Assembly: GCA_018819225.1 (NCBI GenBank)
Contig: JAHJQN010000001.1
Coordinates: forward strand, 1-64,000
From: Candidatus Micrarchaeota archaeon
GTDB lineage: Archaea > Micrarchaeota > Micrarchaeia > Norongarragalinales > SBBD01
Direction: 5' to 3'
DNA: 64,000 nt
The notes under the pieces are model-generated. The model saw nothing but the letters and a program-made list of their open reading frames with translations, ran no database searches and was not told where the DNA came from. Shown here piece by piece: positions 1 through 64,000 of this stretch. A program made the translations under genes and the position numbers. Within the stretch, counting starts at the first letter, position 1. The number at the start of each line of letters is the position of its first letter.

Positions 1-30
1 AAAGGTATTCCGCCCGTAGTATATCCTTGT

Positions 31-140
31 GCCCTGGTAGCTCAGTCGGTAGAGCGGCTGACTGTTATCCTTATTGTTCCAATACGGTTCAGTAATGGAC
101 AGTGATCAGCAGGCCGCAGGTTCAAATCCTGCCCAGGGCG
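31..140 (+). tRNA. tRNA-Asn(GTT) with 37-nt intron (68-104) at canonical 37/38 position
   Basis: Acceptor stem GCCCTGG/CCAGGGC; D arm; anticodon stem GCTGA/TCAGC with CT-GTT-A; T arm GCAGG-TTCAAAT-CCTGC. Bulge-helix-bulge: CTGT(62-65)/ACAG(99-102) with 3-nt bulges. Confidence 0.95.
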
Positions 141-220
141 TTTAGATACGGGTTAGACTCCCCTTTTTTCGGGCCCAGCTCATGGCGAAGCTCTAGACCT
201 CAAACAAGTATAAAAACGCT

Positions 221-323
221 GCCCCGTTCGTCGTGCAACGAAATCCCATTCGATTTCCTAGGATTTCCCATCCGTCTCAATGAAAAAGGCATTTCCTAGG
301 AAATGACCTGTCTGTGGTAAAGC
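221..323 (+). repeat. ~100-bp direct repeat copy 1, with 16-bp palindrome CATTTCCTAGGAAATG (290-305)
   Basis: Aligns with 1833-1934. Confidence 0.85.
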
Positions 324-530
324 CTTTGTCTCGCTATACTACATACCCAAATAAGAGGTCTACACGACATGCCTAAAGGGATCCATACCTAACTCATCTC
401 AAACGTGGGCTCCACTCGATTCATACCGAGAAGTCCTCCGAAAAGGGCATTCGGTTCACACTCAGCAAAAAAAAGGGGAATATAATTGCTCGGTAGAAAA
501 GGAATAACAAGAAGAAATTTAGGTGATAAA

Positions 531-1052
531 ATGAATTGTAATGAGATTCGGGAATGTGTTGACTCGGCGATAGACCTATTGTATAAAACTCAACAAGACT
601 TATTCGATCTAGATGTAAATGAGGTCACAATCAATAGTTATTTAGCAGAATACTTGAGAGGATATTTTCCAGAACATAAGGTAGATATTGAGTACAATCG
701 TGAACACGTTCCTCGGTTAAGTGTTCACGGAACAAAAAAGACAATAACCCCAAATGGAGAAGAGCAAAACATCAAACTAGATATTATCGTTCATAAAAGA
801 AATCATAACACATCAAATTCTAACTTGTTGGTTATTGAGTGTAAAAAACAATGGAACACGGATACGGATGAGAGAAATAAGGATTTGCAAATTCTAGGGG
901 GTATGACAATGGCCCCAGAAGATGCTAAAGAGATTGGCTATAATGGACCTGTTTTCGCATATAAAATTGGACTGTTCATAGATTATGGAAGAACAAGGCA
1001 AGAAACAGTTGTGAAAAGAATAAAGAACGGAACAAATGAATTCTATAGATAG
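531..1052 (+). CDS. Putative PD-(D/E)XK-fold nuclease-like protein
   Basis: VDIEYNR ... LDIIVHKR ... LLVIECKK pattern; AGGTGA SD before ATG 531; low GC. Confidence 0.6.
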   Translation: MNCNEIRECVDSAIDLLYKTQQDLFDLDVNEVTINSYLAEYLRGYFPEHKVDIEYNREHVPRLSVHGTKKTITPNGEEQNIKLDIIVHKRNHNTSNSNLLVIECKKQWNTDTDERNKDLQILGGMTMAPEDAKEIGYNGPVFAYKIGLFIDYGRTRQETVVKRIKNGTNEFYR

Positions 1053-1092
1053 GATTTAGAAGGGATCATAGAGGAAACCTCAAGGAAAAGCT

Positions 1093-1827
1093 ATGATTGA
1101 ATTAAGAATCGGAAAGGGAAGATTGGAGCTTGGGAACCTATTCCTAACCAGCCTAGCCATGCTGTTGATTGCCATTACTTTCTTCTTTGTTGTGAATCTT
1201 TGGATGTGGGGCAACGTCTCGCAAAACATCCTTGAAAACTACCAAGCCGGAGGCAATCTAACAGATGACGCAAGGGCTTCCCTCGGCCTTTCGGCCAACA
1301 ACTATCCCGGATTCCTCACAACGGCATTTACCCATGAAAACAACGCACATTTATGGAGCAATGCTTTAGGGATTGCATCCGTCCTGGCGCTGATCTTCAT
1401 TCTTGAACGGGAAAACCCTAAGCTTAGAACTGTAAGCACCGCGTGGCTGATAACCCCTCTTGCGCTTTTCCAATTAATCATTTTAGGAATCTACACCTAC
1501 AAAAATGCAACGGGTTATTTCGTGGGCCTTTCGGCATTTGGATTTCTGGCCACCGGCTTCTTCCTTGCATATATGTTCCATAACCGAAAAAGGATCTGGC
1601 CCTTCTGGAAAAAAAAAATTCTCAGGGCAATGATTCCACAAAGGTTTGCCCGCTCTGAAGGCATCACCTATCTCGGGCTCACACTTGTCGTATGTATTTG
1701 GCTAATCGCTTTGCCAATCCAATTCAGTGGATTTTTCAGCCCGGCAACCGCATCGCAGGAAGCCCATCACATCTACGGATTTATGCTGGGCCTGCTTGCC
1801 GGCTATTTATACTGCAAGATAGGGTAA
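1093..1827 (+). CDS. Rhomboid-family intramembrane serine protease
   Basis: H...HLWSN, GLS catalytic Ser motif, HIYG His motif; multiple TM segments. Confidence 0.8.
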   Translation: MIELRIGKGRLELGNLFLTSLAMLLIAITFFFVVNLWMWGNVSQNILENYQAGGNLTDDARASLGLSANNYPGFLTTAFTHENNAHLWSNALGIASVLALIFILERENPKLRTVSTAWLITPLALFQLIILGIYTYKNATGYFVGLSAFGFLATGFFLAYMFHNRKRIWPFWKKKILRAMIPQRFARSEGITYLGLTLVVCIWLIALPIQFSGFFSPATASQEAHHIYGFMLGLLAGYLYCKIG

Positions 1828-1832
1828 AGAAA

Positions 1833-1934
1833 GCCCTTTCGGTGAGCAACGAAAGTCCCTTCGATTTCCTAGCATTTCCCATCTTTCCCTTTGAAAAAAG
1901 CATTTCCTAGGAAATGAACGGTCTGTCGGAAAGC
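1833..1934 (+). repeat. ~100-bp direct repeat copy 2, with palindrome CATTTCCTAGGAAATG (1901-1916)
   Basis: Aligns with 221-323. Confidence 0.85.
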
Positions 1935-2208
1935 AATCTTGAAGAAAAAAGCAAACGGCCAAGTGAACGAGTATTTAAATAATTGAAAGAAATAACGTTC
2001 ACTGATCAGTCCGAGTCAGATGGACGGGAATTAGGATGCAGGAAAGCAATAGTTTGGGTTAACGCAAACATGGCGTTCGTGGCTCTAAAGGAGTCTGAAA
2101 CGCCGTACATGACGCACCCCGCACTTCTTTTGCAAGAGGAAGAAGGAGATCAAGGGCCCTGGAGGGGAGGAAGGAACCATATGAAGAAGATATTAGTCGG
2201 GTGAGGAA

Positions 2209-2601
2209 ATGGTTATTACCGAGATACAAACCCCGAAAAGACTGCGGGAAATGATCGCAAGTGGAAAGCCGTTGGTTGTAAAATTTACTGCAGGTTGGTG
2301 TCCTGATTGTAGAGAGTTGCGGCCCCATTTTGAAGGGCACGCCAATACACTGGAAAGGGCTGGCGCTACCGTTGCCAGAATCACCTTGTCGAATGAGAGG
2401 AAGGAAGTTGAAGGGGGTGTGAAGAAAACGGTTTTTCTGACACCCGCCCATTCTAAACTCAGGGATGAATTTGCGAAGCACGGTTTCCCTACGGTTGTGT
2501 TTTTCAATGAAGGGCGTGTGTTCGCCACCTCATTAGAAGACAGCGAGGCAAGTTACCGGAAGCTCGTGGATTATTTCCGTTCCAGATTGAAGAAGAAGTA
2601 A
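2209..2601 (+). CDS. Thioredoxin-family protein
   Basis: FTAGWCPDC active site; GFPT cis-Pro loop. Confidence 0.85.
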   Translation: MVITEIQTPKRLREMIASGKPLVVKFTAGWCPDCRELRPHFEGHANTLERAGATVARITLSNERKEVEGGVKKTVFLTPAHSKLRDEFAKHGFPTVVFFNEGRVFATSLEDSEASYRKLVDYFRSRLKKK

Positions 2602-2821
2602 TTAGGATGGTTCAAACTCCATCAGAAGAGAACAGAAACCTACAAATTGAAGAAGGGCAATGTGGGTAATGGGAGCGCTCGAATGGTGAAAATCTGGGAA
2701 GCCTAGGAAATTATGCAAGAGCAAGGGGCGTCATTGCATAACGGAAAAAACAAGCTTTAAATACTTTTCTTAGTATATTCTTATTGAATTATTAGTAAAA
2801 CACTACAAAAGGTGCATTTTG

Positions 2822-3058
2822 ATGGCAAACGCGAACATTGAGCTGACCGGCTATCCGGGAAACGTCGTGGACAAAATGATCCGGTTGGGATACGCGAAAA
2901 CCAAAACGGAGGCTATTCGGCTCGCGCTCTACCAGTTCGACCAGGACCACAAGCTCTCCGACGAACATGCCTTCGGCGAACTCACCGGAAAAATACTGGA
3001 AGGCGTTGCGTCAGGGAAAGTGAAAACAAGGAGGTTCAAGCCGAGCGAGCTGGATTGA
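2822..3058 (+). CDS. Ribbon-helix-helix-type antitoxin
   Basis: GYAKTKTEAIRLAL motif; directly upstream of a RelE-like gene. Confidence 0.75.
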   Translation: MANANIELTGYPGNVVDKMIRLGYAKTKTEAIRLALYQFDQDHKLSDEHAFGELTGKILEGVASGKVKTRRFKPSELD

Positions 3059-3059
3059 A

Positions 3060-3329
3060 ATGGAATTCGAGTCCACCTCCGTCTTCGACAATGACGTGAA
3101 AAAGCTCGACAAGAACGGGCGAAAAAAGCTTAAGAACCTGCTTGAAAAAATTGCCTTGCAGCCCGAAAGCGGAAAGCCCATGGAACATTACGCAAACGTC
3201 TTCTCCAAAAGAACAACCAACCGCAGGCTGGTATGGCAGGTGAACAAGAAGAAAGACAAGATTCGGTTATTGCTCTACAAGAACCGCGATGGGGCCTACG
3301 ACGCATTGCGTCAAATGAAAGCAAAATAA
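3060..3329 (+). CDS. RelE/ParE-family toxin
   Basis: 89 aa, basic; F..DVKKL, P.SGKPM, RRLVW, ..R...Y pattern. Confidence 0.8.
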   Translation: MEFESTSVFDNDVKKLDKNGRKKLKNLLEKIALQPESGKPMEHYANVFSKRTTNRRLVWQVNKKKDKIRLLLYKNRDGAYDALRQMKAK

Positions 3330-3421
3330 AATCTCCGTCATGAACGGAAATATTCGCGGGAAAAAAACGCGAAATTAAAGATGCGTGCAAAATATTACGC
3401 ACACGTCCCAGATTCAAGGCG

Positions 3422-3456
3422 CCTAACCTGCCTCTAGAGGCACGTCGAGGGCGTTT
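3422..3456 (+). repeat. Arm plus att-like repeat (CCTAACCTG-N4-TAGAGGC-N8-GGCGTTT), also at 4097-4131
   Basis: Identical spacing in both copies; ends in AGGGCGTTT, which matches the tRNA 3' end. Confidence 0.7.
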
Positions 3457-3552
3457 CGCTAAAGATTAGTAGCATGCGAAATGCAAGCATAACGGAAACG
3501 GACAACCAAAAAGAATATATAGTTGTTTTACGTCATAATACATGGTGATTGC

Positions 3553-3801
3553 ATGCGAACTACCCTTGAATTCGAGGGCTTTCCAGAACTTATTCTGCAG
3601 AAGGCCGTAGCGTTGGGCATCGCGCGTTCCAAAACGGATGCGTTGCGTATGGGTATCTTCGCCTTAAACAAGGAGTACCATCTCGTTATGGAACCTGAAC
3701 GGGAACTCGTAGAAGCGAAGCTGATGGAAGAAGAGATGGAGATGAAGCGCACGAAAAAAAAGTACTTGTCGGAAAAGGAGGCCTTGGCAACATACCGGTG
3801 A
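3553..3801 (+). CDS. RHH-type antitoxin (paralog of 2822-3058)
   Basis: GIARSKTDALRMGI; GGTGA SD; upstream of a RelE-like gene. Confidence 0.75.
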   Translation: MRTTLEFEGFPELILQKAVALGIARSKTDALRMGIFALNKEYHLVMEPERELVEAKLMEEEMEMKRTKKKYLSEKEALATYR

Positions 3802-3807
3802 GGCTCC

Positions 3808-4080
3808 TTGGAACTGAAGCCATACCGATTAAAATTTAAGCCAGACTGGGATCGAAATTTCAAAGACTTCGACAAAGCAATTCAACAAAAAATTCTTGCA
3901 AAGCTAGAACACATGAAACAGCCATTGCAGGCAAGGGGGTTGCATTCGAGTCGCTTCCGAGTCGAGGAAGTCGGGGGATATCGTATCGCTTTCATCCAAG
4001 ACGACGGAATTCGCGTAAAAAGAATTCACTTCGTAGGTAACCACAAGCAGTACGAGAAATGGTATTCTGGAAAAGAATAA
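3808..4080 (+). CDS. RelE/ParE-family toxin
   Basis: YRLKF, VGGYRIAF, FVGNHKQYE motifs. Confidence 0.8.
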   Translation: MELKPYRLKFKPDWDRNFKDFDKAIQQKILAKLEHMKQPLQARGLHSSRFRVEEVGGYRIAFIQDDGIRVKRIHFVGNHKQYEKWYSGKE

Positions 4081-4149
4081 TGGCGAATGAAAGGATCCTA
4101 ACCTGTTTATAGAGGCGTGCCCAAGGCGTTTGGATACGGGCTAGACTCC

Positions 4150-4840
4150 TTCAGTTTCTTTACTTTCGGGAAAGAGCACGTCAGCAACGCGGTGTATTGG
4201 GGGTGCCTCGTTGCATACTACCGCGTCTCCTTCTCGCTGCGTTACTTCATCCAAGCCATGGTCATCGAAACCGCGCGCATGCGGTTCGCTGGCGAAAACC
4301 CAACATTCAGTAGGACCTTCAACGTGGCTGTCAAAAAACTCGATAAAATCATGGTCTTGGCTGTTATTGCATCCGTGGTTTCTATCATCGCACAATTATT
4401 GCGCCAGCGGGGGGCGGGAAAGCAGGGGGCACGACCTTGTTACCAGCCTCCTCGGAACGCTTCTTGGCGTGGCCTGGACGGCCGTCTATTTTTCCCTACC
4501 AGTCATTCTTTATGAAGACGCAGGCGTCTTCCAATCCTTCGGCCGTAGCGCCGAATTAGTCAAGAAAACGTGGGGAGAAGCCGCCAACGCCAGCACCTTG
4601 CTGCTCTACATTCCTGTTTTCGCCTTCTTGCTACCCGCTTTCCTCACTCCAATAGGACCACTGCCCCCACATAGTATTCATTGCCTTGTTTCTAATCTCA
4701 TTGTTCTTGGCCGCCATCGTCGGAGCCGCAGTAAAAGCCGTCATCGCCAAGCCCTGCACCAACACGCCGGCACCAGCGAAGTTCCCGCCGGTATGCCAGG
4801 ACAAGCCATCGCCAACGTCTATTCCAGCGAAGGAGTCTGA
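4150..4840 (+). pseudogene. Frameshifted, 5'-truncated membrane protein gene (DUF6159-like)
   Basis: Consecutive hydrophobic segments lie in different frames (…RFAGENPT…, …PVILYEDAGVFQSFGRSAELVKKTWGE…); begins at the att-like repeat. Confidence 0.6.
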
Positions 4841-4893
4841 GGACATCTTGTTGACAAGGAATATAAATGCGCCGATTTCAAGTACTGTGAAAG

Positions 4894-5700
4894 GTGGTGG
4901 TTGTGGCCGTAATTCGCATCGCTTTGGCGCAAATGAATGTTGAGTTGGGAAACAAACAAGCCAACTTGAAAAAGGTAAGCGCTCTTGTTTCAGAGGCTTC
5001 TTCTCGCGGTGCCGGCGTGGTGTGCCTCCCCGAATTGTTTTCCACAGGCTTTGCCAAAGAAACGCTTTCGCAGTTGGCCGAACCTGTTCCCGGACCCACC
5101 ACAGAGGCCCTACGCTCTCAAGCTTCCAAGTACGGGCTCCTGATTGCCGGAAGCATCCTTGAAAAGGGGAGTGACGGCTTGTATAATACCGCCGTTCTGG
5201 TAGGCAGCGAAGGCCTTGTTTTGAAATACCACAAAGTTCATCCCTTCCTGGAAGAATCTGCGTTTGTGACAGGAGGGGGCTCATACGAATCGAGGGAAAT
5301 GCCATTCGGGAAATGCGGTTTGCTCGTGTGTTACGATGCCGCGTTCCCTGAAGCGGCCCGCGCACTCGCTTTGGCCGGAACGCAAATTATTTTCCTTCCC
5401 GCCAACTGGATGGAACCATTTCTCTCCCAGTGGCGACTGGCCACCAGCGCCAGAGCGCTGGATAACCAACTCTGGTTGGTCGCCGTAAACCGGGTTGGAA
5501 CCGATGGCGTATACAACTATTTCGGGCACAGCCGAGTCGTGGATCCCTACGGAAACACGCTAGTCGAGTGTGGGGAACAAGAGGAACTCGTACTTGCCGA
5601 CATTGATGTGGATGCCGCAACCGAATTCAAGAAAATGGTCAACTTCCTTTCAGACAGAAAACCCGGAACGTACGCCGCAGTCTCCGCCAAAACCCCCTAA
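4894..5700 (+). CDS. Carbon-nitrogen hydrolase (nitrilase superfamily)
   Basis: CLPE, YHKVH and VCYD give the Glu-Lys-Cys triad; exact start uncertain. Confidence 0.92.
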   Translation: MVVVAVIRIALAQMNVELGNKQANLKKVSALVSEASSRGAGVVCLPELFSTGFAKETLSQLAEPVPGPTTEALRSQASKYGLLIAGSILEKGSDGLYNTAVLVGSEGLVLKYHKVHPFLEESAFVTGGGSYESREMPFGKCGLLVCYDAAFPEAARALALAGTQIIFLPANWMEPFLSQWRLATSARALDNQLWLVAVNRVGTDGVYNYFGHSRVVDPYGNTLVECGEQEELVLADIDVDAATEFKKMVNFLSDRKPGTYAAVSAKTP

Positions 5701-5964
5701 GGCTCTCTTTGTTTTTTGTGCGCAAGGCCGTTTTCCAATAATTTGGCGTATTCGCTCCTCCTTCAGAAAGAGAGGGTAAACAATCCGGAGCTGTCGCACA
5801 AGGAGAGCTTAGGGAGAAGGGGAATAAATAACGATCATTAATGTACGACATGTGGCCGCATACGGGTGATGGACGCGATTCCAGAGGTTATGGCTCTTGC
5901 ATTTGGCGCTAAGCAAGCGTTTTTATACGAGGGCGGGCGGAAGAACGTTAAGGGGGGAGTGTAT

Positions 5965-7188
5965 ATGAAAGCCGGAGTGCTACCGATCATCGCGCTGTTC
6001 TTAATGGGTTGTCTGAGCGGGCTCATAGAATCCGGCGCATCGCCTTCCGCGGTCTTGAACGCAACGGACGCTGCAACGGTTGTAGCAGAAACGCCGACTC
6101 CCCAAGTCACGGTAACCGAGCGCATTGTTTACGTGACCGTCACCCCCACGCCTAAACCGCTAACCCCTACACCGGAACCCAAACCAAAAGGAGGCGTGCA
6201 CCTCGTCAGTGAAGTATTCGAGTATACTCCAGGAGAAATGAGGGACGCGAACGCGGACCGCAGCAATCCATTCGAGATGGGAACGGAAACCGGCGATTAT
6301 CTGAAGGGATTGGAAGCCGGTGAAATGAATCGGAAGGGAGTGCCGTTCACGTTCCTTCCACCATACGGGGAAGCAGGGAACTGGAACGTATTGACGACAA
6401 CGGACCGCAATTTTTACTCGGGCCTCATACTCATGAAAAACCAGCTCTTCTCTAAAGTGTATTTCGTGATGTCGGCGAGCTATGGAAAACGCGGGGGGAT
6501 AAAGTTAGCGACTCTCTCGTTACACTACGGGGACGCGACCTCGCAAGACGTGGAATTGATTGCGGGAGAAAACGTTTGGAACCTCAACGAAAAGGTGCCG
6601 GAAGCGTTTCTATTCTGGAACGATCCGGAAGCCAATGAAACGCTATCCGTTATCGAGCTCAATGTGTCGCAGCCATTGGAGAAACTGGTGAGTGTGGGCC
6701 TCCGAAAGCAGGTGGAGAACGATGATGGCGTCGCGATATTCGCGGTCGTCGGAGAACGCGCGCTCGAATCCAAGCAAATTCTTTTGACACCCGAAGAGTT
6801 TTCAAGCCGCCAATACGATCGCAGGCAGACAGGAGTGGATTCCAAAGGAGTGCATTTGACGCACCGTGAACAAGGGGCGGACACCGTGTACTTGGAAAGC
6901 GGCACGTTCACGACCCCCATTTATGATCTGGAAACCGGGCACGTCAACGTAACAAACATTGATTGGGACGAAGAAACACCGGCGACGACGAGAATTTACG
7001 CGGAAGCGCGGTACGGATCCAAGGAGGAAATCGATCGGGACTGGACGGCATGGAAGGTTGTCGAAAAAGGAAAGCCGTTGACTCCAACCGAACGGTATAT
7101 TCAATTACGGTTCAATCTCGCTACGGGAGACGAGCGCTGGACGCCGGTCGTGAAACAGATTCGAATGGATTACACGAACCCGGTTTGA
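5965..7188 (+). CDS. Secreted/lipoprotein-like protein with Pro/Thr linker and beta-rich domains
   Basis: MKAGVLPIIALFLMGC signal; TPTP linker. ATG 5965 preferred over 5866. Confidence 0.65.
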   Translation: MKAGVLPIIALFLMGCLSGLIESGASPSAVLNATDAATVVAETPTPQVTVTERIVYVTVTPTPKPLTPTPEPKPKGGVHLVSEVFEYTPGEMRDANADRSNPFEMGTETGDYLKGLEAGEMNRKGVPFTFLPPYGEAGNWNVLTTTDRNFYSGLILMKNQLFSKVYFVMSASYGKRGGIKLATLSLHYGDATSQDVELIAGENVWNLNEKVPEAFLFWNDPEANETLSVIELNVSQPLEKLVSVGLRKQVENDDGVAIFAVVGERALESKQILLTPEEFSSRQYDRRQTGVDSKGVHLTHREQGADTVYLESGTFTTPIYDLETGHVNVTNIDWDEETPATTRIYAEARYGSKEEIDRDWTAWKVVEKGKPLTPTERYIQLRFNLATGDERWTPVVKQIRMDYTNPV

Positions 7189-7190
7189 GG

Positions 7191-7667
7191 TTATCCGAGC
7201 TGCAACCCGAAGTAGGCGATAGTTATTAGCGCCCAGTTGACGATGAGGAAGTAGGGGTTTCGCCACCAAATCCAGCCGCGAACCGAGAAATCCGATAACG
7301 GAAAGAAGGGTTTTTGGGGCTCGACCGGAGAACCGCGATGCGTCCACAAATCCAGTAAAATGTGTAAGAACCATGCAAAAGCGGGCCAGTAAACGCTGCC
7401 GAATAGCAACGAAGAAATGACGAGGAATGCGGCGAAGCTGACGAATGAATGACTGTAACGATACATGAAGAACACGGATCGGAGGCGTTCGCGCGTCGGA
7501 CGCTTTCCTTCCTCGATCCAATACTTCGAACCTAACAGGATGCCCGCGATGACGAATGTTAAATCCGGAAGCAGACCGAAAAACACGGATTGCGCGACCA
7601 AAGAGTTATCGAAACCGAACGAGCGGAACAACAAGTACGTCCAAATCACGTGAGAAAAGAAGTCCAT
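7191..7667 (-). CDS. Membrane-bound metal-dependent hydrolase (YdjM-like)
   Basis: SH, LLPD, HS and HILLD motifs. Confidence 0.8.
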   Translation of the reverse strand: MDFFSHVIWTYLLFRSFGFDNSLVAQSVFFGLLPDLTFVIAGILLGSKYWIEEGKRPTRERLRSVFFMYRYSHSFVSFAAFLVISSLLFGSVYWPAFAWFLHILLDLWTHRGSPVEPQKPFFPLSDFSVRGWIWWRNPYFLIVNWALITIAYFGLQLG

Positions 7668-7729
7668 TGAATGCGCCTATTATCTAACATCAATAGCCAT
7701 AATAAACTCGATTGCAAATTTGGATACGG

Positions 7730-9238
7730 ATGAAAGACCTGATTAAATCAAAGAATCGACGGATAGCCATTCTCGCCATCATATTAATGACGGGAATCCT
7801 TCTCAGAAGCAATATTTATGCATTGCCCATGCATGATGAAATCATTTATTTCGCAGCCAGTCTTCAGCATGCCGGTGTTTTCGGAGGAGGGCTGATCAAT
7901 CCAGAACATCCGCCGCTAGCCAAAATGATGTATTCGCTGTCATGTTCATTTCAAAACTGTGATCGGAACGCATTCATCCGATACGCGTATGCCTACCCCC
8001 TGAAAGAGGCATACGCGCCTCTTGCTCTGGCCGTAAAAAGTGTTTTGCCGGGCATGCGAATCGTTTCAATATTGTTTTCCCTTGCCACTGGAATCGTCAT
8101 TTACTATTATTCGCGGAAGTGGTTCGGAGAAGAGGCCGGAATATACGCATTCGCCCTTTCAATGATTTCGCCGGCCATATTGATCTATTCGTCAGTGGTC
8201 ATGCTGGAATCAGCTTATATTTTCTTTTTCATTTCCTCGTTCTTTTTCTATTTGGGCTCCTATCGAGAAAAACGCTCGTTAACGCATGCGCTTATTCTGA
8301 GTGTTCTGCTGCTGGGAGCGCTATTGAGTCGACAGATTCTTCCGCTCGCGTTATTGGCAATAATTGGAATCGCAGAATTCACGGATATCCTCACAGGCAA
8401 GAAAGTGGATGGACAGACCGCGCTCATTCTTCTAAGCACGTATGCCATTTCCATCACGATATATCCTTTCAACAATTTACTCGCGTTTCACTTTTTTGAT
8501 TTGAATTCAAATGCGCTATCGGCATTCCTTTCTCCACAGTTCGGATTACTGGAAGCCATTGGAACCCGGTTAGATTGGGCGATAACCGTTCCGTTAATTC
8601 TTGGAGTCGCATCGTTGGGTATAAAAAAAATGCATGATCGTGCTCAAATTCTTGGGGGAAGCGCGTTGTTATTATTACTCTTGTTTTTGATACTGCCAGC
8701 ATACGCGCAGAAATTGAGATACGGAATCGCGATAATTCCGTTGATCATACCGGTATCGGGATACTTTTTTTCAAAACTCAGTCGATGGAAGAAACAGCTT
8801 TGCATGGGGGCGTGTGGTTTGTTGCTATTGCATACTGTTCCGGTCTACCCTTACTTCGAGAATTATTCGGCCATACCATTCATCGCTCCAACCAACGAAG
8901 AACGTGTTCCCTATTTCGGAGTCAACCATTTCCTAAAGGAACAAGGCTCCGAATTATTCATAACGAATGATTTCTATTCCCTGCCCTATTCGTTCGAATT
9001 GAACGCAGAGTACGCATTACAAATGAATGAAAATGAATCGTGTTCAATCGAAAAGTATGATACGGTGGATCACGTTAGAACGCATCTTGAAACCCGCGGA
9101 AGGACTGGGATAGTCTACTCGAAGTCGTTGGAAGAATTTCCATGGAATTGTCCGGCCGTTAAAGAGGTCGTCCATCGGTCCACTATCACCTATGAAGATT
9201 CGTATTTTGTCGTCTACCGACTTCAGGAAAAGGAATAA
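7730..9238 (+). CDS. GT-C glycosyltransferase (GT39/ArnT/PMT-like)
   Basis: DEIIY and EHPPLAK motifs; many TM segments. Confidence 0.8.
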   Translation: MKDLIKSKNRRIAILAIILMTGILLRSNIYALPMHDEIIYFAASLQHAGVFGGGLINPEHPPLAKMMYSLSCSFQNCDRNAFIRYAYAYPLKEAYAPLALAVKSVLPGMRIVSILFSLATGIVIYYYSRKWFGEEAGIYAFALSMISPAILIYSSVVMLESAYIFFFISSFFFYLGSYREKRSLTHALILSVLLLGALLSRQILPLALLAIIGIAEFTDILTGKKVDGQTALILLSTYAISITIYPFNNLLAFHFFDLNSNALSAFLSPQFGLLEAIGTRLDWAITVPLILGVASLGIKKMHDRAQILGGSALLLLLLFLILPAYAQKLRYGIAIIPLIIPVSGYFFSKLSRWKKQLCMGACGLLLLHTVPVYPYFENYSAIPFIAPTNEERVPYFGVNHFLKEQGSELFITNDFYSLPYSFELNAEYALQMNENESCSIEKYDTVDHVRTHLETRGRTGIVYSKSLEEFPWNCPAVKEVVHRSTITYEDSYFVVYRLQEKE

Positions 9239-9276
9239 TAACGTCGGGTTGAAGAAGTGTTAAAGGGAAGAACCGA

Positions 9277-10113
9277 ATGGACCGGAAAAGAATTGCCGAA
9301 GCCGTGGAGCGCATGCTTCAAAAAGCGGTGAACGAGCTCCCGCCCGATTCCGTGGAGGCGTTAAGGGAAGCGGAAAAGAAGGAAAAGAATCCCGTGGCGA
9401 AAGAGCAACTAAAGACGATTCTCAAGAACATTGGGCTCGCGAAAGGAAAAAAGGTGCCGATGTGCCAGGATACGGGAACGCTCACGTTCTACGTGAAAGG
9501 AAAAGAGGGCCTGAAGGAAGCAAGGGAGGGAATAGAGGAGGGTGTGAGAAAGGCAACGGAAACCGTGCCGTTGCGCCCGAACTCCGTGCACCCCATTACG
9601 CGGAAAACTGAAGGAAACCAACCGATTATCAACTTCGAGTACGCGGACAGCGAGTGTATGGAAATATCCGTGATTCCGAAAGGCGCGGGATGCGAGAACA
9701 TGAGCTCGCTCGTCATGCTGAGTCCTTCGGACGGAACGAAAGGCATTGTGGCAAGCGTATTGAAGGTGATTGCGGAAAAGGGGAGGAACGCATGTCCGCC
9801 ATTAGTCGTCGGAATCGGAATGGGGGGGACGTCGGAAGAAGCCATGCAGCTGGCAAAGAAAACGCTGCTCGTGCCTTTGAATGAAAAGAATCCGGACGCG
9901 CTTGCGGAATCCCTTGAAAAAGAGTTATTGAAAAAAATTAACGAGTTGGAGATAGGCACCATGGGCTTGGGGGGCAGCACGACCGCCATCGCCGTAAAAA
10001 TCGCGTTGCGGCCCACGCATACCGCAAGCCTCCCAGTAGCAATTAATTTGCAGTGTTGGGCGAATCGCAAGGCAACGGTTCGCATTTGTGGTGAGCGCGT
10101 TGAACTCCTATGA
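9277..10113 (+). CDS. Class I fumarate/tartrate hydratase alpha subunit
   Basis: PMCQDTG, KGAGCEN, ACPP and QCWANR motifs. Confidence 0.92.
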   Translation: MDRKRIAEAVERMLQKAVNELPPDSVEALREAEKKEKNPVAKEQLKTILKNIGLAKGKKVPMCQDTGTLTFYVKGKEGLKEAREGIEEGVRKATETVPLRPNSVHPITRKTEGNQPIINFEYADSECMEISVIPKGAGCENMSSLVMLSPSDGTKGIVASVLKVIAEKGRNACPPLVVGIGMGGTSEEAMQLAKKTLLVPLNEKNPDALAESLEKELLKKINELEIGTMGLGGSTTAIAVKIALRPTHTASLPVAINLQCWANRKATVRICGERVELL

Positions 10114-10678
10114 ATGGAATACGCCCATTGAGCGCAAGAAAGTGCTGGAGCTTCATGCGGGAGACCGCGTATCGATGACGGGCATTATTTACTCGATGCG
10201 GGACCAGGCGATTCGAAGAATTTTACGCGAGAAAACGTTTGAGAAAGCGATTCCTAAACTGGAGGACGCAGCGATTTACAATTGCGGGCCGTTGGCGCGA
10301 AAAAAGAATGGGAATTGGGAGTTAATTTCAGCAGGCCCGACGACGTCCAGTCGCATGAATGCGTTAATGCCGGAATTGATTCGCGAACATCATATTTCGG
10401 CGATTATTGGAAAAGGGGGTATGAGTCAAGAAGTGCTTGATGCAATGAAAGGAAAGGCGGTTTACTTGAGTGCGGTGGGAGGAAGCGGCGCGGTTTCAGC
10501 GCAGCAATTGAAAGTGAACGACGTGCAGTGGATGGAATTGGGTATGCCGGAAGCGCTGTGGACTCTGGAGGCGAAACTATTTGGGCCGTTAATCGTTTCC
10601 ATGGACGCGCACGGGAATAGCTTGTACGAAAACGTTCAGAGAAACGTGGAAGAGAGATTGAAAACGCTTCAACTGTAG
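10088..10678 (+). CDS. Class I fumarate/tartrate hydratase beta subunit
   Basis: RDQA, AGPTTSSRM, IGKGG and GMPEA motifs. Confidence 0.92.
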   Translation: MVSALNSYEWNTPIERKKVLELHAGDRVSMTGIIYSMRDQAIRRILREKTFEKAIPKLEDAAIYNCGPLARKKNGNWELISAGPTTSSRMNALMPELIREHHISAIIGKGGMSQEVLDAMKGKAVYLSAVGGSGAVSAQQLKVNDVQWMELGMPEALWTLEAKLFGPLIVSMDAHGNSLYENVQRNVEERLKTLQL

Positions 10679-13600
10679 CTCGCGTCCTCCCGCTTCTTCT
10701 TTTGGACTAGGCTGGGGCGGGAAGCGCTCAACGCCTTCTCGAAATGCTTGGCGTTAACGCTGGTTGCCTCAAGGTTCTGGCGTAACGCTTCCATGCCGGC
10801 TTCGCGGCATAATGCCTCCAAGTCCGCTCCGGAAAAGTCCGGGGTCATGCGCGCGAGCTTCTTGAGATCCACGCTTTTTTCCATCGGCATGCGCGCGGTA
10901 TGCACTTTCAGAATCGTTTCGCGCGCGGGCTCGTCGGGAACAGGAATCTCCAGAAGCTTATCGAATCGTCCGGGGCGCAACAAACCGGAGTCCACAATGT
11001 CAACGCGGTTCGTGGCCGCAATCACCACGATATCCTTCAAGTTCTGCAAGCCATCCATTTCCGTCAGCAACGCGTTCACCATTCTCTCCGTTACTTTACT
11101 GCCTTCATCGTAACCGCGCATGGGCGCAATCGCATCAATCTCGTCAATGAATATGATGCAGGGGGCCGCCAAACGGGCTTTTCGGAAGACTTCGCGGACG
11201 GCTTTTTCCGAATTATGAACGAACAGGCCGCCAAAACCTGCCAGAAAGCGTTCGGTGCCCGAAACGCCCAGATCGTAAACAAAGGGCTTCGAGTAAGGGA
11301 TTTTATCGATTCGGGCGATAAGATCCCAATGCACGTCGTTTTCGGCCAGTTCGCGATAGGGTTCCAGCGCCTTTGTCCCGTGAGTCGAAAGGAACTCGAG
11401 CAACGCTTTTTTCCCGATGGTTTTTCCTTGGGCCCACACGGCGTGGTCGCTGGCCTCCAAGGCTCGGCGAAGCGTGGAATCCAGAGGAATCTGAGCGCTC
11501 CGACGCCACTTCTTGCCCCGCGTGTATGCGGCGACGATCGCGTTGCGGCGGATGTCGGAAAAACCGATTTCACCGAAGCGTTCAAACTGCGAGACCCCGG
11601 AGAACTGGACTTTGTGCATCATGATGCCGTAGCGCTTGTCAACGCGTTCGTAATGCGTGCCGACAATTCCGAACCTCAACAAGAGCAGCATCAAGTCATT
11701 TGACAGGCCTTCGCTGACCGTGGACGCTTCAATGTAGTGTCGGTGGGCGTTTCCATAGACGGATCCGTCACCGCTGTAGTATCCATTCAGCAACGCGGCA
11801 AGCAACAGCCGGGGCAAGCCGGATGCGAAGGCCGGAACACGCTTTTCGTAAGCGCCGCATTCCAATCCGAATGCCTTCCGGAAGACGAGGGCGGACAGGC
11901 GGGAGGCCACCAGCGAGTACTTGTTCTCGGAATAATGAATTCCAAGCCGCTGGAACGCTTTCGTCAGACGCGCGCGGTTTTCCGGGTTTTGGTTATGGAA
12001 ACGGAGGCAGCCGTTGTTGTAATCGCCTTCTGCCAGCCAGAAGCCTACGAGAAAAGCCCAGTCCTCATTGAACGACAAGGAAGCGGGAAGCGCATCCCCG
12101 CCATTCGTTTTGCGAACAAAACGGGTGCCTGCCTTCGGGAAGAACGCGAGGTTTTTTTCCTCGGCGAGAAGACGGGAGAGATCAAAGACGGGCGTGACAT
12201 CCAATGAAGGGAGCTGTGAAGGAACCGCAACAAAGGACTCCCTGGGAATCAGATTGCGGACCGGAATGCTTTTAATGACGCCTTCGTCCAGCACAAAAAG
12301 CGCGTGGTCGCCTGTGACGCGGATACGCCTGCCCGTGCGGGTGTGAATCTCGTAAAGTTGCGAGGGAGCGGGATGAGCGAGGAAATCCGTGACGGGCGCC
12401 CACTGGCCACGCCCGCGCTCGTCCAAGGTCATTATTTTCATTGCCTGGTGCTGGAGGACGTACTGGTTTCCTGATTCTGCCAAGGCCGCGTCGACTAATT
12501 CCCCGATCTTCATGCGCTGGAGTCGGTCCCCCTGCAAAACGATGACTTCCTCGTCAAAGGCAAGGGATTCTCCAACCCACTTGCTGATGAGTTCGGGACC
12601 TTTCACGGAAATGAAGTTGGCCTCGCTTTCGGTTGCAACGGCCTTGGCTAACAACGTTTTACCGGTTCCCGGCGCGCCAAACAGCAAGATACCGCGAACG
12701 GGCCGGATGCCCATTTTCTCGAACACTTCCGGTCTCTTGAGGGGCAGGTCAACGGCTTCCCGGAGTTCTTGTTTAATGGCCTCGAGCCCTCCAATCTGTT
12801 CCCATTTCACGTTCGGGATTTCCACGAATACTTCGCGTAATGCGGAAGGCTGTACTTCCTTCAACGCATTAGCAAAATCAGTACGTGTTACTCTAAGTTC
12901 GTTAAGAATCTTTTCTGGAATTTCAGAATCTTGCAGGTTAATATCTGGCAAGACTCGACGAAGAGCCCTCATTGCGGCTTCTTTACTTAAACTTTGTAAA
13001 TCTGCACCTACGAATCCGTGAGTAGTATTGCCTATTTCATCCATCATTTTCTCTGCAGATTTATCGAGTACTTCCTTTTCCGCATTTTCAATCTCATACG
13101 AACTCAACAAACCAGTCAATAGTAACTGCTTTAGCATAATTATGATTGAAGTAATATTTTTTTCATGAATATGGATTTTCTCGTCAGATTTATTCGATAT
13201 AGATGATAATATAGTCTTATTTAGCTTCAATTCTTCAATAATTGCTTCGGCAATTTGTAGTTCCGAGTATTTCTCTTCACGAATTTTTTTTATTGATACA
13301 TACTCGATCCTTAAATCGCGTTCAACATTTACAAGACTTAATATTGAATCTAAATTCGAATTAATCGTACCTCCCTTAAATTTAATTAACTTAATTTCGG
13401 ATTCAAGTTTATCAATTTTTTTAGATATTGAAGATAATTGATTCGTTTTCTCGTTAACTAAACCCAAGATAGATTCAAAAGATTCCTTTAATTGACGAAG
13501 ATGAGATAATACATAACTAGATTGAGTATTTTCTCGGTTTCTTTTTTTAGAAGCTTCTAAATCGCGCTCAATGTTTTCTTTTTCTAATAATAATTTCTGT

Positions 13601-14841
13601 AACTCTTGACGGATAGCTTTATCAGACTGGCGAAGTTTTGAAAGTTCATCTTCATGTTTTTCTCGAGCCCGCTCGAGTCTTCCCTCGTTTTTTACTTTTT
13701 TTATTAAATTTAGAAATATATGAGCTGCAACTTCTCCTTCCCAGTGATATTTTGGCATTCCTCGCGTATGGATTTGGAGTATTTCCTTACGGTCTCGTTT
13801 ATCAGGAACGCCGATCTCGATCTCGCGGTCGAAACGACCGGGTCTGCGCAATGCAGGGTCGATGGCATTCGGCCGATTGGTGGCTCCTATGACGACGACT
13901 TGGCCGCGGGACTTCAAGCCGTCCATGATGGTAAGCAGCTGCGATACAATTCGCTTTTCGACTTCTCCAACGACTTCCTCGCGCTTGGGAGCAATCGCAT
14001 CCAATTCATCAATGAAAATAATGGAGGGCGCGTTGTCTTCCGCTTCCTGGAAAATGTTGCGCAGTTTTTCTTCCGCCTCGCCCACGAACTTGCTGACAAT
14101 CTCCGGACCGTTAATGGTAATGAAGTGCGCTTCGCTTTCATTCGCAACAGCACGCGCAAGAAGCGTTTTACCGCACCCCGGCGTTCCGTAAATCAAGACG
14201 CCTTTCGGGGGCTCGATGCCCAAGCGCACGAAGATTTCGGGGTGGCGCATGGGAAGCTCCACCATTTCCCGCACTTTCTGAATTTCGTCTTTCAAACCCC
14301 CGATGTCTTCATAGCTGATGGTCGCGATTTTTCCGAGTTCCTTCACGGGTTCTTCTTTTAGCGTAATTTCAGTGGATTCCGTCACTAAAACAATGCCGGA
14401 AGGAACCGTTTGCGCGACCGCGAAGGGAAACGAGGTGCCGAATACGTTGACGCTGAGCACGTCTCCCTTCGTCAGCGGCTTGCCCATCAAGTTCTTTTTC
14501 ACGAACTCGGAGAACCCGGGAGCGTAACGCGAAGGCTGATTGGGAGCCAACACGAGTTTTTTAGCGTATTTGACTGCTGCTTTCTTGATCTTGACGCGGT
14601 CCCCGAGTCCGACGCCCGTGTTTTGTCGGAGGATGCCGTCCATGCGCACGATATTGGCGCCTTCGTCTTGAGGATGCGCGGGCAGTATGATGGCGCCCGT
14701 GCTCTTCTTGCCCTTGATTTCAATGACGTCGCCGGTGGTGAGGCCCAGCACTTTGCGCGCTTGAGAGTCGACGCGCACGATGCGCTTGCCGTAATCGATC
14801 TGCATGGCTTCCGCGACTTTCAGCTCGATCTCGTCAACCAT
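10669..14841 (-). CDS. cdc48: CDC48/VAT AAA+ ATPase with intein and large insertion
   Basis: N domain plus two AAA modules ([26 protein letters not shown]). Confidence 0.96.
11212..12567 (-). mobile_element. Intein (452 aa) with LAGLIDADG homing endonuclease in CDC48 D2
   Basis: KWVGE|SLAFDEEV...VTGDH...FVHN|SEK; LAGLIDADG-like [10 protein letters not shown] and [10 protein letters not shown]. Confidence 0.95.
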
Positions 14842-14929
14842 AAATGTTCAACCCAAAAAGAGTGGAAAGGCTTTTTCGCTACTCCTTGCCATATTGAATA
14901 GGATTCTTTATTTAAAGCCTCGGTTTGAT

Positions 14930-15997
14930 TTACAGCTCCCGCTCGATAAGGTACCACGCGAACTCCTTCAACGCCTCTTTCGCATCGCTTTTCTTGAGCA
15001 CGCGCGAGAAGCGCTTCCACGCGTTTCTAACGAGACGGTGGGAAAACGCCTTCGCGTATTCCATCGAACGCGTGCGTTCCATGATGGCAATGGCTTCGCG
15101 CACGCGTTCTTGGTCCTTCGTGCGCGCGTTGAGAATGAACAGCAAGCGTTTGCGGTCTTTCGAGGAAGCGTGCTTGAGCGCGTGGATCACGATGAGCGTG
15201 CGCTTGCCTTCCGAGATGTCGCCGCCGATCTCCTTGCCGTATTTCGATTGTTGGGCGGACAAGTTGAGTAGGTCATCCTGGATTTGGAACGCGATGCCGA
15301 TGGATTCCGCGAACGCACCCGCCAGCTCGATCTCGTTATCGGTGGCGCCGGCAAACAAGGCGCCGAGCTTCGCGCTCATGCGCGCCAGCGTACCGGTCTT
15401 GAACGCGCACATCTGCAAATATTCGTTTTCGGTGACGAGGGAAGCGTGGCCGCGGTGCCACCAAATGTCGAACCCTTGCCCGTAAGAAATGTTGATCATT
15501 TCCTGCGCGTAAATCTCATACGCTTTCAGCATGCGGTCTTTGGGAAATCGGTTCTTCATGCGCTTGAATACGAGGAGGGGAAGGAAATACATGGCCGTGC
15601 CCGCGTTGACCGCGACGTCGACGCCGTACATGCGATGGATGCAGGGCTTTCCTCTTCGTAGATCGGAATCGTCTTCCACGTCATCCACCATCAGCGTACC
15701 GTTGTGAGCGACCTCGGGAACGACCGTTAAATCGTAGAGTTTCGAAGGCTTGGAGCCAAACGCTTCAGCCACGAGGAGGAAGAGGGTGGGGCGCCAGCGC
15801 TTGCCACCGCGGGATAACAACTCCCAGATGGGATCGTGAACGGAACGGTCGGCCGTTTCAACGGCGTACGCATAACGCGGCTTGCCGCAGGCCGCGATCA
15901 TGCTCTTCTTGGAAGCGTGTTTGGGAACGTATTTTTCAATAGCGCGGTCGACGTAGCGGCGGTTACGTTTAAGGATCCGTTCGATGCGCAAACCCAA
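14930..15997 (-). CDS. idsA: Polyprenyl diphosphate (GGPP-type) synthase
   Basis: GGKRWRP, DDVEDDSDLRRG and FQIQDD motifs. Confidence 0.92.
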   Translation of the reverse strand: MGLRIERILKRNRRYVDRAIEKYVPKHASKKSMIAACGKPRYAYAVETADRSVHDPIWELLSRGGKRWRPTLFLLVAEAFGSKPSKLYDLTVVPEVAHNGTLMVDDVEDDSDLRRGKPCIHRMYGVDVAVNAGTAMYFLPLLVFKRMKNRFPKDRMLKAYEIYAQEMINISYGQGFDIWWHRGHASLVTENEYLQMCAFKTGTLARMSAKLGALFAGATDNEIELAGAFAESIGIAFQIQDDLLNLSAQQSKYGKEIGGDISEGKRTLIVIHALKHASSKDRKRLLFILNARTKDQERVREAIAIMERTRSMEYAKAFSHRLVRNAWKRFSRVLKKSDAKEALKEFAWYLIEREL

Positions 15998-16059
15998 AAT
16001 TCCCCTCGAAAACTAGGAGTCCGAAGCTCTTAATAAGCTAAAGGGAGGTAGGTTTATAT

Positions 16060-16773
16060 ATGGTGTTTGACGAGCTGCTCGGTAAAAAGAGCAAGTCGCC
16101 GGAATCCCAGAAAACGATCGAGTCTTCAGCAGATACCTCCAGCAAAGAAATCGATTCGTTGAAGCTCAAAATCCGATTTTTCCGCCGAATTATCGATCGG
16201 TATGCGACACTCGTTAATGAAAACGAGGAGAAAACGATTCCCGAGCTGAAGACATTGGTGCAGCCGGAAAACGAGGCCGTGCTGGAACTCAAGGAACGCA
16301 TTCTCGCGGAAGTCGCGGAGGATAAAAAGAAATCCGGAACCGCCGGAGAATCGCCGGCATACGTATACGAACACGATTTTTTGTTTGCGGCGGATAAAGC
16401 GTTCACCAACGTTAGAAACATGAAGAACATTCATTCGGATTTGGCGGTACTGTTTTGGTTGACTCCGCGAGAATCGTTGGACTTGAACGCCGGCGACTTA
16501 TTCGATAAAGCCGTCTTGTTGTGCAGTGTATTGAAGGCGTTGGGTGCCAACCCGCATGTGCGCGTATTGGAGCTGGAAAAAAACCGCATTCACCCCGTGG
16601 TCGCATTTGCGTTCGAGGACCGCGAATATATATTGGATGCGTCGCAGGAAGATGCAACGCTTACGAAATATTGTGGAAAACTGGAAGAGGTATTGAAGAC
16701 GTTCTCGTTCGACGATAGCCGGTTCTTGAAAAGCGCGTACGAGTTCAATGATGCGGAATACCAGAACTTTTAA
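16060..16773 (+). CDS. Hypothetical protein, transglutaminase-like fold lacking the usual Cys
   Basis: WLTP.E.L...AGDLFDKAVLLCS resembles the GDC(E)D motif; later H and LD. Confidence 0.55.
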   Translation: MVFDELLGKKSKSPESQKTIESSADTSSKEIDSLKLKIRFFRRIIDRYATLVNENEEKTIPELKTLVQPENEAVLELKERILAEVAEDKKKSGTAGESPAYVYEHDFLFAADKAFTNVRNMKNIHSDLAVLFWLTPRESLDLNAGDLFDKAVLLCSVLKALGANPHVRVLELEKNRIHPVVAFAFEDREYILDASQEDATLTKYCGKLEEVLKTFSFDDSRFLKSAYEFNDAEYQNF

Positions 16774-18047
16774 TCGTATTCTTTCAAGCGTTTTTGTCCG
16801 CGGGTTTTCTCGAGCTGAAGCGATTCCGAGAGCTCTAATACGCCGTATAACCCGTCGTAGCCCGCCTTGACTTTAAGAGAACCGTTTCGGTTCGCCAGGA
16901 TGGCTTGCGCGAGCTGCGCATGCGTTTCCTTTTTCAGATCGGCTTCAGGAACTTCCAGCAGCACGCGGAGTTCGTTGCTGAAAACGCGAATCAGGCGTTC
17001 GGTTTCCTCGAAAACGCGTGGGGACGGGAGCGCGGAACGGAAGCAGCTGGACACGAGTTCCTGCAACGGTAAAAGCGTTTTGAAGGGAATCGCTTTCGGC
17101 GGAACAAAGCCGGGTTCGCGATCCGCCAAGGCTTCCACGCGATGCCAAACGCCTATGACCAGCGAGCGCCCGCATTTCGGGCATTTATCGTTTAATTTCG
17201 CGGATTCTTGAGGCGTACTCGAAAAAGAGCAGTTGCGGTGTCCGTCGTAATGGTATTTCCCGTAATGGGGATCCGTTTCCACCGTGTATTTGAAATGGTT
17301 AGCATCCTTTGAATAGATGGCGCGGAAGACGTTGCGGTACGTCGATTGGTTTTCAGGGAATTCGAAGGCGTTGCATTCGCGGCCGATGCGGTAGGGATAC
17401 GGGGAATGCGAGTCGGAATTGCTGATTTGCGCGTAGGCGTCGAGAGAGGAGACGCGCCAGTTCATGGCGGGATCGCTACTCATTCCGGTTTCAAACGCGC
17501 GAATGTGCGAGGCTTGATCCCCATAACCTTCCGCAATGGAATCGTAACCCGAGTTGCTTCCGAGAATGGAGAACCAGGGCGTCCAGGCGTGCGCGGGAAT
17601 GATTTCCATCTCCGGACTGATTTCCTTGCAGATTTCGACGAGTTCCGCACCCGTGGTTTTTCCGAATACGGGTCTTCCGTCGGCCAAGAGGTTCCCTTTT
17701 TTCTCCAAGCGGTCATTGAGCTGCTGAACGATTTCAAGGGAAGGCGAGTAAACGAGGTGATGGACCTTCTTCACGTTTCCACGATCGGAAAAAATGGTGC
17801 TCACCTCGGTTTGGAGAATGAAGCGAACGGGTGCGGGGCTGCCTTTGAGTCGGAAGAACCCATTGCCTTCGGATTCCAATTTCTTTCGGAGTTCGGAAAA
17901 CCAGAGCGGATGCGTGAAATCCGACGTGCCCAGCAGGCCAAGGCCTTTTTTCACGGCTCCTTCCGCTAAATGCTCCAAATCCATGCGCGGACTGACGGCT
18001 CGCGAGTATTTCGAATGCAAGTGCAAGTCCGCATAGAAAAGCGTCAT
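16770..18047 (-). CDS. Endonuclease Q family (PHP domain plus Zn finger)
   Basis: DLHLHSKYS, PAHAWTPW, NSDSHS, GKYH, CPKCG and GYDGLYG motifs. Confidence 0.9.
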   Translation of the reverse strand: MTLFYADLHLHSKYSRAVSPRMDLEHLAEGAVKKGLGLLGTSDFTHPLWFSELRKKLESEGNGFFRLKGSPAPVRFILQTEVSTIFSDRGNVKKVHHLVYSPSLEIVQQLNDRLEKKGNLLADGRPVFGKTTGAELVEICKEISPEMEIIPAHAWTPWFSILGSNSGYDSIAEGYGDQASHIRAFETGMSSDPAMNWRVSSLDAYAQISNSDSHSPYPYRIGRECNAFEFPENQSTYRNVFRAIYSKDANHFKYTVETDPHYGKYHYDGHRNCSFSSTPQESAKLNDKCPKCGRSLVIGVWHRVEALADREPGFVPPKAIPFKTLLPLQELVSSCFRSALPSPRVFEETERLIRVFSNELRVLLEVPEADLKKETHAQLAQAILANRNGSLKVKAGYDGLYGVLELSESLQLEKTRGQKRLKEYD

Positions 18048-18100
18048 CAGTTAGAGTGGGAAGCCAAATATTTTAAGCGAGACGGAAGCGGGAAGGGGAG

Positions 18101-18478
18101 CTAGTTATACGTGTAACAGTAATCAAAGTAGGCGGCACGATAACAGTTAATAGCGTAATCGGGATCGGAATCCGGGCGGAAAATCTGAGACCAGCGATAG
18201 AGCATGAGATCCTTGAGCGCTTGACGATCATTGACCGTATAGTCAAAGGAAAGTTGGGGCGTGATATTGACTTGTCGAAGCGTTTCATCCACGGAATACC
18301 CCAGAATATAGCAGTCGAACTCCGAATGTTTCGCGGCGAATTCCTGGCAAGCCAAGCGCGCGCCCGACAGACCCAAATTGATTTCCGAATCCTTGAAGGA
18401 TTGAAGAACGGAAGCGGAAACGAGGACAAACACCAGGGCGACCAGAAAAATGTATTCTGCGCCGATCTGCGCTCTCAT
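18101..18478 (-). CDS. Pilin-like protein with class III signal peptide
   Basis: MRA|QIGAEY followed by a hydrophobic helix. Confidence 0.75.
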   Translation of the reverse strand: MRAQIGAEYIFLVALVFVLVSASVLQSFKDSEINLGLSGARLACQEFAAKHSEFDCYILGYSVDETLRQVNITPQLSFDYTVNDRQALKDLMLYRWSQIFRPDSDPDYAINCYRAAYFDYCYTYN

Positions 18479-18481
18479 AAT

Positions 18482-18982
18482 TCAAACCCGTGTACAGTTA
18501 TAGACGATGACGCTGTTTTGGTTCTGCGTGCGAATGCGTAGCCAACCGTTATCCGCGCACTGATTACCGAGAACGGAAGTCATGGGGAATGGAACCGCGT
18601 CGCTGTACACGAGTCCGGTGAGTCCGGACGTCAAGCAGTAAAGGCGGCCGTTAGAGGCATTGTAGTTGAAGCACGTCGTGTTCGCGGGAATAAAGGTAAT
18701 GTGCGTGATCACGGAATTGTTGCCGGAATAGTAAACGTAGCGAGCGTTTGAAATCATGAGATCCATCGCATTACGGCCTGCAACCACGTTGCTTAACGCG
18801 GCGGTTTCCTGGATTTGTATGTCGCTGTTGCTGATGAGCACGCTGGCCGCCAATAAGATGAAGCCGGCGATCAGGAAGAATTCGATGCTCATCTGGCCGC
18901 GCGCAGGACGATGAACGCCTGGATCGACCGTCAGGGAAAAAGGTTGGTTCATCGGAGCCCCAAATGCCATAAAATATCCCAC
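18482..18982 (-). CDS. Pilin-like protein with class III signal peptide
   Basis: RG|QMSIEF followed by a hydrophobic helix; start uncertain. Confidence 0.75.
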   Translation of the reverse strand: MGYFMAFGAPMNQPFSLTVDPGVHRPARGQMSIEFFLIAGFILLAASVLISNSDIQIQETAALSNVVAGRNAMDLMISNARYVYYSGNNSVITHITFIPANTTCFNYNASNGRLYCLTSGLTGLVYSDAVPFPMTSVLGNQCADNGWLRIRTQNQNSVIVYNCTRV

Positions 18983-20019
18983 GAGGTGGCGGCGAGGAAC
19001 CCCACGGAAAGCAAGGGGGCAAAAGGCATGCTCTCGCGCACCACGAGGTGTTTAAGTCCCGCCCTTTTTAAGGCTTTTATCTCTCGAGGAGTCACCCCGC
19101 GAGCCTTCAACGCGCTGACAATGACGCGACCCTGCAATGGCGTGCCCAGAAGAATTTTGACTACCTGCGAAATCGAATGCCCTTTTTGGAATAACGAAGT
19201 CGCAATGGGAATACGGGAACGGAATTGCAACGGTTCAAAGCGGTACACGCGTTTGCCTTTTTGCACCACGGTTTCGGAAGGAATCATGCCTTCCTTCACG
19301 TGTTTTATCGGTACAGTAACGCGCAACACGTGCGTGGAAAGCAAGGAAAACGTACGCGTAAAGAAACTGGCCGCGAACGCGATCGCGAAAAGAAAGAGAT
19401 ACAATTCAAGTTCCAACCCGTACATGAACCAGAAAATGACGAATAAAACGATGGAAGGGGCCAACGGAATGTCGAGGAAATACAACAAGAGGACGACGAG
19501 GATGAGGAGGAGGGGGGAATCCGGGAAGAAGAAGAAAACAAAGGAAAGAACGATGAGCACCACGTACGAGAAAATGGATGCGTTCAAGGAGGAGAAAAGA
19601 CTTTGTTTTAGCAATTCCTGCAGGTGCGACGCATAAGGAGCGATGCGCGGCATATAGATGAGCAGCATGACCGGGACGAGCAATAACACGGAGAATAGGA
19701 AGATGGAGAAGAAGGAATAGAACGAGAACAAGGGATTGAGCAAGGGATAGAACGCCGCAAGCGCCGTGAAGAATTTGACGTCTCCGCCGGCCCAGGCTCC
19801 CACGCGATAAAGGAGGAAAGAGAAAAGGAATGCGAGGGAAATAAAGGGAAGAAAACGCGCGAGTAGAAAAGAAGCCTCTGGAACGTAGAGCACGTTGAGC
19901 ACCACGGCCAGGCCGAACGCGCCGAAATTAAGGGAGTCGGCAATTTCCCGTTTTTTGATGTCGGAGAAACTGGCTATTAGGGAGAATGAGACGGCCAGAA
20001 TGAGGGGTAATAAATCCAT
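18949..20019 (-). CDS. A24 prepilin peptidase (EppA/PibD-like)
   Basis: SDIKKREI, WAGGDVK (GxGD) and C-terminal MPFAP. Confidence 0.88.
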   Translation of the reverse strand: MDLLPLILAVSFSLIASFSDIKKREIADSLNFGAFGLAVVLNVLYVPEASFLLARFLPFISLAFLFSFLLYRVGAWAGGDVKFFTALAAFYPLLNPLFSFYSFFSIFLFSVLLLVPVMLLIYMPRIAPYASHLQELLKQSLFSSLNASIFSYVVLIVLSFVFFFFPDSPLLLILVVLLLYFLDIPLAPSIVLFVIFWFMYGLELELYLFLFAIAFAASFFTRTFSLLSTHVLRVTVPIKHVKEGMIPSETVVQKGKRVYRFEPLQFRSRIPIATSLFQKGHSISQVVKILLGTPLQGRVIVSALKARGVTPREIKALKRAGLKHLVVRESMPFAPLLSVGFLAATSWDILWHLGLR

Positions 20020-20031
20020 GCGCCGGACGCC

Positions 20032-20226
20032 TTACGAGACGAACATGGCAATGACTTTATTGCGGTCCGCGGAAATGCGAGCGGATACCACATCCGAAAT
20101 GGTCTTGATCTGAGTGGCTACGGCAATACCCGCGAGAACGACCACGAGCCCCAACGCAATCAATAGAATGTACTCCGTAGAGGTCTGCGCCTTCTGGTCC
20201 ATACGCAAACGAAGAACGCGCTCCAT
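20032..20226 (-). CDS. Small pilin (class III signal peptide, DUF361-type)
   Basis: KA|QTSTEYILLIA. Confidence 0.82.
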   Translation of the reverse strand: MERVLRLRMDQKAQTSTEYILLIALGLVVVLAGIAVATQIKTISDVVSARISADRNKVIAMFVS

Positions 20227-20277
20227 TTAAAGCTTGCGATGAATTTCGAGAATTCAGTACGTATATAAAGTGTTGAA

Positions 20278-20985
20278 ATGAAACGAATGCAAATGAAGCC
20301 CCGTTTAACGAAATATAGGCGTTGGTTCGATCGAAAAGACGTGGAAGCCGGAATTGCGATCACGTTATTTATCGCATTGCTGTACGTGTTTTCCGCGTTC
20401 GCGGACCCTCGGACCCTGAAAGCATTTGTTTTGGACATGGGTATCGGAGGACCGATGGCGATCATCCTCATTCAAGTCGCCTTCTCGATTCTGGCGCCCT
20501 TGCCGAACAGCATTCCCGTGCTCGTTGCGGGATCGTTGTATGGAACCGTGCCCGGTGCATTATATGCGGGCATCGGATCGGTTCTTGGAGCCGTAATTTG
20601 TTTCTGGCTGGCAAGGCGTTTCGGAAGGAAAGCGGTGGTGCGATTTGTGTCCGAAAAAAATCTGATGCGAGCCGATAATTTTTTTGAACACCACGGATTC
20701 GCAGCCATTTTTTTCGCGCGGTTGATTCCATTCTTTTCGTTTGATGCCGTGAGTTACGGATCCGGACTGACGGACATCGATTTCTGGAAATTCATTGCCG
20801 CTACGACACTCGGAATGATTCCCGGAACGTTGCTGTACGCGTTCATCGGCAATCAATTGACGTTTGAGATGCTCGTCCTGTTCATGGCCGCATTGGTATT
20901 GGCGTCCGGACTCGTATTGTACATTCAGGTGCGTAATCAAGGAAAGCATCCGGCCCTCGGGAGTGACCAACGGAAACCGCGCTGA
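20278..20985 (+). CDS. TVP38/TMEM64 (DedA/VTT) membrane protein
   Basis: ARLIPFFSFDAVSYGSG motif. Confidence 0.88.
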   Translation: MKRMQMKPRLTKYRRWFDRKDVEAGIAITLFIALLYVFSAFADPRTLKAFVLDMGIGGPMAIILIQVAFSILAPLPNSIPVLVAGSLYGTVPGALYAGIGSVLGAVICFWLARRFGRKAVVRFVSEKNLMRADNFFEHHGFAAIFFARLIPFFSFDAVSYGSGLTDIDFWKFIAATTLGMIPGTLLYAFIGNQLTFEMLVLFMAALVLASGLVLYIQVRNQGKHPALGSDQRKPR

Positions 20986-21035
20986 GAAAAAGCTTTATAA
21001 TATTTTGCCTCGAAATCCCACTCGTAAGAGGGAAC

Positions 21036-21215
21036 ATGATGGAATACACCTGCTCGCACTGCGGACGAATTTCCGACGAATTGGAAATGTGTTGCGGGTC
21101 GCGCATGACCGAAAAAAAACAGCCAGCCCCCCGAAAGGAATTCATGTGCCTAACCTGCGGGCGCACTTCCGAAGTGGAAATGAGTTGCTGCGGACGCATG
21201 ATGGATAAAAAATAA
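21036..21215 (+). CDS. 59-aa tandem CxxCG-x7-CCG metal-binding protein (desulforedoxin-like), absent from the ORF track
   Basis: MMEYTCSHCGRISDELEMCCGSRM...FMCLTCGRTSEVEMSCCGRMMDKK; GAGGG SD and TTTATAA upstream. Confidence 0.8.
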   Translation: MMEYTCSHCGRISDELEMCCGSRMTEKKQPAPRKEFMCLTCGRTSEVEMSCCGRMMDKK

Positions 21216-21283
21216 TCCGCGCCATCCAAGGGAAAAAACCAAAGGCTTTAAAGAGTGGACCATCTCTTCGAATGGGTTGAACG

Positions 21284-22177
21284 ATGCCGAAACGATTTGC
21301 GTATCCGCATACCAAGGTTCCGTACCGGTTTGCCGGAATAGCCGAACAAGACTACGAGAAGGCACGCGTCGTCTACTTGCCGGTTCCGTACGATGGCACG
21401 ACGTCATACCGCACGGGGGCACGGGAAGGCCCGCACGCGATGATTACCGCATCGCGCAACATGGAAACGTATGATGAGGAACTTAAAAGCGATTTCACGC
21501 AGCTCGGCTTGTACACGACGGATGAACTTGAATCGGATCTGCGCGGGCCCGAGCACACCATCAAAAGAGTCCGTGAAGCCGTGCAACAAATATTGGAGGA
21601 CCGGAAATTTCCGTTCATGCTCGGAGGCGAACATTCGTTGACCGCGGGCGCCTTGGAGGCGTTCCGGGAAAAAAAACGGAAACTAACGGTGCTTCAATTC
21701 GACGCGCATCCGGACATGCGGGATGCGTACGAGAATACGAAGGATAATCACGCGTGCGTCATGCGCCGGGCACTCGACCTTGGATTCTCCGTCGTGCAAG
21801 TGGGCATTCGATCCGTATCCGAAGAAGATGTCGAGACATGGAAGCAGTACGGAAAGCAAGTGAAAACGTTCAGGGCCTCCGAAAAAGAATCGTGGAAAGT
21901 GGAGGAGATCGTCCGGGCGTGCGGGGAAAACGTGTACGTGACGTTCGATGTGGATGCGTTGGATTCCGGCGTGATGCCCTCAACGGGAACACCGGAACCC
22001 GGGGGACTGAACTGGTATGAAACGCTGCGCATCCTTCGATCGGTCGCGGAAAAAAAGGAGTGGATGGGGGCGGATGTCATGGAACTATCGCCCATCCCCG
22101 GATTGGTGGCTCCGGACTTTTTGGCCGCTAGACTGGCGTACAAAATGACGGGATACGCCTTTTTACGAGGGAAATAA
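21284..22177 (+). CDS. speB: Agmatinase
   Basis: GGEHS, DAHPD and DVDALD...STGTPEPGG motifs. Confidence 0.93.
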   Translation: MPKRFAYPHTKVPYRFAGIAEQDYEKARVVYLPVPYDGTTSYRTGAREGPHAMITASRNMETYDEELKSDFTQLGLYTTDELESDLRGPEHTIKRVREAVQQILEDRKFPFMLGGEHSLTAGALEAFREKKRKLTVLQFDAHPDMRDAYENTKDNHACVMRRALDLGFSVVQVGIRSVSEEDVETWKQYGKQVKTFRASEKESWKVEEIVRACGENVYVTFDVDALDSGVMPSTGTPEPGGLNWYETLRILRSVAEKKEWMGADVMELSPIPGLVAPDFLAARLAYKMTGYAFLRGK

Positions 22178-22337
22178 CGACGATTCCTACGCGGAATTAA
22201 TTTTTTTCCGGAAAATATTTTTGAAAATATTTTTTCCCAAAAAACGAAACGTTTATATTTGCTCATCAAATACTTTTTTCGGAAATATCTTTTTCCTTGA
22301 TCATAAAAAAAATTGAAACGGGGTGTTTCGGAGAACG

Positions 22338-22754
22338 ATGCACGGTCCGCACTTGATGCTGGATTGTCATGGATGCGATAAACAAAAAATTCGCGACATG
22401 AATCTGGTGTTTGACTTCCTGGATAAACTGCCGGCTCAAATCGGCATGACGAAGATGACGTTGCCGTACACGGTTTGGTGGCCGGGCGGAACCCCTAACG
22501 ACGATGGAGGAATTAGCGGGTTTGTTCTGATTGCGGAAAGTCATATCAGCATCCACACGTTCCCGGAACTCGGATATTTCACGTTTGACTTGTACTCGTG
22601 CAAAGCCTTTGACCGCAAGAAAGTGATCGAGATCATCAAGCAATACTTTGGTCCCACGCGCGTCATGGAGGAATTCGTGCATCGAGGCAAACTATTTGTG
22701 GAAAGCAAGGCGACCGCGGTTCCCAGACCCCGGCGAGCCATGGCTCGTGCGTAA
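22338..22754 (+). CDS. speD: S-adenosylmethionine decarboxylase proenzyme
   Basis: IAE|SHISIHTFPE and DLYSC motifs. Confidence 0.88.
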   Translation: MHGPHLMLDCHGCDKQKIRDMNLVFDFLDKLPAQIGMTKMTLPYTVWWPGGTPNDDGGISGFVLIAESHISIHTFPELGYFTFDLYSCKAFDRKKVIEIIKQYFGPTRVMEEFVHRGKLFVESKATAVPRPRRAMARA

Positions 22755-22790
22755 CCTTTGCACGGAATCGTGCTCGAAGAAGGAGTAGAC

Positions 22791-23387
22791 ATGAACCACG
22801 TTCCGAACAAGATGTTTTTTACCTCAGGAGTTGGGAAACACCGCGAAAAACTTCAATCCTTTGAGCTGGCGCTCCGAGACGCCGGCATCGAGAAATACAA
22901 TTTAGTGCACGTGTCCAGCATTTACCCGCCGGGATGCAAAATCGTTCCCATGAATGTCGGCATCGAGCTCTTGATGCCGGGTGAGATCACGTACGTGGTC
23001 ATGGCTCGAAACGACAGCAACGAACCCAACCGTCTCGTAGCGGCTTCGGTTGGCGTGGCGATTCCCGCGGACGAAAAACAGTACGGGTACTTGAGCGAGC
23101 ACCACTCGTACGGGGAAACGGAGCAAAAAGCAGGGGATTACGCGGAAGAACTCGCGGGGTCCATGCTGGCTTCCACGCTCGGCATCGAGTTCGAGGCCGG
23201 CCAAACATGGGATGAAAAAGAACGCATATTTAAAATTTCCGGGCAAATCGTGAGGACGTCGAACGTGACGAAGTCCGCGGTCTGCGACAAGAACGGGTTA
23301 TGGACGTCCGTCGTTGCAGCAGCCGTTCTGGTACTGGGAGATAACGATAAAAAGGACGTTAACGAAAAGACTGGGAACGAGAAATGA
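22791..23387 (+). CDS. pdaD: Pyruvoyl-dependent arginine decarboxylase
   Basis: [20 protein letters not shown]|SI and GYLSEHH motifs. Confidence 0.9.
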
Positions 23388-23752
23388 AGAAACGAACACT
23401 AAAGAGAAAGGCGCACGCGAAGAAACGCTTGCGTTTCCAAGTGGAGCTTCCGCAAACCCGTAAGAAAATGCACCCGTTTTCCGCGGTGCGGCCGTTTTTG
23501 ATCTACCTCGTTCTGTTAATTGCCGTGCTCTTCGGGCTCAACTTCTTCTTCAACATCGCCATTTCCCCGCTGGCGTTCATCTTATTGATCGCGTTCGTGT
23601 CATTGGTTGCGGCTGCCATCATTTACGCGTACGAATTGCACGCACGGGAAGCGGAGGATGAGGACATTGAGCGGCTCATGAGGCAAGATCTTCGTCGCAC
23701 CAAAGAGCTCATGGCCGAATCGAACAGTGCCGTCTTCCAGTACTTGAAATAA
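23384..23752 (+). CDS. Hypothetical membrane protein (2 TM)
   Basis: ATGA overlap with pdaD; two hydrophobic helices. Confidence 0.6.
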
Positions 23753-23771
23753 ACGGGTTAAGCGAACCGTA

Positions 23772-24452
23772 TTACGGGCGGTTCAGTTTTAGGAAGTGAC
23801 CGAACTTCTTCTTTTTTACTTTCAAGTAGTTTTCGTTCAAGGGATTCGCGGGAAGTTCAAGGGGCATGCGCTTCACGATCGTGATGCCGCGCGACTTCAA
23901 ATCCTGCACCTTATGGGGATTGTTCGTGAGCAGAATAATGGATTGAATGCCCAAATGCTTCAGCATCTCAGCTGCGAACTCGTAATCCCTCGCGTCATCC
24001 GGCAAGCCCAACGCCTGATTCGCCTCCACGGTATCCATGCCCAAATCTTGTAGATGGTAGGCCTTGATTTTGTTCACGAGACCGATGTTGCGGCCTTCCT
24101 GGCGCAAGTACAGCAGGACGCCGAACGGCTGCTGCGCTATATACTCCATGCTGTGATGCAGTTGAGGCCCGCAATCGCATTTGAGGGAACCCAAGACGTC
24201 GCCGGTCGCGCATTCGGAATGCAGGCGAACCGGCACGCTATTCCTGCCTTTAACGACTCCTTTGACGATGGCGAAATGCTCTTTCTTGTCGGGGTCACAA
24301 AACGCAACGATCGTGAACTCGCCGTAGCGCGTGGGAAGTTTAGCAGTGGTCATGAATTCCAGGCAGGTGAGGGCGCCGTGCTTCACGTGATGCGTTTTCT
24401 TTTTGGAGGAATGGAATCGGGGCATACGAACGCCTCTCAACGACCTACCCAA
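23772..24452 (-). CDS. ribA: GTP cyclohydrolase II
   Basis: VRLHSECATGD, CDCGPQL, RQEGR and LLTNNP motifs; start may be further downstream. Confidence 0.93.
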   Translation of the reverse strand: MGRSLRGVRMPRFHSSKKKTHHVKHGALTCLEFMTTAKLPTRYGEFTIVAFCDPDKKEHFAIVKGVVKGRNSVPVRLHSECATGDVLGSLKCDCGPQLHHSMEYIAQQPFGVLLYLRQEGRNIGLVNKIKAYHLQDLGMDTVEANQALGLPDDARDYEFAAEMLKHLGIQSIILLTNNPHKVQDLKSRGITIVKRMPLELPANPLNENYLKVKKKKFGHFLKLNRP

Positions 24453-24504
24453 CTCTAGGTAAAGAGAGATTTTAACATATCGTTTAACCCGTTCGCACTA
24501 AAAG

Positions 24505-24550
24505 AAGTGAAAAACAAAAGAAAAAAGAAAATAAAAAAAAAGAAAAAATG
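24505..24550 (-). terminator. Oligo-T terminator tract after pilin gene
   Basis: Long A runs on + (T runs on -) immediately after the stop at 24554. Confidence 0.55.
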
Positions 24551-24553
24551 AGC

Positions 24554-24859
24554 CTATAATGGCAGGAAGTAGCAACCGGTGGCTGGCGGTGCGGTACAAC
24601 AGTATCCTCCGGATCCGTTTGACCACAATTGTTCGTTCGATGCGCAAGCTGCGGTATTGTTTTTCCAGGTCTCGACACCCGTCGTAATCTGGTTGTTGGC
24701 CGATCCGAGCACGCTGCCTCGCAGAATGATAATGGCGAGTACGACAATTAACAGAACTCCGGCTAGCAACAGGATGTACTCGAACGCTCCCTGCGCTTTG
24801 CGGTCTCGCATAAATTTCATTTTTTCCATCGACCTCGTGGGATTGAACAACAGACTCAA
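24554..24859 (-). CDS. Pilin (class III signal peptide) with Cys-rich C-terminus
   Basis: KA|QGAFEYILLLAG; true start probably downstream of 24859. Confidence 0.82.
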   Translation of the reverse strand: MSLLFNPTRSMEKMKFMRDRKAQGAFEYILLLAGVLLIVVLAIIILRGSVLGSANNQITTGVETWKNNTAACASNEQLWSNGSGGYCCTAPPATGCYFLPL

Positions 24860-24911
24860 TGGAGTATTAAAGACTCCTTTAAAAACGTTTCTGTATTCCC
24901 CGAGGAAAAAA

Positions 24912-25109
24912 CTAGCAGCCCGCCAACGAACAATTCGAAGTATTCGAAATGTTGGCGAACGTGTTATAGTTTTGTTGAATCTGGTGATCGGCGGCCGAGA
25001 AGACGTTTCCGCGCAAGATGATGATCACTAAGACGACAATGAGCAGGACGCCTGCAAGCAACAGAATGTATTCCATGGAACCTTGCGATTTCTTGTCCAA
25101 ACGCAACAC
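24912..25109 (-). CDS. Pilin (class III signal peptide), paralog of the preceding gene
   Basis: KS|QGSMEYILLLAGVLLIVVL. Confidence 0.82.
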   Translation of the reverse strand: MLRLDKKSQGSMEYILLLAGVLLIVVLVIIILRGNVFSAADHQIQQNYNTFANISNTSNCSLAGC

Positions 25110-25199
25110 CTGAAAAGCGTGACGGATGCCAGCTATAAAAACGTTCGTCTTGACGCCAGCGGGAAAAGCGTTTTATACCGCGGCCGCGTCTTCAAGCTC

Positions 25200-25757
25200 A
25201 TGAAGAAAGCCGTGACATCCGTTGAATTCATTCTGCTCATCGGCATCTCCGTATTCATTGTCGTGCTCGTCGTCAACTTCTCCATCTACAATATTTTCAA
25301 CCCGGCGCTCAATCAAAGCAATTCCACGTCCGGAATACTGGAAGAACGGACGGCGTGCTTCGATGTGGACTGCGGGGATACCTGCGAAGGAAATTTGCGC
25401 AAACATTCCGCGGTATGCGAGGACGGAACCTGTATTTACCGGGCCAGCGAAACGTGCACGTACGGTTGTTCTAACGGCGTATGCCTTCCCGTGGATCCGG
25501 AGGTCACGTTCGATACCGCGATGCCCGCCGCACCAAGAGTCGACTTCTATGCATTCGTGAACGATTCAACGGGTGCCGATTACCGCGGGAACGTATCTAA
25601 ATACTACTGGGATTTTGGAGACCATAATATTACGGTAACGGACGTCTATTATATGGAGCACACGTATGGTGGTCCTGGCGAGTTCAACGTAACGCTCTCC
25701 ATCATCGATCATTTCGGGAATCAAGCGGCTACCATCGGCCCCGTCGTGGTTACTTAG
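25200..25757 (+). CDS. Pilin-like protein with Cys-rich and PKD domains
   Basis: MKKA|VTSVEF; 8-Cys module; YYWDFGD...HTY..PGEF PKD motif. Confidence 0.75.
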   Translation: MKKAVTSVEFILLIGISVFIVVLVVNFSIYNIFNPALNQSNSTSGILEERTACFDVDCGDTCEGNLRKHSAVCEDGTCIYRASETCTYGCSNGVCLPVDPEVTFDTAMPAAPRVDFYAFVNDSTGADYRGNVSKYYWDFGDHNITVTDVYYMEHTYGGPGEFNVTLSIIDHFGNQAATIGPVVVT

Positions 25758-26799
25758 AATGAAAGCCGATTCCGCGAACGCGCACTTCCTTACGGGATTC
25801 GTCCAGCTCGACTTCCAGTTTTGGAAGGAACCTCTGAAGAACGTACACGTTGGTTCGCAAGTGGTTGCTGAACGCTTCGCACGAAAAACGGCTTCCCCCT
25901 TCGGCGAGGGCAGCGTAAAGAAGCAGTTGATCCGCTAAATGGATATCGAGTGCGTTGTTGGATGCGTGGTATTTCATTAACGCGTCAGCGGCTTCCGATC
26001 CCACTCGTTCAGCGGTCTTCCCGCGGCCCCCCAGCGAGCCAAAGCCTTCCTTGGTATGCGCGTAATGCGCATTAAGAAACAGAAAGGACCCTTTTCCTCT
26101 CGATGGAACCGTGTTCTGGGACACGCGTTTATCCGCGGAGAGATGCACGAGTTTATTTAAAGCGGCGCTTTTTTGGCGGGTGGCAATGTCTTCAGTTAAA
26201 TGGCCCACGCCGGAAACGCCGGTGATGGATTGAAGGGGACCGCGATCCAGGAGAGAAAAAGACTGTAGAGAACTCACCGGGGTAATGGACGCGTGCATTT
26301 CGCCTCCTCCTTCCGGATAGAAACCGCATTTTTTAATGGATAGATGGCATTCCAAACCGAATTTTTTTAAGGCGGGAAGGAAAACCGATTGTAAATACTC
26401 GTAGGAGGGGCTCCATGACACGTGCGTTCCGCCTCTTAAAATGAGCGCGGACGGTTGGGGAGCGAAAGCGAGCGCGGGAAGCAAGGCTTGAAAGAGCAGC
26501 GTCACACTCCCTGCAGAAGGCGTTTCGGACGCGACATCGAAAATAAATTTTCCGGGATTTAATTCGCGGGGTTCGAAGCGTAAGGAAGAGGAGTGTTGAT
26601 ACGCATCCGTAATGCGTGCGTTCGCGATCTGCTGAAGCGCTCGGACCGCGGCCAGATGTTGGGGTCGCATGCCCGGATTCGGACGGTTCGCGCGAATGTT
26701 TTTGATCTCGAACGGTTGTCGGAGGAGCACGGAAAGCGAGAGGCTGGTGCGCAAGATTTGGCCTCCACCCTCCAAATGGGAGCCGTCAACGAAAAGCAT
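25750..26799 (-). CDS. rtcA: RNA 3'-terminal phosphate cyclase
   Basis: EGGGQILR, GFYPEGGG, HLADQL and HLRTN motifs. Confidence 0.95.
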   Translation of the reverse strand: MLFVDGSHLEGGGQILRTSLSLSVLLRQPFEIKNIRANRPNPGMRPQHLAAVRALQQIANARITDAYQHSSSLRFEPRELNPGKFIFDVASETPSAGSVTLLFQALLPALAFAPQPSALILRGGTHVSWSPSYEYLQSVFLPALKKFGLECHLSIKKCGFYPEGGGEMHASITPVSSLQSFSLLDRGPLQSITGVSGVGHLTEDIATRQKSAALNKLVHLSADKRVSQNTVPSRGKGSFLFLNAHYAHTKEGFGSLGGRGKTAERVGSEAADALMKYHASNNALDIHLADQLLLYAALAEGGSRFSCEAFSNHLRTNVYVLQRFLPKLEVELDESRKEVRVRGIGFHSK

Positions 26800-26803
26800 G
26801 CGT

Positions 26804-27157
26804 TCACTCCTTCTTGGCTTTGAGAATCGCGGCCGCGATGTCTCCGTCCGCTTCCTTCAAGAGCTGTTCCGCTTCTTCTTTCGAGACGTGGGCTTGCTCC
26901 ATGATCAGGGTCACGTCGTTATCTTCCGTGCTTTCCTCGGTTTCGCTTGGTTCGGAAGCGCCTTCCACCAAGGTGCCGGAGATCTGGAAGGATTTCTGAC
27001 CTTGCATGTCGAGCGCGACGACTTGCGGTTCCCGTATCTCGATCGTGGATCCATCCGTTTTGTGGATGATGACCTTGTCTGCGGGAATTTCTTGCGATTT
27101 GATTCCGAACTGGCGCATCATTTGCGCCATTTGCTTGGGATTCATGTTGGGAAGCAT
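26804..27157 (-). CDS. nac: Nascent polypeptide-associated complex protein
   Basis: NPKQMAQMMRQFGI; C-terminal UBA GDIAAAI. Confidence 0.93.
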   Translation of the reverse strand: MLPNMNPKQMAQMMRQFGIKSQEIPADKVIIHKTDGSTIEIREPQVVALDMQGQKSFQISGTLVEGASEPSETEESTEDNDVTLIMEQAHVSKEEAEQLLKEADGDIAAAILKAKKE

Positions 27158-27241
27158 TCGAGTCCACCTCTCTTTTAAGATTGAAAGCAAGCGTTTTTAA
27201 GCGGCGTGACATTAAAATGGTTTCGTCGAGGAGAATAAATA

Positions 27242-27598
27242 ATGGCTGTGAAAACCGCTCGGGATGTCGAGTCGTTGAAGGCGGATGTGCGTACGCTGGA
27301 CTCTAAAATCAGCTTAATCGCCCAGAAAATGAATACGATTGAAAAGAACGAGGAAGTGATCGGCCGAACGATCGTGGCGCACAACCAGCGCATCAAGGAA
27401 TTGGAGGAGCAGAAGGGTAGCGGGCCCTCGGAATCGAGCAGTTCTTCCGCGAATACGGCGGACTTGAATGGCTTGCGCGAGGAATTGAAGGAATTGAAGA
27501 AGGACGTGCAGGAAATGCGCTACATATTGAACAGCATCAACCCCTTGGAATTCGTGACCATGGACCAAATCAAGGAGCTAATGAAGGAACGGAAATGA
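27242..27598 (+). CDS. Hypothetical coiled-coil protein
   Basis: Heptad-rich ORF with GAGGAG SD; INPLEF near C-terminus. Confidence 0.7.
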   Translation: MAVKTARDVESLKADVRTLDSKISLIAQKMNTIEKNEEVIGRTIVAHNQRIKELEEQKGSGPSESSSSSANTADLNGLREELKELKKDVQEMRYILNSINPLEFVTMDQIKELMKERK

Positions 27599-27601
27599 GA
27601 A

Positions 27602-27927
27602 ATGAACTTCATAAAAGAAGGAAGTGGTTTCATTCTGGGAATCGTTTCTTTTTGGGTTCTTGAAGTCATCGTCCTCGGGGTAACTGCAGTAGTAATATTC
27701 AATTTGAGTATAGGCTTGCTTCCAGGATGGGTTTCAGTTATCTACGCGCTGCTTATGATAACCGCGCCATTCTGGTTGGCTTGGATCTCGTTCCAAAAGT
27801 GGAAGCACCCAATCTCTCACAAAGCGTTTTTTTAGGAATGGTGGCAGCGCTGCTGTTTGCGGGATATTATATTAGCTGTATTCAGCCGATCATGAAAATG
27901 GGCGAATTACCTGCGTTTTGCCTTTGA
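27602..27927 (+). pseudogene. Small membrane protein gene, frameshifted at a T7 tract
   Basis: Adding one T at 27827-27833 joins ...KAFF to LGMVAALLFAGYY (a third TM). Confidence 0.5.
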
Positions 27928-28037
27928 AGAGGAAATAGCATGAGGCCAAGAGACAGGTATTTAAAGCTTGGGATATATGGTAATTTCCTCGTTTGCTGAT
28001 TGTGTCTTACAATCAATGAATTAGGTGAGATTGTAAT

Positions 28038-28604
28038 ATGGCGAAACCATCCTACGTAAAATATGAGACTCCGGTCGATATCCAGAAGAAAGCACTCGCT
28101 ATCGTGGAAGCGGCTCGTGCGGGCGGAAACATCCGGAAAGGCACCAACGAGTGCACGAAAGCGATCGAGCGCGGTGAAGCCAAGCTCGTCGTCATCGCCG
28201 AAGACGTGGATCCTCCGGAAATCGTGATGCATTTGCCCGAGTTGTGCGCCGAGAAGCGCATTCCCTTCATCTTCGTAAAGGAGAAGACGGAAGTCGGCAA
28301 GGCCGCCGGGTTGAACGTTCCATCCGCGGCGATCGCGGTGGCTAACGCAGGAGGCGCGGAAGCCGATGGAGCCATTAAAGATATTATTAACAAGATGGAA
28401 GGCAAGATGGGCTTCAAGGGCGACGAAAAGAAGGAAGAAAAGAAGAAGGACGTGAAGAAAAAGCCTGCGAAGAAAGAGGTTAAGAAGGCCGAAAAGAAAG
28501 AGGAAACGATGGACGAAAAGCCTAACGAAGAGGCTAAAGCGGAGCCCAAGACCATTGAACAACCTCCCGCTCCGGAAAAACCGGCTGAAGAAAAGAAAGC
28601 GTGA
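28038..28604 (+). CDS. rpl7ae: Ribosomal protein L7Ae with charged C-terminal tail
   Basis: [13 protein letters not shown] and [11 protein letters not shown] motifs. Confidence 0.96.
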
Positions 28605-28612
28605 GACGAGTC

Positions 28613-28906
28613 ATGCGTGAATCGGATTCTGGTAAGAAAGAAAGCAAGCCGACGGAACGAAATACCGAGGGCCCGAGAACCGCGGAAGGCTTTCTAGCGG
28701 AAGTCGTGGAGCTCGTGGGTCGAAGCGGCGTGTTCGGAGAAATTACGCAAGTTTTATGCAAGGTCCTGGAAGGACGCGACAAAGGACGCGTCATCCGAAG
28801 AAACGTGAAGGGACCGATTCGAATTGGAGATTATCTGATGCTTCTGGAAACCGAGCGGGAAGCCAAGCCCCTCAAATCCAAGCGCGGAAAGAAACGACGT
28901 ATTTAG
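28613..28906 (+). CDS. rps28e: Ribosomal protein S28e
   Basis: [12 protein letters not shown]...LETEREA. Confidence 0.95.
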
Positions 28907-28915
28907 TGAAACGAA

Positions 28916-29155
28916 ATGGCCACGTGCAGCTTCTGCGGAAACGAACTCAAGGAAGGACGAGGAACGCGATTGTTTCGAAGGGACGGCAGCATGCTTAACT
29001 TTTGCACGCGCAAGTGCGAAGTCAATTTACGGGTCTTAAAGCGCACGCCCACGGAATACAAGTGGACGAAGAAATACGCTTCGACGGCTAAAAAGAAGGG
29101 GAAAGGCGAATCCAAGGAAGCGAAGCATGTCGTGAAAGCGCCTGACAAAAAATAA
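28916..29155 (+). CDS. rpl24e: Ribosomal protein L24e
   Basis: CSFCG...G.G...DG...FC..KC...KWT. Confidence 0.95.
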   Translation: MATCSFCGNELKEGRGTRLFRRDGSMLNFCTRKCEVNLRVLKRTPTEYKWTKKYASTAKKKGKGESKEAKHVVKAPDKK

Positions 29156-29235
29156 TATTTTTTATATGTATCGAAAGGCAGCGTACGTGCGATCCAATGA
29201 ACGCATTGTGAAGAGCGTCCGTTGCATATGAATAG

Positions 29236-29595
29236 GTGAAATGTATGTGGTTTAGACCTGAAGGAGACTTTGCCGGTGGCCGGAGAAACTTCCGTCCGTC
29301 GTTTGGAGGCGGTTTTCGCGAGCCTCCCGTAAAAGTAGGCGAAGAATATGACCTGGAAATCCAGGATACTGCGAAGAAAGGCGATGGCATCGGCCGCGTG
29401 GAAGGTTTCATTGTCTTCGTGGCGGGAGCGAAGAAGGGCGAAAAAGTGCGCGTCCGAATCGCGGAAGTTAAAAACCGCTTTGCAGTCGGCGAGGTCTTGG
29501 GAGAAGGCCAGCCGCAATCCGACGCTCCGGAAGAGAAATCGGAAGAGGCCCCTGAAGACGAGCCCGCCGAAGAATCCGAAGAATCGAAGGAGTAA
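29236..29595 (+). CDS. Single TRAM-domain RNA chaperone
   Basis: PVKVGEEY...KGDGIGRVEGFIVFV...FAVGEV; start may be 29245. Confidence 0.9.
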   Translation: MKCMWFRPEGDFAGGRRNFRPSFGGGFREPPVKVGEEYDLEIQDTAKKGDGIGRVEGFIVFVAGAKKGEKVRVRIAEVKNRFAVGEVLGEGQPQSDAPEEKSEEAPEDEPAEESEESKE

Positions 29596-29607
29596 TTTCT
29601 TAACCTG

Positions 29608-29640
29608 GCTTTTTTTCTTTTTTTTTATTTTCTTTTTCTT
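29608..29640 (+). terminator. Oligo-T terminator
   Basis: Multiple T runs after the TRAM stop codon. Confidence 0.6.
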
Positions 29641-29711
29641 GAAGCGCATTCAGGCGACTCAAGCGTTTTAAGGCTTTGTCATCTTACTAGCTTCAGCTGG
29701 GTAGCGGGGGG

Positions 29712-30947
29712 ATGGCATTGATTCGGATCACGAACCGGGCACAAAAAGCGAGTTATCCCATTCGGGACGTGGAAATCGGGGCGCGAGTGGCCGCACTCAA
29801 GAAGAAAGGAGTGAAAACGTACGAGTTGAACATCGGGGACCCGGGCGCGTACGACGGATTGTACGGATTCGCGATGTTCAAGGGCATCAAGGACGCGCTC
29901 GTACATAACATTCAAACAAACGGCCGGTTCGATGGATACGCAACGGAGCAAGGCGAGCGCGTTTTGCTGGAAGCCGTGGCAGCGGACGCGAAAAAAAGAG
30001 GCATCCATGACGCGAAACCCGATAACGTCGTCGCAGGAAACGGGTTAAGCGAAATCGTGGATTACTTGATCGGGGTCTCCGTTGAAAAAGGCACGAACAT
30101 GGTGCTGCCTCGCCCGGATTATCCGCTATACACGGCGCGGGTGAACTGGTACGAAGGCACGCCGCGGTATTACGATTTGGATCCCGAGAACGCGTTGCAG
30201 CCGAAAGTGGAACAAATTGAAGCCGCCATTGACGGGAACACGTTTGCGGTCGTCAATATTAATCCCAGCAATCCCACGGGCGCGGTTTGCACGGAAGAAA
30301 AAATGAAGGCCATCATCGATGTCGTGAAGGACAAGGGGAAAGGCAACGTCGCGATCCTCTCGGACGAAATCTACCGGTTGTTGCGTTTCGAAGGAAAACA
30401 CGTTTCAATGGCCTCGTTGACGAAAGACGTTCCCGTCATTACGCTCGACGGGCTTTCGAAAGGGTATTACGCACCCGGGTGGCGTACGGGTCATGCGCTA
30501 TTCAGCAACTTCCCGGACGATAAACTCAAGAACGCTCTCGTGAAAGTGTGCGGGTTTAGGCTCTCGGCCAACAAGGCAGTTCAACACGCGTACGCGCACG
30601 GAATCCGGCATTTTTCCGAGGACGATGCGGAAGCGCGAAAGTATTTGGCGATGCTGAAGGAACGGGCGAATTATACGAGCCAGCGATTGAACGCGATTCC
30701 CGGCATTCGTTGCGTGCCCCCGAAAGGCGCGTTTTACGCGTTCCCTCAACTCTTGAAAGGGCCGTGGAAAACCGATAAGGAATTCGTGATCCAGTTGTTG
30801 GAGGAAGAAGGCGTGCGCGTCGTGCACGGCAGCGGTTTTGCGATGAAGCCCGAGGACCGGTTCTTCCGAGTCGTGACACTACCCGATTTGAAAACTCAAA
30901 AGGAAGCGTACGATCGCATCGAACGCTTCGTGAAAAAATATGGTTAA
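29712..30947 (+). CDS. PLP-dependent aminotransferase class I/II (AlaA-like)
   Basis: LNIGDP, INPSNPTG, DEIY and GLSKGY..PGWR motifs. Confidence 0.92.
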   Translation: MALIRITNRAQKASYPIRDVEIGARVAALKKKGVKTYELNIGDPGAYDGLYGFAMFKGIKDALVHNIQTNGRFDGYATEQGERVLLEAVAADAKKRGIHDAKPDNVVAGNGLSEIVDYLIGVSVEKGTNMVLPRPDYPLYTARVNWYEGTPRYYDLDPENALQPKVEQIEAAIDGNTFAVVNINPSNPTGAVCTEEKMKAIIDVVKDKGKGNVAILSDEIYRLLRFEGKHVSMASLTKDVPVITLDGLSKGYYAPGWRTGHALFSNFPDDKLKNALVKVCGFRLSANKAVQHAYAHGIRHFSEDDAEARKYLAMLKERANYTSQRLNAIPGIRCVPPKGAFYAFPQLLKGPWKTDKEFVIQLLEEEGVRVVHGSGFAMKPEDRFFRVVTLPDLKTQKEAYDRIERFVKKYG

Positions 30948-30973
30948 GGGAAAAAGGAACGCAGCCATCCTCT

Positions 30974-32026
30974 TCAAGAACGCTTGCGGATGACAAATTG
31001 AAAGGCTCCCTGTTCTTCGATGCGCAGTCTCTCCACGGACGTGCGGAGAACGCTTCTAGCATGCTGTTCCAACGTTTCCTGAATGAATGCAGCCTTTGTT
31101 GGGTTTTTGGCGCGCACGGTAGCTCCAAGAACCAGTCCGAGGCGATCGACGCCCGAAATAGATGTCTTCAAGGTAACCGCGGAACCCTCGTGTTGGACCG
31201 ACAACGCAAATCCGGGGCGGTGTCCATGCTCACGAATATGATGCGTCAATATCTCTTTCAAGTCGTTTGCCAAGCCTTGGGGATCCGTCCGGGTTTCCAT
31301 TCTTTTTTTTGCGATGGCCGTCAATGAAGTCGGGGTCTCCGAAACAACCATTTCGTTAGCGTGAAGGCGTTCCCACATGTTATCCCGGGAAAACATTCTC
31401 AGTTTTTCGGCATCGCCTGCGGAAGGCAGTTGGGCTTCCGCGAAATGGGAGACGGCCCGATGGCCCCCATGCGTGAGTTGCGCACCAAAAAATAGCTTGG
31501 GACCCACCGAACGAAGGTTTACCTCGTGCAAGCCATGACCGGAGGTATCCGAGTGAGCCAGCCATTTTGCAATCTCTGACCGGAATGAAACCGTAGGAAA
31601 AGGCGCAAGCGAGGATGCACTGGCCGCGCGTTGTTTCCACAACGTTTCGGATTCTGCAGAGAAATTATGTCTCGGTTCCGTCAAGCCAAGACGTCGGAGA
31701 GTGCCCACCGAACGGGCAGCCTCCCATTGAACACGATCCGCGGGATCGATTCCATAATCCTCGCGGAGCCTCGCTAGCTTTTTGAAGTATACCGTCCATT
31801 CCTTGGCGTTACGTTCATGAATGCCGGAACCGCCTTCCATTCCCGAAGGACCGCGAAACCGCGTTCCGTAAAATCTTTTAACGCGTTCGGGAGTATCCGC
31901 TAAACGGGGGTCGAAACCATGGCGCTCTTTTTCTGCATCGGAAAGCTTGGCAATGTGCGCGGGATCGAAGGATGAGCCTCCGACACGTTTCTTAACGGGT
32001 TCTTCATTGCGTTCTCTTGCGGGCAT
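30974..32026 (-). CDS. Hypothetical protein
   Basis: Long ORF; ATG 32026 preceded by AGGAG; no recognised motif. Confidence 0.6.
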   Translation of the reverse strand: MPARERNEEPVKKRVGGSSFDPAHIAKLSDAEKERHGFDPRLADTPERVKRFYGTRFRGPSGMEGGSGIHERNAKEWTVYFKKLARLREDYGIDPADRVQWEAARSVGTLRRLGLTEPRHNFSAESETLWKQRAASASSLAPFPTVSFRSEIAKWLAHSDTSGHGLHEVNLRSVGPKLFFGAQLTHGGHRAVSHFAEAQLPSAGDAEKLRMFSRDNMWERLHANEMVVSETPTSLTAIAKKRMETRTDPQGLANDLKEILTHHIREHGHRPGFALSVQHEGSAVTLKTSISGVDRLGLVLGATVRAKNPTKAAFIQETLEQHARSVLRTSVERLRIEEQGAFQFVIRKRS

Positions 32027-32051
32027 GATCCTTCTCCTGAAACGAGATGCC

Positions 32052-32495
32052 TCACGTTTTATGGACAGGAAAACGGTAAATGTCAAGCAAATGGGGATTG
32101 TGCGTAACCACACTTCTTCCGCGCCCAAATCGTTCCTTTAAAATTGAAACGATGGCAGCATGGGCAGCCAACGCCTCCGAAGGATTCTGAAACACGTGAT
32201 GCAAGTTCGTGGTAGAAGTGGGAGCAGTTTTTTCGCCGGGCTGTTTGGGATGAATGATCTTTAATCGCAACGCCAACGAACGTTCTTCACCCGGAGGAAC
32301 GATGTTTATAGAAAAACCCGTATCAGGTCGTTGCGTTTGGGATTCGAATACGTGAAGTGAGCGGCTGAGATGACGGATACCGCGTTCGAGGGATTCTCGG
32401 TCAATGGGATGCGTTTCAATCCCTTTTTGTGGATGATGCGCTAAGGCCTTTGCCTTTAAGACCCTGTGCAATCCTTCTGCTGATTCACCCGGCAT
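32052..32495 (-). CDS. Hypothetical protein (true start ATG 32495)
   Basis: AGGTGAT SD; the upstream ORF extension runs into the transposon end. Confidence 0.55.
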   Translation of the reverse strand: MPGESAEGLHRVLKAKALAHHPQKGIETHPIDRESLERGIRHLSRSLHVFESQTQRPDTGFSINIVPPGEERSLALRLKIIHPKQPGEKTAPTSTTNLHHVFQNPSEALAAHAAIVSILKERFGRGRSVVTHNPHLLDIYRFPVHKT

Positions 32496-32675
32496 AAATA
32501 TCACCTGGCCCTTCTCTTGAGGCTTTGCCTCTAAAATGGTATTTGCCCATAAATCCAGTTGGATGGCCACAAATTCGACATGACTACTCAAGTAACGCCA
32601 AATAGTGTGCTCAACGCATTTCACGGTATACTCGCGGGTAATGCTTTTATTATCAGTTAATCACATTAGGCGATC

Positions 32676-33689
32676 ATGGATCAGATCACAGGCTTTGATT
32701 CAAAAGAATATCACGCTGGCCGCATTGGACATTTCTTCGCGCCAATAGGTATTGGAGTATCGGTTTCAAACTATGAGACGTTTAAAACAGAATATTCTCG
32801 GCTTTGGCGGGATATTCTTGATGACCGAGGATTAGAATATCGGCGAAAAGTGTATTCTGCTAGGGATTTATTAGTATTATTCCCGCAAGAAAAATATAGT
32901 TTAGAAGAAGATTTTCTTGAAGGCATTCGTAGAAATATTATACACACTACATTCTATTTTACTCAACTACCAAACTCAAAACGGGTATACTCGCGAGGGT
33001 GGTTAAAGAACCAGCCTGCAAGCGAATTTATGCAAAGGGGTCTCAATCAGTACCCTTATTGGTGTGCGTGGAAACACCACCAATCAGAAAGTAGCCCCAG
33101 TCATTCTCCAATCGCTTTTCTTGATGAGTTTGCTGGAGAAGAAACAACTGCTTGGAACACATTATGCCATTCAAGTCCGCGAATATTTTATCGCGGGGAC
33201 AATTCAAATCCTTTGATTTCTACCGCTGATGTACTATTGGATTTTCTAGATGGGAAGCTCCGATTGCGAAGGTTGACGGACAACACAATTGAAGCTGAAC
33301 TTTCCTCCGCTGGCCTTCACGGAAATTCAGAATATATCGGTGTTCCCGACCTGCGGTATATTACTCCGATTTCTAGAAGAATAATTGATAAAGCGCCTTT
33401 TCGAGCACGCCCTACGTACTTTTTGCTATTCGAAGAGAGGCCAAGTTTAATTAATCGAAAAGAGTGGGAACAATCGCGACTTTATTCGAGAATGATGGAC
33501 TTTGCGATAAAAGAAGCGTTTGAGAATAACGGTTGTGTAAAATTTTATGATTGGATAAACGATTTTAAATTCTTGAATAACAGCGACGTGTTTATATGGA
33601 GTGGAGAAAAAGGAAGACAAGTTGTGAAAGGAATCGCAGAGCCAAATGGAGCAAAAGACATCTACTTCTCTAATCAAGAAGGCATATAA
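32676..33689 (+). CDS. Cargo gene: predicted RNase H-fold nuclease (DUF3800/RNase HII-like)
   Basis: N-terminal ITGFDS strand, central AFLDEF, and RGD..NPLISTAD helix. The ORF is secure; the fold is inferred. Confidence 0.55.
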   Translation: MDQITGFDSKEYHAGRIGHFFAPIGIGVSVSNYETFKTEYSRLWRDILDDRGLEYRRKVYSARDLLVLFPQEKYSLEEDFLEGIRRNIIHTTFYFTQLPNSKRVYSRGWLKNQPASEFMQRGLNQYPYWCAWKHHQSESSPSHSPIAFLDEFAGEETTAWNTLCHSSPRIFYRGDNSNPLISTADVLLDFLDGKLRLRRLTDNTIEAELSSAGLHGNSEYIGVPDLRYITPISRRIIDKAPFRARPTYFLLFEERPSLINRKEWEQSRLYSRMMDFAIKEAFENNGCVKFYDWINDFKFLNNSDVFIWSGEKGRQVVKGIAEPNGAKDIYFSNQEGI

Positions 33690-33763
33690 AAAATCAGAAC
33701 GTTATAATATAATGGCGACTGGTTTTAGCCAGCCAAGAAAAACCCCGGTCGGGGCAATTCTCA
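33688..33763 (-). ncRNA. Candidate ~75-nt structured RNA
   Basis: TATAAATA (33792-33785) upstream; two hairpins, improved by G-U pairs on the minus strand; ends in T6. Confidence 0.45.
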
Positions 33764-33837
33764 AAAAAGTTCTTCCAGAACATGTATTTATAGCTTTGCT
33801 AATATCTCGGTGCAGCACCTGTCGCATTACAAGCGCC

Positions 33838-34518
33838 TTAGGTGGAAGTTGGTTCTTCAAGCTTCTTTTTATAATTCTCAAGGAAGCTAATAAGGAGATC
33901 TACATTCTCTTTGGATTCTTCTAGTTCCAGCTTACCTTTTTTTCCATAAAACAGCTTGACAAAGCCTTCTTCATTGGCGTTTACATTTTCAACTTCACTC
34001 ATCAATGGTTGGGTACTGACGGGTGTTTGGTGGCCAAGGTATTGCTTTTGCATACTACTATTTCGAGTAGCATCTATATAAACTTTTCGTATATTCTCGC
34101 AATGTTTCTTTATAGTTTCTTGGTGCACGCCAGTAATTTGCTGTAAAGCTATTTCAAATTGAACGGTATCGGGCTCAATTCCTTGTGGAAAATAACTAAA
34201 TAAGTCCTTATAGAGCGATATATTGAAAAGCAGTTCTCGAACAGCTTCCTGGTATTTCAATGGATCGGCCTCATAGGCGAGTTTTCGAGATAAATCGGTA
34301 GTTTGGTAGCCATTTGCCCTTCCAGTCACTAAGCCATACCTGCGAAGGTCCGCAATTTTAACATAGAATGCTCCACTGGTAGCGCTATGTCCAAGCGCCT
34401 TTGCAAAGGAAGCTTTTGGGCCTTCTTTACCTATAAGTCCCTTTTCGAGGGTTTTTGCTGCGTCAACCGCTTCCTCTAGAGAAAGGTTGGGGAGTTCGTA
34501 TTTACCTAGCTTGAGCAT
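33838..34518 (-). CDS. Cargo gene: winged-helix-like DNA-binding protein
   Basis: FAKALGHSATSGAF..KIADLRRYGLV...TTDL resembles an HTH plus wing. Confidence 0.55.
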   Translation of the reverse strand: MLKLGKYELPNLSLEEAVDAAKTLEKGLIGKEGPKASFAKALGHSATSGAFYVKIADLRRYGLVTGRANGYQTTDLSRKLAYEADPLKYQEAVRELLFNISLYKDLFSYFPQGIEPDTVQFEIALQQITGVHQETIKKHCENIRKVYIDATRNSSMQKQYLGHQTPVSTQPLMSEVENVNANEEGFVKLFYGKKGKLELEESKENVDLLISFLENYKKKLEEPTST

Positions 34519-34639
34519 ATTACCACCGAAAACATATCGCAGTTCATCTTTATAATCTTATCGTTTTTCCATCGTTCTTAACTGATATAGCCGCAAAGCT
34601 TAAAAACTTAAAGCCCTTACTTGGTTCAGATGGTTTTCG

Positions 34640-34768
34640 AGAGCTTGGGAGAGAAACAGGTTTGGACGCCTTCCTCTCCCCTGCCCTTCGCCATCAGAGG
34701 CGATCCCATGAGAAGACATTGGGGCACCCTTGTTGGGTCTAACAACGGGGGGTAAGTCCCCTTACAAC
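34640..34768 (-). ncRNA. Candidate ~130-nt multi-stem RNA
   Basis: Back-to-back helices with a multibranch junction; TTTTATAA (34797-34790) lies ~25 nt upstream of the first stem. Confidence 0.5.
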
Positions 34769-34815
34769 TTCAAGTATTGGATTAGGACATTATAAAACCT
34801 ACGGCTCTGTGGCGT

Positions 34816-35001
34816 TCACCTTTTTTTCTCGATTTCCTTTACGATGACCTTAACCCGCTTTCCAACATGAGGGGTCAATTTCGGATCTCGAATGTTAATC
34901 GTGCCGTAGATGTATTCCTTTTCTCCTCCCTTAAGTTTTTTTTTGTCCTTTGTTGAATGGATGGTAACTTCACATTCGGCAAGCAGCCTCATGTGAACCA
35001 T
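34816..35001 (-). CDS. Small transposon-encoded DUF2080/AbrB-like protein
   Basis: 61 aa, basic; P....HVGKRVKVIV; divergent from the transposase. Confidence 0.6.
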   Translation of the reverse strand: MVHMRLLAECEVTIHSTKDKKKLKGGEKEYIYGTINIRDPKLTPHVGKRVKVIVKEIEKKR

Positions 35002-35052
35002 TCTATACAGAAACCTTTTAATGCTTTTCTATACAGAATATTCTATATAGAA
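35001..35052. promoter_or_regulatory. Divergent promoter with three 12-bp palindromic operator-like sites TTCTATA(C/T)AGAA
   Basis: Copies at 35001-35012, 35027-35038 and 35041-35052 around TTTTAA. Confidence 0.75.
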
Positions 35053-35054
35053 AA

Positions 35055-36287
35055 GTGAGTATGATGAACGAGGAAGAATTACCAATGTGCAAATACTGCA
35101 ATTCGGTCAAAGTAATCAAGTGGGGGATTCGCTCCCTGCAGGATGGCGGCAAAGTGCAGACTTACTTTTGCGGAAATTGTCGCCGCAAGTTCACGGTAGC
35201 TCTTGATGAAAAGCTTTCCACTCAGCAAGCGCTTACTGAGGGATTGATCCCTGAGGCAATCCTAGAGCAGATATTTATTGCTCCCGACGGTCAGATTCCT
35301 CCTCTACCGATCGAAAATTATGGGCAGAAGTGGCCTGCGTACAACCAAGCGCAAACGCAGGAGAAGCTGCTGTTCATGGAATTGCTTGAAGACCTCGCCT
35401 CCTTGATTCCTGAAAATGAAGAGCGTAGGCGTGGAAGACCTTCTCCTTGCATGCGCGACATGCTTTACGCCTGCGTAATAAAAGTCTACGAAGGGTTGTC
35501 TTACCGCAGGGCGCATTCGGATATTGATATTGCCCGTAGTCGTGGCTACCTGCCAAAGACGCCGCACTACAACACAATTAGCAAATTCCTCCGAAAACCC
35601 GAGATGGCTCCGTTGCTTACCGCGCTAGTACGCATTTCAGCCATGCCGCTTTCTGGTTTCGAGGACACGATAGCAGTAGACGGTTCGGGCCTTTCCTCGG
35701 CGTTCTATTCGCGTTGGCTGGACTACCGTTTCGGTAAGAACGCACGGATAAGGGATTGGCTGAAGATTCATATCGCAGTAGGCGTTAAGTCGGGAATTGT
35801 TACGGCTATCAAGGTTACTGACGGCAAAGCCAGTGATTCTCCGCAATTCCCTGCCTTGGTTCAGGAAACTGCAGAAGGTTTTAGCGTGGAAACGGTTTGC
35901 GCTGACAAAGGATACAGTTCCCGAAACAATTTGCAGGTGGCTTGGGACCTCGGCATTGCTCCCTTCATTGACTTCAAGTCTAGCACTACAGGTAAGAAGC
36001 TAGGCAGCATAGCATGGCGGAAGATGTTCCACTACTATCAATACAACCGCGAGCAGTTTATGGCGGTTTATCATCAGCGTTCAAATGTCGAGAGCGCATT
36101 TTCCTCCCTCAAACGCAAATTCAATGGAAAACTATTCTCTAAAACCGAAGCAGCACAAGTAAACGAGGCCCTTGCAAAGATCCTTTGCCACAACATCGTA
36201 GTGCTCATCCACGAGTCCTTTGAAAACAATGTTCCAATCGATATCCAAGCGGCTGCCCACAAATTACCACTGCTGACTACAAAATAA
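35055..36287 (+). CDS. DDE transposase (IS5/IS4 superfamily) with N-terminal Zn ribbon
   Basis: CxxC...CxxC; WPAYNQ; VDGSG; WLKIH; ADKGY; YHQRSNVESAFSSLKR. Confidence 0.92.
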   Translation: MSMMNEEELPMCKYCNSVKVIKWGIRSLQDGGKVQTYFCGNCRRKFTVALDEKLSTQQALTEGLIPEAILEQIFIAPDGQIPPLPIENYGQKWPAYNQAQTQEKLLFMELLEDLASLIPENEERRRGRPSPCMRDMLYACVIKVYEGLSYRRAHSDIDIARSRGYLPKTPHYNTISKFLRKPEMAPLLTALVRISAMPLSGFEDTIAVDGSGLSSAFYSRWLDYRFGKNARIRDWLKIHIAVGVKSGIVTAIKVTDGKASDSPQFPALVQETAEGFSVETVCADKGYSSRNNLQVAWDLGIAPFIDFKSSTTGKKLGSIAWRKMFHYYQYNREQFMAVYHQRSNVESAFSSLKRKFNGKLFSKTEAAQVNEALAKILCHNIVVLIHESFENNVPIDIQAAAHKLPLLTTK

Positions 36288-36362
36288 CGATTATAGAGGC
36301 AAAGCCTTCTCTTGAAGAAAGTATTTATTAAACATTTGTAGGCTCAAAAAAAAGAGCGCAAA

Positions 36363-37139
36363 TCACATAATGAAGGCCGATAGAATCGCGAGTAGTCCGA
36401 TGGCCCAGCAGTAGTAAGCGAAATACACGAGCTTGGCTTCCCTCAGAATTTTCAATAAGAAACCAATGGAGAGATAGCCGACGACGGCTGCGGAAAGGAT
36501 TCCGGAAAGAGAAACCGCAAGAGGAACTGCGGCAAACTCCGCTTCCTGCAGCTGGAAGAACGAAGCGCCGATGATTGCGGGTATGCTGAGCAGGAAACTG
36601 AAGCGAGCGGCTTTTTCTGCGGGAATCCCGTAAAGCATGCCTGCGGAAATCGTGGCGCCGCTCCGGGAAATGCCGGGGGCTACGGAAAGTCCTTGAGCTG
36701 CCCCGATCAGCAAAGCGGATTTCCATCCCACTTCTTTTTTTCCAGCGGGAATCCGGCTGGCTGCAAACAACAGGAAGCCCGTAATCAGGAGCGCGGCTCC
36801 CACGAACTGGATGTGAAAGAACATGTCTTCAAAGAAATCGCGGAAAGCGAATCCGATAATGGCCGTGGGAATCATGGCAACAACCAGAAATAAAAGAGTG
36901 CGGAAATCCGGATGGTTCGGATTAAAGGAAAGCAAGCCTCGGAGCAGTTGAACGAGATCGGAACGGAAATAGATGAGAACAGCAAATAAGGTTCCGAGAT
37001 GAAGTGCGACATCAAATGCGACGGGTACCTCGATACCAAAAAAAATTTGCGCAAGTGCCAGATGACCCGAACTGGATACGGGAAGCCACTCGGTTACACC
37101 TTGTAAAATCCCCAATAATACGGCTTGAAATGCATCCAT
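36363..37139 (-). CDS. uppP: Undecaprenyl-diphosphate phosphatase (BacA family)
   Basis: QGVTEWLPVSSSGH and PGISRSGATI motifs. Confidence 0.93.
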   Translation of the reverse strand: MDAFQAVLLGILQGVTEWLPVSSSGHLALAQIFFGIEVPVAFDVALHLGTLFAVLIYFRSDLVQLLRGLLSFNPNHPDFRTLLFLVVAMIPTAIIGFAFRDFFEDMFFHIQFVGAALLITGFLLFAASRIPAGKKEVGWKSALLIGAAQGLSVAPGISRSGATISAGMLYGIPAEKAARFSFLLSIPAIIGASFFQLQEAEFAAVPLAVSLSGILSAAVVGYLSIGFLLKILREAKLVYFAYYCWAIGLLAILSAFIM

Positions 37140-37158
37140 AACTGGTACGGCTCGCGTT

Positions 37159-38271
37159 TTATGAACAGCAACGGAATCCCGTTCGCTCGCTTTGGAAATC
37201 CAAGGGCACGCCCACGCGGTAGGCGAAACACCCCGCACGCGTTACGTCGCGGTAATCGCCTCCACGAATCACGCCTCGCTCCAGGATATTTTCCAGTCCT
37301 TTAGCCTCGTTCTTGTAGAAGTCTTGGCCGTACTTTTCTTCGGCAACGCCCGCCGTTTGCGGAAAGACGTAATCAACGCCTAACTCCAACGCGTGGGCCG
37401 CCGTATTGACGTAACCGGAGGCGGTAGGGGTTTGCTCGGTTCCGAAATCGGAAACCCATTCCGCGACGTTCCCGATCAAATCATGCACTCCTTCTGCGGA
37501 CGTGCAACCCGATGCTTCCCCGGTTTCAAAAATTCGAGTGCCTTCAATGTGACACGCGTTTCCAATCATGCCGAGTTTTTGTCCCCCGATGTTGCAGGCC
37601 GTTAAAAATTCTTGAGAAGTACATAAACGTTTTCCGACGGTTTCGCAAGCCGCTTGAGCTTTCGCATACAGTACAATGGTCCACGGGATCTGACCGCCTT
37701 TTGAAATCGGCTGCCGAGTAACCAAATCCTGCGAGGCCTCGTAACGGTCCATGCAGAAATCCCCGTCAGAGAAATACGTCATTCCTGCAGCACAGGGCTT
37801 GTGATCGGTTTTGAACGAATCCATAATCGAGATGCCACAACGATCTTCCGAACACGTTTTGGCTTGGAAGAAATAGCGTTGGCGGAACGAAAGATTTTCA
37901 ATGGTGAAGGAATGCTGAGAAGTATTAATATCGGATTCACGTTTCAAATCCATGTCTTCGGATTCCCCGTATTCGAGCGTGGCAAAACCCGGAATGCCCG
38001 AGTTCCAGCTAATGATGGCCGTCGTATCGTTGATGGAGACACTCACAGCGGATAAGGGAATGGGTTCCGGCGTCGGAGTAGGAGTCGGGGTGGGCGCTTC
38101 CGTGGGCTCGGGCGTCGCGTTAATAATTGAAGGCTCGGGCGTCGCCTCATTGGAAGGCGTAGGGGTTTCGTTAACGACGGGTTCGGGAACGGGTGCGAAA
38201 TAGAAACTGTAAGCAAAATAGGCCATGGCGGCTACGACGAGGAATACGACTAACAAGTACCGCTTGCGCAT
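37159..38271 (-). CDS. Membrane-anchored protein with FN3-like and FGE-sulfatase (C-type lectin fold) domains
   Basis: N-terminal TM, PT linker, FCMDRYE, GKRLC, DLIGNVAEW, RGG...GFRCC. Confidence 0.85.
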   Translation of the reverse strand: MRKRYLLVVFLVVAAMAYFAYSFYFAPVPEPVVNETPTPSNEATPEPSIINATPEPTEAPTPTPTPTPEPIPLSAVSVSINDTTAIISWNSGIPGFATLEYGESEDMDLKRESDINTSQHSFTIENLSFRQRYFFQAKTCSEDRCGISIMDSFKTDHKPCAAGMTYFSDGDFCMDRYEASQDLVTRQPISKGGQIPWTIVLYAKAQAACETVGKRLCTSQEFLTACNIGGQKLGMIGNACHIEGTRIFETGEASGCTSAEGVHDLIGNVAEWVSDFGTEQTPTASGYVNTAAHALELGVDYVFPQTAGVAEEKYGQDFYKNEAKGLENILERGVIRGGDYRDVTRAGCFAYRVGVPLDFQSERTGFRCCS

Positions 38272-38311
38272 GCAAAGGAGTAGCGGATTGGGAATAATAA
38301 GGGTTGCGTTT

Positions 38312-39337
38312 TCACGAAGCGGTTTGGCGCAAGTGCCCGATACTGTAAACAGCGGCCCCGAATACGAGTGCGGAAACAGCGGTAAACACGAGTACGGGAA
38401 TCAAGGAATCGAGCGCAAGAGGACTCGCAGCCACCCGCGCCATGATCGCGAGAGGAAAGTATTCGCTGAACGGGGAGTAGGGAAGCACGACCAGGAACGG
38501 TATAATCATGCCGGCGAGCGAAGACCATGCATTCGCCTCCTTGACGGTGGCGGAAAACGATGAAATGATCACGCTCAACGACACCATGAACAAAGCGAAA
38601 ACGAATGAAACGAGCAGGAGGAGCTCGAAATTGAACAAAGGCAGGGCCTGGAGGACGAGGGACAACCAGAAAAACGAGAAGACGCCGGAAACGGCAACGT
38701 ACGGAAGAATTTTAGCGAGCGCGATATCGAGATTAGACAGGGGACTCACGAGCACGAGCTCAATGATGCGCTTCTTGCGTTCCAACAGAATACTTTGAAC
38801 CGTCAGGGACATGACGACGAACGCAGGAAGAATGACGGCCATGGGCACAATGAAACCGTAGCCGAGGCTCAGGAACTGAAAGTCTTTCCCCGTCGTCCCC
38901 TGAGTTTCGTACTCGAACGGGTATTGATCAAGGGCTTCGTCGAACGAATGCGCTTCAGAAGCTTCCTTGATGCGGGAAATCGCGAACCCCGAGTAAATGC
39001 TGGCCACATCCGTTTCAATCGTAGAAGTACGGCTATTGAGCGACGCTTCGATCCCGTATCGAAAACGGCGGTCGGGAGCGGAGTTACTGGAATAAATGTC
39101 GCGGCCTTGCGAGGTTTCAACAATGACGGAGACGCCGGATTCCTGCAAGTTATGGATGAGTTCCTCGTCGTACTCGTCCAAAGTGACTTGAACGGGAATC
39201 GTGGCGGTATTCAGAATCGAGTAGAAATGGAAAATGAAGAGCAATGTCGAAATGACCAGGAATTGAATGACGGCGCTCGCTAGAAACACTTTGTCCTTCA
39301 ATGTTTCGCGGAGTTCGCGGAGCGCCAGCGGAAGCAT
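38312..39337 (-). CDS. ABC-2 type permease
   Basis: ERKKRIIELVLVSPL; multi-TM. Confidence 0.82.
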   Translation of the reverse strand: MLPLALRELRETLKDKVFLASAVIQFLVISTLLFIFHFYSILNTATIPVQVTLDEYDEELIHNLQESGVSVIVETSQGRDIYSSNSAPDRRFRYGIEASLNSRTSTIETDVASIYSGFAISRIKEASEAHSFDEALDQYPFEYETQGTTGKDFQFLSLGYGFIVPMAVILPAFVVMSLTVQSILLERKKRIIELVLVSPLSNLDIALAKILPYVAVSGVFSFFWLSLVLQALPLFNFELLLLVSFVFALFMVSLSVIISSFSATVKEANAWSSLAGMIIPFLVVLPYSPFSEYFPLAIMARVAASPLALDSLIPVLVFTAVSALVFGAAVYSIGHLRQTAS

Positions 39338-39338
39338 G

Positions 39339-40859
39339 CTAGGAAATCACCACGGATACGAGCGAGGAATTGTAGTAAACATGCAATGCGATGGATGCGG
39401 CGAGGAAAGGATACGGGTGCTTGAGCCATATTCCGATGGCGGTCAGCACGGTAAACAATACGTGCGCGAACAACGGAATCGAGCGCAAAAAGAACGCATC
39501 CACGTACGGTACAAACAGAAACGCCTCGCTTAATCCGTACCCGATTCCGATGAACGCTCCGAACAAGAGCGCGTTCTGGAGCGACTCGGGTTTCAGCATG
39601 CGCACGCCAATAAACTTCAGAATTTCTTCAATGGAAATAAGGAAGATGAGAATCATTAACAGTTTGGAATTCAAGAAAAAGAGGGTGCCAAGGACCATGA
39701 CTTGAACGGGAATGGATAAGGAAAACGCGACGAACCCCATTGCCAAAGCGGCCAACCATTTGTGTTTGAGGAGTTCGAGGACGCCTTCATACAATTGCAA
39801 GATCCCGGGATCGAGTGAGAACGCAAATTTCTCCGTGGAAAACGCGGATAAAGCGAGCAATAACGCGGTGAAGGTGATCACGAGGAATACGAGTACCGTG
39901 GGAATCGGGAACGCGGTCGCCAGGCCCGTGGTCTGGTAACTGATGTAGGTAACGGGTGACAACTCCGCAAAACGGGAGACGAGAGGGGACACGCGCAAGA
40001 GCGTGAGCACCGCTATGCCGGAAAACACCATAGTGGAACTAATGCTGGAGGCAAGGGTCGCGTTTTTCGCGTTGGAGCTCAGCGTGGAAACCAATGCGTT
40101 GAGCGATAGGATGAGCAATGAAACGAGGACGAGCATGAACCAGACCCCCAAAACATCGGTAAAGAAGATGCCGACGAGTCCCACCAGAAACAGCCAGATC
40201 AGCGTGGCGAGTCCCACGAACAACAGGTTGGCTAAAATCTTGGAGAAAAAGATTTTTTTCCGGTCGATCGGAACGGCAAACAAGACCTCGTACATGTGGT
40301 TCTCGCGATCGTACGATAGACTTTGAATGATGGGCAGGCACAACAGGAGGATGGGAGTCAGTAAAATGAAGGGGGCAAGAAGCCCTCGAACAAAGGGTTC
40401 GACCGACGTTCCTTGAATGACTTCCAGTCCCGCGCGCTGCTCGCGTCGCACGACGTTATCCAACGCGTCGCGCACTTGCGACTCGGCGAAATCCGCAAAC
40501 GGGGTTCCGTCGCCGACGAAAAGCCCGCTGGAATCCGTGACGATGAAGATGCCGGCGACCACGCGCTGGGTCAGTAATTCACGGGCATGCGCCTCATCCG
40601 TATGCATTAACGAAACAATCGTGTTCTGTTGAAGTTGGGTCACGAACTCGTTGGAATCGCCGACGACGGCGATGCGCACCAGCCGAACCGCAAAAGGTAA
40701 TGAAGGCATGGCAGAGCCTTCGGAAAACGATGCGGCTGATGAGGCGAGAAACGGCATGAGCAGTAATCCGACGAGCATGCCGAACGCGACCTTAACCAGA
40801 AAACCCTTGTCAGTAGCCGTCTGAAGAAATTCCCACTTGACGAGCGGCCAGTCAATCAC
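39339..40859 (-). CDS. ABC-2 permease fused to a PrsW-like intramembrane metalloprotease domain
   Basis: Permease core plus C-terminal EEILK, G...E, AH and LH..YN motifs. Confidence 0.75.
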   Translation of the reverse strand: MIDWPLVKWEFLQTATDKGFLVKVAFGMLVGLLLMPFLASSAASFSEGSAMPSLPFAVRLVRIAVVGDSNEFVTQLQQNTIVSLMHTDEAHARELLTQRVVAGIFIVTDSSGLFVGDGTPFADFAESQVRDALDNVVRREQRAGLEVIQGTSVEPFVRGLLAPFILLTPILLLCLPIIQSLSYDRENHMYEVLFAVPIDRKKIFFSKILANLLFVGLATLIWLFLVGLVGIFFTDVLGVWFMLVLVSLLILSLNALVSTLSSNAKNATLASSISSTMVFSGIAVLTLLRVSPLVSRFAELSPVTYISYQTTGLATAFPIPTVLVFLVITFTALLLALSAFSTEKFAFSLDPGILQLYEGVLELLKHKWLAALAMGFVAFSLSIPVQVMVLGTLFFLNSKLLMILIFLISIEEILKFIGVRMLKPESLQNALLFGAFIGIGYGLSEAFLFVPYVDAFFLRSIPLFAHVLFTVLTAIGIWLKHPYPFLAASIALHVYYNSSLVSVVIS

Positions 40860-40862
40860 GGC

Positions 40863-41768
40863 CTACCGCCTCTTGCGCGTCACGGAAATGAATACGTCAT
40901 CCAAACTCGGATCCACGTGGTGAACCGATACGATGGAGGCCCCGGTTTTGCGAGCGGCTCGATGCACGGAAGACAGGGTCGAGCTATCGTGATAAGGGAC
41001 GAGCACGGATCGCCCGGAGACGCGTCCGCTCAGCAAGGAAGCAAACCTCTTTTCTTCGGGTTTCGATTCCTCTTTCAGGACAACGGCGAGAATTCTTTTC
41101 TTGGCAATCTTGGCTTTGAGTTCCTCGGGGCGACCGATGGCCGCAATTTTTCCTTTGTGCAAAATGGCGAGTTGGTCGCACAAGAAATCGGCTTCATCCA
41201 TGTAATGCGTGCAAACGAGAATGGTTTTGCCTTCGCGTCCCATGGACAGAATTTTTTCTCGGAGTTCGCGGGCCGACGCGGGATCCAGACCCATGGTGGG
41301 TTCGTCCAAGAAGAGGACTTGGGGATCGTGCACGAGCGCCCGCGCAATGGAAATGCGTTGCTTCATGCCTTTGCTGTAATCGCCGATTTTGCGGTGCGCA
41401 TGTTCTTCGAGTCCCACGAACTCGAGGAGCGATCGCACCCGGCGCTCGGCACGGGGAACTCGGTACAAGTCGGAAAAGAATTCGAGAAAGGACTCGCCGG
41501 TCATGTAATCATAAACGCGCGGTTCTTCCGGAAGATACCCCAATAATTTTCGTACGGATTCCGCGTTCTCGCGAATGTCGAGCCCGTCCACAATCGCCGT
41601 TCCTTCGGTAGGGGATAGGATGGTGGCGAGCATGCGCACGATCGTGCTTTTTCCTGCGCCATTAGGGCCCGCGATCCCGAAAACTTGGCCGCTTTTCGCC
41701 TTGAAGCTCACGCCATCCACGGCCACAATGGATCCGAACCGTTTCACGAGTCCTTGCGCTTCCAGCAT
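40863..41768 (-). CDS. ABC transporter ATP-binding protein
   Basis: GPNGAGKS, YSKGM and LDEPT motifs. Confidence 0.93.
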   Translation of the reverse strand: MLEAQGLVKRFGSIVAVDGVSFKAKSGQVFGIAGPNGAGKSTIVRMLATILSPTEGTAIVDGLDIRENAESVRKLLGYLPEEPRVYDYMTGESFLEFFSDLYRVPRAERRVRSLLEFVGLEEHAHRKIGDYSKGMKQRISIARALVHDPQVLFLDEPTMGLDPASARELREKILSMGREGKTILVCTHYMDEADFLCDQLAILHKGKIAAIGRPEELKAKIAKKRILAVVLKEESKPEEKRFASLLSGRVSGRSVLVPYHDSSTLSSVHRAARKTGASIVSVHHVDPSLDDVFISVTRKRR

Positions 41769-41920
41769 AAGCGAATGTCTCCTCAAACGCATGCGGATAG
41801 GGCTGGAGAGCTTTAAACGATTGCGTTTAACTCGGCAACTGGGATGGATACCTTAAAAAAATAGTCCGCTCTGTAAATACCCATACGGATATGCAACGCG
41901 TTTAGAGGGGTTTAGGCCTT

Positions 41921-42781
41921 ATGGGAGCGAAAGCATTGACGAGGGATATCAAGCAACTGAAGCTCGTCGCGAATGCCGTTCGACAGAGCATTATTCGAAG
42001 CCTCGCCGAAGCCAAGAGCGGACATTCCGCCGGGTCGCTGGGGTTCGCCGACGTGTTCACCGCGTTGTATTTTGGAATTGCGAAACACGATCCTCGGAAT
42101 CCCGATTGGGCGGATCGCGACCGCATTGTTTTGTCGCACGGTCACGTCGTCCCCGTTCGATACGCGGCCATGGCCGAGGCCGGTTATTTTCCGAAAGAGG
42201 AATTGATGACGCTGCGAAAACTCAACACGCGGTTGCACGGGCACCCGCATAACGAAGCGCTTCCGGGACTCGAATCATCCGCCGGCCCGTTGGGGCAAGG
42301 GGTTTCCATTGCCGTGGGCATGGCATTAACCGCCAAACTCGACCAGAAAAATCATTTCGTTTATTTGCTGACGTCCGACGGGGAAAGCAATGAAGGTCAG
42401 GTGTGGGAGGCGTACATGTTCGCCGCAAAAAATAAGTTGGACCACTTGATCGCCATCCTGGACCGCAACTATATTCAAATCGATGGGAACACGGAGAACG
42501 TGATGCCGTTGGAACCGTTGGCCGAAAAGTTCAGGGCATTCAACATGCATGTGTTGGAAATGGACGGGAACGACATGAAACAAGTGATGGACGCCCTCGA
42601 GAAAGCCCGGAAATTGAAAGGAAAGCCGACCATGATCATCGCGAACACGATTCCCGGGAAAGGGGTATCGTTCATGGAAAAGAATTACTTGTGGCACGGG
42701 AAGGCGCCGAATCCCGAGGAAGCGGAAAAAGCGCTCGCGGAATTGAATGCGGAAAAAACGCGTTTGGAAAACGAGGGATGA
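41921..42781 (+). CDS. Transketolase N-terminal subunit
   Basis: SGHSAGS, DRIVLS.GH, GPLGQG and DGES.EG motifs. Confidence 0.94.
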   Translation: MGAKALTRDIKQLKLVANAVRQSIIRSLAEAKSGHSAGSLGFADVFTALYFGIAKHDPRNPDWADRDRIVLSHGHVVPVRYAAMAEAGYFPKEELMTLRKLNTRLHGHPHNEALPGLESSAGPLGQGVSIAVGMALTAKLDQKNHFVYLLTSDGESNEGQVWEAYMFAAKNKLDHLIAILDRNYIQIDGNTENVMPLEPLAEKFRAFNMHVLEMDGNDMKQVMDALEKARKLKGKPTMIIANTIPGKGVSFMEKNYLWHGKAPNPEEAEKALAELNAEKTRLENEG

Positions 42782-43764
42782 CCATGGCCGTTCCATTAAA
42801 CGAAAACATGTGGGATCCGGACACGTTGGAGCGCAAGCCGTCGCGTGACGGATTTGGCAAGGGGCTCGTGGCGCTCGGAGAAAAGAATCCGGACGTATAC
42901 GTGTTATGCTGCGACTTGACGGACAGCACGCGGGCCTCGTGGTTCAAGGAAAAATTCCCGGAGCGTTTTATTCAGGTGGGCGTGGCCGAACAGAACATGG
43001 CGGGCATCGCGGCCGGAATGGCCCTCGAAGGAAAAATTCCGTTCATTGCGAGTTACGCCGTTTTTTCTCCGGGACGAAATTGGGATCAATTGCGCGTCAG
43101 CGTCTGTTATTCGAACGCGAACGTGAAAATTGCAGGGTGCCATGCGGGAATATCCGTTGGACCGGATGGCGCGACGCACCAGGCCTTGGAAGACATTGCC
43201 ATCGCGCGCGTGCTGCCCCGAATGACGGTTTTGGTGCCCAGCGATTGGCTGGAGGCCCAGAAGGCCACGATCGCGTGCGGAGAAATGAACGGACCGGCGT
43301 ACTTCCGGTTCGGGCGCGAGAATGTGAACACGATTACCGTGGAAGACACGCCGTTTCGGGTGGGAAAGGCGGAAACGTTTTACGACGGAAGCGACGTGAC
43401 GATTGTGGCGAACGGGCTGATGGTGTACGAATCGCTTATGGCCGCCAAACAATTGGAAAAAGAAAACATTTCCGCGCGCGTCATCAATCTGCATACCGTT
43501 AAGCCTATTGATCGCGAGGCGCTTGAAAAAGCGGCGAGGGAAACCGGCGGGATCGTGGTCGCGGAAGAGCATCAAGTGCAAGCAGGAACCGGAAGCGCGG
43601 TGGCGGAAGTGGTTTCGGAAACGTATCCCGTCCCCATGCGGTATGTGGGAATGCCGGATCGCTTTGGGGAAAGCGGTCAACCTAAAGAACTCCTTCAAAA
43701 ATTTGGTATGACGGCCTCCCAAATTGCCTTGAAAGCTACCGACGTGTTGAAATTGAAAAAATAG
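42778..43764 (+). CDS. Transketolase C-terminal subunit
   Basis: GVAEQNM and GPDGATHQ motifs; ATGA overlap. Confidence 0.94.
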   Translation: MTMAVPLNENMWDPDTLERKPSRDGFGKGLVALGEKNPDVYVLCCDLTDSTRASWFKEKFPERFIQVGVAEQNMAGIAAGMALEGKIPFIASYAVFSPGRNWDQLRVSVCYSNANVKIAGCHAGISVGPDGATHQALEDIAIARVLPRMTVLVPSDWLEAQKATIACGEMNGPAYFRFGRENVNTITVEDTPFRVGKAETFYDGSDVTIVANGLMVYESLMAAKQLEKENISARVINLHTVKPIDREALEKAARETGGIVVAEEHQVQAGTGSAVAEVVSETYPVPMRYVGMPDRFGESGQPKELLQKFGMTASQIALKATDVLKLKK

Positions 43765-43774
43765 GTTTGAGGAG

Positions 43775-44767
43775 TTGTTCATGAAAACGCGCCCGAGTGT
43801 GTTCGTCACGCGACCCGTGCCGGGATCCGCACTGGATCGACTACGGAAAGAAGCGGATGTGGAAGTCCGCGAAGAAGATACCATCATTTCCAAGAATGAG
43901 TTATTGGAGGGCGTGAAAGGAAAAGACGCGTTGCTGTGCATCCTCACCGATCCCGTGGATCAGGACGTGATCGTTGCAGGCAACCAATTGAAAATCATTT
44001 CCAACTTCGGGGCTGGATTCGACAAAATCGACGTAGCGGCCGCCACCCGGCGCGGGATTCCGGTAACGAATACGCCGGGGGCGTTGACGGAAACCACGGC
44101 GGACATGACCATGGGGCTCATCATCGCGGCCGCACGACGTATCGTGGAAGGAGACAAGTACACGCGCGAATGCAAGTACGACGGATGGGGACCGTCGTTC
44201 TTTCTCGGAAACGAAGTGCATGGAAAAACGTTGGGAGTGATTGGCATGGGAAAAATCGGGACCGCGTTAAGCCGACGAGCGATCCACGGATTCCATATGA
44301 ACGTGCTTTACGACGATTATGGCGGGGAGCGCGAAAAAGCAAAAGAATGGGGAGCCCGATGCGTCTCCATGGAAACGTTACTGAAAGAATCGGATTTCAT
44401 TTCGCTGCATGTGCCGCTCACCCCTAAGACCAACAAACTGATCGACGAACGCGCGCTCAAGCACATGAAGCCGACGGCCGTACTCGTCAACACCTCGCGC
44501 GGGGACGTTATCGACCAACACGCACTGGCTCGCGCATTAAAAAACAAGGAGATTGGGGCCGCAGCGCTCGATGTATACGAGGATGAACCGCGTTGTCCCG
44601 TTGAACTGATCCCGTTATCCAACGTGATCTTGATTCCGCACACGGGAAGCGCTACCAAGGAAGCGCGATCCGCCATGTCGGATATGGCGGTGGACGCCCT
44701 CATCGACTTCTTCAACGGAAGAACACTTCAGAACCTCGTTAATCCGGATGCGTTGAAAAAAGGCTAG
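43775..44767 (+). CDS. D-2-hydroxyacid dehydrogenase (glyoxylate reductase/D-glycerate DH-like)
   Basis: GMGKIG, NTSRG, LDVYEDEP and PHTGS motifs. Confidence 0.92.
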   Translation: MFMKTRPSVFVTRPVPGSALDRLRKEADVEVREEDTIISKNELLEGVKGKDALLCILTDPVDQDVIVAGNQLKIISNFGAGFDKIDVAAATRRGIPVTNTPGALTETTADMTMGLIIAAARRIVEGDKYTRECKYDGWGPSFFLGNEVHGKTLGVIGMGKIGTALSRRAIHGFHMNVLYDDYGGEREKAKEWGARCVSMETLLKESDFISLHVPLTPKTNKLIDERALKHMKPTAVLVNTSRGDVIDQHALARALKNKEIGAAALDVYEDEPRCPVELIPLSNVILIPHTGSATKEARSAMSDMAVDALIDFFNGRTLQNLVNPDALKKG

Positions 44768-46152
44768 AGCATGGGTTTGGGTTCCGACTCTTTTTTCTCC
44801 GGAATCGAGATTTGCGCGGATTTTTCCGGCGGGACCTGCGTATTGAACTCTGGAAACACGACATCCGATGGATGAGAGGAAAAGGTTTCCATGTTCGGAG
44901 ACTGCTTTTCTTCCTCATGCTTTCGCTTGCGGATGACCAGAATCGCTATGAAGAGCAGTAGAACGAACAAGAAACCTAATGAAATCGCGAGATAGCTGCC
45001 GGCATTGGTTCCCCGGACTTTGGAAGCGAATTCTTTCGCGCGTTCGCGCGCAGCCTCTACTTTGGCCAATGCCTCGGCGTAACGGCCTTGGCGTTGCAAT
45101 GAAAACGATTCTTGCAGTAACCGATCCACTTCCGAAACGTTTTCACCTCCATCCAGCGCTTCATTCCTCAAATCCTCGATATCGGAAACGAATATGGTGG
45201 GGAGCGGTGTGGGAGTGACGGTGGCATTCGGTGTCGGAGTAATTGAAACCGTGGGTATGAGGGTCGGGGTCTGCAACGGAACGCAGACGTTATCAATGCA
45301 CGTGTAACCGATGTCGCAAGACGGATTGTTGTAGAAACAACCCGGCGGATACCCGGCCGAAACGCCAACGGAGAGCGTGAAGATATTGTTTTCCTCGTCT
45401 ATTTCATCGATGACGCCTCCGGGATACACTTGAACTTGGATGGTATGCGTTTCCGCTACGGCGAACGTGGTGATCGCGGAGCTGCCGAGCTCAACGAAAA
45501 CGGAATCATTGCTGGGAACCGGCGGGACGTGAACGGCGACGAACACGTGGGATATGTTCGGCCCATCGTTGCGCGCTTCGACCGTAATATTCCAATCATA
45601 GTCCCGCGTTCCCGTGTTGTTGACCGTCACATTATCCAAGGAAAACGAGTCGTAAAGGTAACAAGTACTTCGCGGAATGCCGGTTCGATCAAAGCAGTGA
45701 TAGCCGATGCGCGTGATCTCCAAGTCCGGTAGATCAATGGATTGTGACGTGACCCCGAGTAGAGCCGTCGTCGTATTTTCGTAAGGAGTGCCTTCAAAGC
45801 TCTGACCCGCCACGCGAATGGACAGCGTATAATTTCCCGTGGTCGCATTCGGTAGGGTGGAAAACTTGAGCGTGAAATTGCGCGACTCGTTTTGAGCGGG
45901 AACCGTGACGTTCGTCGCATTCTTGATGGGGTCAAAACGCTTGACTTGCGGGGGCACGTCCGTGAGGATGGTAAACGTGCGCGGACACCAGACCCACGGA
46001 TTAATGTTCGTAATGGTCAGGATATAGGATTGCAATGAACCGGCAATGCCTTCCGAAAAATCCGGCGTCACTTGCAGGTGAGGCGGAAGCTCGCAGACCT
46101 CCGCGTGAACGAACGGAAAGAGAAAGAAAAGCACTAGGAGTGCGCGCTTCAT
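44764..46152 (-). CDS. Surface glycoprotein with Ig/CARDB-like domains and C-terminal TM
   Basis: Signal peptide; LPDLEI...IDEIDEENN; PT linker; TM followed by RKRK. Confidence 0.75.
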   Translation of the reverse strand: MKRALLVLFFLFPFVHAEVCELPPHLQVTPDFSEGIAGSLQSYILTITNINPWVWCPRTFTILTDVPPQVKRFDPIKNATNVTVPAQNESRNFTLKFSTLPNATTGNYTLSIRVAGQSFEGTPYENTTTALLGVTSQSIDLPDLEITRIGYHCFDRTGIPRSTCYLYDSFSLDNVTVNNTGTRDYDWNITVEARNDGPNISHVFVAVHVPPVPSNDSVFVELGSSAITTFAVAETHTIQVQVYPGGVIDEIDEENNIFTLSVGVSAGYPPGCFYNNPSCDIGYTCIDNVCVPLQTPTLIPTVSITPTPNATVTPTPLPTIFVSDIEDLRNEALDGGENVSEVDRLLQESFSLQRQGRYAEALAKVEAARERAKEFASKVRGTNAGSYLAISLGFLFVLLLFIAILVIRKRKHEEEKQSPNMETFSSHPSDVVFPEFNTQVPPEKSAQISIPEKKESEPKPML

Positions 46153-46291
46153 ACAAAACGCTAACCCGAGGTAAAATAAAAACCCGTCGGACCGAATATT
46201 CGATACGCTTATAAACGAGAACATGATGCTTTTTGGGATGAACGTTGGCATTCATTCGTTGAATTCCTTTTTGATCTAGAGGTGTGCATAT

Positions 46292-49200
46292 ATGCGTTGG
46301 TCCCAACCCCTGGTTCTTGCAATGATCTTGATGACCGCGTGGACGTCCGCGGACAGTAATTTCTTGAATGCGTGGGCGCCTCCGTTTGGTCCCGCTTCTT
46401 CCGCTATTTACGTGATGGCGGGGGTCATGAACGCCAGCAATGAAAGCCAATACCTCCCGAACTTCAATGTCACGGCATCGTTGGACGGATACAATAATAC
46501 GAATACGACGAATGGCACGGAACCGCTGGTGCTCAACCTCACCATCAACGCGAGCCTGAACGGCCAACAATACATTACGGTCTCGGACAATTCCAGCGAC
46601 CCGCAAACCAAGCTCTTGCCGTTCTTTGTAACCAACGTAGCGAATGTGACGTTCACGTTTACGAAAACCTTACCGCCATTTTCAGCGGGTAGTTCATTCG
46701 TCATTAACCTAACACTCAACCACACCAACGGATCCCTTTATGTAAATACGAGTGTGGAGAACGTGTCCGTGGAAATATTTGCCGCGAACGGAAACGAGAC
46801 CACGGGTTGGACCATATCCAATTTAAGTGCTTCGACGGATGGAACGGGAACCATCCGGTACAATATCACGATTCCCTCGACGGCAGACGGCCAATACGTG
46901 TTATTGGTGGACAAGGGCGCCGGATACCTCGTATTCCTCGTGAGCTCCGGTTACACGATGGCAGTGAGCACGCAGGATTCCAATGGGGAAACGAAAGTAT
47001 TGTTTGCTCCCGGTGAGGCTGCTTCGGTTCTCGCAAAAATCCGGGATAGCAGCAATAATCCGGTGACGGGCGCTACAGCAACCGCATACATCACGCTTCC
47101 AAATACGACCATCGTGACACTGAGCCTAAGCCAACCGAACACGACGGCATTCCCCGGGTTCTATAACGCGAGCTATACGACACCAACAACTTTCGCGGGT
47201 TTGTTCAGCGTGCGTGTGAAAGTCACCGTGGGTACGCAAAATCTCGAGGGATTCGCGCAATTCTTTACAAAAGTGTTTGTAGCGTCTTTCCAGGAAGAAA
47301 CGGATTTCTTCGATGATTGGGGAGGTTTCCGCGCGATCGTACCCGGAGGAACCGTGGCATTCGATTTGGTGGCCACGAACCTCACGGATGGAAGCATTAT
47401 AGAAGGATGGCACGGGGCGAACAGCAACACGAGCGTCAATTGCACGCAACTCGGAAATATTACGATTTTCTGGGCGCAGAACAACACGAATTATACAACG
47501 ACAACGGATAGTACGTACACGAATTCAACGTACCAATCGGTCCCCGTATGTCGGGTTTCATTCACCGCGCCTTCTCTTTCGGGACAGTGGCTCGCAAGAG
47601 TCAATGTGACCATTGGCAACTCGAGCGACAATGCGACCGGATTGTTCCTCACGCAGAACTATTTCCTCAAGGTCAAGCCCACGCAAACATTCGGAGGGGA
47701 TGAATTCTTCCAGATCTTCTCACCGGGAAGCAACGTGACGTTTGAGATCAGTAGTTATGATTTGTCGGGCGACACGACGGTCAACGGAAGCAACATCACG
47801 CAACTCGCGGTTCAACGCGTTCGCGCACTCGCATTTGGGAACGGGGGAACCGATGAGGAAAACGTTTCGTATTGGGTGAGTTATTGGGGGACTACCGGCG
47901 GTAGTCCGGAACTCATTGTCACGCTTCCAGTGAATACGACGGGGCCCATTCTCGTTGAAGTTTCCGCTAACATTACGGTGAATGGAGAAACCGGAGAAGT
48001 CATCCTGGGCAACAGCATGGTGCTCGCGAAATATATTGATGGATTCATTGAACCGACGCAAGATTTCGGAGGCGGTGACGGTCCGCAAGGTCCTCCCGCG
48101 TCTACGTGTAGTGGAGTAGAGGCATTCGCTGGAACCGTTCGAGATATCAAAACCAATCAGAATGCGCAAGGGGTTATTTTGAATGGAGTCAAGGAACTTC
48201 GAGACGAGTTCACGGGACAGGATTTGACAGGATGCGTAACCGTTTCTTCTGCCACAAGCAATAACACGGGCTCGGGTCAAAACTTCGGCTTTAACGTAAC
48301 GTTTGCGGACAACGCTTCGTGCGCTTTCTCGGGCTTTTACTTCATGATATTGAATGTAACATACCAGGGGAACGTAGACTTCCTGCCTTCGGGTTTCGTG
48401 TGCAAGCAGATGGCTTCGCAAGTAACCATTTCGGTGAATGGGCAGCAGGCGTGGCAAGTGGCACCGGATGACAACCTCTCAGTCAACGTATCCAACATCA
48501 AGGTCTTGGAGACCGGAGAAACCGTTATGGACGGATCATTCAAGGTGTTGCGCCTCATGAACTTTGATCCGAACACGGGACCGAAATTCATTCAAGTAGC
48601 CGACGGAGTGGATACGAATACCACGATTTCAAGCGGAAGCGGGGTATACAACTTAACTCCGGGTAATTTCTCAATCGGGGGCGTGAACCTAACCAAATGG
48701 CCTTCGGGATTCGTGGAATTGCATATCCAAATATGTAATACGACGGGAGACGTTTGCGACGCGGAATTCAATGGATTCGAGGTCGTGGCGTTCAACGCGT
48801 ACATCCCCATGGATGGACCGCCGGGTCAGTACTATCCGGGCCAGAACGCAACGCTGACCGTCATGGCGGCAACCAACGTTGCGCCCATCGGCAACGTTAC
48901 GGTTAAAGTCGGCCGGCCATGGGAAGGACAAGTCCAAACGGCAACCGTGAATTATCCGAACACGACGAACAACTCGGATGGATGGAACCAAACCGGGGAC
49001 ACGGGCTTCGAGAACTGGACCGTGAACTTCACGATTCCGGCTGGTTTACCGAAAGGATTCCAGGTAGCAATGATCATCGTGAACAGCTCGTACCATAATG
49101 ACACGGTGACGTTGTATTACCCGTTGCAGGTTACGAAATATCAAGTATTGATTCCCAGTCAAGAGGATGTCGAGGTTTGGAGAGACGAACTCAGCTGGCT

Positions 49201-50758
49201 GAACAGTACGGGAGTCGATAATACGGGTTACTTCAACATCTCGTGGTTGAACAGTAGTGATAGTGGGCTCATGGTGCAATCGAAGCAAGACAATTACTGC
49301 GTCAAATCGTGGTTGAATAGCACGCGATGGGGTTCTGGAGGACAAACGGAAATTGCATACAATAATTCGTGGAGTCTGTTAATGGTAGACAACTGGACTT
49401 CCGGCGTATATGACACCATTGTCGTGAACGCGAGCCTCGCTAACGGAACGTGGGGATTATTCAATTACACGAATGCCAGCAGCCGAACCATTGCCGGAAA
49501 CAATACGCTGCAATTATGGGACCCCAAGGACTGCGGATACTTCCGCATGCTCAGCACGGTCGCACCGCTCTCGAGTGGAAACAACTGGGGTGGCTCGCAG
49601 CAAGTAGGACAATCCTTCCTCATTCCGTACATCGTTTCGCAGGCGAGCATACCCATTACGGGCGCAACCATTGGAGTATCAGCGATCATCCTGCAAACGG
49701 ACATGGGCGGCTCGCAAGGAGGACAAGGCTTCGAACAACAATTAACGGAAGGAGTTAACTATACGGTCAACCAGCAAGGATCAACGGATGTAAATGGATT
49801 CGCCTGGCTGAACGTGACGATCAACTCCAGCGGCCCGATGATGCTTTTCTGGAATCTGACGGTCGGAAACGATACGGACCAAGCCTCGTTCGAAAGCGGA
49901 ACGTTCGTTGAAGTCCGCAACTTCGATGCGTATGGAAACCAGATATTCTGGATGCCTTCCCACACGGCAGAAATGATCAACGCCTCGAATGGATCTGTTT
50001 CATGCGGTGCGGGAACGGAGTGCTTGCTTGTCAACTACAGCGGCGCAACCTTGAACATCAGCTTCCAGAATAACAACGCGACGCATTGGTTCGCGGGAAT
50101 GATCAATGAGACGTCCGTAACGGACTTCCTCAACGACTCGAACCTGAGCACGTTCTTCTTCATCTGGAATCCGACTTCGAATCAATTCATCATCGATGAC
50201 GACTTCAATATGGTCCAGGGAACGGATACCGACAATTATTCGGTCACGTATGCTACCTTGAACCAGACGATCACCATCCAGAACCTCACCTCCATTCAAA
50301 TCAAGGCAGGCCGCTTTGCGGATGTCGATGGAACCCCAACGAATTCCACGAACTTCGCGTTCTATCAGAGCAGCCCGAGGCCATCGGATTCAGGAGTATT
50401 GAACTTCCAGCCCGCGAATAGTACGGCGCCCTTGTTCGGAGAAGTATGCGCTCAAGATTTCGGTAATCCGGCTTCGCCGATTGCGAACGCGAACGTATCC
50501 GTGTTCATGCAACAATGGACGATGAATGGAGCGACAACCACTAACTTGACGATCGTGGATCCGTTGAACGGAACGCAACTCAGTGGAGAGAGCACGCTCA
50601 AGACGAGTATAGCGGGGTGTATAGGCGTCAGCGTATTGGCACCGGGAAGCGGATGGCCTTCAGGACAAGGACAAGGTCCCGCAGAAGTGCGCGCTCGGAT
50701 CTACAACGGGACCAATACGGAGACCACTTGGGTCACTATGGTCCAGTACTTCGGTTGA
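46292..50758 (+). CDS. Large (1488 aa) secreted beta-rich glycoprotein, S-layer/adhesin-like
   Basis: Signal peptide; dozens of N-x-S/T sequons; Ig-like strand pattern. Confidence 0.8.
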   Translation: MRWSQPLVLAMILMTAWTSADSNFLNAWAPPFGPASSAIYVMAGVMNASNESQYLPNFNVTASLDGYNNTNTTNGTEPLVLNLTINASLNGQQYITVSDNSSDPQTKLLPFFVTNVANVTFTFTKTLPPFSAGSSFVINLTLNHTNGSLYVNTSVENVSVEIFAANGNETTGWTISNLSASTDGTGTIRYNITIPSTADGQYVLLVDKGAGYLVFLVSSGYTMAVSTQDSNGETKVLFAPGEAASVLAKIRDSSNNPVTGATATAYITLPNTTIVTLSLSQPNTTAFPGFYNASYTTPTTFAGLFSVRVKVTVGTQNLEGFAQFFTKVFVASFQEETDFFDDWGGFRAIVPGGTVAFDLVATNLTDGSIIEGWHGANSNTSVNCTQLGNITIFWAQNNTNYTTTTDSTYTNSTYQSVPVCRVSFTAPSLSGQWLARVNVTIGNSSDNATGLFLTQNYFLKVKPTQTFGGDEFFQIFSPGSNVTFEISSYDLSGDTTVNGSNITQLAVQRVRALAFGNGGTDEENVSYWVSYWGTTGGSPELIVTLPVNTTGPILVEVSANITVNGETGEVILGNSMVLAKYIDGFIEPTQDFGGGDGPQGPPASTCSGVEAFAGTVRDIKTNQNAQGVILNGVKELRDEFTGQDLTGCVTVSSATSNNTGSGQNFGFNVTFADNASCAFSGFYFMILNVTYQGNVDFLPSGFVCKQMASQVTISVNGQQAWQVAPDDNLSVNVSNIKVLETGETVMDGSFKVLRLMNFDPNTGPKFIQVADGVDTNTTISSGSGVYNLTPGNFSIGGVNLTKWPSGFVELHIQICNTTGDVCDAEFNGFEVVAFNAYIPMDGPPGQYYPGQNATLTVMAATNVAPIGNVTVKVGRPWEGQVQTATVNYPNTTNNSDGWNQTGDTGFENWTVNFTIPAGLPKGFQVAMIIVNSSYHNDTVTLYYPLQVTKYQVLIPSQEDVEVWRDELSWLNSTGVDNTGYFNISWLNSSDSGLMVQSKQDNYCVKSWLNSTRWGSGGQTEIAYNNSWSLLMVDNWTSGVYDTIVVNASLANGTWGLFNYTNASSRTIAGNNTLQLWDPKDCGYFRMLSTVAPLSSGNNWGGSQQVGQSFLIPYIVSQASIPITGATIGVSAIILQTDMGGSQGGQGFEQQLTEGVNYTVNQQGSTDVNGFAWLNVTINSSGPMMLFWNLTVGNDTDQASFESGTFVEVRNFDAYGNQIFWMPSHTAEMINASNGSVSCGAGTECLLVNYSGATLNISFQNNNATHWFAGMINETSVTDFLNDSNLSTFFFIWNPTSNQFIIDDDFNMVQGTDTDNYSVTYATLNQTITIQNLTSIQIKAGRFADVDGTPTNSTNFAFYQSSPRPSDSGVLNFQPANSTAPLFGEVCAQDFGNPASPIANANVSVFMQQWTMNGATTTNLTIVDPLNGTQLSGESTLKTSIAGCIGVSVLAPGSGWPSGQGQGPAEVRARIYNGTNTETTWVTMVQYFG

Positions 50759-50770
50759 TAGGTGAAAATA

Positions 50771-52018
50771 ATGAGAATTCAAGCAGTATTCCTGGCGTTC
50801 GTGGCCCTTGTGGCATTGTTCTCCCAGCATGCGCTTGCGGAAACGTGTTCGTCCGTAACGATTACGACGAGCACCGCTTCCTCGACGTTAACGACGGGAA
50901 CGAGTGCCGTAATCAGTTCGACGACGACCGCCAGTGGTTCCTCGTGTACAGCAGACATTCGTCTCGTTTCTACGGGCCAAGCGACCAGTTCTTCACTCAC
51001 GGTAAGCGATCCAGCTGCCGGATATCATCAGGGAGTAAGTGTCAGCACGTCCGGGACCAGTAAATCGTTTACGGTAACAGCAGGAACCGCGGATGCCTAC
51101 AATTATTACGTGACGGCCGGCAGCTCTCAATCCACGACTAAAACAATTACGTACGTGAACCCCAGCACCATTACGATTGCCGGTTTTCCTACAACAGTAA
51201 CGACGAATTCCAGCGGAAACAGTTTTACGCTTCAGCTCACGCTGACCAACCCGCAAGCCAGCGACATTACGACCTCGTATGAACTCTCGCAAAGCGGATC
51301 CGCGTTTACATTTGCAGGAGATCCCACGAGTAGTTCCTCGACAACGGTTAGCGCGTCCTCGAGCCGCATTCTTCAATGGACGGTCACGCTCGCAAGCTCA
51401 TGGAGCGGAACGCAAACCATTTCATTCCAACTCGGAGACAACGCGGGCGCGTTTACATCCGCAGTAACGTATCCAGTCGCAACAGCAACGCCTTCTCCAA
51501 CGGCTACAGCGGACGGAAGCGGTTCTCAAGGAAACTCGAACAACCAGCCCACTCCCCCCACGGCGACTCCCGTGCCCAGTACGCCGACTCCCACGACCTC
51601 AAGTCCTACACCCACGGTGTTAACGCTTCCTCCGGAAACCGGCGTGGAATCAATTTCTCAGGAAGATATCGCGGAATCCGAATCCTTGAACGAAGACACC
51701 GTAAACCGTTTGATCACGCAAGTTGAAAACTTAATGAAGCAAGTGGAAGCGCAAGGCGGGAACACGCTGGATGCGCAACAATTGATTGCGACTGCCCGAC
51801 AGCACATGGAAGAAGGAAATTACCAAGCCGCGTATGAGGCCGTACTGGAAGCCCGAGACAACCTGGAGGCCCAACTTCGCGATTATTCGGACGTTCCCGG
51901 TTTAGGATTCCAAAGCCGTTCGAACATCTTCATGTTCATCGTCGTATTCGTGTTGCTCATCGGAGGCGTCATCGGATACTATAAAATGGCTAAAAAGAAT
52001 CCCAAGAAATTGAAGTGA
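50771..52018 (+). CDS. Ser/Thr-rich surface protein with C-terminal TM anchor
   Basis: Signal peptide, S/T-rich domains, PT linker, helical module, TM and basic tail. Confidence 0.8.
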   Translation: MRIQAVFLAFVALVALFSQHALAETCSSVTITTSTASSTLTTGTSAVISSTTTASGSSCTADIRLVSTGQATSSSLTVSDPAAGYHQGVSVSTSGTSKSFTVTAGTADAYNYYVTAGSSQSTTKTITYVNPSTITIAGFPTTVTTNSSGNSFTLQLTLTNPQASDITTSYELSQSGSAFTFAGDPTSSSSTTVSASSSRILQWTVTLASSWSGTQTISFQLGDNAGAFTSAVTYPVATATPSPTATADGSGSQGNSNNQPTPPTATPVPSTPTPTTSSPTPTVLTLPPETGVESISQEDIAESESLNEDTVNRLITQVENLMKQVEAQGGNTLDAQQLIATARQHMEEGNYQAAYEAVLEARDNLEAQLRDYSDVPGLGFQSRSNIFMFIVVFVLLIGGVIGYYKMAKKNPKKLK

Positions 52019-52082
52019 ACGAAAGAGAATACGGATGACCATTAAAACCGCATTATCCGTTAATAGTGAAAGGTGAGAGCCC

Positions 52083-52343
52083 ATGGGAAAGAAGTACCTC
52101 ATTCAATACGATCGAAATAATTGCATCGGAGCTGGAACCTGCGTCGCCGCAGACCCCGATAATTGGAGCATGAATGACGACGGTAAAGCGGATTTGACGA
52201 ACGCTCAAACCAATGCGGCCACCGGATTCCTGGAAAGAGAAATAGATGAGAACGAACTCGAAAAAATGAAGGAAGCCGCGCAAGGCTGTCCCGTTAACGT
52301 CATCCACATCATCGACAAGGAAAGCGGGCAAAAAATCATTTGA
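52083..52343 (+). CDS. Monocluster ferredoxin (likely 3Fe-4S)
   Basis: CIGAGTC...CPVNVI, with the second Cys replaced by Ala. Confidence 0.9.
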   Translation: MGKKYLIQYDRNNCIGAGTCVAADPDNWSMNDDGKADLTNAQTNAATGFLEREIDENELEKMKEAAQGCPVNVIHIIDKESGQKII

Positions 52344-52346
52344 GCA

Positions 52347-52946
52347 TTAGGCGGATACGCCGAGTGCACGCAAGTCTTTCTTTAACTGTTCGATATTCTC
52401 GAACACGATTCCGTGCAGCCCCGCCTTCCGAGCCGCCACCACATTCTCCTCCTTATCATCCACGAATATCGCGTTGCAAGGCGCCACGCGCAAGCGTTGT
52501 AACATGATGGGGTAAATGGCCAAGGACGGCTTTTTGACGCCCGCTTCCCCTGAAACCATGGTTTCATCAAACAACGTACTCAAACCGAACTTGCGTTCCC
52601 ACGCTTGGTGCGCCTCCCAATTGTTATTCGAAAGTAAAGCGATTTTATAGCCCTTCATCTGCAAGTTCTTGATGAGGTTGCGCATGCCCGGAATCTCGTT
52701 GACATACCGCGTGGTCCAGTAATCCCCTTCGCCCGCGATCACTCCGTGCAAGTCGAAAATGATCGCGCGATTCAAGAAATGCGTGCGAAGAACCGTAACG
52801 ACCGCGTTCACCAAAACAAAACTGGCCGCCAACCAAATAAAGATCTGCGAATTGCTGTTGAGAATGGCGAGATCCGATAGAAGAAACGCCGCGAACAAGA
52901 CGAACGTGGCCAGTAAACGATATGACGTAAATTTGACGAGCTTCAT
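52347..52946 (-). CDS. HAD-family phosphatase with two N-terminal TM helices
   Basis: IIFDL.GV, LSN, KP..IY and FVDD...N...A..AG motifs. Confidence 0.85.
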   Translation of the reverse strand: MKLVKFTSYRLLATFVLFAAFLLSDLAILNSNSQIFIWLAASFVLVNAVVTVLRTHFLNRAIIFDLHGVIAGEGDYWTTRYVNEIPGMRNLIKNLQMKGYKIALLSNNNWEAHQAWERKFGLSTLFDETMVSGEAGVKKPSLAIYPIMLQRLRVAPCNAIFVDDKEENVVAARKAGLHGIVFENIEQLKKDLRALGVSA

Positions 52947-53056
52947 AATAATCGAATTATGAAAAACGGGGTATTTAAGGACATATCGTTATTGGGGGAA
53001 CCGACGTTTAAACGCGATCCATGAATTTAAAAACCATTAAACCATTAGAAACGCTC

Positions 53057-54274
53057 ATGAAAACCGTTCCATACGTTTTAATGCTGGGAGTCGTGCTTCT
53101 CAGCGGATGCATCACCATCGAATTCGACCACGAATTCCGTGCGGACGGTTCCTCGAAACTCGTTCAAACCATCGACTTTACGAAAACCGTTGGCGCCATG
53201 CAATCCCTTGGCAACAACATTCCCGAACAGACTTCAGAACGCTTTGATTGGAACGTGACGCTTCGATATGCACCCAATGAAATGGACCACACGTCTGATT
53301 TTGGATCTTGTTCAGGTTATCTGAATGAAAACGAAGAATCCATTCGACAAGGAACATGCCGCAACTTCCAAGTGTTCCGCTCCATGAATGTGCAGGCCAT
53401 GGTACCCGAAGCGGGTGGCGAGCTTTCCTTTGAATTGGTTAACATTGGCGCAGGAGATTTTGATATTATCGAAGTAGAAGTCAGCGGAGACGGAGCCCCC
53501 GCTTCATGCGAGGCTCCGGGCATGATTTCGGAAGGCGAATCCGGAGAGGTGCGCTGCATGGGAATTACGCGTCCTCTTCCTTCTCCAACACCCGACGCAT
53601 CCGAAGCGCTCGCGCAATTTCAAGAGCAATTGGATGCCATGTGCGTCAACTTGACCACCAAGAATCCCGACGCGGAATGCGAGCACGCCGGAAACAAAAT
53701 CATTGCCTCGATGGAATTGGAAAACGGCAATGGATATTCCTTTACGTATACCCTGGGATTCCCGTACAACGCGTACGAAGTCGAAGTGGAAAGCATTCAA
53801 AGCTCTTCATCGGATATGCCCCAGCAAGACGGTTCGCCGAGCGTTCCCGGGCTCTCAACCGACGAACTGCGTTTCAAGGATGAAAAATTGGCTGCGAGCG
53901 TGGCCATGTTGTCCGCGGGAGGCATTGAAATGACGTATACGGTGCGCATGCCCGGAGAAATCGCGGAAGCACCGCGAGCGCAAATCATTGAAAACGCGGC
54001 CGAATTCGATTTGATGGAAATGATCGAGAAAGGCGAGAACCCGAAAGTCAAGTCGCGCGAATTGAATCTTCCGTTTGTCGCGGGTGCGGCCGGCTTGCTT
54101 CTCGTCTTGTTAATCGTCGTGTTCTTCTTTGTCGTGAAGAAACCCCCGCAACCCTCGTCGCGAATCAAGGCCTCCACGCCGTATCCCCCATCCTCCCCCG
54201 TTGACGAACCTCCGAACAAGTACAAGAGTGTGTTGGAGACGTGGAACCAAAACGAGCGCAAGCCGCCCAATTAA
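53057..54274 (+). CDS. Lipoprotein-like surface protein with C-terminal TM
   Basis: LLSGC lipobox-like motif, ..DGS, MPGEI; TM and Pro-rich tail. Confidence 0.7.
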   Translation: MKTVPYVLMLGVVLLSGCITIEFDHEFRADGSSKLVQTIDFTKTVGAMQSLGNNIPEQTSERFDWNVTLRYAPNEMDHTSDFGSCSGYLNENEESIRQGTCRNFQVFRSMNVQAMVPEAGGELSFELVNIGAGDFDIIEVEVSGDGAPASCEAPGMISEGESGEVRCMGITRPLPSPTPDASEALAQFQEQLDAMCVNLTTKNPDAECEHAGNKIIASMELENGNGYSFTYTLGFPYNAYEVEVESIQSSSSDMPQQDGSPSVPGLSTDELRFKDEKLAASVAMLSAGGIEMTYTVRMPGEIAEAPRAQIIENAAEFDLMEMIEKGENPKVKSRELNLPFVAGAAGLLLVLLIVVFFFVVKKPPQPSSRIKASTPYPPSSPVDEPPNKYKSVLETWNQNERKPPN

Positions 54275-54335
54275 AAATTGGGATTCGTTGACGTTCAAAG
54301 GCAAACCAAAAGGTACTCGCGCGTTAAAGAGAAGG

Positions 54336-57300
54336 TTAGTCGACTTTCATGACAACCTGTACCTTGCCGGTTCCGCACGGAATGGTTTGTCCGATGATGA
54401 TGTTCTCGGCAATACCGCGCAGGTAATCCGTCTCGCCGGACACGCACGCGCTCACCAAGTGCTTCGTGGTTTCCTCGAAAGCCGCCCGAGCCAACACCGA
54501 CGATTTTTCTCCGGCCAGACCGTGGCGTCCGATGCTGCGAACCGAACCATTGGACGTCATCATGTCCGCGATCAAACCGATATGTCGGGTGTCCACCCTC
54601 AAATCCTGCGCCCGCAACACTTTAAGAATTTCCTCGATGATGCTGCTGCGAGCGGCCTCGATACCCAGCACGCGTTGAATCTCCATCGTATCGTTCGTGG
54701 TGGTTCGGAACGAATCCACTTCCGGTATCTGAAGAACGACTTCCAGGTTACTGCCCTCCGTGGCAATCGAGTACTCGCCGTTCTTTTCAAGGAGAATAGC
54801 CCGGTGAATGCCCGGAACGCCTTTCAGGACAATTTCCTGTAGCTTCGTCGTCGTCTTTCGGATGATTTTCAATTTCTCTTCCTTCGGAATCACGAAAATG
54901 GCCTCGCCACGGCGCTCGTAATTCGCCACGCCCTTGATCAGCTTCAACACGTCTTGTTCCTCGATCTTCAGTTCTTTGAGCTGGTCCTTGTTGAGCATGA
55001 CGCGAATGCGTTTGCTTTCAAAATCTTCTTTGATCACGGCGACTTGATTGAACGAGACTTGAGCAAGACTCGTTGCAATCTGAGTGACACGCTTTACGTC
55101 TTTCTTAAACTCGTCTTTGAGCACGATATCCATAACCGGACTCTTCGGAGTTTTGCGCGCGTCCACGATTTCCACGAGACGCGTAAACCCTAATTGAGCC
55201 AGCGAAGCGACTCCAGCGTAGTGGAAGGTTCGAAGCGTCATCTGCGTACCGGGCTCGCCAATACTTTGCGCCGCAATCACGCCAACGGGATCCCCGTAAG
55301 CAATCTTATTTTGACTCGCATCCAATCCATCATCACCGTACTTGAACTCCACCATCGTTCCTTCCGCATCGCGCACGGATGCGTCGGGGTAGACCGTCAA
55401 ATCCTGTAACGCGTTGATGAGTCGTCTCTGCATGTACCCGGTTTTCGACGGATTGACTCCCTTGTCCACGACCGAGTCCCTGCCTCCCGCCGCATGGAAA
55501 AAGTATTGCAGGGGATCCAATCCTTCCGTATAATTGCTGTTCACGAAACCGCGCGCTTTCCCGGAATAATCCCCTCGCCGAAAATGCGGCAGGATGCGGT
55601 GCGTGTAACCGGCTGTCATGCGCTTTCCGCGGATCGCCTGTTGTCCCACCATGGCCGCCATTTGCACCACGTTCAACAACTTGCCTTTGGCACCGGCCTT
55701 GCTCATCATAATGGCCGGATTTTGGTTCAACTGAAGGTTTCCGAAAAACGCGGGCGTCTTTTGAATGGATCGCAGAATGGTTTTTCCGCAGCGGTCTCGC
55801 GTGTTCTCCAACGTGCCCATGACTTTTTCTTCAAACGTTTCTCGCAACGATTTTCCGGGTTGGCGCACCAGTTTTCGTTCGCGTAACGAGCGGACGAGTT
55901 TTCGCACGTCGTTATTGGCCTCGCGCACGTATCCGTTAATTTCCTTCCGGGCATCTTCAGAAATCGTGTAATCGAACAAACTGAGCGACAAGCCGTAACG
56001 AGTGGCAATGAATGAAGTCATCATGGTGAGCCGGTCCAAGAACATCCGACAAGCGTCGCTCCCATATTGAGTGTAAATGAGTTTCGTGAGCGAATCGTTC
56101 GTGCGACTGTCCACATGTCCTTCCAAGAGTTTTCCGTTCTTGATGCGTACGGTCTTACCCACCTTATTCGTGCTCTCGAAATTGAATCCTTTAGGGAGAA
56201 GCAAGCTGAACATCTCGGGTCCCGAAACATCTCCCGTGACTTCATCCGTCAAACCCGCGGAATTCAAGAACTCGCATGCCTCCCCCCGCGAAAACTTGAC
56301 GTTCGGAATCGTTAACAAATAGAGACCGGAGATCTGGTCCAAGTCCGCGGTAATAATGGGTCCGCCGTGGCGCGGGGAAAGCACTTGATCCTGCACTTTC
56401 ATGAGAATCTCGGCTTCCGCTTGCGCTTCCTCGTTTTGAGGAACGTGAATGTTCATTTCGTCCCCGTCGAAGTCCGCGTTGTACGGCCGACAATCCGCCA
56501 CGTTGAAGCGGAACGTCTTCCCCGGCAACACCTTTACCGTATGACACATCATGCTGATCCGATGCAAGGAAGGCTGGCGGTTGAAAATCACGATGTCGCC
56601 ATCCATTAACTGCCGCTCGATCGTATACCCGATAGTAATTTCGGAAAGCGTTTCTTCCAGGTTAACGGGAGTGACTTTCTTGCGCTTTCCGTCCGGACGA
56701 ATCACGTAATTAATTTTATCCATGTTGTCCGCGATCAGCTTCTTCGTGAAATCCAAATTCCATTCGTTGACCGTCAACGGAAGCGTGAGTTCCTTGGCAA
56801 TCGCGTTCGGAACCCCGAGTTCGTTGATGCCGAGAGTCGGATCCGGTGAAATCACGGTACGGGCTGAAAAGTTGACTCGCTTGCCCGACAAGTTGTACCG
56901 GAAACGGCCTTCCTTGCCCTTCAAGCGCTGGAACAACGTCTTCAATTGACGCCCCGAACGATGGCGAGCCGGAGGAATTCCTGCGGTTTCGTTGTCAAAG
57001 AACGTGACGACGTGATACTGCAACAGTTCCCACAAGTCCTCGATAATCAGTTGCGGGGCACCCGCGTCAATGTTTTCGGCGAGTCTCTGATTAATTCGAA
57101 TAATGTCCACGAGCTTGTGCGTCAAATCATCCTCCGATCGCTCACCGGTTTCCAACGTAATGGAAGGACGAACGCTCACCGGAGGCACCAACAAAACCGT
57201 CAGTACCATCCACTCGGGGCGTACCGCGACGCCCACGCGCTTCAAGCTTTCATCGGGAACGCGTTCCAGTCTCTCGCGAATTTCGGAAGGAAGCAGTTTA

Positions 57301-57722
57301 CGGTCATCTTCAAAGAATGACGTCGGACGAATAAATTTAATGGTTTTCTGCTTTTCGTTGCAGTGCGGACACTCCGCCGTTTTCTTGGCTTTATCGAGTG
57401 AGTTGATTTCCACCAACAGCTTACCGCAGCGTCGGCATGACGCCTTCAATAACTGGAAAAGGGTTTTCGCGAATCCCACGTGCACGACCGGCCGCACGAG
57501 TTCAATGTGACCAAAGTGGCCGCTGCAACTCTTCATGCGTCCCCCGCACGTCTTGCATTTCAAACCCGGGTCAATCACGCCCAAGTGTTGGTCCGCGAGA
57601 CCGGCCGCGATCGGATAACCGTCTTCATCGTACGTGTCCGGCACCGTAATTTTAACCGTGCTCAAGCTGCGTACTTGCTCCGGGGAAAAAAATCCAAACT
57701 CAATGCGTTCGACGACTTTCAT
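54336..57722 (-). CDS. rpo1: RNA polymerase largest subunit, A' and A'' fused (Rpo1)
   Basis: NADFDGDE, TGYMQRRL, QSIGEPGTQMTL and ARAAFE all lie in one ORF. Confidence 0.97.
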   Translation of the reverse strand: MKVVERIEFGFFSPEQVRSLSTVKITVPDTYDEDGYPIAAGLADQHLGVIDPGLKCKTCGGRMKSCSGHFGHIELVRPVVHVGFAKTLFQLLKASCRRCGKLLVEINSLDKAKKTAECPHCNEKQKTIKFIRPTSFFEDDRKLLPSEIRERLERVPDESLKRVGVAVRPEWMVLTVLLVPPVSVRPSITLETGERSEDDLTHKLVDIIRINQRLAENIDAGAPQLIIEDLWELLQYHVVTFFDNETAGIPPARHRSGRQLKTLFQRLKGKEGRFRYNLSGKRVNFSARTVISPDPTLGINELGVPNAIAKELTLPLTVNEWNLDFTKKLIADNMDKINYVIRPDGKRKKVTPVNLEETLSEITIGYTIERQLMDGDIVIFNRQPSLHRISMMCHTVKVLPGKTFRFNVADCRPYNADFDGDEMNIHVPQNEEAQAEAEILMKVQDQVLSPRHGGPIITADLDQISGLYLLTIPNVKFSRGEACEFLNSAGLTDEVTGDVSGPEMFSLLLPKGFNFESTNKVGKTVRIKNGKLLEGHVDSRTNDSLTKLIYTQYGSDACRMFLDRLTMMTSFIATRYGLSLSLFDYTISEDARKEINGYVREANNDVRKLVRSLRERKLVRQPGKSLRETFEEKVMGTLENTRDRCGKTILRSIQKTPAFFGNLQLNQNPAIMMSKAGAKGKLLNVVQMAAMVGQQAIRGKRMTAGYTHRILPHFRRGDYSGKARGFVNSNYTEGLDPLQYFFHAAGGRDSVVDKGVNPSKTGYMQRRLINALQDLTVYPDASVRDAEGTMVEFKYGDDGLDASQNKIAYGDPVGVIAAQSIGEPGTQMTLRTFHYAGVASLAQLGFTRLVEIVDARKTPKSPVMDIVLKDEFKKDVKRVTQIATSLAQVSFNQVAVIKEDFESKRIRVMLNKDQLKELKIEEQDVLKLIKGVANYERRGEAIFVIPKEEKLKIIRKTTTKLQEIVLKGVPGIHRAILLEKNGEYSIATEGSNLEVVLQIPEVDSFRTTTNDTMEIQRVLGIEAARSSIIEEILKVLRAQDLRVDTRHIGLIADMMTSNGSVRSIGRHGLAGEKSSVLARAAFEETTKHLVSACVSGETDYLRGIAENIIIGQTIPCGTGKVQVVMKVD

Positions 57723-57730
57723 ACTGCATG

Positions 57731-59557
57731 CTACCCTCGTTCTTTCGCCACCAGCTTCGGAAAGATTCCGATGCTCTTCATTTCATCCAATAACAGTTTG
57801 AACGCGTACGACATTTCGACTTCGGAAACCGACGAGCTCTTGCACAACGGACAATACACTTGCCCCTTGATTTTATCGAATACGGATAATGAACCGCACT
57901 TGTTGCAAACCAATTCAACGGTTTTATCGGAACTGTCGATCATTCGCTCCTTAAGCAAGGAAGCCGCGCCATATCCAATGAAACAATCCCGCTCCATTTC
58001 TCCCAGACGCAAACCCCCTTCCCGCGCACGGCCCTCCGTCGGCTGGTGGGTCAGCAATTGAACGGGTCCCCGCGATCGGGCGTGCATCTTCAAGCTCACC
58101 AGGTGGTGCAGGCGCTGGTAGTAAATGACGCCAATGAAAATCTTCGCGGAAAGCATTCGCCCGGAATATCCATCGTACAAGGTTTCCTGACCGGTTTCCC
58201 GGAAACCGTTATTTTTGAGAATGGATTCGTAATCTTCTTGCGCGTCTCCTGAAAACGCCGTGCCATCCTGAATCGAACCATTCAAGCACGCGGCCTTGCC
58301 TCCCAACATTTCCAGCAAGTGACCCGCCGTCATACGACCCGGAATCGCGTGCGGGTTAATGATGAGATCCGGAACCACTCCGTCCTTCGTAAACGGCATG
58401 TCCTCTTGAGGCACCAACAACGACACGATTCCTTTTTGCCCGTAACGTGAAGCAAACTTGTCCCCTATTTCGGGAACGTTCGTCTTGCGAACGCGCGTTT
58501 TCACGAACTTGTTTCCAGCAATGCTCTCGGTAACCAGTACCGCGTCCACCACGCCGTCTTCATTACTGCGCACCGTGACCGAGCTCTCGCGGCGTTTTTC
58601 CGTTTCCACATCCAAAGCCGAAATCTCTTTCAGGAAACGGGGAGGCGACGTTTTTCCTACGAGCACGGAGTCTCCAGGCACAACGGTTTCCGGAGAAATC
58701 ATGCCATCCGTATCCAAGAACTTGTAAGCGTCTTCACCGAGATAACCTTGCACGTATTCGGGCGGGACTTCAAATTTGTCCTTCTGACCGCCGGGGTAAC
58801 GGCGTTCTTCCGCGGAATACGACCGGTAGAACGCGCTCCGGCCCAGCGCTCTCTCGACAGCCGACTTGTTTAGAACGATCGCGTCGTTCATGTTGAATCC
58901 GTAATAGGACAGGACGGCCACCACCACGTTTTGCCCGGATGCGCGTTTCTGGTTCTGCAACGCGTCGTACACGCGCGTCTGAATAATGGGACTTTGCGGG
59001 TAAAAGAGCGTGTACCCCCGCGTTTCCGTTCGCAAGTTGAAGTTTGAGGCGTACAAGCCCAAGCTTTGCTTCGTGTGCTGGGCGGCCATGAGAACTCGCG
59101 GAGCCATATTATGCTCCAGAAACGGAATTTGGTTGCTCACATAACCTAACATGCCCGCCGCATCGATTTCCAAGTGAGTCGTTTTCGGATCCAAATCTTC
59201 CTCGGTCAACGCGATGTACGCGTTTTCCTCTTCTTCAGCGTCCAAGTATTCGATGATTCCGCGGGCCACGAGATCATTCCAATGCAATTCTTTTTGGCGC
59301 ACCTTCTCCAAGTGCTCGGGATGCAGCAACGGCTTTCCGGCCTTCACGACAATTAAGGGACGGCGGGCTCGCCCCTCATCCGTGTTAATGAACACTTCCC
59401 CGGTTTTCGGGTAGAATGCAATATTGACTTGCGAATCCAAATCGCCTTTTCTCCGCTTTTCCTTGATCTCGTTGGCGAGCTTCTCGCCGCTATCGTGGAA
59501 TCCCACGAAACGCCCGTTCAGGAAAATGGATGATTTCATGGAAGCCATACGAATCAC
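57731..59557 (-). CDS. rpoB1: RNA polymerase subunit B' (Rpo2C)
   Basis: GDKFASRYGQKG, REGGLRLGEMERD and Zn ribbon. Confidence 0.96.
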   Translation of the reverse strand: MIRMASMKSSIFLNGRFVGFHDSGEKLANEIKEKRRKGDLDSQVNIAFYPKTGEVFINTDEGRARRPLIVVKAGKPLLHPEHLEKVRQKELHWNDLVARGIIEYLDAEEEENAYIALTEEDLDPKTTHLEIDAAGMLGYVSNQIPFLEHNMAPRVLMAAQHTKQSLGLYASNFNLRTETRGYTLFYPQSPIIQTRVYDALQNQKRASGQNVVVAVLSYYGFNMNDAIVLNKSAVERALGRSAFYRSYSAEERRYPGGQKDKFEVPPEYVQGYLGEDAYKFLDTDGMISPETVVPGDSVLVGKTSPPRFLKEISALDVETEKRRESSVTVRSNEDGVVDAVLVTESIAGNKFVKTRVRKTNVPEIGDKFASRYGQKGIVSLLVPQEDMPFTKDGVVPDLIINPHAIPGRMTAGHLLEMLGGKAACLNGSIQDGTAFSGDAQEDYESILKNNGFRETGQETLYDGYSGRMLSAKIFIGVIYYQRLHHLVSLKMHARSRGPVQLLTHQPTEGRAREGGLRLGEMERDCFIGYGAASLLKERMIDSSDKTVELVCNKCGSLSVFDKIKGQVYCPLCKSSSVSEVEMSYAFKLLLDEMKSIGIFPKLVAKERG

Positions 59558-61029
59558 GATATCGCGTGCATCGACAACCCAATTTTCTTGAGTTCCTGTT
59601 CCACCGGCTTTTCATCCGTTCCCGTGGACACCTCGCAGAAAATCGCCAAGCTCTTGATCAAACCGCAATTAGGCCCTTCCGGAGTTTCGTTGGGATCCAA
59701 ACGCCCGAAATGCGTGCCGTGCAAGTCCCGCGCCTTGTGATGCGGGTGTTTCTTGGCCAGCGGGGAAATGACTCGGCGGGAAAACGCGATACTGGAAATG
59801 TAGTTGTAACGGTCTACGGGTTGACAGACGCCCGTATGACCTCCCATCCAATTGCCGGTTGCCATCGAGTATTTCATGCGCTCGGTCAACGCGTCGGGTC
59901 GAACGATCGTGAACAACGTCATCTTACGTCTTCGAATGTTCGCGCGCTCGAGTTGATACGCCACGTCCTTCACGAAGAACTGAAACGCGTAACGGAATAA
60001 TTCTTCCATGAGCTTTCCGGAAATCTTCAAACGCTTGTTCGAGTAATGATCTTTATCTTCGACTTTTCGTTTTCGGTACGCGACCATGATCGCGCGCTCG
60101 GCCATGCGGCACAAGTAATACGCCTTGGATTGCCGGTCCTTTTCCTCGACGCCGATGTGCGGCAATAAGTATCGATCGATTAATAGTTCGGCGCGCTTGA
60201 GCTGGTAGTCCACGGGTTGCCCTGGTGCCGCACGCTTGCCAATGGCCTCCATGGCGTCCTTGCGCGTCTTCACGTCCGAATCGTTTTCCCAGTTCAACGA
60301 CAAGTCGTTGCGAATTTCCGGCAAGTCCGTAAACGAGTTGAAGACGCGGTCCTTGCGGTCCAAGCCCAACGCTTTCAATAACAGCATGAGCTCCACGCTT
60401 TTATTGAACGAGGGCATGGTCACCGTGACTTTCCCGTCCTTGGTGCGGTCTACCGTGATGCGTCCTCGGAACCCCATGCGCGTCGAAAACACTTTCGCTT
60501 GCACGAGATTCTTTTCCTTTTCGCGTGAAACGAATACGCGGTTGGGCGCCAGATCCTCAATGCTCATCAACGCCTTTTCCGTACCGTTGACAACGAAATA
60601 GCCGCCCAAATCTCGCGAGTCTTCACCCGCTGCAACGAGCTCTTCCGGCGACATCTTGCTTAAATGACAGAGCTTGCTCTTCACCATGACCGGCAGCTCT
60701 CCGATAAATACGACTTCCGTGCGGCCTTCGCTACCGGAAAAGTACGGCGTGATCTCCAGGAATAGGGGAGCCGAATAATTCAAGTCGCGCAAACGCGCTT
60801 CCAAAGGATGATAGACTCTCCGGGATCCATCCGCTTCCGTCACAGAAGGCTGGCCCACCGAAATTTTTCCAAGTTTCAATACGAGGTTTTCGACTTGGGG
60901 TTCTATAACGCCTTGCGCATCCACAATTTGTTGTAATCCGTGGTCGACGAACTTGTTGTAACTGTCGATGAACTGACCCACTAGGCTTCGTTCCTGCAGA
61001 TAGTCTTTCGTCAGGTCCGCGAAATACAT
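59554..61029 (-). CDS. rpoB2: RNA polymerase subunit B'' (Rpo2N)
   Basis: GGYFVVNGTE, DHYSNKR and ETPEGPNCGL motifs. Confidence 0.96.
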   Translation of the reverse strand: MYFADLTKDYLQERSLVGQFIDSYNKFVDHGLQQIVDAQGVIEPQVENLVLKLGKISVGQPSVTEADGSRRVYHPLEARLRDLNYSAPLFLEITPYFSGSEGRTEVVFIGELPVMVKSKLCHLSKMSPEELVAAGEDSRDLGGYFVVNGTEKALMSIEDLAPNRVFVSREKEKNLVQAKVFSTRMGFRGRITVDRTKDGKVTVTMPSFNKSVELMLLLKALGLDRKDRVFNSFTDLPEIRNDLSLNWENDSDVKTRKDAMEAIGKRAAPGQPVDYQLKRAELLIDRYLLPHIGVEEKDRQSKAYYLCRMAERAIMVAYRKRKVEDKDHYSNKRLKISGKLMEELFRYAFQFFVKDVAYQLERANIRRRKMTLFTIVRPDALTERMKYSMATGNWMGGHTGVCQPVDRYNYISSIAFSRRVISPLAKKHPHHKARDLHGTHFGRLDPNETPEGPNCGLIKSLAIFCEVSTGTDEKPVEQELKKIGLSMHAIS

Positions 61030-61076
61030 ATCGAGTGCAAACCTCCCCTCCCGGCCATTCTCCCAAAACGATCGAA

Positions 61077-61313
61077 TCACGCTTCCACAATAATGCGGAA
61101 GTACAATTCGTCTTTCTTCGTAACAGGAGAAACGCGAATACATTTGATGACGTCCCCGGGCTGCGCATTCAACGCCTTGGCCGCAGGGTCTTCGTGCAGC
61201 ATGGACGGCAGATTATTTTTCTCAATGCCGTAAGTATCCAATAATTTCTTGACCTCTTCATCAGTAGCAATCGATTGTTTCGGGAGAAAGACGTGGGTAA
61301 AATCTAGATCCAT
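61077..61313 (-). CDS. rpoH: RNA polymerase subunit H (Rpo5)
   Basis: HVFLPK, LP....DP, GDVIK..R.S and YFR motifs. Confidence 0.95.
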   Translation of the reverse strand: MDLDFTHVFLPKQSIATDEEVKKLLDTYGIEKNNLPSMLHEDPAAKALNAQPGDVIKCIRVSPVTKKDELYFRIIVEA

Positions 61314-61484
61314 GCAACCACTATTAGCTGAAGGCAAATAGGAATCCCTGAAGGGGAAGTATAAGGCTTAGTAAACAAAGTTTATAAAGGTTGTCCCCGA
61401 ACGGGCGTCTTTCATGGGAAGGAAATGCCCAAGTGTAAAAAAGGTTTTTAATTGCTATGCTTCCTATTGGTATGAGGGGGCAAC

Positions 61485-61865
61485 ATGAAGGAGATCACGA
61501 TTGTAGCGAAGGATCGAGTCGGACTATTGGCAGACATCTCCGAAACCCTGGCCAAATCGAACATTAACATCTCTTCCTTGTCCGTTGAAAGCACGGGCCG
61601 GACCGGAATCGTCCGACTCATGACCGAAGATCCAGAAGGTGCTCGAAAAGAACTGGAAGCCCGCCAGTTCAAGGTCGTGGACGCGAACATGCTGGTATTG
61701 CAATTGAACGACAAGCCTGGAGAGCTCGCGAAAATAGCCCGTCAACTTGCAGATCACGGCATTTCCATTGAAAATGTGTTCCTAATCAATCGGGAGAACA
61801 ACCAAACCGTTCTAGCTATCAACTGTAGCGATTATGAGAAGGCGCGAAAAATCCTAAACATTTAA
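61485..61865 (+). CDS. Tandem ACT-domain protein
   Basis: DRVGLLA...NINI and DKPGELA motifs. Confidence 0.9.
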   Translation: MKEITIVAKDRVGLLADISETLAKSNINISSLSVESTGRTGIVRLMTEDPEGARKELEARQFKVVDANMLVLQLNDKPGELAKIARQLADHGISIENVFLINRENNQTVLAINCSDYEKARKILNI

Positions 61866-61996
61866 CCCACGCCCGCTGCCCGTTTGCCTCCCTAGCGAAA
61901 AGCACACAAATAAACGCAAATTTGAACAATAACAAGTAATTATCAACAAAAGGTTGGTAAGCAAACATTAATAAATAAGTATGTACACGTATATAC

Positions 61997-62416
61997 TTGA
62001 GGCAAATCGTGTTTGAGAGGGGGAGCATTACGAAGGAGGTTACTGTTGTCGCAACCGACCGCATAGGACTTCTTGCAGACGTTTGTGAACTGCTAGGCAG
62101 TGAAGGAATCGATATCAACTCCATTTCCAGCGAGACCGCTAACGGTACCGCCATCATTCGCTTGTACGTGAAGCGCCACGAGCGCGCGAAAAGTATTTTG
62201 GAGGGCGAGGCGTTCAAGGTCATGGAACAAGGAGTGCTGGTGTTGAGGCTGGCGGACAAGCCGGGCGAACTCGCCAAAATCAGCCGCCTGCTTTCGGATG
62301 AAAAAGTTCAGATCAAGAACGTCACGCTTATTTCGCGGGATAACGGCGAGTCCTTGCTCGGTCTTAGCGTCAGCAATCACGACCGCGCCCGAAATATGTT
62401 GAAACGGTACTTGTAA
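61997..62416 (+). CDS. Tandem ACT-domain protein (paralog; start uncertain)
   Basis: DRIGLLAD and DKPGELAKI motifs; ACG at the paralog's ATG position. Confidence 0.85.
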   Translation: MRQIVFERGSITKEVTVVATDRIGLLADVCELLGSEGIDINSISSETANGTAIIRLYVKRHERAKSILEGEAFKVMEQGVLVLRLADKPGELAKISRLLSDEKVQIKNVTLISRDNGESLLGLSVSNHDRARNMLKRYL

Positions 62417-62515
62417 GGTTTACCGTTTCGTCTCGACCCCTTCCAGATCTATCTCTTCATCGTCCTCCCGACCTGAAATGGCCGTCTCCACTTTCCCAAC
62501 CGACTCCGCTTTAGC

Positions 62516-64000
62516 TCAAGATGTTTTCGGACATGAATGGTCGCCGAGAGTCACAAGCTCAAGCATCACGGTACCCTTACCGGGGTCATTTTCAATCCAA
62601 TTGATGGTAATTGATTTTTGCTTGTCGGTCCAACTCCTAACGGTTCTTTTTCCAAATATCGTGGAAAACGAACGCGTTCCATAAATTCGATTATCTTCAA
62701 TTTTAAGTCCGTCTGGACAAGAAAGGGTAAAATCAAGGGTGGTTGCATCAATTCCTTGCCGCGAATCCAGATTTCTGACTTTTAATTGATAGCCATTCGA
62801 AAACCGGGCTTCTTTCATGGGCCCGAATTTCTTAAATGTAAATACGCACGCACGCTGGTCTTTCGGGCACGTTCGGTCGATGGTGCTCCCTTTTGAATAA
62901 CCAAGAGAATACAGCCCTAAAGTAACGTACCCTTCATTATAACCGGGGGCTTTCTCCCATCTGATCTTTACCAGATCCTCCGAATCAAACCAATCGCTAC
63001 CATATATGGACGGCTGACACACTCGTCCGTCCACTGTTTTGGTATCTGAATAATAGAGATCAAACTGAACACATTGAACTCTAAATCCACCGCGATTAAA
63101 TGACTTGATTTTCACGCGCAACCCATTGTCTAACACGACCTCGCTGCCTACCCGCAATTCCTCGTAAATTCCGTCGCCTTCTTTCAACCCAGGAGCAACT
63201 ATTCCCGCCGGAGGCCCTTCGGGTATTGCAGTCTCATCAGTCGGAGTCGACACTATTCGTTCGCTCTTGAACCGCCATCTCACGACGCGCAAACCGTCAT
63301 CGCGTTTGAAGCCTAATGCGTCGAATGCGTCGCAGCTCAAATCAATGCCCGCACCATTGGTTTTGCGATCTTCGGGATGCATGAGTTCTGCCTTGGGTCG
63401 AACGGTCGACGTTTCATCCAAAACATATTCGTGATCATCAGTATACCAAGGACCCACATCGAGAACGGTTAAGAATACGGAGTTCCCTTCGTCATTTTGC
63501 ACTTCAATTTCAGTATTTAATGCACGAGTTGAAGGAAGTGCAGCGTACTTATCTACTTCTTTTGACATTTTTCCAGATGCCATTTCTTCATTTTTCTCGC
63601 AGCCGAACCAAGACGCTTTGATTCCAGAATGCCAGACGCCCGGAAGCTTCTCGGATTTATCAAACTTCTTTTGGACTTCCTCTTTTTCTTCCACAGAAGG
63701 AACGAACAACAGTTTATCCGGTCCGTTAGCAGTAGCTGCAGTCGTCACCCACTTGCCATCCTCTTCCCTTACGTAACGACGCATGTTATCAGGAATGTTG
63801 CCTTGCTCGATATCATGCGGGTTCACGATGATGAGGGGCAGGTAAAGTTGGTGGTTGTACGGTGCATCTAAATAACCGGCGTACAACAGGAGACGTTCGC
63901 CGGTTTTTGCATTTAATGGAGCCAGTGGATAAGTAAATGACGCGCGGCGCTCCAAATTCTCATCGGGTTCCAACAAGTTCTCGGAATCGCAAGTTTCAAC
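62516..64000 (-). CDS. 5'-truncated large protein with RlpA-like double-psi beta-barrel domain
   Basis: Frame is open to the window edge; ASWFG, AALP, DVGPW and IDLS..AF.ALG motifs. Confidence 0.7.
   Translation of the reverse strand, partial: VETCDSENLLEPDENLERRASFTYPLAPLNAKTGERLLLYAGYLDAPYNHQLYLPLIIVNPHDIEQGNIPDNMRRYVREEDGKWVTTAATANGPDKLLFVPSVEEKEEVQKKFDKSEKLPGVWHSGIKASWFGCEKNEEMASGKMSKEVDKYAALPSTRALNTEIEVQNDEGNSVFLTVLDVGPWYTDDHEYVLDETSTVRPKAELMHPEDRKTNGAGIDLSCDAFDALGFKRDDGLRVVRWRFKSERIVSTPTDETAIPEGPPAGIVAPGLKEGDGIYEELRVGSEVVLDNGLRVKIKSFNRGGFRVQCVQFDLYYSDTKTVDGRVCQPSIYGSDWFDSEDLVKIRWEKAPGYNEGYVTLGLYSLGYSKGSTIDRTCPKDQRACVFTFKKFGPMKEARFSNGYQLKVRNLDSRQGIDATTLDFTLSCPDGLKIEDNRIYGTRSFSTIFGKRTVRSWTDKQKSITINWIENDPGKGTVMLELVTLGDHSCPKTS

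Follow-up and report, generated by a model that had tools for sequence, protein, structure and literature searches.

The window analyzed here comprises the first 64,000 nt of contig JAHJQN010000001.1 (GenBank assembly GCA_018819225.1) from a Candidatus Micrarchaeota archaeon, whose genome of 1.37 Mb is assembled in 8 contigs and encodes many intron-bearing tRNAs. Within the window lies a transposon that carries, besides its own DDE transposase, a gene for a winged helix-turn-helix (wHTH) protein, designated P0002, and a small open reading frame (ORF) of 61 aa. Most of the 297-nt gap between this ORF and P0002 is filled by a stretch that the initial annotation, made from the sequence of the window alone, had described as a GC-rich, densely folded element with its own TATA box. 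The term GC-rich is apt in comparison with the transposon cargo (54% in the stretch versus 32-49% per 150-nt window of the cargo), but not in comparison with the contigs of the genome (49-52%, mean approximately 51%). The features of the locus are the following:

32512-36315, no strand: whole transposon, 3.8 kb, with inverted repeats starting GGCTTTGCCTCTA at 32521 and 36306
32512-32520 and 36307-36315: 9-bp target duplications TTCTCTTGA that flank the transposon
33838-34518, minus strand: P0002, 226 aa, with an N-terminal winged-helix domain, the gene with which the RNA travels
34636-34770, minus strand: conserved structured RNA core, 135 nt with 37 modelled pairs, as delineated by a covariance model, pair counts, permutation and RNAalifold
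34816-35001, minus strand: 61-aa ORF, upstream of the RNA and outside the conserved unit
35055-36287, plus strand: IS5-family DDE transposase (Pfam DDE_Tnp_1, NCBIfam IS5) with an N-terminal zinc finger

P0002 falls in no Pfam family according to a Pfam search. Its AlphaFold2 model, derived from an alignment of 60 sequences (pLDDT 89.8), displays a winged helix at the N-terminus, a helical region, and a small beta/alpha unit at the C-terminus; a model from the single sequence (pLDDT 36) was useless. The matches of the wHTH domain are weak and include Csa3 (E 0.024) and, in a Foldseek search against the PDB, the wHTH domains of MarR, MntR and O-methyltransferases. No homologue was found for the 61-aa ORF, and the 58-aa ORF at the same position of the closest related locus, L054, is unrelated to it (20% identity).

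Every stem listed in the initial annotation is present, including TCGCC/GGCGA and CCCATG/CATTGGG, and the structured core can be described on the minus strand by the following helices:

34765-34761/34756-34752, minus strand: helix A with a GGGA loop (on the plus strand of the DNA, GTAAG 34752-34756 / CTTAC 34761-34765)
34749-34741/34734-34727, minus strand: helix B (on the plus strand, CCCTTGTT 34727-34734 / AACAACGGG 34741-34749)
34726-34723/34685-34682, minus strand: closing stem (on the plus strand, TGCCC 34682-34686 / GGGCA 34722-34726)
34722-34717/34710-34706, minus strand: helix C1 with the loop UCUUCU
34703-34699/34692-34688, minus strand: helix C2
34680-34671/34656-34647, minus strand: helix D, which includes GGGAGAG 34647-34653 / CTCTCCC 34674-34680 of the plus strand
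34657-34670, minus strand: apical loop of helix D, holding the invariant motif GCGUCCAAA (34669-34661), which is the same in the L054 and L067/L068 loci described below

The closing stem of the predicted multibranch fold, UGCC/GGCA, is invariant among the compared sequences and thus offers no covariation.

Taken by itself, the window sequence makes a weak case, and the stability of the fold is not beyond chance. Over 146 nt, the z-score is -1.77 on the minus strand and -0.95 on the plus strand; the core of 129 nt reaches -1.93 and the putative transcript of 167 nt -1.48, while a GC-corrected 150-nt scan of the 64-kb window gives z-scores of -2.1 to -2.5 for the four best positions of the region, which many coding windows surpass. 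The folding test proposed in the initial annotation therefore gives a result within chance for the window copy (z -0.95 to -1.93) and a favorable one for the L054 copy (z -7.1). The Rfam/Infernal comparison proposed there came out negative at the element: no family reached its gathering threshold in a search of the whole window against Rfam 15, in which an unrelated tRNA at 31-140 was the sole match, and a permissive search of 34400-35000 returned nothing better than a chance match to mir-185 (E 0.12, 22 bits where the threshold is 60). According to blastn, the element is single-copy in its genome and has no match in 60 relatives, phages or plasmids. A covariance model of the single sequence found no match in 100 relatives or 31 transposase loci, and a two-sequence model found none in 150 phylum genomes or in the remaining loci of the P0002 family; these searches covered up to 150 phylum genomes each, in overlapping sets. 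Additionally, pattern scans of metagenome and genome collections returned chance matches only, as checked by alignment and model, and those of a viral collection returned none. The observation rises above chance because a homologue is conserved with substitutions that preserve its pairs.

A HMMER search with P0002 retrieved 506 cluster representatives at E <= 1e-3, the closest being P0005 (49% identity), P0006 and P0007. The contigs of P0005 (L054, L055 and L056, from JGI and ENA metagenomes) are identical to one another over the element; their DNA comes from two JGI samples and one ENA sample, a third JGI sample providing gene order only. The samples of this group are JGI 3300033402, 3300034091 and 3300035696 and ENA ERZ27256877. 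The order of genes in this group mirrors that of the window, with a DDE transposase, a divergent small ORF, a gap of approximately 230-260 nt, and the P0002 homologue P0005, and no clear terminal inverted repeats were found at the ends of the L054 transposon. A covariance model, R1, which had been built from the window sequence only and whose structure was fixed before any relative was seen, matches L054:2765-2897 over its full length with 84.4 bits (E 2.7e-22) on the strand of the wHTH gene. Window-like gene order, with a 247-nt gap after a 57-aa ORF, is also found for P0155 from JGI 3300075153, the gap of which would probably yield another homologue, and the gap on the contig of P0006 from ENA ERZ27247683 measures 332 nt.

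Between the window and L054, the element and the 117-nt spacer that leads to the ATG each show 75% identity, while the coding sequences of P0002 and P0005 are 64% identical (39% at third codon positions) and the transposases share 38.5% protein identity. On account of these identities, the RNA region is the best-conserved part of the module and follows the wHTH gene rather than the transposase. The comparison of these sequences indicates that the element is under purifying selection. Despite 37 substitutions, 34 of the 37 predicted pairs are kept in L054, and standard pairs occupy 97.3% of the cells in the modelled pairs; when the 37 substitutions are placed at random, 24.3 +/- 2.5 pairs survive, with a maximum of 33 in 20,000 trials (P < 5e-5), the alignment that underlies both the pair counts and the permutation being the one fitted by the covariance model itself. 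RNAalifold, applied to an independent MAFFT alignment, finds 34 pairs, none of which is broken in either sequence. Four pairs are changed on both sides (one from G-C to A-U in helix A, one from G-C to A-U in C2, and two in helix D), where slid controls give 0-1, and six further pairs are changed on one side by way of G-U. The loops GGGA, UCUUCU and GCGUCCAAA are likewise kept. The covariation that the initial annotation had proposed to seek in related transposons is thus present, though shallow, because it rests on two distinct full-length sequences and one partial relative.

These results bear out the central proposal of the initial annotation, a discrete structured non-coding element on the minus strand that has its own TATA box and is tied to the wHTH gene, the structure having been kept through the 37 substitutions of L054. 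They do not sustain its suggestion of a type I toxin-antitoxin arrangement, which would call for a conserved ORF of a small hydrophobic toxin overlapped by an antisense RNA, and this reading is rejected. The 41-codon plus-strand ORF on which this suggestion was based does exist (ATG 34630); nevertheless, its product is not hydrophobic, and in L054 the equivalent ATG is read on as GCT TGA. This early stop, two codons behind the ATG, and two 1-nt indels in the element that break all frames together exclude a conserved ORF on either strand, and the element has no coding capacity.

The signals around the core that could delimit transcription are the following:

34790-34797, minus strand: TATA box TTTTATAA, preceded by GG and lying approximately 25 nt before the first stem, with a predicted start near 34767
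34602-34606, minus strand: first T5 run past the structure, a possible archaeal terminator that would give a transcript of approximately 165 nt
34591-34609, CCGCAAAGCTTAAAAACTT on the plus strand: most conserved block of the spacer, 15/15 identical to L054 over CCGCAAAGCTTAAAA
34548-34556, minus strand: proximal TATA box of P0002, ATTATAAAG on the minus strand, approximately 31 nt before the ATG and conserved in L054, L057 and L006
34527-34522, minus strand: Shine-Dalgarno-like GGTGGT before the ATG of P0002, conserved in L054, L057 and L006

The TATA box at 34797-34790, which was noted in the initial annotation and is confirmed here, is the single strong local signal of the window copy. TTTTATAA is rare, with 42 sites in the 1.37-Mb genome, 23 of which lie outside long ORFs, mostly 6-85 nt before the start of a gene or tRNA. 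Furthermore, GGTTTTATAA occurs three times in the genome, once as the promoter of a tRNA-Leu, with which the GG+TTTTATAA context agrees. At the equivalent place in L054 stands ATTTAAAA, and the TATA box precedes helix A by 23-25 nt in both copies. The L054 TATA box falls within the last codons of the unrelated small ORF. The T5 run is represented by T4 at the equivalent site of L054, and no T run is kept in L057, which has no co-directional RNA upstream; as a terminator, T5/T4 would be weak, so that read-through into P0002 is possible. The plus strand also holds a TATA-like TTAAAAA with an AAAGC element at a usable distance.

The window, L054 and L057 have several spacer blocks in common, namely ATCTGA.CCAA, AAGCTTT(G)CGG, a GGTGRT motif and the proximal TATA box; the L006 contig stops 63 nt upstream of its P0002-family gene. 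Since the promoter-proximal spacer is shared, P0002 appears to have its own promoter region, with the slot of the RNA lying just beyond it. The block at 34591-34609 is probably an operator or upstream promoter element of the wHTH gene. Its AAGCTTT(G)CGG is found in L057 as well, where a tRNA-like gene takes the place of the element; there, the tRNA-like gene is provided with a TATA box of its own and is separated from the block by approximately 60 nt, so that the block is not its promoter.

The loci of other family members reveal what else may occupy this slot. In most readable loci, the P0002-family gene is divergent from an adjoining DDE transposase, which is of the IS5 type in the window, L054, L061, L065, G368 and G121 and of the IS6 type in L063 and L067; DNA methyltransferase or restriction genes are often found beyond the transposase, and in G368, inverted repeats starting GGCTTTG enclose the whole gene set. 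In the inspected loci, the family member nearly always stands between the transposase and a small RNA gene. In at least six of them (L046, L047, L048, L057, L061 and L065), the latter is a tRNA-like gene that is oriented divergently from the wHTH gene and lies 100-150 nt upstream, with normal acceptor and T arms, a D arm that is regular or nearly so, and an anticodon stem that is mismatched or closes a loop of odd size. By eye, L063 seems to hold a further tRNA-like gene with an insertion. The GUCCAAA in the loop of helix D resembles the GUUCAAA of the T loops of these tRNA-like genes, a likeness of seven letters at the level of sequence.

A reduced relative of the element is present in L067 and L068, two contigs that are identical over the stretch, in which a P0002-family gene stands beside an IS6-type transposase. 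In the 455-nt gap of L067, on the strand divergent from the gene, TTATAATAA is followed after approximately 27-32 nt by UUGUAAGG, the window counterpart of which, GUUGUAAGG, lies at an equal distance from its own TATA box. After UUGUAAGG comes a stem of 9 bp whose sequence is entirely unlike that of helix D and whose loop carries GCGUCCAAAAC (fold z -4.4). Of the full-length element, L067 retains UUGUAAGG on the 5' side and, at the tip of a helix D that is covaried throughout, the GCGUCCAAA loop. Against the genome background, the two motifs, a 9-mer and an 8-mer, have a frequency of approximately 8e-6 per position each, and their joint occurrence in this arrangement by chance is estimated at approximately 1e-6, which is very unlikely; the resemblance was found after the fact, and the model R2 gives it no score. 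By its sequence, L067 supports the predicted helix D, the loop motif and the start region of the RNA. Moreover, its arrangement demonstrates that the orientation of the RNA with respect to the gene is not fixed.

As to the strand, the predicted RNA can be assigned with good confidence to the minus strand of the window. Of the 74 pairs in the two sequences together, 71 are canonical on the minus strand (37 and 34) and 65 on the plus strand (36 and 29), a deficit that arises because six G-U pairs become A-C mismatches on the latter. The L054 copy folds with -71.2 kcal/mol (z -7.1 against mononucleotide shuffles) on the strand co-directional with the gene versus -56.4 kcal/mol (z -4.3) on the opposite strand, and the conserved tetraloop reads GGGA, a GNRA loop, on the minus strand only.

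On balance, we propose that the element is an independently promoted small RNA gene of the minus strand, which is coupled to the wHTH protein and interchangeable with the tRNA-like genes. The RNA would start near 34767, comprise the structured core of 34770-34636, and probably end at the T5 run of 34606-34602, with a length of approximately 135-165 nt. It is predicted to fold as a row of helices, in which helix A with its GGGA tetraloop is followed by B, the branched C1/C2 and the long helix D that presents GCGUCCAAA. Functionally, it would belong to the downstream P0002-family gene and not to the transposase, and the two would move jointly as cargo of DDE transposons, the RNA occupying the slot that is held in most other family members by a tRNA-like gene with an irregular anticodon arm. 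The linkage suggests P0002 as the partner, and the most likely mechanism would be that of a protein-RNA pair: the wHTH protein may bind the RNA, for which the GCGUCCAAA loop would be the obvious handle, or it may instead control both transcription units from the AAGCTT-containing block between them. What counts against the proposal is that the tRNA-like genes and the RNA of L067 are divergent from the wHTH gene, while the element is co-directional with its own.

That co-directionality, with the element directly upstream of P0002 in both full-length cases, is what recommends the rival that the initial annotation had named, namely, a cis-acting 5' leader of the P0002 mRNA, transcribed from the distal TATA box (34797), the fold of which controls termination at the T run or translation. 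The spacer of 117 nt is conserved as much as the structure itself, the T5/T4 run could serve as an attenuator, and the conserved GGTGGT/GGTGAT implies a leadered mRNA, for which the proximal TATA box would provide a leader of only approximately 6-9 nt. However, the conservation of this same proximal TATA box extends to L057 and L006, in which expression of the gene has to do without such a leader; other family members carry separate, divergent tRNA-like genes in the slot, and the L067 RNA, lying on the strand opposite its gene, cannot be the leader of that gene. A leader thus stays a live rival, although a weakened and rather unlikely one. The divergence of all tRNA-like partners and of the L067 RNA would instead be accommodated by a plus-strand RNA that starts from the AAAGC-TTAAAAA box (34596-34606), runs away from P0002, and could extend antisense through the 61-aa gene towards the transposase, thereby regulating both. 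The CCGCAAAGCTTAAAA block is perfectly conserved, and a T7 run lies beyond the element at 34823-34829. In the window copy, helix B attains nine contiguous pairs on the plus strand only, and the RNAalifold consensus energies are near-equal (-38.2 for the plus strand versus -40.5 for the minus strand, a disadvantage of only 2.3 kcal/mol). The lower count of canonical pairs and the loss of 15 kcal/mol in the L054 copy nevertheless speak for the other strand, as do the GNRA loop and the 5' UUGUAAGG after the TATA box, which fit the minus strand in three loci, and we regard a plus-strand RNA as improbable.

Watson-Crick covariation cannot by itself tell hairpins of DNA from those of RNA, and the stretch lies in an intergenic regulatory region beside the gene of a predicted DNA binder; the inverted repeats might thus act as DNA, for example by offering binding sites or cruciforms to the transposase, the wHTH protein or the small regulator, with no functional RNA involved. 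Against this, the one-sided changes pass through G-U on one strand only, as is expected for RNA and not for DNA, TATA boxes stand at promoter distance, and five different hairpins with conserved single-stranded loops (GGGA, UCUUCU and GCGUCCAAA) are unlike repeated operator sites, making an action as DNA very improbable. Still less credible, and strongly disfavoured, is the reading of the stretch as spacer DNA devoid of function or as the remnant of a decayed gene, folding by chance, a reading with which the weak z-scores, the absence of an Rfam match and the lack of homologues by covariance models or blastn in the sets searched would agree; it is at odds with an identity of 75% to L054 where neighboring synonymous sites are near saturation (39%), and with a preservation of pairs at P < 5e-5.

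Beyond the proposed small RNA gene, a more speculative extension can be put forward, which we consider possible but doubtful. The P0002 family, which is found beside DDE transposases of at least two insertion-sequence families in small archaea, would be the protein component of a hitherto unrecognised module of mobile elements, in which each gene has a dedicated structured RNA as its partner; this would usually be a tRNA-like gene with a deliberately abnormal anticodon arm and, in the window and L054, a non-tRNA RNA with the T-loop-like GUCCAAA. By a feature common to these RNAs, the protein would recognise them and thereby control the element or disturb the tRNA biology of the host.

Several established classes were considered for the element and rejected. 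A tRNA, intron-bearing or not, would show a cloverleaf with an acceptor stem, a D arm and a T arm with a GTTCRAATC-type loop; it is excluded by the Rfam tRNA model, which gives no match at E <= 10, and by ARAGORN, which finds none in the window and, when run with introns allowed over the whole genome, none at the element (34.6 kb of contig C5); a manual search for the pairing of an acceptor and T arm in the element likewise found none. A 5S rRNA gene is present elsewhere in the genome, and the element is therefore not a missed 5S gene. Archaeal C/D box sRNAs contain a C box (RUGAUGA) and a D box (CUGA) that form a kink-turn. The element has CUGAUGG in the loop of helix C2, which reads CGAAUGG in L054, and no C'/D' boxes, and it is base-paired rather than guide-like. 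An H/ACA sRNA would have a hairpin with a pseudouridylation pocket and an ACA box behind it; as judged by eye, an ACA is absent after every helix, the sequence after helix D being CCCAAGC in the window and CCCGCC in L054. Additionally, the element was considered as the partner of a DUF8203-like neighbor, the closest relative of which, L039, has neither P0002 nor the element downstream.

The element most likely represents a new orphan RNA family that is tied to genes of the P0002 family in archaeal transposons. It recurs beside one protein family, with the window, the L054 group and L067/L068 all adjoining P0002-family genes next to different transposases, and its structure is supported by covariation at a depth of 2-3 sequences. 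In the literature, no description of the element RNA or of the P0002 protein family was found, nor any paper that mentions DUF5343. To our knowledge, almost no non-coding RNAs have been defined experimentally in small archaea of the DPANN type, and insertion sequences with cargo have been catalogued by their protein genes only. The finding provides a concrete RNA family whose structure is defined, whose start is predicted and one loop of which is invariant, and it points to a protein family of approximately 500 cluster representatives that is devoid of annotation. If the pairing of protein and RNA is functional, one would also have to ask why transposons harbor genes that resemble those of tRNAs but have damaged anticodon arms.

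Among known systems, the RNA of type III toxin-antitoxin loci is comparable in its arrangement: like ToxI, the element is a small structured RNA that lies immediately upstream of a protein gene, co-directional with it, in a mobile element, and with a putative terminator between the two. In contrast to ToxIN, tandem repeats are lacking (TRF finds none in 34401-34900), and the P0002 model is that of a wHTH and a helical domain, not of a ToxN-like endoribonuclease. The element is thus not assigned to type III, and the antitoxin role suggested in the initial annotation is not upheld, as no toxin family was identified either. Similar to the omega RNA of TnpB/IscB, the bridge RNA of IS110 and the RNA-OUT of IS10, the element is a structured non-coding RNA inside an insertion sequence. 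Those RNAs, however, are partners of one particular recombinase or nuclease, or lie antisense to the transposase start, whereas the element stays with the wHTH gene while the transposases, of the IS5 and IS6 types, are only 38% identical or unrelated. A transposon guide RNA is therefore rejected, the transposase being an IS5-type DDE enzyme that is far less conserved (38.5%) than the RNA (75%), and no TnpB, IscB or IS110 gene being present. Insertion sequences that carry cargo are themselves a known concept (PMC7986276).

With the sister tRNA-like genes, the element shares its slot of 100-150 nt upstream of a P0002-family gene, the neighborhood of a DDE transposase and the possession of its own TATA box, but it forms no cloverleaf, having no acceptor, D or T arms, and it lies on the opposite strand relative to the gene. 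The closest parallel in kind is offered by the motifs DUF3800-I to -XI, drum and skipping-rope, which are structured orphan RNAs found beside one protein family in either orientation (PMC5737381); eleven unrelated folds accompany the DUF3800 genes (Weinberg et al. 2017, PMC5737381). Similarly, the P0002 family is accompanied by this RNA, by its reduced relative, or by tRNA-like genes, and, provided that the pairing is functional, it would stand beside the DUF3800 RNAs, themselves still unexplained, as another instance of a single protein family served by unrelated folds. Unlike the motifs of the DUF3800 type, the RNA described here goes with a wHTH protein that has no Pfam family, resides in archaeal DDE transposons, and is represented by three distinct sequences.

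Genes of the P0002 family, named for the winged-helix protein of the window's transposon, are preceded at six loci by a divergent tRNA-like gene, which lies 100-150 nt away in the slot occupied in the window by the conserved element, probably a structured RNA, and each of these loci has an adjoining DDE transposase. The tRNA-like genes are:

L046:1290-1366, minus strand, tRNA-like gene
L047:2071-2157, plus strand, tRNA-like gene
L048:1258-1335, minus strand, tRNA-like gene
L057:838-911, minus strand, tRNA-like gene
L061:2298-2373, minus strand, tRNA-like gene
L065:2274-2350, minus strand, tRNA-like gene

Such genes are present at 6 of about 10 inspected P0002-family loci, far above the roughly 2% estimated by chance for a tRNA in such a gap. 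The acceptor and T arms are regular in all six and the D arm is regular or nearly so; the anticodon arm is irregular in every one, and in five its stem is mismatched or bulged. At L065 the only irregularities of this arm are a G-U pair and an 8-nt loop, which ARAGORN reads as a four-letter anticodon (UCCC). When run without introns, this program could not assign an amino acid to three of the six. What looks by eye like a further tRNA-like gene lies at L063:1395-1530, where a gap separates the P0002-family gene from an IS6-type transposase, with acceptor halves GCTGGCGTG/CACGCCAGC, T arm GGGGTTCAAATCCCC and a long internal insertion; neither ARAGORN nor Rfam detected this candidate.

Logan contig L006, which encodes the P0002 homologue P0004 (53% identical), terminates with the 3' part of a 23S rRNA gene (1650-1842), and the P0004 gene thus adjoins an rRNA operon rather than a visible transposase. 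N6/N4 DNA methyltransferase genes are frequent at family loci (L061, L065, L067 and the contig of the homologue P0006), and restriction-enzyme domains occur at some (RE_BsaWI in L061; Mrr_cat, a weak match, in L065). These genes stand immediately past the transposase in L061, L065 and L067; for the P0006 contig, read from gene tables, no transposase is listed and the methyltransferase comes immediately after the family gene. Their placement suggests restriction-modification cargo or defence islands.

In the window's host genome, six intergenic TTTTATAA boxes (C5:87128(-), C7:66504(+), C8:11804(+), C2:219295(+), C2:120231(-) and C3:91265(+)) have no ORF of at least 100 aa starting within about 100 nt downstream, and may mark further unannotated RNA or small-protein genes. 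The intron-containing tRNA at window 31-140 (Rfam, 64.9 bits) is not detected by ARAGORN in default mode; when introns are allowed, the program reports numerous tRNAs across the genome whose introns measure 20-436 nt and in some cases are unusually placed.

Within the window's transposon, the 61-aa ORF and the transposase diverge from a spacer (35001-35055) that is filled by three copies of TTCTATA(C/T)AGAA, which look like an operator array. A second transposase copy in the host genome (C1:186312-187517, 61% identical) has, in place of the 61-aa ORF, an unrelated divergent small ORF of 52 aa. In G368, a 4-kb transposon (L051:5120-9145, on contig C25) bounded at both ends by inverted repeats GGCTTTGTTGAATAAAT carries genes for a P0002-family protein, a tRNA-like RNA and an IS5 transposase, together with a 46-aa ORF and two further ORFs, a layout that parallels that of the window's transposon.
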